This document shows positions 1 through 28,935 of a stretch of DNA of 28,935 bases, piece after piece. The stretch's first letter is position 1, and the number at the start of each line of letters is the position of its first letter. The translations under genes and the position numbers were made by a program. Origin of the DNA: Promethearchaeota archaeon (GTDB lineage: Archaea > Asgardarchaeota > Lokiarchaeia > Sigyniarchaeales > SOKP01); NCBI GenBank assembly GCA_016930515.1, contig JAFGGO010000112.1, positions 1 to 28,935 on the forward strand. Direction: 5' to 3'. The notes under the pieces were generated by a model, which worked only from the letters and a program-made list of their open reading frames with translations, made no database searches and was not told the origin of the DNA.

Positions 1-46
1 CTATTAAGTGATTAATCAATACGATTAAGTATTACGATGATAAAAA

Positions 47-1747
47 ATGGTAGAAAATTTACAGTTCATCTATAAAGAAGAATATTGGTTTATCAGTGCC
101 TTTTTAAAAACTTCAAATCGTTCAGACGATAAAAAAACATCCGTAATAAACGGTCTTAAAAAAAGCAAGGAAATAGAAGAACTTTTAAGAAAAAAGCTTA
201 ATACTTTAAAGGATAATGACATTTTCAGAAAAGACTTAAAAGACGAGATTCTTGAATTGGCCCGAAACATTTCCTTGAGTTGTTCTTGGAAAGCTTACAT
301 GACGAACTTTCCTTATAACGACGAGAATAGCGAACGCAGTTACGATACATTAGGTTTCTTTCAATTTGATGTGGAATATTACAAGAACGACCCGAATAAA
401 AAACAATCGATACGTCCAATACTCATCCAACAGATCCCCTACATAGTTTTAAACGAGCTAAAATCCTTTGCAAATAGGGAAGAAAACAAGGGAATATTAT
501 TTGACACCGAGAGCCCAATTTATGTGTTTGTCACTTCTGATAAAACCACCCCCGCTGAAATTAGCTGGAATCCTCAGAACATTGATAAATACAAGAAAGT
601 CATATCATACTGGACGGAAGTTTATTCCGGTCAATGGGAGGATTATTCAGTAACACTTTACGATAAAAGAACAGAAAATAACTTGTCAAACCGACTTTCA
701 GAGCTCCATTTCATTAGAAGGAACTCAGGTTTCATTTACATGGCAGAACAGAATTACATTGATTTTTTCGAATCTTATATGAAGAAATGGGTTTTAGATC
801 CTACACCAAAAATAAGAGCCGTGTTGTTTGCTTTTAGAACGATTAACGAATCCTTAGACCTGCTGTTCTTAAAAACAAATTCGGATGTTTTCATGAATTT
901 AGAAACGATAGAGAAAAAGATCAAGAACCTACGCCTTTTACGTGGTTTAATCCAAACACAGTTAAGCGCCATATATAACGAATTAGATTACAATCGAAGA
1001 CAACATTACACGAGTGTTTTAAATCACCTCATTCAGGAATTTGGCTTGAAAAACATTGAAACGCGTGTGAATGAGAAATTTACAACGATATACGACGCGA
1101 TGGAAGAGTTATACCTCAAGAAAAACGAGGAAAACCAGAAGAGGACCGAAAAAGGATTAAACCTATTGAATTTATTGTTTGGAGCGGGTGTTTTAGCAGA
1201 TTTAGTAGGAGTTCTCATGATCGCTCTAACATGGGGTGAAGGAAATCCGGGAGCAATAGCTTTAAACGCAATAGTAGGTGTATTTATCATTGCAATTCTC
1301 GTAGCAACAATCGCGGTTAATGTACGCTTGAAGTTTAAAATCAAAGAGGAAAACATCGGGAAAACAGTGGATGCCGTAATAGAAGATGGTAAGGGTAATG
1401 TAGTTTTAATTAAAAGAAAATATCCACCATTCAAGGATTATCTAGCACTTCCAGGAGGATTTATCGAAAAGGGAGAAACACCACAGAAGGCTCTATTAAG
1501 AGAAGTGAAAGAAGAAACGAACTTAACGGTAAGAATCGTTGAGAAAATCGGCCTTTACGACGATGAAGGTAGAGATCCCCGTGGTATTGTTCATTCTACA
1601 GCCTTTAAGTGCAAAATCGTAGGAGAAGTATCCGACATGAAAAGCGGAGACGATTCACAACAAGTAGGCTTATATTCAATAAACCAATTAAAGAACAAGA
1701 ACCTTGCGTTCGATCACAAAAAAATTCTCAAAGACGCTGGTCTTTAA
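47..1747 (+). CDS. Membrane protein: CorA/DUF155-like N-terminal domain, 2 TM helices, C-terminal Nudix (ADP-ribose pyrophosphatase-type) domain
   Basis: 566 aa. Nudix box GGFIEKGETPQKALLREVKEETNL plus RDPRG, GDD and LAFDH motifs. Two hydrophobic helices (~aa 371-427) follow a long amphipathic stalk helix. The N-terminal family assignment is tentative. Confidence 0.75.
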   Translation: MVENLQFIYKEEYWFISAFLKTSNRSDDKKTSVINGLKKSKEIEELLRKKLNTLKDNDIFRKDLKDEILELARNISLSCSWKAYMTNFPYNDENSERSYDTLGFFQFDVEYYKNDPNKKQSIRPILIQQIPYIVLNELKSFANREENKGILFDTESPIYVFVTSDKTTPAEISWNPQNIDKYKKVISYWTEVYSGQWEDYSVTLYDKRTENNLSNRLSELHFIRRNSGFIYMAEQNYIDFFESYMKKWVLDPTPKIRAVLFAFRTINESLDLLFLKTNSDVFMNLETIEKKIKNLRLLRGLIQTQLSAIYNELDYNRRQHYTSVLNHLIQEFGLKNIETRVNEKFTTIYDAMEELYLKKNEENQKRTEKGLNLLNLLFGAGVLADLVGVLMIALTWGEGNPGAIALNAIVGVFIIAILVATIAVNVRLKFKIKEENIGKTVDAVIEDGKGNVVLIKRKYPPFKDYLALPGGFIEKGETPQKALLREVKEETNLTVRIVEKIGLYDDEGRDPRGIVHSTAFKCKIVGEVSDMKSGDDSQQVGLYSINQLKNKNLAFDHKKILKDAGL

Positions 1748-1859
1748 ATTAAAACCTAATTCTTTTTTATCATTCTTAATTTTTTAAACTATAAATATTA
1801 GTTTTATGATGATCTAAATCATACAACACTTAAGAACATACTAAGGGACGAAAATAAGA

Positions 1860-2396
1860 ATGAGTTTAACGCCGTTAATAATGGAAAGTCCCGTTAATGG
1901 GAAAAAACCTCAAATACACGAGTCCGTGTTTATTGCTCCAACAGCCACGATTATTGGAGACGTTGTGATCGGAAAAGGATCAAACATATGGTTTGGCGCC
2001 GTTCTAAGGGGAGATTGGTGCAAGATTGTAATTGGAAAAAACACGAGCATCCAGGAAAATGTCACAGTTCACTCTGAGAGAAATACGACGGTTATTATCG
2101 GTTCGGATTGCATTGTTGGGCATCACGCCATGGTTCACGGACCGTGTGTCGTCGAAGACGGATGCCTCGTGGGAATTGGCTCAAATCTCTTACATAATTC
2201 CTTGCTTGGTAAGGGTTCGCTTCTTGCGGCAGGTGCTGTCCTCGTCAACAAGCAAATTCCTCCTAGAAGTTTGGTAGTTGGAGTGCCCGCCGAAATTAAA
2301 AAAAAATTCCCTGACGAAAGCCCTTTGAAAGGAGAAGAAACTTCGGGAGAATATGTTGAAAATGGCATATTTTTCAAGAAATATTTTGAAAAATAA
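1860..2396 (+). CDS. Gamma-carbonic anhydrase family (hexapeptide-repeat, YrdA/PaaY-like) protein
   Basis: IHESVFIAPTATIIGDVVIG, IWFGAVLRGD, IQENVTVH and GHHAMVHG metal-binding His pattern. Confidence 0.92.
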   Translation: MSLTPLIMESPVNGKKPQIHESVFIAPTATIIGDVVIGKGSNIWFGAVLRGDWCKIVIGKNTSIQENVTVHSERNTTVIIGSDCIVGHHAMVHGPCVVEDGCLVGIGSNLLHNSLLGKGSLLAAGAVLVNKQIPPRSLVVGVPAEIKKKFPDESPLKGEETSGEYVENGIFFKKYFEK

Positions 2397-2545
2397 GTTA
2401 TTATCTAATTTATTTTATCAACAAAAGGATTTTTAGAATTAAGATCCTATAGGAATTTTCTTAACACGACATCATTTCTTCTGAGAAATAAAGCAGATAT
2501 TTTGTTAATTTTCTTGAATATCGTTATGCATAGACTTAAATTTTC

Positions 2546-2575
2546 TTAATTCATATTTGTATAAAAATGAATTAA
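2546..2575. promoter_or_regulatory. Inverted repeat upstream of the MCP gene (possible operator)
   Basis: TTAATTCAT-N12-ATGAATTAA ending 17 bp before the ATG at 2593; AT-rich, so could be chance. Confidence 0.3.
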
Positions 2576-2592
2576 TTAAATAGTGAACCCCA

Positions 2593-3546
2593 ATGCTGCA
2601 ATTTTACGACAATTACATTAATATTCTAATTCTTTTACCCTTATGTCTTGTATTTTTAATCGTTTTTTCTTATTTCATTCTTAATAAACAGTTTAAATCT
2701 GTAGAATTCAGAGTTGCAATAATATTAAGCGTATTACCAATAATAATTGCAGAACTTGCTTTCCTTCAGATTGGTGTATTTCAAAATTCGATCCTTAGCG
2801 CTTTTATCTTGTATTGTTTAGGGATAATTATTTCATTATTTGATATTTATTATGCTACTAAGATTATACGAAACCAGAGACAAGAGCTCGATGCAAGATC
2901 AGCTAGATTGAAGGATGTGATGAATAAGGCAACAGATAATTCGGTTAATGTTTCAAACATTGCTACCGAACTTGCGGCAAGTTCGAGCGAGGTAAACGCA
3001 GCTTCAGAGGAAATATCGTCCACAACCCAACTTGCTTCAATGAATGTTGCACAACAATCAGCTTCATTGCTTGAAATTAAAAATATAATGAAACAGATTT
3101 TTGATTTTTCGAATGAGGTGATAAAGTCCTCGAAACAAATTAACCAAATTATGGGTTTAATCGTTTCTATCTCGGAGCAAACCAACCTGCTTGCGCTTAA
3201 CGCAAGTATAGAAGCAGGAAGGGCCGGTGAACAAGGGAGGGGATTTGCGGTTGTTGCTGACGAGGTGAGAAAACTTGCAGAAGAATCAAAAAACGCCGTA
3301 GGAAAAACGGGATCTCAAATTGAAACAATTCTCGCTCAACTTGCCAATACAGGGGATTTAATCAACATAATAACTGAAAGAATAGAAAATGTTTCTAATT
3401 TATCCGAAGAGAGCGCACAAGCAATGGAAGGTATCTCGGCGTCGGCAGAAGAACAAACCGCTTCAATGCAAGAGATCTCAGCCACGGCTAGCAGGCTTGG
3501 ATCACTCGCAGAAGATCTGAAAAGCACGCTCACAAAATTTAAGTGA
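2593..3546 (+). CDS. Methyl-accepting chemotaxis (MCP) signalling-domain membrane protein
   Basis: Three N-terminal TM segments; hairpin-tip motif [37 protein letters not shown]. Confidence 0.92.
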
Positions 3547-3598
3547 TTCAAGAATAATAAAGAAAATTTCCTAAGAACAAAAGAAAGAAAAGATTTTT

Positions 3599-4060
3599 TT
3601 ATTCCAAGAGCTCGTCGATGAGGTCCGCTGAAATGGATGACATCTCACCGAAAGTCATAGCGTCTTGGAGGTTTCCGTCGATGGAAAGATCGCCTGACAT
3701 GTACGCCGAAGTCGCTTCTAATTCACCAGATAAGATCAATACCATCTTTTCCGCCATTGCGCTCATAGTCACGGTAACATCAGAACCCTCCCCTTCTCCG
3801 AACTCAAACTTGTTCGAAGGAGCGGAAATCCAAAATTTCATATCGCCGTCTTTAAATTTCAATACGATTTGCATGCACAAACTCGTGTCTTCCGCTAATT
3901 CTTGCAGGTCTTCGTCTTCTTCCGATAATTGCTTGAAGACGGTAAAGACCGTGGAGATAAAATCCCTTGCAACCTCTCGATTAATCGACTCAGGTTTTAA
4001 TGGATTTTGTCGCCATACCTTCAATTTTGCTATCAAGTCTTGATCAACCAATCTTTCCAA
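3599..4060 (-). CDS. SCP2 sterol/lipid-binding domain protein
   Basis: C-terminal ILSGELEATSAYMSGDLSIDGNLQDAM is typical of SCP2; TTG start. Confidence 0.85.
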   Translation of the reverse strand: MERLVDQDLIAKLKVWRQNPLKPESINREVARDFISTVFTVFKQLSEEDEDLQELAEDTSLCMQIVLKFKDGDMKFWISAPSNKFEFGEGEGSDVTVTMSAMAEKMVLILSGELEATSAYMSGDLSIDGNLQDAMTFGEMSSISADLIDELLE

Positions 4061-4153
4061 CCTTTGTTTGATTTAAATATTTAAATTATATATTTTTAAT
4101 ACTCATATATAGATAATTTGTATTAAAAAAGGATTTCCTTTTCTTTCTTTCGA

Positions 4154-4167
4154 TTTACTTAAGTAAA
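4154..4167. promoter_or_regulatory. Perfect 14-bp palindrome in divergent promoter region
   Basis: TTTACTTAAGTAAA flanked by CTTTCTTT...AAAGAAAG, between the SCP2 and UroD-like genes. Confidence 0.35.
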
Positions 4168-4226
4168 AAAAGAAAGGATATAAAACAAAAAAGACTAAAA
4201 TTTAAACTCATGACTCTAAACTCATT

Positions 4227-5396
4227 ATGAATTTTTCCAAACGCGAGCGCGTGCTTTGCGCTTTAGAGCTCCATGGAGAACCGGACAAAATTCCCATTCA
4301 CAATTCGGGTTTTGAGAAAACAGCTTCTTCCTATCAAGCATTCTTGAAATCGAAGGAATATCCGGAAGATAAAATTGGTTTAAAAGCAAATCAAGAGCGA
4401 TATTTTGGTCTTACAGAGCGTGAACTTGCAGAAATCAGGTTTTGGAACGCCGATTGCCAAGAAATGGACCCTTTTGGCGATAAATTAATCTCGAAAACAA
4501 TATCCAATCCTCAAGGACATCCCGGATTAGAGTTGAATCCTCTAAACGGTAAACTCTACGCCTTCAAACCACAAGTAGATACAGGAATACTCTATAGGTG
4601 GTATATCGACGGATATTTCAAGACGCCCGAAGCGCTGCGCGAGTGTTGGGATCGTTACGGCAAACCCTTTGACTATATTAAAGACGAAATTAATTATTCT
4701 TCTAAAATTTGGAATGATTATGTTGATTTTCTATCCCCCCATGTATATCCTATGGCTCGTTTAGGCGTTGCCATGCACGAGGCACTCTTTGAAGGGATGA
4801 CCATAGCACGAGCAGTTTATTACATGCGAAAGAATCCGTCCTTTGTTCACGAGGTCATGGCAGAATATCTCAAGGTGAATCTTGAACTTATCAAGCGGCT
4901 TGATGAGGTTGGAGTCGACATTGTTTTCTATTACGACGATCTAGGATATAAGGGCAGTTCAATTTTTTCGCTCGAGCATTTTCGGACATTCATCCTCCCA
5001 TATTACAAAAAACTATATGAGGAGTGTAAAAAAAGAAGCATGTTTATCGTTCAGCATTCATGCGGATACATCGACGAGTTTCTGCCAGATATGACAAGTG
5101 CAGGCCTGAATTGCATTCAAGCCCTGGAACCTGCTGCGGGCGTGAATTTAAAAGTCTTAAAGGAATCGTTAGGCGATAAGCTCGCTTTCATGGGCGGAAT
5201 CGATGCGACTCATGCGCTTAATTTCGGGACCTCCAAAGAAATCGAGTCTGAGGTAAAAAAAAGAATACACGAAACCGCTCATGGGGGAGGTTACATTGCG
5301 GGTCTCAGCCACAACGTTTTAAACGCACCTTGGAATAACATTCTTATCTATCGAGCGGCATTAGAAAAATTTAGGAAGTATCCCTTGACTGTTTAA
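4227..5396 (+). CDS. Uroporphyrinogen decarboxylase / MtaA-CmuA methyltransferase family protein
   Basis: N-terminal KRERVLCAL..GEPDKIP, YDDLG, HSCG, FMGGID and GGGYI motifs. Confidence 0.85.
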   Translation: MNFSKRERVLCALELHGEPDKIPIHNSGFEKTASSYQAFLKSKEYPEDKIGLKANQERYFGLTERELAEIRFWNADCQEMDPFGDKLISKTISNPQGHPGLELNPLNGKLYAFKPQVDTGILYRWYIDGYFKTPEALRECWDRYGKPFDYIKDEINYSSKIWNDYVDFLSPHVYPMARLGVAMHEALFEGMTIARAVYYMRKNPSFVHEVMAEYLKVNLELIKRLDEVGVDIVFYYDDLGYKGSSIFSLEHFRTFILPYYKKLYEECKKRSMFIVQHSCGYIDEFLPDMTSAGLNCIQALEPAAGVNLKVLKESLGDKLAFMGGIDATHALNFGTSKEIESEVKKRIHETAHGGGYIAGLSHNVLNAPWNNILIYRAALEKFRKYPLTV

Positions 5397-5490
5397 AATG
5401 ATCTATTTCTACTTAAATAGTTCATATTTCACGAAAATATTATCATTTAAGACTCATTGAAGTGTCGTACTATCTCTAAGTCTTACTTTT

Positions 5491-5532
5491 AAAAAAAGAA
5501 TGTTCGTGTCATCATCATCACGAACAATCTTT
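5491..5532 (-). terminator. Stem-loop plus T-tract downstream of the ThiF-like gene
   Basis: Minus strand reads AAAGA-T-TGTTCGTG[ATGATGATGA]CACGAACA-T-TCTTT-TTTT, between convergent genes. Confidence 0.4.
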
Positions 5533-5680
5533 GGATTCATTTCAAGGTAATCATAAACCTTAAGAGAAAAAATATTATGGCGTTATCGAGCCTTATCTCA
5601 ATTTATTTTTAGGCTACTAAAAACAACAGGTATTAATTTGAGTTCGCCGCATGGTTTTGCCTTGTCTTAAAAGGGTTGAT

Positions 5681-6415
5681 TTAACTGCAGATGCAATCAT
5701 CAGCCTTCTCTATTTCCACCACATTGAAAGAGAGATCCAAGAGATTAACCATCAACAGCTTGTTTTCAAGATTGGGGAGACCTAAAGCCGTCTTGATGAC
5801 CTCAAGAGCTTCTAGTGTACCAAGGATCCCTGGCGTCACCCCTATTACGGGTAAGGGATCTGCAGAAATGTTTGGCGTTTCTGTTGAAGGCGAAAAAACG
5901 CACTGATAGCAAGCACTCTTTTTTGGGTTTACTGTTATGATTTGACCGTAAAAGTCCTTTATGCCCGCAATCACGCTTTTGATATTGTGTTCTACAGAAA
6001 CCTGATTAACCAAAAACTTCGTGTTGAGGTTATCGCTACAATCGACTATGAAATCTTGATCCTTGAGATACTTTTGTATCGAATTCTCATCCACATATTC
6101 CTTGTGAGCATTGATCTTTACTGTTGAATTGAGACCTAATAAAGTGTCTCTTGCAATGTCTACCTTGGGCTTGCCCACTTGTCGTTCGCTATAGAGCACT
6201 TGTCTTTGGAGGTTCGATAAAGACACGACATCGTTATCAACGATCGTAAGCTCTTTAATTCCTGCAGCCACCAAATACATTGCAAAAGGTGATCCAAGAC
6301 CTCCAGCTCCAATCTGCAGTACTTTAACTTCCGATAAGCGTTCTTGACCGCTCTCTCCGATCGAGGGCGATAAGATTTGTCGTGAATATCGTATTTTCTG
6401 GTCTTTTGTCAACAC
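5681..6415 (-). CDS. HesA/MoeB/ThiF family (E1-like) adenylyltransferase
   Basis: RYSRQI, IGAGGLGS, DNDVVSLSNLQRQ, DCSDN, CYQC; GTG start. Confidence 0.93.
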   Translation of the reverse strand: MLTKDQKIRYSRQILSPSIGESGQERLSEVKVLQIGAGGLGSPFAMYLVAAGIKELTIVDNDVVSLSNLQRQVLYSERQVGKPKVDIARDTLLGLNSTVKINAHKEYVDENSIQKYLKDQDFIVDCSDNLNTKFLVNQVSVEHNIKSVIAGIKDFYGQIITVNPKKSACYQCVFSPSTETPNISADPLPVIGVTPGILGTLEALEVIKTALGLPNLENKLLMVNLLDLSFNVVEIEKADDCICS

Positions 6416-6434
6416 TTTTTTTTTCCTTTTTTGT

Positions 6435-6803
6435 TTATTCCTCTCTTATTTTTAGGATGAATTCCTCCAATTCTATGAGAATAAGTCCGAGGTTTATATC
6501 GAGATGCAATAGACTCGCAACAATCAATCTTTCGTTAATGCCTAATATAACTATTTGGTAATTCTCAAATTCCACCGTGATATTTTTAATTTCAGGGTTT
6601 GTAAAGGATTCAACGGCCGTTTCGATCCCGTTGTATAATGTTGCTGCCATCGCTCCAAACTTGCGGTCGTCGAGGTCTAAAGGTAAATTAGAAGTAACTA
6701 AAATTCCGTTCCGATTTACAATAACGGTTCCGATAATGTCGCTTCCAAATTGTTCCAACCGGGCGAGTTCCTCGGTTATTTTTTCGATGTTTTCAGCAAT
6801 CAT
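6435..6803 (-). CDS. Roadblock/LC7 domain protein
   Basis: 122 aa; GTVIVNRNGILVTSNL, FGAMAATL and NLGLILIEL pattern. Confidence 0.85.
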   Translation of the reverse strand: MIAENIEKITEELARLEQFGSDIIGTVIVNRNGILVTSNLPLDLDDRKFGAMAATLYNGIETAVESFTNPEIKNITVEFENYQIVILGINERLIVASLLHLDINLGLILIELEEFILKIREE

Positions 6804-6894
6804 GGCATTATTTGATCGTATATGATAGAAAATAAGAGAGATATATATAATAACTTTTACGCATCAATCCTAGAATCGTGCGAATTAAACAAGT

Positions 6895-7779
6895 TTATTC
6901 TTTTTTTATTACTTCTTCAACAAAACGATCGATTAAGTGGCGTGCAATGCTTATTTTTGAAGGAATTTTTGGTAATTCTTCGATTTTGAACCACCTTGCA
7001 GTTGTTATTTCCCGACCGTCCGGAGTGATATCTCCACTATCAAAGTCGGCTGTAAAACCAATCATCAACGAGTTAGGAAACGGCCAAGGTTGACTTGCCA
7101 CATATTTTATATTCTTTATTTCAATTCCAACCTCTTCATTTACTTCTCTTTTGACCGCATCTTCTAAATTTTCTCCAGGATTGACGAAACCTGCGATGAC
7201 ACTATAGAGATCTTTAGGAAATTTGGCGTTGTGAGCAAGTAAAATTTTATCTCCCTTTTTCACGGAAACGATTATCGAAGGAGACACACGAGGATAATCT
7301 AAATATCCACAAGAAGGACATTTCTTTGCATATTGAAAAGAACTCAAGAACACTTCTGAGCCACATCGTCCACAGTAACCTGATTTTTGATACCAATCAA
7401 CGAGTTCAAACGCAATCGAGGCGATTTGCCACATGTTTTTATCTACTAAGAGCGCTAATTCACGCAAGTCAACGAAAGAAAATCGAACATTCTCTTCAAA
7501 ATTCAAATCGTTCATAAATTCTTTCGAGTCAAGAACACCGGTAAAACAAGATTCTCCTTTTAACATTCCAAACGAGATGTAAAAATTCGTGAAAGACTTA
7601 ATATCTGGACCTTCTGAACTATTATTTTTTATAAATAGTTCAGAGTTAAAATATGGAATGGATGTACTAGAACTTTCGGTTTTAATCAGTAATTTATTTT
7701 GATAAAATAAAAATCCCCAATTTTTTTGTTCTAAAGAATTTTTTCGTAATATTTCTGAAAATGTAAATTGATTTAGCAT
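6895..7779 (-). CDS. nudC: NAD(H) pyrophosphatase / NAD-cap decapping Nudix hydrolase
   Basis: Zn ribbon CGRCG...CPSCG, YPRVSP, Nudix box AGFVNPGENLEDAVKREVNEEVGI, diagnostic SQPWPFPNS. Confidence 0.95.
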   Translation of the reverse strand: MLNQFTFSEILRKNSLEQKNWGFLFYQNKLLIKTESSSTSIPYFNSELFIKNNSSEGPDIKSFTNFYISFGMLKGESCFTGVLDSKEFMNDLNFEENVRFSFVDLRELALLVDKNMWQIASIAFELVDWYQKSGYCGRCGSEVFLSSFQYAKKCPSCGYLDYPRVSPSIIVSVKKGDKILLAHNAKFPKDLYSVIAGFVNPGENLEDAVKREVNEEVGIEIKNIKYVASQPWPFPNSLMIGFTADFDSGDITPDGREITTARWFKIEELPKIPSKISIARHLIDRFVEEVIKKE

Positions 7780-7874
7780 AGAAAAATAAACTCCAATTAT
7801 ATGGATTTTTTTAAGAAATAATAATAATTGTTTGAAAAGAAATAGTTTTTTCTGTTTATTTAGGTTACCGTAGA

Positions 7875-8075
7875 TTACCTGTAAAAACCCTTGTTTCCAT
7901 CAAAAGGTCTGCATCTGTTTCTCCAACCAGGTTGTCTTATTTTTGCAGTTACTCCAAAACCACAGTAAGCACATTCTCCTTTCGATCTGTGATACGAATG
8001 GTGTCCACATCTCCTGCAGGTTTTATGCGACGCTGCCTTGTTCTTTTTCCCCTTACTTGGCGTTCCTTTTCCCAT
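7875..8075 (-). CDS. rpl37e: 50S ribosomal protein L37e
   Basis: MGKGTPS.GKKN, CRRCG...CAYCGFG zinc finger; SD-like AGGAG upstream. Confidence 0.97.
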   Translation of the reverse strand: MGKGTPSKGKKNKAASHKTCRRCGHHSYHRSKGECAYCGFGVTAKIRQPGWRNRCRPFDGNKGFYR

Positions 8076-8087
8076 CTAATCAACTCC

Positions 8088-8408
8088 TTAAAAATCATCT
8101 ATTTCTTGTCGGTGCATTAATTTTTCCTCATCAACATCTTCCATTTCGGATGATAGGATGATCTTTTCTCGGTCTTGTCCGATGAATATGATTGAGGCAC
8201 CCCTGATCATTACCGTCCCCAAGTCCTTGCTTCGTTTTCCACCCCTTCCAAAGTAGATTTCCTTGGCATCCTTTACCACGAGGTTCATATAGTTATCAAA
8301 ACGAACTAACTTGCCTGTGAGGTAAGTATTCCAAATCTTCAATTTTATTCGTACTTCGGGTTTCAAAATTGCTTTTGAAAGGGTCCTTGAAATTGTTGGT
8401 TGAGACAT
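8088..8408 (-). CDS. Sm-like (Lsm/SmAP) protein with acidic C-terminal extension
   Basis: Sm1 GKLVRFDNYMNLVVKDAKE and Sm2 IRGASIIFI; conserved archaeal position upstream of rpl37e; ATG at 8408 preferred over TTG at 8417. Confidence 0.9.
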   Translation of the reverse strand: MSQPTISRTLSKAILKPEVRIKLKIWNTYLTGKLVRFDNYMNLVVKDAKEIYFGRGGKRSKDLGTVMIRGASIIFIGQDREKIILSSEMEDVDEEKLMHRQEIDDF

Positions 8409-8571
8409 AATAATCAAGATCTAATTTATAACCTTAAAAGTGAAGAAAAAAATAAATACTTTACTAATCTGGGCTAAATGTTCGAATGTTTATATTTTAT
8501 TATAGATAGGATGGTTTATTTAATAAGTATTTAAATAAAATTTTTAACATTTCAATGATATAAAAATCTTA

Positions 8572-8591
8572 AATCGAATGATTATTCATGG
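8572..8591. promoter_or_regulatory. Degenerate copy of the island palindrome upstream of the DUF134 gene
   Basis: AATCGAAT-GATT-ATTCATGG (10/16 to consensus), just downstream of TATAAAAA and overlapping CTTAAAT. Confidence 0.5.
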
Positions 8592-8624
8592 ATCGTTCAA
8601 TTACACTACTTGATTTGAATTAAA

Positions 8625-9041
8625 ATGGGGAGAAGAGCTGGGAGAAGATGGGTCACTTACCCACCAAATAATTCATATTTTTCGGATACTAAACCAGCGG
8701 AAGAAAGTATAGTCCTGACGATGGCTGAATTCGAAGCCTTGCGCTTAAAACATTACATCAACCTTAATCAACAAGATGCGGCTAAAAAAATGGTCATTAG
8801 TCAACCTACATTTTCTCGCGTTTTAGAGCGAGCGCATCAGAAACTTACACAAGCTTTAATTGAAGGTAAGAGTATTAAGGTGTATGGAGGAAATTATAGT
8901 TTTAGAAAGGCTTTTTTGGGATATGGATGCTTGGATTGCAATCACGAGTGGGAAGACAAACACGCTTCGAAAGAAAAAAAAGTGGATTGCCCGAAATGCC
9001 AATCAGATAATGTTTATTATTTAGTAAAAGAAATAATATAA
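8625..9041 (+). CDS. DUF134 (UPF0251) HTH DNA-binding protein with C-terminal Zn ribbon
   Basis: EFEALRLKHY..LNQQDAAKKMVISQPTFSRVLERAHQKL..ALIEGK; CLDC...CPKC. Confidence 0.9.
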   Translation: MGRRAGRRWVTYPPNNSYFSDTKPAEESIVLTMAEFEALRLKHYINLNQQDAAKKMVISQPTFSRVLERAHQKLTQALIEGKSIKVYGGNYSFRKAFLGYGCLDCNHEWEDKHASKEKKVDCPKCQSDNVYYLVKEII

Positions 9042-9065
9042 AGAATTTTAAAAAAATTTAACATT

Positions 9066-9452
9066 CTAATTACACTGAGCGCCCTCGGCGTGTCCACCGC
9101 CACCACAACTTGGGCCTCCCAAGGGTTTTAACTTTCCCTGCAATAGAAGTTCAATATTTTGATTAATGCTTCCTTCTACACCTTGGTATAAATTAATACC
9201 CATCTGTAAAAATCCCATAAAAGGCCTTCCACCAATGCCACCAACAATCATATCAGTCACATTCCTGTTTTTCATATTGATGACGGGTTCCATGCATCCC
9301 GAATGACCCATATTCTGTAAGGAAAACGCTTTTTGTAGCGTGTTATCGTCGAGTAATTCTACCCCCACAAAATATTCGCAATGTCCAAAATGAGCCGATA
9401 TATTGTCCGATAAATCCGGACCAACCGATGGTATTCCAATTATTCTTGCCAT
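9066..9452 (-). CDS. NifB/NifX family (FeMo-cofactor biosynthesis / Orp-like) protein
   Basis: ISAHFGHCEYF, HSGC, IVGGIGGRP. Confidence 0.9.
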   Translation of the reverse strand: MARIIGIPSVGPDLSDNISAHFGHCEYFVGVELLDDNTLQKAFSLQNMGHSGCMEPVINMKNRNVTDMIVGGIGGRPFMGFLQMGINLYQGVEGSINQNIELLLQGKLKPLGGPSCGGGGHAEGAQCN

Positions 9453-9543
9453 TTTTTTCTCTTCTTAGCGTTTGAATTATGTTTGTATTAATTATTCAAA
9501 TTAAGGCTCGTATTTTAATTTTAATTTTATAAATTAAAGAGTT

Positions 9544-9563
9544 CCTTGAATATTAATTCATAA
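9544..9563. promoter_or_regulatory. Island palindrome (operator)
   Basis: CCTTGAAT-ATTA-ATTCATAA (13/16), upstream of the NifX gene starting at 9452. Confidence 0.7.
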
Positions 9564-9634
9564 TATTTAACCCATATATTTAAAAAGTAGTTATCAAAAA
9601 AGTGAATAATCTTTAAAAAGAGCGAGTAAAATCC

Positions 9635-10567
9635 TTAAGAATCAGTATTTGACCATAAAATTTTTTTTAAATTCTCGTATATTTTATTAATTGCAATACT
9701 TGCTTTTGATTCAGGATCGTGATCTATTACTGCTTCGGCAAAAGACATCGCTTTAGGAATCGATAAATCGTAGGGAATTTTCCCAATTACCTCATAACCA
9801 GTATCTTTTATGAAAGCATTAAAACTTTCTTGAAAAGAGCTCTTTAAATCGTGCTTGTTAATGACAATTCCAAAAGGAATTTTAAATTGTTGGACGACTT
9901 CAATAGCTCTAAGAAGATCGTGTAAACCCGAAGGTGTTGGCTCGGTAATCAAAATTACGTAATCCAAACCCGTTATCGTTGCGATTACGGGGCATCCAAT
10001 TCCAGGTGGACCATCAATTATGGTTAAATTTGATAGATCATTTTCTTCTAAATTATTTGCGTGATCCTTTATTTCTGATACTAATTTTCCAGAAGTCGTG
10101 CTTCCCAGCCTTGTCTTGCCATATACAAACGGTTTATTTAATTTAGTTTTGTAGGTAATTATTTCTCCACTTTTTACGGGAAGAACCTTAAAGGCGTGTT
10201 CGGGACACAGAACCTTACAAGCACCACATCCTTCGCACGCTAGAAAATCCAATATCGGAATTTCAAGGTTTTCATTCCATTTTATAGCATTAAACTCGCA
10301 AAAAATTTCATCAACGCACTTCTTGCAATGTACACATTTTTCTATCAAGAATTCCGCTTTGAGAGTCGTATAGGTAGATCTCGTCTTGATATCGGATTCT
10401 AATGGAGCAGGCATGATGAGTGCCAGATTAGGAGCATCAACATCGCAATCGAGAACGATTGGATCGATCGAATCTTCTCTTGAAGCCAAACTTACTAAAG
10501 AAGCGGTGAGCGAGGTCTTCCCAACGCCTCCCTTGCCAGATATAACCGCTATTGATTGTTTTTTCAT
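9635..10567 (-). CDS. MinD-superfamily P-loop ATPase with inserted 2x[4Fe-4S] ferredoxin domain
   Basis: SGKGGVGKT, DCDVDAPNL, CVHCKKC..C / CEGCGACKVLCP, DGPPGIGCPV, TEPTPSGLHDL. Confidence 0.93.
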   Translation of the reverse strand: MKKQSIAVISGKGGVGKTSLTASLVSLASREDSIDPIVLDCDVDAPNLALIMPAPLESDIKTRSTYTTLKAEFLIEKCVHCKKCVDEIFCEFNAIKWNENLEIPILDFLACEGCGACKVLCPEHAFKVLPVKSGEIITYKTKLNKPFVYGKTRLGSTTSGKLVSEIKDHANNLEENDLSNLTIIDGPPGIGCPVIATITGLDYVILITEPTPSGLHDLLRAIEVVQQFKIPFGIVINKHDLKSSFQESFNAFIKDTGYEVIGKIPYDLSIPKAMSFAEAVIDHDPESKASIAINKIYENLKKILWSNTDS

Positions 10568-10576
10568 CTTTATTCA

Positions 10577-11503
10577 TCACCTATTATCTTTCTCGTGAAT
10601 CCATTCTTTTAATTTATCGTATATCTTTAAAAACGACGCATATGCGCCTCCATCCTTAGAATAATTCGCTTCAACATCCATTAAAGGTGTTCCTTGGCAA
10701 TAAGAATGCACCACATCGTCGTCTAATGGTATGTCACCAAGAATTTTGATGTTTTTATTGCTCAAATTTTCGAGAAATTCGTCTCTAAATCCTAATAATG
10801 AAGACCTATTTACAATAACCTTGTATTCTTTGTTGAGAAGAGTGATGAGCTCAATAATGCGTAATAAATCCATTTCCCCAAACTTTGTAGGTTCCGTAAC
10901 GGGAATTACCAAGTCAGCCATATTTATCAATAATTCCACATCACAATGTGCTCCAGGAGCAGTATCCAAGATAATAATATCGAATTCATTTGGTTTTTGC
11001 TCGATTATAGTCATGACATCTTTTAAAAGATCCTCAACGATAGCAGCCGAACGGGCTTCGGATGGTTTTAATTCACCTATTAAAAGCGAAATAGAGTTTA
11101 CTTCCGAGCGATACTTCCAACCAATTATCTTAGAATCGGGTTGGATTGCACCTGAGGGACAAATTTTATAGCACAGTTTACATCCAGAACAAACCGTTAA
11201 CATTGGGATCGGTACAGCACCATCTAGATAAAGCAGCGCATGAGAAGCACAATTTTCAGCACAAATTCCACATTTCGTGCATTTATCTTCAACAATCTGG
11301 GGTTTAAAGTAGTTAACCAGGCTCTTGTTATTTAAAGTACCTCCTAAAAGAAGGTATGTATTTGGATTTTCAACATCTCCGTCAATGAGCAAGACTTTTT
11401 TACTTTCGTTTTTAAACATCGTTGCGATGTTTACTGCGCATAATGTCTTCCCAGTACCACCTTTACCTCCAGTAACGGTGATGATTTTAGGTCTTTTAGG
11501 CAT
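10577..11503 (-). CDS. MinD-superfamily P-loop ATPase with inserted 2x[4Fe-4S] ferredoxin domain (paralogue)
   Basis: GGKGGTGKT, DGDVENPN, CTKCGICAENC / CSGCKLCYKICP, DTAPGAHC, TEPTKFG. Confidence 0.93.
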   Translation of the reverse strand: MPKRPKIITVTGGKGGTGKTLCAVNIATMFKNESKKVLLIDGDVENPNTYLLLGGTLNNKSLVNYFKPQIVEDKCTKCGICAENCASHALLYLDGAVPIPMLTVCSGCKLCYKICPSGAIQPDSKIIGWKYRSEVNSISLLIGELKPSEARSAAIVEDLLKDVMTIIEQKPNEFDIIILDTAPGAHCDVELLINMADLVIPVTEPTKFGEMDLLRIIELITLLNKEYKVIVNRSSLLGFRDEFLENLSNKNIKILGDIPLDDDVVHSYCQGTPLMDVEANYSKDGGAYASFLKIYDKLKEWIHEKDNR

Positions 11504-11534
11504 GATTCATTAATTTATACTAATTCTTTCAATT

Positions 11535-12005
11535 CTAAAAACCTCGGCCGCCACCACCCATTCCACGACCGCCACCACCCATTCCACGACCGCCACCACT
11601 CATTCCACGACCCATACCGCCACCCATACCTGCGTGAGAACCTACATTTGCAGAATCAATCTGTTCGAGTTTGCCTTTTATGTATAGTTCTACCACTTCT
11701 TTCACGGTCAGTTGTCCACTTGGTGCTTGATAGATTTTCAAGTTCATTGATTTAAGAGCCTGAACTGCGTTTGGACCTAAAAATCCAACAATTACTTCTT
11801 TCACTCCATTATTGCCAACGATTTGAGCTGCTTGAATTCCAGCGCCACCCATTGCATTTTCAGCATTGTTGGGAACGCCTCGCACTTCTTTAATGCTTCC
11901 TTCTTCAATAGTCACTAATGTAAAGCTTGGACAACGCCCAAACCTTTGATTCATCATCTCGTTTAACCCTCCATCACCGTTGGAGGGTATAGCTATTATA
12001 ACCAT
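11535..12005 (-). CDS. NifB/NifX family (MTH1175/orange-protein-like) protein with Gly-Met-Arg tail
   Basis: RFGRCPSF, GGAGIQAAQ, GFLGPNA; C-terminal GGGRGM repeats. Confidence 0.92.
   Translation of the reverse strand: MVIIAIPSNGDGGLNEMMNQRFGRCPSFTLVTIEEGSIKEVRGVPNNAENAMGGAGIQAAQIVGNNGVKEVIVGFLGPNAVQALKSMNLKIYQAPSGQLTVKEVVELYIKGKLEQIDSANVGSHAGMGGGMGRGMSGGGRGMGGGGRGMGGGGRGF
11548..11610. repeat. 3 x 21-bp coding tandem repeat
   Basis: CCGCCACCACCCATTCCACGA x2 plus one copy with a single mismatch; encodes RGM(G/S)GGG repeats on the minus strand. Confidence 0.9.
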
Positions 12006-12060
12006 TTTTTAAATACCTCATTTTTTTATTGTTGTTTTCACTTTTTTCAATGTCAATTAA

Positions 12061-12531
12061 TTAGGATTTTATATTTTTTTCGTAATCATCAATCGCGCGT
12101 CTTAAAGTTCTTACCGCTAATTCAGCGCAATGTTTATGATCATCAGGTAATCCGTTCAACGCCTCGTCAATATCTTCTGGCGTTAACTTTTTTGCGTCTG
12201 TTAAAGTCTTGCCTTCAATAAGCAGGGTTGTTTGGCTGCCCGTAGCAACTGATGCACCACAACCGTCAGTAATGAATTTAACTTTTTCGATTATGTTATT
12301 TCGAATTTTTAAATAAAAATTCATTGTATCGCCGCATGGTCCTAAATATTTTTGCGAAACTGATGTCTCTTCTTCGGGCAGTTCCCCCCAGTTTTTTGGA
12401 TTCTGAAATAATTCAACAATTCTTTCGTTATATTCTTTTATTTCGTTTTCAATGATTTCTTGCTGCAACTGATTTACGAAGGCATCAAAAGAATCGACTG
12501 TTTCGTTTTTCACTTGCTCGTTTTCTTTCAT
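12061..12531 (-). CDS. iscU: IscU/NifU-N Fe-S cluster assembly scaffold
   Basis: FQNPKNWG, GPCGDTM, TDGCGASVA, HKHCAELA (three conserved Cys); ATGA overlap with mrp. Confidence 0.9.
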   Translation of the reverse strand: MKENEQVKNETVDSFDAFVNQLQQEIIENEIKEYNERIVELFQNPKNWGELPEEETSVSQKYLGPCGDTMNFYLKIRNNIIEKVKFITDGCGASVATGSQTTLLIEGKTLTDAKKLTPEDIDEALNGLPDDHKHCAELAVRTLRRAIDDYEKNIKS

Positions 12532-13391
12532 ACCCTATTACCATTTCCTTTATCTAGAATTTCAATTATTCTACTCGTTATTTTTTTGAAGTTCTGAGAG
12601 CTTTCAGAATCTGGATATTTTAGAGTAAATGGTAAACCTATATCTCCTTGTTGACCTATTTCGGTTTCAAAGGGGATCTTTCCCAATAATTCTACTTCAA
12701 AATCTCTTGCTGCTTTTTCAGCACCCCCACTGCCAAAAATATCAATCGTATAACCACATTTGGAGCATTTAAAGCCAGACATGTTCTCAACGATACCTAA
12801 AAGTTTTCTGTCCATTTTTTGCGCCATACTTATCGTCTTTCTTGCATCCATAAGAGCCACTTCTTGAGGTGTTGTTACAACAATTACATTTTCGTCGGGG
12901 ATAAGTTGTAAAATATCTAAAGTCTCGTCAGATGTTCCTGGAGGTAAGTCGCAAATTAAAAAATCCAGATCGCCCCATTCTGCTTCTCCTAAAAACTGTC
13001 GAACGGCCGTCATTTTAATTGGGCCTCTCCAGACGACAGGACTATCTTGGTTAGGAATCAAGAAAGCCATACTCATTACTTTTAGGTTTATTGGGCCTAT
13101 AATGGGATAAAATCGATTTTGATCAGGATCAACTTTAGGTTTAAGAGTAGGATCAATGCCCAACATTTTTGCTACATTCGGTCCAGTAATATCTACATCC
13201 AGGATGCCAGTCTTATAGCCCATACTAGCTAAACTGATTGCAAGGTTTACCGAAACTGTTGTTTTCCCTACCCCACCTTTTCCAGAAATAATTACAATTT
13301 TATGTCTTATCTTGTCGAGATTTTTCTTGATATTTTCTTCTCTTTTATTAATTAGTTCTTGTTTTTCTTCAGGAGTTAATTGTTCCTGCAT
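12528..13391 (-). CDS. mrp: Mrp/NBP35/ApbC Fe-S carrier ATPase
   Basis: SGKGGVGKT, DVDITGPN, WRGP, DLPPGTSD, VTTPQ, ENMSGFKCSKC. Confidence 0.95.
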   Translation of the reverse strand: MQEQLTPEEKQELINKREENIKKNLDKIRHKIVIISGKGGVGKTTVSVNLAISLASMGYKTGILDVDITGPNVAKMLGIDPTLKPKVDPDQNRFYPIIGPINLKVMSMAFLIPNQDSPVVWRGPIKMTAVRQFLGEAEWGDLDFLICDLPPGTSDETLDILQLIPDENVIVVTTPQEVALMDARKTISMAQKMDRKLLGIVENMSGFKCSKCGYTIDIFGSGGAEKAARDFEVELLGKIPFETEIGQQGDIGLPFTLKYPDSESSQNFKKITSRIIEILDKGNGNRV

Positions 13392-13434
13392 TTTTTAACC
13401 TCAAAAAAAAAAAATTATGAAATTATTTGCGTTT

Positions 13435-13935
13435 TTAAGTTCTTATTTGTACTTTGGGCTTAATGGGAGAAGCACCATTCATGTTGGTGATAATGGGACA
13501 ATGTGAAAATACTTTCTCCATCAGTTCGTTGACTTTTTCCTCGCTTGCATCAGCTTTGATTCGAACAACTGGTTCTAACTTGTCGTATCCAGCTAGCAAG
13601 TTATCGTCGATTCCAAAGATTGCACCCAGATTGATATGACCTCGCGAATTAACAGTCATACTTTCAATTTTAATGTCCATGATTTTAGCCCAGAACCTTG
13701 TGACTGCTATTATACACCCGCCTATTGACGATAATATTACTAATAAGGGCGAGGGCCCTTCGTTTGTCCCATCAAGTCCACCAGGCGCATCTATTAACAA
13801 TTTAAACGGCTTGGTATCCATTGAACATTCAATCTGCATTCCATCGTCGAGCATCTTGCACTCAACATTGAAATTTTTCTCTCCATTCTTTATATCGGCC
13901 TTAATGGCCTCGTAAGTTTCCTTAAAACTTGGCAT
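13435..13935 (-). CDS. OsmC/Ohr family protein
   Basis: IDAPGGLDGTNEGPSP, GGC...HCPI two-Cys pattern; ATG at 13935 after an A-run preferred over TTG at 13980. Confidence 0.88.
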   Translation of the reverse strand: MPSFKETYEAIKADIKNGEKNFNVECKMLDDGMQIECSMDTKPFKLLIDAPGGLDGTNEGPSPLLVILSSIGGCIIAVTRFWAKIMDIKIESMTVNSRGHINLGAIFGIDDNLLAGYDKLEPVVRIKADASEEKVNELMEKVFSHCPIITNMNGASPIKPKVQIRT

Positions 13936-14132
13936 TTTTTTATCACTCTTTTTAATTTCGATTAATTTGTATGATTTCAAATTTGTATTTTTTGGCTTAC
14001 TTTATTAATGTTTTTTTCATTTTTAAGGATCCATCGTATCAAACATAAAACCATTAAAAGAAAAGCATATATATTTTCGATACTACTTAAAATACCCTTC
14101 TATGGCTTTTCTTTAGGGCTTTAATTTCACTT

Positions 14133-14531
14133 TCAGTGAACATGATGATGGCCTTCATCGGCTTCCGTGTGTATTTTATCAACACCGTATCCCTTACCCC
14201 CTCCTGGAGTGCAAATGCTTTCACCGCCCTCTAAAGTCCCAGCGATTATTTTTTGGATTATTTCTTCAATCGAACCTGAAGCACCCATGATTACCTCAAT
14301 TCCGTAATCATGGAAAAATTGAATCGCTCTATGACCCATTCCTCCCGTTATCATGCACTTAGCGCCTATTTCATTGATAAATTTAGGAATGCTTCCTACT
14401 TGATGTCCAGGATTCTGATATATCTTTTTATCGATTAACTTGTTGTCTTCTATTGTTATGATTGTGAATTCGGGTGCACGTCCGAAATGTGGACACACTT
14501 GGCCTGCGTCAGTACTGATTGCATATATCAT
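14133..14531 (-). CDS. NifB/NifX family protein with His-rich tail
   Basis: VCPHFGRAPEF, NPGH, ITGGMG, C-terminal HTEADEGHHHVH. Confidence 0.92.
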   Translation of the reverse strand: MIYAISTDAGQVCPHFGRAPEFTIITIEDNKLIDKKIYQNPGHQVGSIPKFINEIGAKCMITGGMGHRAIQFFHDYGIEVIMGASGSIEEIIQKIIAGTLEGGESICTPGGGKGYGVDKIHTEADEGHHHVH

Positions 14532-14591
14532 TGTTAGTACCCATTTCTATTTTAGGCGATTTTTTAACAAAATCTAATAAAAAAAATGAAG

Positions 14592-14626
14592 GTAACTATT
14601 TAAGCATTGTGAATAATAATTCATAA
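14592..14626 (-). promoter_or_regulatory. Island palindrome plus TATA-like element driving the NifX-OsmC-Mrp-IscU-NifX-MinD string
   Basis: Minus strand: TTATGAATTATTATTCACAA-TG-CTTAAATAGTTAC (box 14607-14626, 15/16). Confidence 0.8.
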
Positions 14627-14724
14627 TCTGGATCTTAAAAATTAAGTAAACAAGAGTAAAGAGTTGAATTGTTAAAATTTTTTTTTAGAATTAGAATGTA
14701 CACAAATTCACCAATTATTTAATA

Positions 14725-15084
14725 TTATAATTGTTTAATTATGTACTTTAAGATTTTTTCGTTAAAACTACCTACTAAAATCCCGTTAGTAACAACTTGT
14801 TCTCCATACATTACTATATCTTCTTTGAAAGTCTTTCCATTTTTAAAAAAAATTAAAACAGGAACGGAACATATTCCAAGTTCTACCGCTAGTTTAGAAT
14901 TGTTCCCTATGTCAATTTCGTCATAGCTTATATATTGTTCTTCAGCCATTTTTCTTAGAATTATTGAAAGATTCTTACAAGACTTGCACCATTTTGATCC
15001 TATTTGAAGTACATGTGTACCTTTTTTTGGTACAATGATACCATATTCATTGAAATTGATCAGACTCACGAGATAAAAGCTCAA
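14725..15084 (-). CDS. Thioredoxin-family protein
   Basis: WCKSC active site and LGICSVPVLIFFKNGK cis-Pro motif; start codon uncertain (TTG/GTG). Confidence 0.82.
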   Translation of the reverse strand: MSFYLVSLINFNEYGIIVPKKGTHVLQIGSKWCKSCKNLSIILRKMAEEQYISYDEIDIGNNSKLAVELGICSVPVLIFFKNGKTFKEDIVMYGEQVVTNGILVGSFNEKILKYIIKQL

Positions 15085-15193
15085 CTTTAAGTTATTATGT
15101 GAAATTTACCAGTTTCCTTAATAATCATATTGTATAACATTTTAATAAAGTTTAATAAGACTTCCAATTTTTATCTTAAACATGTTAGAGTAC

Positions 15194-15213
15194 GAATGAA
15201 TATATATTCATAA
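15194..15213. promoter_or_regulatory. Island palindrome (operator)
   Basis: GAATGAAT-ATAT-ATTCATAA (14/16). Confidence 0.75.
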
Positions 15214-15255
15214 CAGAATCGTTATTAAAGTATTTATTATTGTTTTCGCTTCCTA

Positions 15256-15290
15256 TTCTGAATAATCATTCATAATACTTAAATAGTTAC
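15256..15290 (+). promoter_or_regulatory. Island palindrome plus TATA-like element upstream of the first DUF5320 gene
   Basis: TTCTGAATAATCATTCATAA-TA-CTTAAATAGTTAC (box 15256-15275, 15/16). Confidence 0.8.
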
Positions 15291-15336
15291 TTTTACTATA
15301 TTTTTATAGATATAAAAAAAGAGGTGAAATATTAAA

Positions 15337-15714
15337 ATGCCTGGTGGAGATAGAACGGGACCTGCGGGTTTAGGATCGCGAACCGGCAGGGGTTTGGGAT
15401 ATTGCTCTGGTTATGAGAGCCCAGGATATACTAAGGCTCCTGGGGGTTTTTGGCGCGGTGGATTTGGATATGGAGGTAATTATCCTTACGGTCGTGGCTT
15501 AGGAAGAGGAAGAGGGCGTAGATGGGGGTTAAGAGGAAATATTAATTACTTTCCAATTCCCCAACCATATATCAGACCAATAGAGTGGAGTTCCGAACAA
15601 AAAATTACATTTTTAAACCAAGAAAAAGAGTACCTAAACAACGAGATACAAAGCTTGAAAGAAAGATTGGATGAAATATTAAAAGAAATAGAGAATATTG
15701 ATAATAAGCAATAG
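15337..15714 (+). CDS. DUF5320 family Gly/Arg-rich protein with C-terminal coiled coil
   Basis: MPGGDRTGPAGLGSRTGRGLGYC N-terminus, GRGRGRR, coiled-coil end; SD GAGGTG. Confidence 0.88.
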   Translation: MPGGDRTGPAGLGSRTGRGLGYCSGYESPGYTKAPGGFWRGGFGYGGNYPYGRGLGRGRGRRWGLRGNINYFPIPQPYIRPIEWSSEQKITFLNQEKEYLNNEIQSLKERLDEILKEIENIDNKQ

Positions 15715-15795
15715 TGCTTTGAATTTTCTTATTCTCATTTTATTTTTTATTTCAATTATAGCATCAAATATGAGAGTTATTTTAATCAGGAGTTG

Positions 15796-15815
15796 TTATG
15801 AATAAATATTCAGAA
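15796..15815. promoter_or_regulatory. Island palindrome (operator)
   Basis: TTATGAAT-AAAT-ATTCAGAA (15/16). Confidence 0.78.
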
Positions 15816-15856
15816 TACAGCACATTAAAGTCATTTTAAATAAGTGCAGTTCAGAA

Positions 15857-15876
15857 TTATGAATAAATATTCGCTA
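15857..15876. promoter_or_regulatory. Island palindrome (operator)
   Basis: TTATGAAT-AAAT-ATTCGCTA (13/16), followed after 2 nt by TATA-like TTTATTAG. Confidence 0.7.
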
Positions 15877-15879
15877 TAT

Positions 15880-15899
15880 TTATTAGTAATAATTCATAA
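15880..15899. promoter_or_regulatory. Island palindrome (operator)
   Basis: TTATTAGT-AATA-ATTCATAA (14/16). Confidence 0.6.
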
Positions 15900-15946
15900 T
15901 TATCTTACAAACCAATTATTATAAGTAAAAAATGGAGAATGATAAC

Positions 15947-16117
15947 ATGCCTAGGAGAGATGGAACGGGTCCTTCCGGGAAAGGTCCGAAAACTGGACGA
16001 GGACTAGGAAATTGTTCAGTTGATGATTCAGCAAAGAAAAAAACTGCTAATACTGAAACATCCAAAAATACTAGGATGGGTATGGGCAGGCGAAATAGAA
16101 GGGGATCGAGAGGATAA
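15947..16117 (+). CDS. Short DUF5320 family protein
   Basis: MPRRDGTGPSGKGPKTGRGLGNC...GMGMGRRNRRG; the family N-terminus suggests start at 15947 (alternative 15932). Confidence 0.85.
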   Translation: MPRRDGTGPSGKGPKTGRGLGNCSVDDSAKKKTANTETSKNTRMGMGRRNRRGSRG

Positions 16118-16158
16118 TAACTTTATTATAAAAATTAAAAAAAAGCGATGAAAAAATT

Positions 16159-16332
16159 TTGAATTTAAATGAATTTGGATTTGATTTCAAGGATAAATAT
16201 GAGGTAAATGGAAAACCTAAACTATGCTGGTCCTGCATTAAGAAATATGAAACTGGTTTCATGGTAAATAGCAGGTTAAAAATGCGTAGAATATTTTTTT
16301 GTAAGGATTGTTTGGACAAATCGTCTAAATAA
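16159..16332 (+). CDS. Small C4 zinc-finger protein (57 aa, not in the ORF track)
   Basis: Translated by hand from TTG: MNLNEFGFDFKDKYEVNGKPKLCWSCIKKYETGFMVNSRLKMRRIFFCKDCLDKSSK*; CxxC...CxxC; fills the gap between two co-oriented genes. Confidence 0.65.
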   Translation: MNLNEFGFDFKDKYEVNGKPKLCWSCIKKYETGFMVNSRLKMRRIFFCKDCLDKSSK

Positions 16333-16367
16333 TTTTTTTATTTAAAAAAAAGAGGAATTAAGAAAGA

Positions 16368-16745
16368 ATGGAACGCTTTTCAGAATCCATCGAAGATTAT
16401 TTGAAAGCAATTTATATTATTTCAAAAAAAAAAAGAGGAGGGTGGGTCTGTAACAATGAGATTGCTTGTTTCTTAAAAGTCAAGCCTGCTTCAGTAAGTA
16501 CGATGCTTCACAAACTAAAAGAAATAGACCTAATCCAATGGAAACCTCGATCTTCTCTAAGATTAAAACCAAAAGGCAAGAATATCGCACAAGAACTAGT
16601 TCAAAACTATAATAACTTGTTTTTTTTCTTCAAGAAAGTATTGGGCGTGAAGGATAAATCCTTATTAAAGCAAATTTGTTGTAAGATAGAACATATTTTA
16701 CCTTCTGATGCGTCAAATGCCCTTTTGGAATTAGATTCCTTTTAG
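16368..16745 (+). CDS. DtxR/MntR family metal-dependent transcriptional regulator (short form, no FeoA domain)
   Basis: SESIEDYLKAIY, IA..LKVKPASVSTMLHKL HTH, CKIEHIL. Confidence 0.9.
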   Translation: MERFSESIEDYLKAIYIISKKKRGGWVCNNEIACFLKVKPASVSTMLHKLKEIDLIQWKPRSSLRLKPKGKNIAQELVQNYNNLFFFFKKVLGVKDKSLLKQICCKIEHILPSDASNALLELDSF

Positions 16746-16815
16746 TAATTTTAATCGCTTTTTCTTCTTAATTTTACCTTACTATGTTTGTATTAATCAT
16801 TTATATTGTTTTATC

Positions 16816-17514
16816 TTAAAATTTAAAGATAGATCCAACACAGACTTCTTTAAAAGAGCGCGGATATTTTTCCTTAATCATCTGCCTATGTTGGGTACAA
16901 TGACAAGCTCCAATGATTTTTATTCCCTCAAGAAGTGAGAATTTTCTGAATCCGTGTAGTCCACCAAAAATTGCAATAACTTCATTCGATTCGCGAGCTG
17001 CTAAAAGAAAAGACTCCAAACCAGGATGGGTACATCCAACTAACATTACAATTTTTCTAGAATTAATTCTAAGGAATAATGCTTGTTCCTTGATTGCTCC
17101 ACCGAATTGTCCTGATGAAATCATATTTGGTTTAATTTCCATGCTATTGCCAACACCTTGCACCTGCAAGTTTGGAAAGGCTTCTTTATATCGATTACAC
17201 GCAGTTTCGGGAACAATTATTTGAAAATCGTGATTTTTCTTGCTAAGCTCGAATAAACCCCCAGCGTGATCGAAATGATCGTGTGAAATTATTACAGTAC
17301 TTATTTCCATTGGATTAATGTTCGCAATTTTCAAATTATGAAGAAGAATTTTTCCGTTTGATCCCGTATCAAAAAGAATTTGATCGCCCGTTATTTTGTC
17401 TAAAATTAGAGTGGAGAATCCAAAATCCATGACATATCCATCTTTAGCACAAATATCATCATAGACTATTTGTATTTCGAAAGATATTCCATGATCTTGC
17501 ATTTTCATCATCAA
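16816..17514 (-). CDS. MBL-fold metallo-hydrolase (COG1237-like)
   Basis: ILFDTG, ISHDHFDHAGG, GCTHPG, GGLH, CHCT. Confidence 0.9.
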   Translation of the reverse strand: MMMKMQDHGISFEIQIVYDDICAKDGYVMDFGFSTLILDKITGDQILFDTGSNGKILLHNLKIANINPMEISTVIISHDHFDHAGGLFELSKKNHDFQIIVPETACNRYKEAFPNLQVQGVGNSMEIKPNMISSGQFGGAIKEQALFLRINSRKIVMLVGCTHPGLESFLLAARESNEVIAIFGGLHGFRKFSLLEGIKIIGACHCTQHRQMIKEKYPRSFKEVCVGSIFKF

Positions 17515-17535
17515 ACTAAGTTTAAAAAGTATAGA

Positions 17536-18558
17536 TCATATTTTAAAAACAGTACCCGCGCTTGCGTCGTTTACTTTTACGAATTTATTGCTCCTTTTTT
17601 TCATTTCAAAAAGAAAGCGTTCACCGGTGCAATGGATTGGAAAAAGATAAAGGGGATTGTTATCCTCCTGAAACGAAAAAAGGTATTCCATTGTTTCTTT
17701 AAACCTCTCATCCGAGGCGGTGGCCATATGAAACCCTCCTATTACGAGATTTATGAGCTTGTCGGTTGATCCTTTAGCATAATCTAAAGTATTCATTATT
17801 CCAGAATGACAACAGCCGAGCAATACAATGGCATTATCTTCTTTTTCAATAATAATACACTTATCATCTATAATATTATCTATCTCAAGAATACCATTGT
17901 TGTTGAGGAGGAATTCTTTTGAATTTTCAAGTTCATGTACTCTTGGAATCTGACCGCTTAAAGTGATGTTAAAACTGTCAGATTTAAATATTTCCTGTTT
18001 CTTTCTGGTAAAGACAAGTTTACTTCCTGTTTGATCTATCCGATTAATGTCAATAGGAGGTTGACTAACAGCCTTTTGAGAGTCTATTAGAGGTTGGATC
18101 TCCTCTCTTTTCTTTCCATTGTAGTCCTCAAGTTGAACTTCAAAACTTCTCTTGAAAAAGCGTTCTTTTTTTGCGGATTCGTCGCAAAAAACGGGTATTT
18201 GTTTTTTAATTTTCTCTAATAATGGATAAATTACACCAGTGTGATCAAAGTGCCAATGAGATAAGGCAATACCATCAATGTTCTCAAGTTTATCGCCCCT
18301 GATATTCGTATTATAAAGGAAGGTTTGGTTGACGCTTCCAAGATCAAAACAAAAAGTAAAAAATCTCTCTATATCAGATCTAGCCTTTTCCTCTTTAGCA
18401 TTATAAACATTGATCAAGAATCCTAATCCGTGTTCTGCCAAGGATCTGGTTATAAAAGTACGGTTCACATTTATAAAATTTAATACATCTTTATCTGCAA
18501 TCTCGTTAAACGGAGATACTCGATTGTTCGATATTAATGCGATATCTGCTTTAATCAT
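17536..18558 (-). CDS. MBL-fold metallo-hydrolase (COG1237-like, longer paralogue)
   Basis: AEHGLG, FDLG, LSHWHFDHTG, GCCHSG, IGGFH, PIHCTG. Confidence 0.9.
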   Translation of the reverse strand: MIKADIALISNNRVSPFNEIADKDVLNFINVNRTFITRSLAEHGLGFLINVYNAKEEKARSDIERFFTFCFDLGSVNQTFLYNTNIRGDKLENIDGIALSHWHFDHTGVIYPLLEKIKKQIPVFCDESAKKERFFKRSFEVQLEDYNGKKREEIQPLIDSQKAVSQPPIDINRIDQTGSKLVFTRKKQEIFKSDSFNITLSGQIPRVHELENSKEFLLNNNGILEIDNIIDDKCIIIEKEDNAIVLLGCCHSGIMNTLDYAKGSTDKLINLVIGGFHMATASDERFKETMEYLFSFQEDNNPLYLFPIHCTGERFLFEMKKRSNKFVKVNDASAGTVFKI

Positions 18559-18683
18559 AAAAAATCATCACTTTTCTTTACAACATTATTTTAAAAATCA
18601 TCTCGCTTAGAACGATATCTCATTTATTATCATTGAGAGATCTGGTTAAAAGCTTGAGAAGTCTTATAGAGCCTTAACAGTAT

Positions 18684-18703
18684 TTATGAATTAATATTCA
18701 TAA
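18684..18703. promoter_or_regulatory. Perfect-consensus island palindrome
   Basis: TTATGAAT-TAAT-ATTCATAA (16/16) between the divergent MBL and dehydratase genes. Confidence 0.82.
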
Positions 18704-18870
18704 TCCTATATCGTATAGTGTTTATAGAATATAAAAAGCTTTTGAATTTCAGATAAATAGATTTAATCACTTTTAAGTTAAAATAAAAAATGCCATGTTC
18801 TTAATCGTTAATTTTTTTACAATTATTATCTTAAACAAATCAAGAAAAACATCTCTAAACGATAGAATTA

Positions 18871-19902
18871 ATGAAGATTGGAATCCTCGATTCGGGTGTG
18901 GAGACCCCCGAAGAAATAATAATGGCCGCTGAAATGACACCAGTAAGATTGCTTTCAAATCCTTTAATTGAATTATCAAAGTCCAACGAGCATGTTCCTC
19001 CAAATCACTGCATTTGGGCGCGCAATATTCTTGAACAAGCCTTGCAAGCAATTGACGATGATATAAAGGGGATCGTGGTTGCACACGGTTGTGATTGTAC
19101 CAATAGAGAATTTGACATTTGGTTGGAATGCGTTCATCTCGATTTTATGTATTTCTTAAATGCCCCTCTTAAACGCGATGAAATAGCATTGAAATTTTTT
19201 ATAGACGACATCAAAGAGATGATCTCTCAAATCGAAGAAAAGTTTGATGTTTCAATTAATTCGGAAAAGATTCGCAAAGCTATTATTCTAACGAATAAAA
19301 TCCGTCGAATATTAAAGGAAATGTCGGAATATAGGGCAAAAAGAGTTTTAAAAACATCTCAATTTCACGCCTATGTTAAAAAAGTTCAACAACAAGACAA
19401 AACGGAGATGTTAATGTTTTTAGAAAAAGAATTGGAAAGAGTTCAACACGAAAAGACTCCAAATAGCCTTCAAAAACCGATTTTATTAACAGGATCTGTC
19501 ATAGATGACACGAATTTCATCGTATATTTAGAAAATCTGGGATTTGATATCATTACAGACGATCTTTGCATAGGAACCCGATATTTTTGGAATTTAATCG
19601 ATGAAACTTGTGATCCCATCGAAGCATTAGCTAGATATCACCTTGAAAAGCCCATTTACAGCACGAAAAGTCCATCAATAGAACGATTCACTTTTTTAAA
19701 ATACCTTGCTGAAACATATAAGGTTAAAGGCGTGATAAATGTCGCTCAAAAGTTTTGCGAGCCTGTTTTATTTGACCACCCTATAATGAGCACTAAATTC
19801 AAGGAATTGGGGATTCCATACTTGTTTATAGAACTTGAATACAAACAAGAATCCTACAAGCAATTATCTACTCGATTCGAAGCGTTTGGGGAAATTTTAT
19901 AA
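18871..19902 (+). CDS. 2-hydroxyacyl-CoA dehydratase / benzoyl-CoA reductase subunit (HgdB/FldC/BcrC-like)
   Basis: PEEIIMAA, HC, HGCDC, DDLCIGTRYF, KFCEP, TRFEAFGE. Confidence 0.88.
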   Translation: MKIGILDSGVETPEEIIMAAEMTPVRLLSNPLIELSKSNEHVPPNHCIWARNILEQALQAIDDDIKGIVVAHGCDCTNREFDIWLECVHLDFMYFLNAPLKRDEIALKFFIDDIKEMISQIEEKFDVSINSEKIRKAIILTNKIRRILKEMSEYRAKRVLKTSQFHAYVKKVQQQDKTEMLMFLEKELERVQHEKTPNSLQKPILLTGSVIDDTNFIVYLENLGFDIITDDLCIGTRYFWNLIDETCDPIEALARYHLEKPIYSTKSPSIERFTFLKYLAETYKVKGVINVAQKFCEPVLFDHPIMSTKFKELGIPYLFIELEYKQESYKQLSTRFEAFGEIL

Positions 19903-19914
19903 CGGAGAGTTAAG

Positions 19915-21180
19915 ATGGTAGAAAAGAAAAACATCAAAAGCAGGACATTAAAGGCAACGAGCGGTCTCAAGCTGGAAATGGGTAGGCACTACCTTGCAAT
20001 AGAGCAAGCGATAAAAGAAGGAAAACCAACAGCATGGGCAACTTCAGGTTCTCCCGTTGAGCTCTTATACGCGATGGATGTGCAACCAATGCTTCCCGAA
20101 AATTCTGCGACGATTTCTGCGGCCAAGGGACAATCAAAAGGATTTATAGAAATCGCAGAAGATGAGGGATTTTCTTACGATTTGTGTTCTTATTTCAAGA
20201 CGAACATTGGAGTTACTTCAAGTAATACAATCGATATGAGCGTGGGCGGAATAAAAAAGCCAACCTTTATGCTTTCAAGCGATGTCATTTGCGACACGCA
20301 TGTCGACTGGTTCCAGGTTCAATCCAAAAGGTTTAATGTCCCACATTTTACGATCGATGTACCACACGTAGTCAGCAATACAAGCAATAGGCAAAAACAT
20401 TATTTTAAAAAATATGTAATCGAACAGTTATGGGATTTTATTAATTTTATGCAAGAGATCACGCATCACGAATTCGACATTAACAAGGCTCGCGAGGTTG
20501 CCGAAAACTCATTTGACTTGAGTAAAATATGGCAAGACATATTTGAGCTAAGAAAATGCGTTCCAAGTCCTTTGTCGACTAAAGACACCTTTGGAGGATT
20601 ATTTCCCTTGTTTACGATGCCTGGTTTGAAGTCACCTATCAAGTTATATAAAAAAATGTACAAGGAAGCCAAGCAAAGAGTAGATGAGGGAATCGGTGCA
20701 CTCGAAGAAGAAAATTATCGCCTGATGTTCGAAGGCATACCCTTCTGGTATAATCTGAAATTTTTCAATTTTTTGGAACAATACGGAGCAATTATCGTGT
20801 ATGAACCTTACACATATAGTTTCTCGAAATACATGGACCCAAGCATCACCAAGGACATCCTTTTAAACAGTCCCGTGGAAACAATGGCACAACTCATGTT
20901 GAGTTTCTGGTACATTTACGATTTGAAAACACGCGTTCAAAAATTCCAAGAAACTATTAAAAATTGGAAAATTGATGGTGTAATTTTACACAACAATCTT
21001 TCTTGCCGGCCGAACTCTTGTGGATTGTACGATTTGAAAAAGCACCTCATGGAAGATTCAGATGTCCCATGCCTTATCATCGATGGGGACATGAACGACC
21101 CCCGTAAGCTCAATTCCACTCAAACAATCAATAAGATTGAAAGCTTTCTCGAACTTCTTGAAAACCGAAAAAAGAATTAA
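19915..21180 (+). CDS. 2-hydroxyacyl-CoA dehydratase / benzoyl-CoA reductase subunit (HgdA/FldB/BcrB-like)
   Basis: PVELLYAMD..PENS, DLCSY, ICD, SCRP, DGDMNDPR. Confidence 0.88.
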   Translation: MVEKKNIKSRTLKATSGLKLEMGRHYLAIEQAIKEGKPTAWATSGSPVELLYAMDVQPMLPENSATISAAKGQSKGFIEIAEDEGFSYDLCSYFKTNIGVTSSNTIDMSVGGIKKPTFMLSSDVICDTHVDWFQVQSKRFNVPHFTIDVPHVVSNTSNRQKHYFKKYVIEQLWDFINFMQEITHHEFDINKAREVAENSFDLSKIWQDIFELRKCVPSPLSTKDTFGGLFPLFTMPGLKSPIKLYKKMYKEAKQRVDEGIGALEEENYRLMFEGIPFWYNLKFFNFLEQYGAIIVYEPYTYSFSKYMDPSITKDILLNSPVETMAQLMLSFWYIYDLKTRVQKFQETIKNWKIDGVILHNNLSCRPNSCGLYDLKKHLMEDSDVPCLIIDGDMNDPRKLNSTQTINKIESFLELLENRKKN

Positions 21181-21427
21181 AACCATTCTTAAATTCAAAA
21201 TCCTTTAAGATTAGAATTATTTTACTATTAAATCCAGAAAAATCATTTATAATCATAAATAGAATGTTAAACACCTAATTAAGATTAAAATAAATAGTAT
21301 AAAACATATTTATTGCGAACTTTTTTACGGGATTAACACTGATCTTTCCAAGACTTTAGGATATTTTCAAACTCAATAGGAGATCTCTTGAAAAACCTTT
21401 TGTTATTGAAGTATTTATCAAGAGAAT

Positions 21428-22300
21428 TTAATTATCGCTCTTTTTTTCATTATTCAAGATATTAATAATATTCGCCAAGGCTTCTTTCTCTTCCTTCCCT
21501 ATTCGCTTGAAATTTGGTTTTCTTTTGTTTAAAAAACCGACAACACCTTCGGTCCATTCGAGTGAAAATATACTTTCCATGAAGTATATCTTTTCTCTTT
21601 CTATGGCTTCTTCTAAATTAAGTCTCATTCCTTCGTTTATCGTCTTTTTTGCAAGAGCCGTTGAAGTGGGACATCCTTCGGCGATATTTTCGGCAATTTT
21701 AAGAGCGCATTCGAGAGCCTTGCCTTTTGGAGCAATTTCGTCAATAAAGCCCATTTCTAGCGCTTTAATCGCGTTAATTGGTTCTCCCGTAAATATAAGC
21801 TTTTTTGCTCTTCCACAACCTATTAAACGAGGGAGTCTCGTGGATCCTCCCCATCCTGGAATGAAGGAGATTCTGGTCTCCGGCATTGCAAATTTAACGT
21901 CCTCTGAAGCAATACGAATGTCGCAAGCACAACCCAATTCAATGCCTCCCCCGTATGAGAGCCCCTTATACGCAATAATGAATGGCTTTGGGGAGTTCTC
22001 AATCATTTCCAAGGTCATGTGTCCTACATCTAAGTGGTGCCATCCATTCTTCATTTTTCTCTTCGAACCGTATTTTTGTAAGAGCTCTTTCAGGTTTGCA
22101 CCAACAGTAAATATTTTTTCCAATGCAGTAGTGATAATCACCGATATCACATCTGGATCGGAGTTAGCCAGCTCGATAATCTCTTGTAACTCTAAAAAAA
22201 AAGTCTCATCAATTGAGTTCTGTGGAGGATTATCCATGTATAAGATAAGCGTTGTTTTTTTTTTCTCGATTTTAAAATTTACATAGTCTTTTCCATACAT
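21428..22300 (-). CDS. Enoyl-CoA hydratase/isomerase (crotonase) family protein
   Basis: FTVGANL, GGGIELGCACDIRIA, FAMPE, PGWGGSTRLPRLIG; both catalytic Glu present. Confidence 0.93.
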   Translation of the reverse strand: MYGKDYVNFKIEKKKTTLILYMDNPPQNSIDETFFLELQEIIELANSDPDVISVIITTALEKIFTVGANLKELLQKYGSKRKMKNGWHHLDVGHMTLEMIENSPKPFIIAYKGLSYGGGIELGCACDIRIASEDVKFAMPETRISFIPGWGGSTRLPRLIGCGRAKKLIFTGEPINAIKALEMGFIDEIAPKGKALECALKIAENIAEGCPTSTALAKKTINEGMRLNLEEAIEREKIYFMESIFSLEWTEGVVGFLNKRKPNFKRIGKEEKEALANIINILNNEKKSDN

Positions 22301-22321
22301 TTTCCATTCCTAATCTTGTCT

Positions 22322-22344
22322 TTAGATAGATTTTATCTATCTAA
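22322..22344. promoter_or_regulatory. Inverted repeat upstream of the crotonase gene (possible operator)
   Basis: TTAGATAGA-TTTTA-TCTATCTAA, 21 bp before the ATG. Confidence 0.5.
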
Positions 22345-22484
22345 TTATCCTTCCTCATTTCCTATAAAAATGGAGTTATAAGGTCGAAATCACCAGTAAT
22401 TTAAAAATCTTTCTAAAAGTGCTTTTGAGTCACTACATAATGATATTTATCATTTATCTTCAGGGATCAGAAAGCATTGATATT

Positions 22485-22895
22485 TTAGGTAAGAAATGAT
22501 AATAAAGGTATTTTAATCAAACCTTTAATTTGATCGAATTCCTTGTCCTGCGAAATTATTTGCTTATCAAGGTTTATTGCAATCCCTGCGTGGAGAGCGT
22601 TAAAAAAAGATAGTTTATAAGCTTTTTTAATAGCCATTGCGGTTAATGTACTCGCTACATCTAAAGAGGTCCATGTTAAGTTTCTTAAACTCCTTAATTC
22701 GCTAAGGTCTTTTTCGAAACCCTCGTCAACGCCATGTGCTTTATAAATAAAATGAAGTTCAACAATGGAAACGGTAGAAATATTTATCAAATCCTTACCA
22801 TGGCTTATTTTTTCCATTACTTGAGTTGCGTATTGATGGTATTCACTGTTCTTATTTAAAAAAGAAAATATCGTGCTTGTATCAATTAATGGCAT
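22485..22895 (-). CDS. vapC: VapC-family PIN-domain toxin
   Basis: LIDTS, SIVEL, LSFFNALH, ISQDKEFD; 1 bp downstream of the antitoxin. Confidence 0.88.
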   Translation of the reverse strand: MPLIDTSTIFSFLNKNSEYHQYATQVMEKISHGKDLINISTVSIVELHFIYKAHGVDEGFEKDLSELRSLRNLTWTSLDVASTLTAMAIKKAYKLSFFNALHAGIAINLDKQIISQDKEFDQIKGLIKIPLLSFLT

Positions 22896-22896
22896 T

Positions 22897-23142
22897 TTAA
22901 TACTTTTCTTTAACCTCTTTTAATGCCAATTCTATTACGACTTCCTTGTATTCATCGGAGGTTTTTTCCCAATTGTACTTACCCCGGAGAGAATCTAAGG
23001 CATCCGGGCTTATTGGGATGATAGCAATATGATCACCCGCATCGAATTCAATAACCTCCTGACCAGGCGAAATCCCATAACTCTTTCTAAATCTCTTCTT
23101 TATCACGATTTCGCCGTGTTTGCCGACTTTTACAATCGTCAC
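22897..23142 (-). CDS. AbrB/MazE/SpoVT-fold antitoxin (VapB)
   Basis: VKVGKHGEIVIKKRFRKSYGISPGQEV swapped-hairpin pattern; directly upstream of the PIN gene. Confidence 0.85.
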   Translation of the reverse strand: MTIVKVGKHGEIVIKKRFRKSYGISPGQEVIEFDAGDHIAIIPISPDALDSLRGKYNWEKTSDEYKEVVIELALKEVKEKY

Positions 23143-23153
23143 GTTATCTCATC

Positions 23154-23171
23154 AACTTGTAATTACTAGTT
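23154..23171. promoter_or_regulatory. Palindromic operator of the vapBC pair
   Basis: AACTTGTAATTACTAGTT (one mismatched pair), 11 bp upstream of the antitoxin start. Confidence 0.55.
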
Positions 23172-23284
23172 TGACTAATATATCTGATATACCAATAGCA
23201 CTTTAATAAAGAATTGAAAAGTTTAAAAGGTTCCTATTGATATCGTTATCTCTCTGCATACATAACGCTATTTTCGAGTTTATC

Positions 23285-23330
23285 AAAAAAAAAAGAAAAA
23301 GGATGGAAGTTATTAGCTTAAAAAAAAAAA
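23285..23330 (-). terminator. Oligo-T tracts after fdhA (archaeal intrinsic terminator)
   Basis: Long A-runs on + (T-runs on -) immediately after the fdhA stop. Confidence 0.5.
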
Positions 23331-23332
23331 GG

Positions 23333-25411
23333 TTAAATTTTTTGAATTTTTGCAGCGCATACTTTATATTCAGGAATCTTTGCGATTGGATCTAAAGCAG
23401 CAATTGTCAGAACATTTGCGGCCGCTTCCTTGAAGTGAAAAGGAATAAATATTAATCCCTCTTTAACTCTATGGGTGACTTTTGCCTTTAATTCTATTTC
23501 ACCTCGACGAGAGCTGACCTTGACTTTTTCTCCATCAACAATGTTTAGTTTAGTTGCATCGGGAATGGAAACTTCAACATATCCTTCGGGAACTCGAGCG
23601 TTTAATGTAGCTGACCGCCTACTCATGGTACCTGTGTGATAATGCCATAAAACTCTTCCAGTGGAAAGGATAAGAGGATACTCGTCGTCGGGTAATTCCG
23701 CGGGTTCTTTAAAGGGAACTGCGTGGAAATGCCCCTTACCCCTGCTGAAATTTCCATCTTTATGCAAAAACACCGTTCCTGGATGCGACGGATCAGGACA
23801 CGGCCATTGAAGACCCTTATCTGTTTGGTTTAGTCGATCCCACGTGATTCCACCATAAATTGGAGTAACTCTATTAATCTCGTCCATTATCTCCTTAGGA
23901 TGAGAGTATTGCAGTCCGTCGTATCCCATTGCTTTGGCGATGAGTCCAACGATTTCCCAATCGTACTTTGAATTCCCAATAGGAGGGATGACTTCTCTGA
24001 CCATTTGAATTCTCCTTTCCGTGCTGGTAAATGTTCCTGTTGTTTCCGCAAACGATGCGGCAGGTAATACAACATCCGCCAATTCGACTGTTGGAGTGGG
24101 AAAAATATCTTGAACAACTAAGAATACTTTCTTAAGAGCCTCACGCACGTGATTGATATCGGGATCGCTTACCATGGGATTTTCGCCCATTACATACAAT
24201 GCCTTTAACTGACCATCGTAAGCGGCGTTCATCATCTCAACGACTGTATATCCAATTTGATCGTCCATTTCGTTGACATCAATACCCCATTCTTTGGCCA
24301 TCTTCTCTCTCTTATCTGCTTCGACTACTTTTTGATATCCTGTAAAGACATTTGCTAGGGCACCTAAATCGCAAGCACCTTGCACGTTTTGCTGCCCCCT
24401 TAATGGATTGACGCCCGTACCCCATTTTCCCATGTTTCCGCACAACATCTGTAGGTTAGCCGTTGTTTTTACATTATCGACTCCCGTGGTGTGTTGCGTA
24501 ATACCCATAGAATAAATGAGAGATACTGCTTTTCCTTTTCCTATAATTCTAGCAGAATCAATTATTTTCTCCTTTTTGACGCCTGTAATTTCCGCGGCCT
24601 TTTCTGGAGTCATTTTCAGGACTTCTTCTTTGAACTCCTCGAAATTCTCGCAATGTTGCTCGACAAACTCTTTATCGTATAAATTTTCGTTAATAATAAC
24701 ATTCATCATACCATTCATCAAGGCAACATCAGTTCCGGGTCTTTGATTCATCTGAATTCCATCGTGATCGGTTGCCAATTCTGATAATGGTATTGTCCTT
24801 GGGTCGGCAACGATTAATTTAGCTCCTTTATGTAAAGCTTCTAAAATTCGTTTACCAATAAGGGGGTGTTGCTCGTTAGTGTTCGATCCCGTGATGTATA
24901 TCACATCGGCATCTGCTATCTCGTCTATCGAATTCGTCATTGCACCAGAGCCAAATGCGGCAGCTAATCCAGCTACTGTAGAAGCGTGGCATAACCGTGC
25001 GCAATGATCGACATTATTTGTTTTTAAAACAGCCCGAGTGAATTTTTGCAAGACATAATTTTCCTCGTTTGTGCATTTTGCCGAACTCAAGCATCCAATA
25101 ACTCTTTTATCCCCGGGGTTTTCTTTCATGATTTGTTTAAACTTATCTGCAATATAGTTGATCGCCTCGTCCCAGCTAACTTTTTCCAACACGCCATTCT
25201 TTCTTATCATTGGTTCAGTCAAACGATCTGGGTGGTGAATAAATTCGTGAAGGTTCCAACCTTTAATACATAATTTTCCTAATCCAGGGTTAAATCCATC
25301 TCTAACGGGTTTTGTATCAATAATTTTTCCGTCTTTCACTTTCAAGTACACTTGGCAACCCGTTCCACAATATACGCATGTTGTTTTTACTTTTTCCAAT
25401 TTATCAATCAC
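23333..25411 (-). CDS. fdhA: Mo/W-bis-PGD formate dehydrogenase alpha subunit (Cys-type, cytoplasmic)
   Basis: CVYCGTGC...LCIKG [4Fe-4S], DHCARLCHAST active site, PLRGQQNVQG, KIPEYKVCA; no Tat signal. Confidence 0.95.
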   Translation of the reverse strand: MIDKLEKVKTTCVYCGTGCQVYLKVKDGKIIDTKPVRDGFNPGLGKLCIKGWNLHEFIHHPDRLTEPMIRKNGVLEKVSWDEAINYIADKFKQIMKENPGDKRVIGCLSSAKCTNEENYVLQKFTRAVLKTNNVDHCARLCHASTVAGLAAAFGSGAMTNSIDEIADADVIYITGSNTNEQHPLIGKRILEALHKGAKLIVADPRTIPLSELATDHDGIQMNQRPGTDVALMNGMMNVIINENLYDKEFVEQHCENFEEFKEEVLKMTPEKAAEITGVKKEKIIDSARIIGKGKAVSLIYSMGITQHTTGVDNVKTTANLQMLCGNMGKWGTGVNPLRGQQNVQGACDLGALANVFTGYQKVVEADKREKMAKEWGIDVNEMDDQIGYTVVEMMNAAYDGQLKALYVMGENPMVSDPDINHVREALKKVFLVVQDIFPTPTVELADVVLPAASFAETTGTFTSTERRIQMVREVIPPIGNSKYDWEIVGLIAKAMGYDGLQYSHPKEIMDEINRVTPIYGGITWDRLNQTDKGLQWPCPDPSHPGTVFLHKDGNFSRGKGHFHAVPFKEPAELPDDEYPLILSTGRVLWHYHTGTMSRRSATLNARVPEGYVEVSIPDATKLNIVDGEKVKVSSRRGEIELKAKVTHRVKEGLIFIPFHFKEAAANVLTIAALDPIAKIPEYKVCAAKIQKI

Positions 25412-25415
25412 CTTT

Positions 25416-26291
25416 TTATATATTTAGCGGAGTTTTAATTTTATGAGTTTTATATCCTACATCTTCTTGAGACAATCCTAATGCTAAGCCGATAAGTTCA
25501 ATCGCGTATAACACGGGAATTTTCTCTTCTTTTAATTCAGGATAGGTTCGAGATGCAGTAATTTGGCCCATATCAAATTGAGTGAAACAAAATGGACACC
25601 CCGTGGTGAGCACTTGAGCTCCCGCTTCTTTTACATTGACAAGTTTATCTCTAATTGCCTTATTGGAAGCCTCTTTATCCCCCGCAAGTGATAGTGATAC
25701 GCCACAGCAATTTGCTTTTCCAATATAATCAATTGAGGTGGCCCCCAACGCTTCAACCAATTTATCGAAATTAATTGGATCTGTTGGATCATCGAATCCT
25801 ATGATATCTTCCGGACATAAGATGTGGCAACCTGGATGGCTCGCAATTTTTACTCCCGTTAAAGGATTAGTCACTAAATTCTTTATTTTATCCAGACCGA
25901 TATCATCCTTTAAGACCTGCAATAAGTGCTTGATTTCGATCGTCCCCTTGAATTCTTTTCCTATTTCTTTTAATACATTGTTTACAGCGGCTTTCAGTTC
26001 TGGATTGTTTTTCAGCTTGTGGTTCACGATAGCTAAACTATTCAAACAACCGTTGCACAAGGTCATTATGTTTAAGCCTTTTTCTTCGGCAATCGCTATA
26101 TTTCTCGCGGCCGTAGCTAACCAGAAATACTGATTAGCTCCCTGTAATTGAATGGGATCGGGACAACAAGAAAATGTATCGATTTCTTCTATCTCTACAC
26201 CCATTTTAGGAAGTAATTTTAGTGCTAATTCTTCAATGTTTGGTAGTTTTGCGGGTATAGTACATCCCTTGAAAAATAGATATTTCACCAT
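25416..26291 (-). CDS. hdrB: Heterodisulfide reductase subunit B (two CCG domains)
   Basis: GCTIP, SCCPDP, CNGC, HPGCH, NCCG, GCPFCFTQFD. Confidence 0.92.
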   Translation of the reverse strand: MVKYLFFKGCTIPAKLPNIEELALKLLPKMGVEIEEIDTFSCCPDPIQLQGANQYFWLATAARNIAIAEEKGLNIMTLCNGCLNSLAIVNHKLKNNPELKAAVNNVLKEIGKEFKGTIEIKHLLQVLKDDIGLDKIKNLVTNPLTGVKIASHPGCHILCPEDIIGFDDPTDPINFDKLVEALGATSIDYIGKANCCGVSLSLAGDKEASNKAIRDKLVNVKEAGAQVLTTGCPFCFTQFDMGQITASRTYPELKEEKIPVLYAIELIGLALGLSQEDVGYKTHKIKTPLNI

Positions 26292-26294
26292 TAT

Positions 26295-26792
26295 TTAAGC
26301 ATCCTCCTTTATTTTAAGAGCCGTGTGCTCAGCAATTATTTTCAATTCCTTGGCTACTGCCTCGTTTGGTTCAATTTCACTCAAGTTTAATTTTTTTCTC
26401 TGAGCATTAGTAGATTTACTAATCTCATAAGCAGAACCAGTGTTTACTACTTGTTTTACCAAGCCATAGATGATGTCTGGCGCGGAACCTTCTTGATACG
26501 ATAACTGCTTCAAATTAGTAAAGACTTCGGTCGGATCCGCGTCTTGAGGACAAACAACAACGCATTTTTCACAAGCACAGCACATCCAAACATCGTTGAG
26601 GATGTCTGGATTATCTCCTTTAAAAAGTTGTGCTATGAAAGCGTTTTCCAAGTCGTATTTTTTGGAATTGAGCGTGATCGGGCAAAAAATTGAACATGCC
26701 GAACACTTAAAACAGACTTCAACTTCCTTGGTCTTTTTAGTAATTTCATCTTTATCATATTTTATTCTAATAACTTCCATCTTTTTTTTCAC
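26295..26792 (-). CDS. hdrC: Heterodisulfide reductase subunit C (2x[4Fe-4S])
   Basis: CFKCSACSIFCP and WMCCACEKCVVVCPQ; adjacent to hdrB. Confidence 0.88.
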   Translation of the reverse strand: MKKKMEVIRIKYDKDEITKKTKEVEVCFKCSACSIFCPITLNSKKYDLENAFIAQLFKGDNPDILNDVWMCCACEKCVVVCPQDADPTEVFTNLKQLSYQEGSAPDIIYGLVKQVVNTGSAYEISKSTNAQRKKLNLSEIEPNEAVAKELKIIAEHTALKIKEDA

Positions 26793-26836
26793 CTTTTAGT
26801 GTATTTAAAATAAAAAAAAAATTGAATAGAGTTGGT

Positions 26837-27637
26837 TTATTTGTTGTTATTGCGACTGTAGACATACCAATAGAGAACGCCAATGAAGAGTGCGCCGCCT
26901 ACGATGTTTCCAATCGTCACGGGTATTATATTATTCACGAAACCGCCCCAATTCAAATTTGCGCTTGGTGATCCAACACCTGCCGCAGCAAGAAAGATTC
27001 CTATAGGGATGAAATACATATTTGCGATGCTGTGCTCAAATCCAGAAGCCACGAAGGCCATAATTGGAAAAAAACACGAAAAGATCTTTCCGGTCGTGTT
27101 AGTTGCAGATACGGACATCCAGACGGCCAAGCAAACCAATGCATTACATAGAATTGCCCTGCAGAACGATTCTAACCAAGTTAGGTCCACCTTAGTGCTT
27201 GCAATAGATACGGCCGTTTCTCCAATCGCACCGTTTCCTAAACCAGTTCCAAAATACACGACGGCAAGCAAAATCGAACCGACGAAGTTTCCTGCGTATA
27301 CGATAAGCCAATTTTTTCCTAACCCCGCCCAAGACGTTTCTTTCGACAGCGTGGAGTTAATGATTAAGTTATTTCCCGTAAATAATTCAGCTCCACATAT
27401 TACAACGAGCATGAGTCCCACGGAAAATACCGCACCACCCATGAATTTGGCTATTCCAAGCCCAGTAACCGCACTCGTGCCTGTAAGAACGGTCGTTGCT
27501 AGAATTGCACCAAAGCCAATAAATACTCCCGCAAAAATTGCAAGAATAAACGCTTTTGTAGCGGAAAGCTTGCATTTAGCTACACCTACGGAACATGCAA
27601 CTACTTCAGCAATCTCAGCTGGTTTTTTTATTCCCAT
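26837..27637 (-). CDS. fdhC: Formate/nitrite transporter (FNT family)
   Basis: GAELFTGN, GNFVG, AILCNALVCLAVW, FVASGFEHSIANM, GNIVGG. Confidence 0.95.
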   Translation of the reverse strand: MGIKKPAEIAEVVACSVGVAKCKLSATKAFILAIFAGVFIGFGAILATTVLTGTSAVTGLGIAKFMGGAVFSVGLMLVVICGAELFTGNNLIINSTLSKETSWAGLGKNWLIVYAGNFVGSILLAVVYFGTGLGNGAIGETAVSIASTKVDLTWLESFCRAILCNALVCLAVWMSVSATNTTGKIFSCFFPIMAFVASGFEHSIANMYFIPIGIFLAAAGVGSPSANLNWGGFVNNIIPVTIGNIVGGALFIGVLYWYVYSRNNNK

Positions 27638-27794
27638 TTTTTTTTCTATACCTTTTGTTATTTGTTTTTTTATTTTTTTATAAAAGGAACAATAATACTC
27701 ATTAAGAATTTAATAAAAGTCTTTTTCTTTCGCCCCATTGATGCTTTGGTACATTTCCTAAACGATCATAAATATTCCGTTATTAATTCACGCA

Positions 27795-27808
27795 TATAAT
27801 CGATTATA
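27795..27808. promoter_or_regulatory. Perfect 14-bp palindrome upstream of the fdhC-hdrCB-fdhA operon
   Basis: TATAATCGATTATA about 160 bp upstream of the fdhC start. Confidence 0.3.
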
Positions 27809-28422
27809 AAATATAGAATTTACTAAATTATTCATAAAAAAGGTTGATATTTTCATTCTTTCTAAAGAAATTCGAAAAAAGATCAAGTTTACTAATACTA
27901 CTCAAGGAATTTGTCTATTTTAATTCCGTTGTTCTTTATCATACATAACGAATATAAGTTCTTTTTTAGATAATAATTAAGCTAGAGATGTTTGGAATTC
28001 ACAATTATGATCGATATGAAAAACAGAAATTAACGAGAGTGCTAATTTTGGTCGATATGCAAAATTAATAATGGAATATTTGTAAAAAAGCAATAATCTC
28101 ACATAAAAAGATTTTCCATCTGATAAAAACATTATATCTCCGATATTTCGAAAAGATTCATGATTCTTTTAAATTATCCTTAAAATTTTGGATATGAATC
28201 ATGCGGATTCATTTGATTAACTTATAGAAAATACGAAAAGAGAAGAAATATCATATGATTAAAATTTTTTTATTGATTTGATAGTTCGTCTTCCAAGAAA
28301 ATAGGTGTCTTTTAATAAATTTTTGACGAGTATTAATGATCTTTAGTTCTGATTGTTATTTTAAAATTACACTGAAGCTTAAGGAGTTTATTAATCCAGT
28401 AAAGTTGAGAAATTAAATTAAA

Positions 28423-28899
28423 TTAATCAGCTTTTTTAATCAAATCTAACTGTGCAATCAACCAACAAATTTCTTGATAAGTTGATGTTGATTTTAAAAT
28501 TTCGTTAATTTTATTTTGAATTTCGTTTTTAGTGGGTTTTTTAGTCGATATTTGCTCTAATTGGCTTTCTGCTAAAATATGACATAATTCTTCGTAAGAC
28601 CACCCTTCCATTTCGATTTCGTGAGCTTTTAAGGTAATTTCCGCCTCTAGATCGGGTTCAAGACCCGCTTCGATGAGTTCCTTAGTTTCATCAACCTTTA
28701 ATTTTAATTCGTTCCTTCTCTCGATTTCAGCGTTATTAGGAATTCCATTGCGTAAAACATCCATTAAAGCAAGAAAAGTTCCGTATTCTTTTCCTTGAAT
28801 CATTGAAAATATCTTTACCTCACCCTTTTTGCTTTTTTTAATTTGTTCTATTTTATCTTGACAAAGCTTCTTTTTTTTATCAGAAACGCTTTTACCCAT
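28423..28899 (-). CDS. Hypothetical protein with an internal helical repeat
   Basis: 158-aa ORF; SYEELCHILAESQL and TYQEICWLIAQLDL repeats. Confidence 0.7.
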   Translation of the reverse strand: MGKSVSDKKKKLCQDKIEQIKKSKKGEVKIFSMIQGKEYGTFLALMDVLRNGIPNNAEIERRNELKLKVDETKELIEAGLEPDLEAEITLKAHEIEMEGWSYEELCHILAESQLEQISTKKPTKNEIQNKINEILKSTSTYQEICWLIAQLDLIKKAD

Positions 28900-28935
28900 C
28901 CAAGAATATAAAACCTTACCATCATCTACTATGTA

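Follow-up and report, generated by a model that had tools for sequence, protein, structure and literature searches.

The window analysed was an entire contig of 28,935 bp from an Asgard metagenome-assembled genome (MAG) of about 4 Mb and 94% completeness. The gene of interest lies on its plus strand (47..1747, stop codon included), begins with an ATG start codon and, according to the list of open reading frames and their translations, encodes a protein of 566 aa termed P0001. The contig edge lies only 46 nt upstream of this reading frame; nonetheless, the N-terminus of the protein agrees with the N-termini of its homologues.

The protein begins with an alpha/beta domain (aa 1-233; 47..745, +), which was delimited in a predicted model of aa 1-435, returned no Pfam match and aligned to the CorA N-domain in the whole-length structural matches described below. 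It is followed by a helical bundle and stalk (aa 234-369; 746..1153, +), defined by the secondary structure of the model and by conservation, which includes a conserved NRRxH motif at 316-320. The final stalk helix was predicted to extend over 63 residues (aa 334-396) and to pass into the first transmembrane segment without a break. Exactly two segments passed a Kyte-Doolittle hydropathy analysis (window 19), and the rest of the protein never exceeded 1.02. The first, TM1 (aa 370-394; 1154..1228, +), contains the conserved residues L374-N375 and G379 and a mid-membrane D385, while the second, TM2 (aa 405-426; 1259..1324, +), is less conserved and leads into a linker of about 10 aa that is basic and variable. 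The outer loop between them, TWGEGNPGAI (aa 395-404; 1229..1258, +), is short, variable and free of a GMN motif. Lysine and arginine residues numbered five ahead of TM1, none in the loop and four past TM2, and by the positive-inside rule the N-terminal module and the C-terminal Nudix domain would therefore both be cytoplasmic. This layout had been proposed before in a reading of the DNA letters and translations, here called the sequence-only reading, and it was borne out for the soluble region with a long stalk helix (the stalk sequence quoted there starts at aa 320), the two-pass hairpin, the cytoplasmic side of both soluble domains and the missing canonical GMN.

A conserved fusion in syntenic Asgard loci

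A search with aa 1-435 only returned 534 sequence relatives. Nearly all of the best 120 were 557-568 aa long, carried a NUDIX domain and came from MAGs of Promethearchaeota, Loki-, Thor- and Hermodarchaeota. In a survey using one genome per species, 105 loci encoded a relative, and the best 80 of these were checked for the Nudix domain, which was found in frame behind the module in 79 of the 80, the contig of the remaining one ending before it. These 80 loci were labelled Asgard throughout, save for a few oddly labelled bins. An assembly artefact absent from relatives, an origin that the sequence-only reading had allowed for, was ruled out by the in-frame Nudix domain in these loci. The family was present in 26 of 151 sampled Asgard genomes, 17 of which fell in the window's own family (17 of the 25 genomes sampled there, mostly single copy). 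When 1.84 billion cluster representatives were searched exhaustively with a profile, only 104 clusters were recovered; the family comprises roughly 100 clusters at 50% identity, nearly all of them Asgard.

A tree of 47 representatives resolved one Nudix-fused clade, with proteins of 540-615 aa, and two Nudix-less clades, with proteins of about 400-480 aa, one of which contains a Heimdallarchaeota protein. The Nudix-less relatives retained the whole module including the hairpin. One of them, P0169, represents a split form in which a separate Nudix gene follows 27 bp downstream in another frame; this stand-alone domain is 45% identical to the fused one, belongs to the same subtype and contains the RDPRG, GDD and LAFDHKKIL motifs. 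The split arrangement points to a functional link between module and Nudix domain beyond the fusion itself. Literature searches on the fusion, on DUF155 together with CorA and on MJ0711 and MJ1566 returned nothing relevant, and we regard these proteins as a previously undescribed family of two-pass membrane proteins centred on the Asgard archaea.

Directly downstream of the fusion gene in the window is a gene of the gamma-carbonic-anhydrase family (1860..2396, +; Hexapep family), which is located on the same strand and may be an operon partner. It matched the NCBIfam gamma carbonic anhydrase model with an E value of 8e-42, which is below that model's cut-off, and had gamma carbonic anhydrase relatives in the PDB. 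In 40 of 73 loci this gene came next after the fusion gene on the same strand, separated from it by -4 to 124 bp. Other neighbours in the window included genes coding an MCP-domain protein, SCP2, a URO-D-like protein, ThiF, Roadblock and a NudC-like NADH pyrophosphatase. The NAD biosynthesis gene nadA was the divergent neighbour, at a distance of no more than 205 bp, in 33 of the 80 loci; all 33 belonged to one clade, and the arrangement was confirmed in locus L018. In the nearest relative of the window nadA lies about 5.8 kb upstream, and in the window's own genome it is located on another contig. ThiF and Roadblock were also syntenic, and the conserved synteny with nadA, gamma carbonic anhydrase, ThiF and Roadblock spans genera. 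The nadA adjacency may reflect descent rather than function, since it was confined to one clade and occurred within this general synteny. The gene context is of a housekeeping, syntenic kind.

NAD+-linked immunity had been suggested by the sequence-only reading as a possible role, and the protein would then be an anti-virus effector of NAD+- or ADP-ribose-linked defence, that is, a membrane-disrupting CorA-like protein whose Nudix domain degrades or senses the signal. Divergent CorA proteins serve as effectors in type III CRISPR systems, and the Nudix part of P0001 matched the PADLOC candidate PDC-S07 (E 4e-14), although this match was limited to the generic Nudix domain. Annotation of the neighbours at positions 1-10.6 kb of the window and in loci L001, L003 and L018 revealed no defence genes, whether cas, cyclase, TIR, SIR2 or others. 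In the same neighbourhoods no partner that would make or degrade a signal was annotated, unlike the situation of the type III CRISPR CorA effectors. The synteny across genera argues in the same direction, and the frequent, mostly single-copy occurrence in the window's own family is typical of vertical housekeeping inheritance and not of a defence island. A defence-island context was rejected for these neighbourhoods, the gene context lends the immunity proposal no support, and we consider a defence role very improbable.

An intact Nudix domain of the NadM/NrtR type

The C-terminal Nudix domain (aa 439-563; 1361..1735, +) matched the Pfam NUDIX family PF00293 above its cut-off (E 2.8e-20). Compared with the consensus GX5EX7REUXEEXGU, its Nudix box GFIEKGETPQKALLREVKEETNL at aa 471-493 kept the G, E, RE and EE positions, and only the penultimate G was replaced by N. 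The RDPR (509-512), GDD (534-536) and LAFDH (553-557) motifs were all located, as the sequence-only reading had it in calling the domain intact. Of 197 fused members, 192 kept the G, E, RE and EE positions of the box; degenerate boxes were limited to a small number of divergent lineages, among them the eukaryotic homologue described below. Judged from these residues, the domain is apparently catalytically active.

The best solved relative was the Aquifex protein 2yyh (sequence E 2.6e-23), whose function is undetermined (PMC5389931). Structural matches of the domain were led by 2yyh (Z 20.6, rmsd 2.9, 131 residues), followed by the NrtR structure 3gz8 (Z 20.2) and the NadM structure 2qjo (Z 18.8). 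The best NCBIfam matches were NadM-Nudix models (E 7e-13) together with the ADPR-responsive NtrR model, and the PDB matches included 2fml, 2qjo and 3gz8 among the NadM/NrtR-type proteins. In sequence alignments the RDPR, GDD and (L/V)FDH motifs were common to the fused Nudix domain and to 2yyh, 3i9x and 2fml. The nearest characterised relatives are therefore the ADP-ribose pyrophosphatase domain of NadM and the ADP-ribose-binding regulator NrtR.

The NadM and NrtR ADP-ribose pyrophosphatases have been placed in a clade named 'ADP-ribose (2)' (PMC5389931). The Nudix domains of NadM and NrtR bind ADP-ribose, are active where the box is intact and are encoded in clusters with NAD genes, while in NrtR the box has degenerated and the domain has turned into a pure ligand sensor (PMC2330246). 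The fused family resembles this group in that degenerate boxes occur in rare lineages, as in NrtR, and in that its genes, like nrtR, often lie beside NAD biosynthesis genes, here nadA (PMC2330246). It differs in the fusion partner of the Nudix domain, a membrane module in place of an adenylyltransferase or DNA-binding domain. The part of the sequence-only reading that called the domain an ADP-ribose pyrophosphatase is thus upheld as regards its nearest characterised relatives, and a specificity for ADP-ribose is suggested by this homology.

Fold and conservation of the N-terminal module

A first model of the full-length protein, based on 17 close homologues, had a mean pLDDT of no more than 68, and Nudix matches took up the structure search made with it. 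It was superseded by a model of the module (aa 1-435) built from an alignment, A3, of 47 diverse sequences with and without the Nudix domain (pLDDT 91.7, pTM 0.83). This model comprised a mixed alpha/beta domain, several long helices, the 63-residue helix that becomes TM1, and TM2. A Foldseek search with it, which the sequence-only reading had proposed as a check, placed Thermotoga maritima CorA chains at the top of the PDB matches, at weak scores (E about 0.01, probability about 0.9, 320-340 columns). Re-alignment to the T. maritima CorA covered 235-250 residues spanning aa 8-429 at a weak Z of 7-7.8, and the scores for MjCorA, CjCorA, EcCorA, ZntB and CmaX were lower, down to a Z of 6, values within the range where helical proteins can match through a common arrangement. 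CorA, ZntB and CmaX were the only solved structures that aligned along the whole module. In an unbiased structure search, coiled-coil and spectrin-like matches dominated (Z about 8) and CorA, the only whole-length match, appeared at rank 41.

The nearest named cluster among predicted structures was 'DUF155'/MJ0711_N (TM 0.58 by query and 0.68 by target, 306 residues, rmsd 4.0). Language-model features gave the same nearest named cluster (0.90) and also indicated MJ1566_N and 'CorA-like' clusters. The MJ0711_N (PF27233), MJ1566_N and 'DUF155' (Rmd1/YagE-like) families are themselves uncharacterised proteins, and the cluster summaries of MJ0711_N/'DUF155' report no Nudix fusion. The Pfam DUF155 model (PF02582) had no match in P0001 or the 47 diverse relatives, and a search for it returned no matches in 61 Asgard genomes and likewise none in the control genomes, so that it carries no weight. 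Over aa 1-435 of P0001 there was no match to Pfam, NCBIfam or PADLOC, and no Pfam family matched the module in any of the 47 relatives from all three clades. The earlier proposal of a CorA/DUF155-like layout holds, weakly, for the structural arrangement and, at the sequence level, fails against the Pfam CorA and DUF155 models.

These matches raise the question of whether P0001 is an ordinary CorA-family transporter of Mg2+ or Co2+ with an incidental Nudix tail, as the leading place of CorA chains in the Foldseek list and their standing as the only whole-length structural matches might indicate. The GMN motif is missing, however, and PF01544 (CorA) gave no match at E <= 1 in P0001 or in any of the 47 diverse members. 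A profile alignment of A3 with 19 Asgard CorA sequences by hhalign reached a probability of 8% over 15 columns, with nothing significant, and the same genome holds a separate canonical CorA with a YGMNF motif (E 1.3e-70). An ordinary transporter of this kind is consequently a highly unlikely explanation.

The module is CorA-like in its predicted layout, yet it is not a member of the CorA family. Its modelled arrangement resembles, at the weak scores given above, that of CorA, ZntB and CmaX (PF01544, MIT superfamily), with an alpha/beta N-domain in the cytoplasm, several long helices, a stalk that runs on into TM1, another transmembrane segment that ends the module and a basic stretch past TM2; as in those proteins, TM1 is better conserved than TM2. 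It differs from the CorA family in lacking the GMN motif and any detectable sequence or profile similarity, in its variable outer loop, in a soluble core that is far more conserved than that of CorA, and in the attached C-terminal enzyme domain. A dimer prediction with two copies of aa 1-435 and alignment A3 scored 0.00, which counts neither for nor against self-association.

The strongest conservation, in the A3 column counts, sits in the soluble domain and not in the membrane. Column counts and major-residue frequencies delimited a most conserved core (aa 174-231; 566..739, +) with W174, YSGQWxDY (193-200), NLSNRxSExH (212-221) and N226-S227, motifs that are common to Nudix-fused and Nudix-less relatives. 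In A3, W174 and E219 were present in 47 of 47 sequences and R216 and S227 in 46 of 47, and the NRRxH motif of the stalk region was also near-invariant across all three clades. This pattern amounts to a putative pocket-like signature that is independent of the presence of the Nudix domain, and the core site would exist apart from the Nudix domain because the Nudix-less relatives keep the core. In TM1, N375 was present in 42 and G379 in 38 of the 47 sequences; position 385 was D in 26, E in 7, T in 8 and S in 3, so that an acidic residue occurred in 33 of the 47. Among 76 fused homologues the mean major-residue frequency was 0.78 for the core and likewise for TM1, 0.70 for the Nudix domain, 0.60 for TM2, 0.49 for the loop and 0.47 for the linker.

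In CorA, TM1 lines the pore and TM2 faces the lipid, and the outer loop forms the selectivity filter. The higher conservation of TM1 relative to TM2 in the fused family matches this division of labour, and a TM1 that equals the core in conservation speaks against a passive anchor and is compatible with an assembly centred on TM1. The missing GMN motif and the variable outer loop were in turn counted against a CorA-type channel, and the concentration of conservation in the soluble domain would likewise be compatible with a sensor, or with an enzyme tethered to the membrane.

The latter leads to a serious alternative that we consider possible, namely a membrane-tethered Nudix hydrolase without a pore. 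Module and hairpin would then be a sensor and scaffold that keeps a housekeeping pyrophosphatase for ADP-ribose or NDP-sugars at the cytoplasmic side of the membrane and perhaps regulates it, and the conservation of TM1 would reflect specific helix packing only. The soluble core as the best-conserved part, the Nudix box that is catalytically intact in nearly all members, the housekeeping context and the variable outer loop without GMN are consistent with this alternative. So are predicted-structure clusters from Bacteroidota in which a similar predicted module precedes unrelated enzymes, either alpha-amylase or GNAT domains, which suggests a general enzyme scaffold and not a ligand-gated channel. 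For an anchor, however, a TM1 that is conserved like the core and that keeps an Asn and, in mid-membrane, an acidic residue would be unusual. The retention of module and hairpin in Nudix-less relatives indicates a membrane function of the module itself, and the structures that the module resembles along its whole length are ion channels.

A candidate nucleotide-regulated membrane module

The best reading of these data is a CorA-like oligomeric membrane module that is coupled to an ADP-ribose-type Nudix domain, to which we tentatively give a probability of roughly 0.4. The data establish the domain layout, the topology, the conserved fusion, the intact Nudix box and the pattern of conservation, whereas the oligomer, the pore, the identity of the ligand and the coupling are inferred. 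The protein would be a homo-oligomer built around an axis of packed, conserved TM1 helices, and N375 and D385 would be polar positions within the membrane. The tethered Nudix domains would bind and hydrolyse ADP-ribose or a close NAD-derived nucleotide, and both steps may be linked to the state that the membrane module adopts, so that ion passage would be regulated by a nucleotide signal which the protein itself removes. The conserved core of the N-domain might provide a second sensing or regulatory site. The full channel-enzyme version, in which a CorA-like oligomeric ion pathway is gated by ADP-ribose or an NAD-derived nucleotide at the protein's own active Nudix domain and hydrolysis ends the signal, appears unlikely, if worth stating.

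A parallel in idea to this membrane module with its Nudix domain is TRPM2, a cation channel of eukaryotes whose C-terminus carries a NUDT9-homology domain and whose orthologues include some that retain hydrolase activity and others that have lost it. P0001 is likewise a channel-like membrane protein with a C-terminal cytoplasmic Nudix domain of the ADP-ribose type, its channel function being hypothetical. The membrane folds are unrelated, with two transmembrane helices here versus six in TRPM2, and the Nudix lineage is NadM/NrtR here versus NUDT9, which was absent among the listed matches. The two-segment hairpin and the NadM/NrtR affinity agree with the sequence-only reading, which had called the two proteins analogous but not homologous.

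Should the module conduct ions under the control of the Nudix domain, the protein would be the first counterpart in prokaryotes to the notion of a channel-enzyme gated by ADP-ribose, and NAD turnover would be tied to ion flux across the membrane, and to membrane physiology, in the archaea that stand nearest to eukaryotes. If there is no pore, the proteins still constitute a small, well delimited, conserved and unannotated family with a sharply conserved predicted soluble pocket, in which fused, split and Nudix-less forms occur and a single eukaryotic member is nested among archaeal ones.

A true channel-enzyme would amount to an independent invention of the TRPM2 principle with a homologue in one protist lineage. 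The eukaryotic member (P0135/P0228) derives from an MMETSP transcript, and its 7.8-kb contig also carries cytochrome P450 and Pho88 genes. Long low-complexity stretches extend this protein, and its Nudix box is degenerate (RSIMED). In the tree of 47 representatives it was placed within the fused archaeal clade as the sister of P0129 (SH-aLRT 98), and the simplest reading of this position is a transfer into that protist lineage.

Split and degenerate forms of the fusion

The genome that encodes the fusion protein also carries a canonical CorA with the YGMNF motif (G000:C85:39821-40681, locus L085; E 1.3e-70), and the fusion protein is therefore not the cell's standard Mg2+ channel.

A split form of the fusion was found at the related locus L121, where a module gene without the Nudix domain (P0169, L121:5001-6200) forms the upstream half and is followed after 27 bp, in a different frame, by a stand-alone Nudix gene (L121:6227-6637) 45% identical to the fused Nudix domain. 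Two related loci (L118 and L122) had no comparable stand-alone Nudix neighbour. Among the divergent fused archaeal relatives, P0130 and P0136 had degenerate Nudix boxes that had lost catalytic Glu residues. Loss of these residues suggests that in some lineages the Nudix domain turned into a pure binding module, similar to that of NrtR, the ADP-ribose-sensing regulator.

Similar proteins outside the archaea

A eukaryotic homologue (proteins P0228 and P0135, L117:175-3045) was identified in an MMETSP transcript and has the same three-part architecture as the archaeal fusion protein; its tails are long and of low complexity, and its Nudix box (RSIMED) is degenerate. Genes for a cytochrome P450 and Pho88 were located on the same contig. 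The homologue falls inside the clade of fused archaeal proteins, and this placement suggests that a protist acquired it by transfer from an Asgard archaeon.

In ESM Atlas clusters, alpha-amylase or GNAT domains follow an N-terminal module of similar structure (TM about 0.6 by query) in Bacteroidota proteins 516-938 aa long. A sequence-level link between these proteins and the module was not found. The position of the similar module ahead of these enzymes hints at a 'module plus cargo enzyme' design that extends more widely.

Gene neighbourhoods

A gamma-carbonic-anhydrase-family gene (window 1860-2396, plus strand) is located directly downstream of the fusion gene. It was kept on the same strand, at gaps of -4 to 124 bp, in 40/73 related loci, which makes it a possible operon partner of the fusion gene. 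Quinolinate synthase (nadA; for example L018:4954-5895, minus strand) lay 89-205 bp from the fusion gene in a head-to-head arrangement in 33/80 loci (within L011-L056 and L076), all belonging to one clade; in the window's own lineage nadA was not adjacent.

The gene between the carbonic anhydrase gene and ThiF encodes a membrane protein that carries an MCP signalling domain (window 2593-3546, plus strand); it is absent from that position in the close relative L001, where a GrpB gene is found. A NudC-like NADH pyrophosphatase with a rudimentary Nudix domain, zinc ribbon and NUDIX domain (window 6895-7779, minus strand) is encoded 5 kb from the fusion gene, adjoining ThiF and Roadblock genes, and this trio is syntenic in L001.

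Follow-up and report, generated by a model that had tools for sequence, protein, structure and literature searches.

A repeated palindrome in an Asgard Orp-like gene island as candidate operator of the DUF134 protein

A 20-base palindrome, TTATGAAT-N4-ATTCATAA, recurs through an Orp-like gene island of an Asgard archaeon, and we confirm it as a genuine, enriched motif. From sequence comparison it seems very probable that its copies are operators to which the DUF134 protein (gene at 8625-9041) binds; this protein would control its own gene together with a regulon of metal-sulfur-cluster and thiol-redox functions. This predicted regulon would comprise genes for NifX-like proteins, MinD/Fer4 ATPases, Mrp/NifU, DUF5320 proteins, thioredoxins, OsmC, MBL-fold proteins, a CDF-NifX transporter and a CdhA-like CODH subunit. 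DUF134/UPF0251, an old and uncharacterised family, occurs widely among anaerobes of both archaea and bacteria. It gains here a candidate role as a regulator and is tied to the Orp-like metal-sulfur-cluster machinery of such organisms, itself little understood. The family becomes directly testable, now that there are an operator conserved across genomes, a delimited regulon and a residue predicted to set specificity. We know of almost no regulons in Asgard archaea, and these organisms gain a concrete predicted cis/trans pair, the cis part of which amounts to about 14 sites spread over three loci. An operator sequence that is common to Methanobacteriota and Asgard and has a one-base variant in bacteria is rare.

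The palindrome in the island and in the genome

Within the window, that is the whole stretch of 28,935 nucleotides analysed, a pattern search with TTATGAATNNNNATTCATAA at up to three mismatches finds eight copies, starting at 9544, 14607, 15194, 15256, 15796, 15857, 15880 and 18684. The expectation for the window is 1.09 (sd 1.03), and none of 100 dinucleotide shuffles reaches eight. The mismatch counts that a first-pass annotation had given for these eight copies (9544 to 18684) are exact, and every copy is intergenic, as it had claimed. It had listed a ninth copy at 8572, which does match at 10 of 16 positions but is weak (PWM score 7.7) and is missed at three mismatches. The core of this copy, CGAATGATTATTCA, has 13 of 14 bases matched; it lies 33 nt 5' of the DUF134 ATG, and relatives carry strong sites at the same place. 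Outside 9.5-18.7 kb the window holds no copy with a PWM score of at least 12, and the earlier remark was that no full copy had been noticed in the intergenic regions outside 8.5-18.7 kb. The island reads as follows.

8572..8591, no strand: weak candidate operator copy in the DUF134 promoter, just 3' of the TATA-like ATATAAAAAT
8625..9041, plus: DUF134 protein gene (138 aa), the proposed regulator
9066..9452, minus: NifX-like (Nitro_FeMo-Co) gene 1
9544..9563, no strand: candidate operator, 91 nt upstream of NifX-like gene 1
9635..14531, minus: co-oriented genes NifX3, OsmC, Mrp/ApbC (MrpORP-like), NifU_N, NifX2, MinD/Fer4 b and MinD/Fer4 a
14607..14626, no strand: candidate operator of the NifX3 operon; the minus strand then reads TG + CTTAAATAG (TATA-like)
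14725..15084, minus: thioredoxin-like gene
15194..15213, no strand: candidate operator, thioredoxin side of a divergent promoter region
15256..15275, no strand: candidate operator of the long DUF5320 gene, followed by TA + CTTAAATAG (TATA-like)
15337..15714, plus: DUF5320 protein, long form
15796..15815, no strand: distal candidate operator upstream of the short DUF5320 gene
15857..15876, no strand: middle candidate operator of the short DUF5320 gene, 61 bp from the distal one
15880..15899, no strand: proximal candidate operator of the short DUF5320 gene, overlapping the TATA-like TTTATTAG
15932..16745, plus: probable operon of short DUF5320, CxxC/CxxC ORF and DtxR/MntR-like gene
16159-16332, plus: CxxC/CxxC ORF (57 aa) within this operon
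16368-16745, plus: DtxR/MntR-like protein (125 aa), last in this operon
16816..18558, minus: two metallo-beta-lactamase-fold (MBL) genes
18684..18703, no strand: perfect 16/16 candidate operator, 125 nt from the MBL pair and 167 nt from the HGD-D pair
18871..21180, plus: two HGD-D (2-hydroxyacyl-CoA dehydratase D-component-like) genes

The gene run from 9635 to 14531 is probably a single long transcription unit, and in relatives its sub-operons have operators of their own. The order of short DUF5320, CxxC ORF and DtxR-like gene is likewise kept in relatives, and we read the DtxR/MntR-like gene at 16368-16745 as a target and not as the regulator. The HGD-D pair is a possible member of the regulon; the 167 nt that separate it from its site weaken the claim.

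The whole 4.0-Mb Asgard (Promethearchaeota) MAG contains five palindrome matches with at most one mismatch, four of them in the window. Against AT-matched intergenic DNA (679 kb, 27% GC), a PWM scan found eight sites scoring at least 20 where simulation gave 0.2, and 14 scoring at least 17 where it gave 1.5, in a test that is partly circular since the PWM was derived from these same sites. Independent support for the motif comes from the consensus counts and from conservation across genomes. Strong copies occur at three loci only in the 4.0 Mb: the island, a divergent CDF-NifX/CdhA promoter on C158 (sites 11840, 11899 and 11959) and a thioredoxin operon on C57 (sites 37986 and 38047). The sites at the latter two are equally strong, so the predicted regulon is not confined to the island, contrary to the first-pass annotation.

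The motif in relatives and other phyla

In related genomes the palindrome stands 5' of orthologous DUF5320, NifX-MinD, Mrp-NifU, Trx-cytidylyltransferase, CdhA, CDF-NifX and MBL genes, and in a neighbouring family it heads an operon of the order NifX-MinD-MinD-NifX-DUF134. Two Asgard families of 44-49% GC (f14 and f19) carry the exact 20-mer 1 or 9 nt 5' of the DUF134 ATG. The core lies 4-5 nt 5' of that ATG, with a TATA just upstream, at 29 of 30 sampled loci from Methanobacteriota. Bacteroidota and Cloacimonadota have TGAAC/TGAGC-N4-GTTCA/GCTCA variants 5' of DUF134-DUF5320-NifX/MinD operons, with TGAAC-N4-GTTCA at a short distance from DUF134; with this one-base variant at bacterial DUF134 genes, the initial picture of an archaea-specific system has to be given up. 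The motif thus tracks DUF134 genes in Asgard, Methanobacteriota, Bacteroidota and Cloacimonadota, where it usually sits directly at the DUF134 promoter. DUF134 is the only predicted DNA-binding gene that accompanies the regulon from lineage to lineage.

Residue 60 of the protein and the fifth base of the half-site vary together. All 26 cases with Q60 have TGAAT and all 4 with R60 have TGAAC, there are no cross cases, and Methanobacteriota add 29 further Q/TGAAT cases; this covariation may represent very few independent events, because the Q/R and T/C splits coincide with the division between archaea and bacteria. Of the 119 non-redundant regions upstream of DUF134 genes, 35 hold the strict core; over all loci compared its rate is 0.04 per 250 nt. 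It is missing from the 250 nt upstream of DUF134 in 60 of 86 Q-type and 11 of 15 R-type genes; some of these genes are operon-internal, and others may use diverged sites or none. A co-loss is seen in one genome (G024, 99% complete), where homologues of DUF134, DUF5320 and NifX3 are all missing and the motif is not in excess (2 matches versus 2 for a control pattern). Another (G097, 92% complete, 220 contigs) has operators, and no DUF134 was found in this assembly.

The DUF134 protein and competing explanations

The gene at 8625-9041 is the sole DUF134 gene in the genome. Its product scores 69.4 bits on the family model (UPF0251, PF02001; cut-off 27, E 4e-19), and within its 138 aa there are DUF134 and zinc-ribbon Pfam matches only. 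An Arg-rich N-terminal arm is followed by a sigma-70-region-4/DeoR-like HTH and a C-terminal Cys4 zinc ribbon, and the predicted structure has an HTH and then a small beta-ribbon. Across a 59-sequence alignment of archaea and bacteria the HTH residues E35, E37, R40, S59, T62 and R65 are invariant, as are C102, C105 and C122 of the ribbon, while C125 is kept in at least 90%; the Cys4 ribbon as a family feature applies to the long forms. The homodimer model scores 0.58 versus 0.00 for the best control, a mark attained by 20 of 30 known one-chain pairs and by 1 of 23 single-chain proteins. The homodimer runs share at least 43% of contacts, with a partner pLDDT of at least 68; this pass may mirror the likeness to DeoR, because a dimer of the DeoR DNA-binding domain is already solved. 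The modelling supports the view that DUF134 acts as a homodimer. Our literature search found no paper on DUF134 function and, as the first-pass annotation had supposed, no described operator; the NCBI name of the family is still hypothetical protein.

The DUF134 profile matches the DNA-binding domain of Bacillus subtilis DeoR (7bhy_A) with E 8.7e-8, and Foldseek superimposes the two folds with an rmsd of 0.6 A and 40% identity over 40 residues. For DeoR, a member of the SorC family, this domain has been solved on the dra-nupC-pdp operator (PDB 7BHY, 8R7Y; PMC11229326). The operator in the structure is ATTGAACAAAATTTCAAT, TTGAAC-N4-TTTCAA, in which R39 contacts G4 and R34 contacts T12 (PMC11229326). 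R39 aligns with R65 of DUF134 and R34 with residue 60, and T12 mirrors the variable fifth base of the DUF134 half-site. A symmetric DUF134 homodimer would fit its two DeoR-like recognition helices (S59-Q60-P61-T62...R65) into consecutive major grooves of the palindrome TGAAT-N4-ATTCA. If the contacts are as in DeoR, the invariant G would be read by the invariant R65, and the fifth base pair of each half-site by residue 60, as Gln a T/A pair in archaea and as Arg a C/G pair in bacteria. A single dimeric regulator, most likely DUF134, had been proposed before, and the proposal is supported by the motif tracking DUF134, the homodimer model and the DeoR homology, from which we infer binding. The argument originally offered for it, a box in the DUF134 promoter, fares less well: the box is there, but it is the weakest copy in the genome.

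How DUF134 acts may be read from promoter layout. In its own promoter in Methanobacteriota and Asgard the site lies between TATA and start codon, and the bacterial TGAAC-N4-GTTCA variant appears to overlap the core promoter, given what we take to be the Bacteroidota -33/-7 elements. Since these sites lie 3' of TATA or apparently overlap the core promoter, DUF134 most likely represses until a signal releases it. At several target promoters the operator precedes the TATA box and occupies the BRE position, a layout that suits an activator as well as a repressor; we consider repression there rather likely. RNA sequencing runs were searched for this DNA, and none contains it. In three promoters of this genome the operator is followed by 2 nt and CTTAAATAG, and a TATA-like 8-mer begins 0-3 nt past the operator in 28 flanks (109 Asgard sites), with other offsets far fewer. 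Tentatively, the signal could be redox, Fe-S or metal status, perceived through the conserved Cys4 ribbon.

It is possible, although we would not expect it, that DUF134 has a dual function, repressing its own promoter and activating the BRE-position targets by recruiting TFB/TBP. SurR and TrmBL1 have been described as activating in this way, and both the operator, 2 nt, CTTAAATAG layout at the three promoters and the 0-3 nt offset in 28 flanks would fit, so precise a spacing being typical of activators. However, the same target classes lie in the DUF134 operon behind a site in repressing position in Methanobacteriota, in f14/f19 and in bacteria, and one functional module under opposite signs would be odd. 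Moreover, the short DUF5320 promoter has an operator that overlaps its TATA-like element, and an operator 2 nt from TATA must cover the BRE too. Improbable, in our view, is that DUF134 is a mere conserved target and an unlinked CRP/FNR-, Rex- or LexA-like factor reads the palindrome. FNR, Firmicute LexA and Rex boxes, by their known consensus, resemble the motif, and the tie of the site to DUF134 is a predicted one; yet such a factor and the same target would have to be conserved together over Asgard, Methanobacteriota and Bacteroidota, and the residue-60/base covariation and the DeoR precedent would be left unexplained. A search for the Rex N-terminal domain (PF06971) gave none in this genome and matched 7 control genomes, and the LexA DNA-binding domain (PF01726) has no match above cut-off in the genome (best 21.4 bits). 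For a CRP/FNR-type regulator the search covered the HTH_Crp_2 domain, whose model gives borderline, generic winged-helix matches only, one of which is the other DtxR paralogue.

The 125-aa DtxR/MntR-like protein (16368-16745) had been named as the alternative regulator, which would make the regulon metal-responsive. Three operators precede its gene, which is part of the island; the C-x-x-E-H metal-ligand motif is kept, and several targets handle metals. An island-type orthologue was, however, not found in seven family members (G006, G008, G012, G015, G016, G018 and G022) nor in family f2, where the motif is still kept 5' of DUF134 and targets, and DUF134 promoters of Methanobacteriota and bacteria keep the site with no such gene nearby; the TroR box, TTTAGGC-N3-CCTAAA, is of another type. 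Because the motif persists where the gene is missing and does not co-occur with it, we rejected this candidate, for which we see very little chance. Least credible is that the palindromes are chance AT-rich repeats, mobile-element remnants, RNA hairpins or terminators. AT-rich near-palindromes are common, because the intergenic DNA has 27% GC, but the motif is enriched over AT-matched and dinucleotide-shuffled backgrounds, recurs as an identical sequence in genomes of 44-49% GC, keeps a fixed position relative to TATA box and ATG, and lies upstream of genes and in divergent promoter regions.

Operators read by DUF134 itself are the preferred explanation, and one may speculate further, with clear reservation, that DUF134 is an anaerobe-specific transcription factor family of both prokaryotic domains, a general Fe-S/metal-cluster/thiol-redox sensor like IscR or OrpR. 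The Cys4 ribbon would then sense as a redox-labile Zn-thiolate or Fe-S site, a single autoregulated operon would have grown into a multi-operon regulon in Lokiarchaeia-type Asgard, and the phasing of operator pairs, about 61 bp, would stem from cooperative binding of higher order. If true, the Lokiarchaeia-type regulon would take in CODH/ACS and thioredoxins as well as a second metal regulator.

Comparison with known systems

The gene content of the island is that of Orp systems, with an MrpORP carrier, NifX-like/ORP proteins and MinD-like proteins with Fer4 inserts; Mrp matches positions 1-253 of the MrpORP model and NifX3 positions 265-365, both under the equivalog cut-off. In Desulfovibrio vulgaris the orp (orange protein) operons are controlled by OrpR/sigma-54, and their expression follows redox potential (PMC8359166). 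Shared with that system are the MrpORP-like carrier, NifX-like proteins and MinD/Fer4 ATPases among the targets and a small dedicated regulon with divergent operons. OrpR, an enhancer-binding protein, has a [4Fe-4S] PAS domain and works through sigma-54, whereas the regulator proposed here is a small HTH/Zn-ribbon protein on a palindrome at the core promoter. To our knowledge, archaea have no sigma-54.

Archaeal DtxR-family regulators also use palindromic operators, often in tandem, at promoters of metal-related genes. The motif described here differs from the box of Haloferax TroR, TTTAGGC-N3-CCTAAA (PMC10783522), and does not co-occur with the DtxR-like gene. The LexA/Cheo, FNR and Rex boxes share with it an inverted repeat of 5 bp + 4 bp + 5 bp or close. 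The FNR box is TTGAT-N4-ATCAA, Rex boxes have GAA-N4-TTC and not GAA-N6-TTC, and the Firmicute LexA/Cheo box, GAAC-N4-GTTC, has its core contained in the bacterial DUF134 variant TGAAC-N4-GTTCA. Unlike these look-alikes, the site tracks DUF134 genes in lineages without those factors.

DUF134 and DeoR have a homologous sigma-70-region-4-type HTH (SRPTVSRLL against SQPTFSRVL), DUF134 has the DeoR-type N-terminal HTH of SorC/DeoR repressors, and the GAA-N6-TTC register is the same in TTGAAC-N4-TTTCAA (DeoR) and ATGAAT-N4-ATTCAT (here). DUF134 differs in that it has neither the SorC sugar-phosphate effector domain nor a tetramer formed via it; it has instead an N-terminal arm rich in Arg and a zinc ribbon of the Cys4 type. 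It is also present in archaea, on TATA/BRE promoters, and its predicted regulon consists of metal-sulfur and redox genes, in contrast to the nucleoside catabolism controlled by DeoR. DUF134 would hence work like the DeoR DNA-binding domain, but, judged by its sequence, it is no member of the SorC family.

Palindrome copies in the window and the genome

The 20-bp palindrome, an inverted repeat with a 4-bp spacer and a TGAAT-N4-ATTCA core, is confirmed in the island at about 8.5-18.7 kb of the window. Searching the window with TTATGAATNNNNATTCATAA at up to three mismatches gave eight sites (9544, 14607, 15194, 15256, 15796, 15857, 15880 and 18684), all eight between ORFs, where 1.09 are expected and none of 100 dinucleotide shuffles reached eight. 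Positions, mismatch counts and intergenic placement agree with those of the eight strong copies in the first-pass annotation. Its ninth copy, given as 10/16 at 8572, was recovered as a weak site (10/16, PWM score 7.7) that matches the core at 13 of 14 positions, 33 nt 5' of the DUF134 start codon.

The window forms contig C166 of its genome, a 4.0-Mb MAG in 190 contigs. Across this genome, only five copies come within one mismatch of the consensus, four in the window and one at C158:11959 on another contig. The top sites of a PWM scan all lie at three loci, the island and contigs C158 and C57, and the candidate regulon is therefore not limited to the island, as the first reading had supposed. 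A genome-wide comparison with an AT-matched background had also been proposed; with a Markov background fitted to intergenic-like DNA of this genome (679 kb, 27% GC), 8 sites were observed against 0.2 at a PWM score of at least 20, and 14 against 1.5 at a score of at least 17, and since the PWM was derived from these very sites, independent support comes from the consensus count and from conservation across genomes. Weaker single sites scoring 15-18 (C94:19078, C6:15569, C43:10932 and C99:2252) are candidate extra regulon members; C94:19078 lies 3 nt 5' of a CCG-domain/FAD-oxidase/CCG operon.

Features of the island and of the two further candidate operator loci
8625-9041 (+), DUF134 protein, 138 aa, HTH and Cys4 zinc ribbon
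12528-13391, Mrp gene
14133-14531, NifX3 gene
16159-16332 (+), 57-aa ORF with CxxC...CxxC
16368-16745 (+), DtxR/MntR-like protein, 125 aa
C158:10539-11774 (L001), CDF transporter with a C-terminal NifX-like (Nitro_FeMo-Co) domain
C158:11840/11899/11959, operators from the PWM scan, between the CDF transporter-NifX-like fusion and the gene of a 782-aa CdhA-like CO dehydrogenase subunit
C57:37986/38047, operators from the PWM scan, 5' of a second thioredoxin gene followed by cytidylyltransferase, FMN-reductase and MinD-like genes

The gene names assigned to the island earlier proved correct. Besides DUF134 and the DtxR/MntR-like protein, it encodes three NifX-like proteins, two MinD-like ATPases with Fer4 inserts, Mrp/ApbC, NifU_N, OsmC, a thioredoxin, two DUF5320 proteins, two MBL-fold proteins and two HGD-D proteins. 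What sets this window apart is the size of the predicted regulon, nine operators being counted in the island and another five on the two other contigs. Its range is notable as well, with thioredoxins, a CdhA-like gene and a second metal regulator among the targets.

Several neighbouring genes deserve mention. The 57-aa ORF, between the short DUF5320 and DtxR-like genes, is kept beside the same genes in relatives (57% identity at L043:7001-7192, 63% at L046:10051-10224) and is therefore probably a real small gene. The CDF transporter gene is divergent from the CdhA-like gene, with the three operators between them. The MinD-like gene of the C57 thioredoxin operon (C57:35500-36274, equivalent to L002:3501-4275) is read as a pair of overlapping ORFs (124 and 138 aa); its orthologue in the related genome G005 is a single ORF (L046:14602-15378). 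The split may reflect a frameshift, a pseudogene or a mistake in the assembly.

Conservation of the palindrome and its likely regulator

In most genomes of the own and the neighbouring family, the core TGAATWWWWATTCA is more frequent than its reversed control, for example 12 against 0 in the genome of the window, 19 against 2 for G005 and, for G038, 12 against 0. In 12 larger regions from relatives the palindrome was found 5' of orthologues of DUF5320, NifX-MinD-MinD, Mrp-NifU, Trx-cytidylyltransferase, CdhA, CDF-NifX and MBL genes; a site before CdhA was observed only in the genome of the window and in G005, two members of one genus. Two genomes of family f2 (G032, G025) have one site at the head of a NifX-MinD-MinD-NifX-DUF134 operon and another at the head of DUF5320. 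Flanks taken solely from other genomes, conditioned on the core, reproduced the TTA...TAA arms described for the window together with an AATT spacer preference. The strict pattern ATGAAYNNNNRTTCAT, applied to five other genomes, was too narrow for their regulons and missed the bacterial DUF134 sites themselves.

Sequence comparison supports DUF134 as the candidate regulator of these sites, which it fits much better than the DtxR-like protein does. The gene has an orthologue in 23 of the 24 members of the family, and many relatives carry a strong site 41-45 nt 5' of the DUF134 ATG. In the Asgard families f14 and f19 (GC 44-49%) an exact TTATGAATATATATTCATAA lies 1 or 9 nt 5' of that ATG and heads a DUF134-NifX-NifX operon. 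The core is found 4-5 nt 5' of the DUF134 ATG in 29 of 30 sampled loci of Methanobacteriota (GC 31-48%), in which a TATA box precedes the 20-mer by 3-4 nt. Cloacimonadota and Bacteroidota have TGAACATAAGTTCA or TGAGC/GCTCA variants 5' of DUF134-DUF5320-NifX/MinD operons. Over 119 non-redundant DUF134 upstream regions the strict core TGAAY-N4-RTTCA occurs in 35, the rate over all loci examined being 0.04 per 250 nt. The conservation upstream of orthologous clusters that the first-pass annotation had looked to is thus present in Asgard relatives and Methanobacteriota, and in variant form in the two bacterial phyla; its choice of DUF134 as most likely regulator is supported by the same distribution.

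In G024 (99% complete) no homologue of DUF134, DUF5320 or NifX3 was found and the motif shows no excess. A counter-case is the family member G097 (92% complete, 220 contigs), in which four operators lie 5' of DUF5320 (L169), yet DUF134 and NifX3 were not detected. The DtxR/MntR-like protein, encoded within the island, had been named as the alternative regulator. Its island-type orthologues (at least 50% identity) were not found in G006, G008, G012, G015, G016, G018, G022, G024 or anywhere in f2, whereas strong sites beside DUF134 and its targets persist in genomes without such an orthologue. The motif hence tracks DUF134 and stays where the island-type DtxR gene was not found, which makes DtxR an unlikely reader, and we rejected it. 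Rex and LexA were rejected as well, neither domain being detected in the genome of the window; matches of an HTH_Crp_2 search were non-specific.

Other arrangements occur among Asgard DUF134 genes. At Thorarchaeota-type loci (L054, L055, L146, L149) a conserved box ACCGGAATCCTTTT immediately precedes a degenerate TGAATC..GATTCA-like element 5' of DUF134. Short forms without the zinc ribbon (L062, L064, L068, from another family) have the recognition helix SRGTIW, and upstream of them lies a different palindrome, TTATGCACA-N10-TGTGCATAA.

Promoter layout, sign of regulation and signal

DUF134 promoters of Methanobacteriota and of the Asgard families f14 and f19 share one layout: TATA, 3-4 nt, operator, 1-9 nt, ATG. 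Such a placement puts the operator over the point where a transcript with a short leader or none would start, as is classic for archaeal repressors. The weak 8572 site of the window lies just downstream of a TATA-like element. Bacteroidota promoters follow the consensus -33 TTTG, -7 TAnnTTTG. Read against it, the bacterial DUF134 sites appear to fill the space between the two elements, overlapping the core promoter. Among read sets listed as carrying window 12000-19000 there is no RNA set; the single one listed is a sediment metagenome, the probable source of this DNA.

Target promoters are built differently in the genome of the window: at NifX3, the long DUF5320 and CDF-NifX the operator is followed after 2 nt by CTTAAATAG. 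Across 109 Asgard sites, 28 flanks have a TATA-like 8-mer starting 0-3 nt past the operator, and such operators occupy the BRE position. DUF134 might also be a dual repressor and activator, which we consider less likely. Repression is probable at the BRE-adjacent targets too, because the same gene classes would be repressed along with DUF134 in simpler lineages, because operator 15880 overlaps a TATA-like element and because coverage of the BRE should exclude TFB.

Operators often come in spaced sets, in the window (15194/15256, 15796/15857), at the C158 and C57 loci and in relatives (L043, L046, L169). Among 34 non-redundant pairs, 12 are spaced at 59-62 bp, 4 at 117-119, 4 at 51-52 and 4 at 23-25. 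This preferred spacing suggests possible cooperative or phased binding.

In DUF134 the residues Cys102, Cys105 and Cys122 never vary among the sequences aligned, at least 90% of which also keep Cys125. The Desulfovibrio orp genes follow redox potential via OrpR (PMC8359166). Our best guess, a tentative one, is a redox, Fe-S or metal signal, in view of this precedent, of the conserved cysteines and of a predicted regulon made up of Fe-S carriers, thioredoxins, OsmC and CODH.

Structure, DNA recognition and related systems

The predicted DUF134 model (pLDDT 79) has an N-terminal arm, three helices and a beta-ribbon bearing the Cys4 site. No solved relative over the full length was found; Foldseek with the full-length model gave no match at E <= 0.001, and HTH and ribbon match separately only. 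The HTH superposes on region 4 of ECF sigma factors and on the DNA-binding domain of B. subtilis DeoR (PDB 7BHY; rmsd 0.6 A, 40% identity, 40 residues). A profile of 59 DUF134 proteins matches DeoR at E 8.7e-8, aligning SQPTFSRIL with SRPTVSRLL of DeoR.

A dimeric regulator had been proposed, and in line with this the homodimer prediction passed, scoring 0.58 where the best control scored 0.00. Among proteins of solved structure, 20 of the 30 that are pairs of one chain reach the mark, as does 1 of the 23 that are single chains. A like dimer, that of the DeoR DNA-binding domain, is already solved, so the pass could reflect this resemblance. At least 43% of contacts are shared between runs, partner pLDDT is 68 or more, and the predicted interface is symmetric, via residues 36-46 and 68-84.

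DeoR has been crystallised on ATTGAACAAAATTTCAAT, where R39 contacts G4 and R34 contacts T12 (PMC11229326). This operator and the island motif share a GAA-N6-TTC register. Aligned with DUF134, R39 falls on its invariant R65 and R34 on its residue 60, and T12 is the mirror position of the variable fifth base of the half-site. Archaeal DUF134 proteins with a TGAAT site all have Gln at residue 60 (26 of 26, and a further 29 from Methanobacteriota), and the bacterial ones with TGAAC-type sites all have Arg there (4 of 4 for strict cores, and further variants). This covariation coincides with the archaea/bacteria split and thus represents few independent events. The pairing of residue and base would fit direct readout.

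Full-text literature searches found no functional study of DUF134 (UPF0251, PF02001, COG1342) or DUF5320, the orp literature gave no DUF134 member of Desulfovibrio orp operons, and the NCBIfam label of the family is hypothetical protein. Mrp and NifX3 match positions 1-253 and 265-365 of the MrpORP model, and by sequence look as if the fused MrpORP of Desulfovibrio were here divided between two genes. The comparisons support DUF134 as a putative regulator in which a DeoR-like HTH with a zinc ribbon would act at archaeal and bacterial promoters. Unlike DeoR, it lacks the effector domain of the SorC family and is therefore not a SorC member. DNA-binding domain and type of site are common to both, and DeoR is the closest known system.
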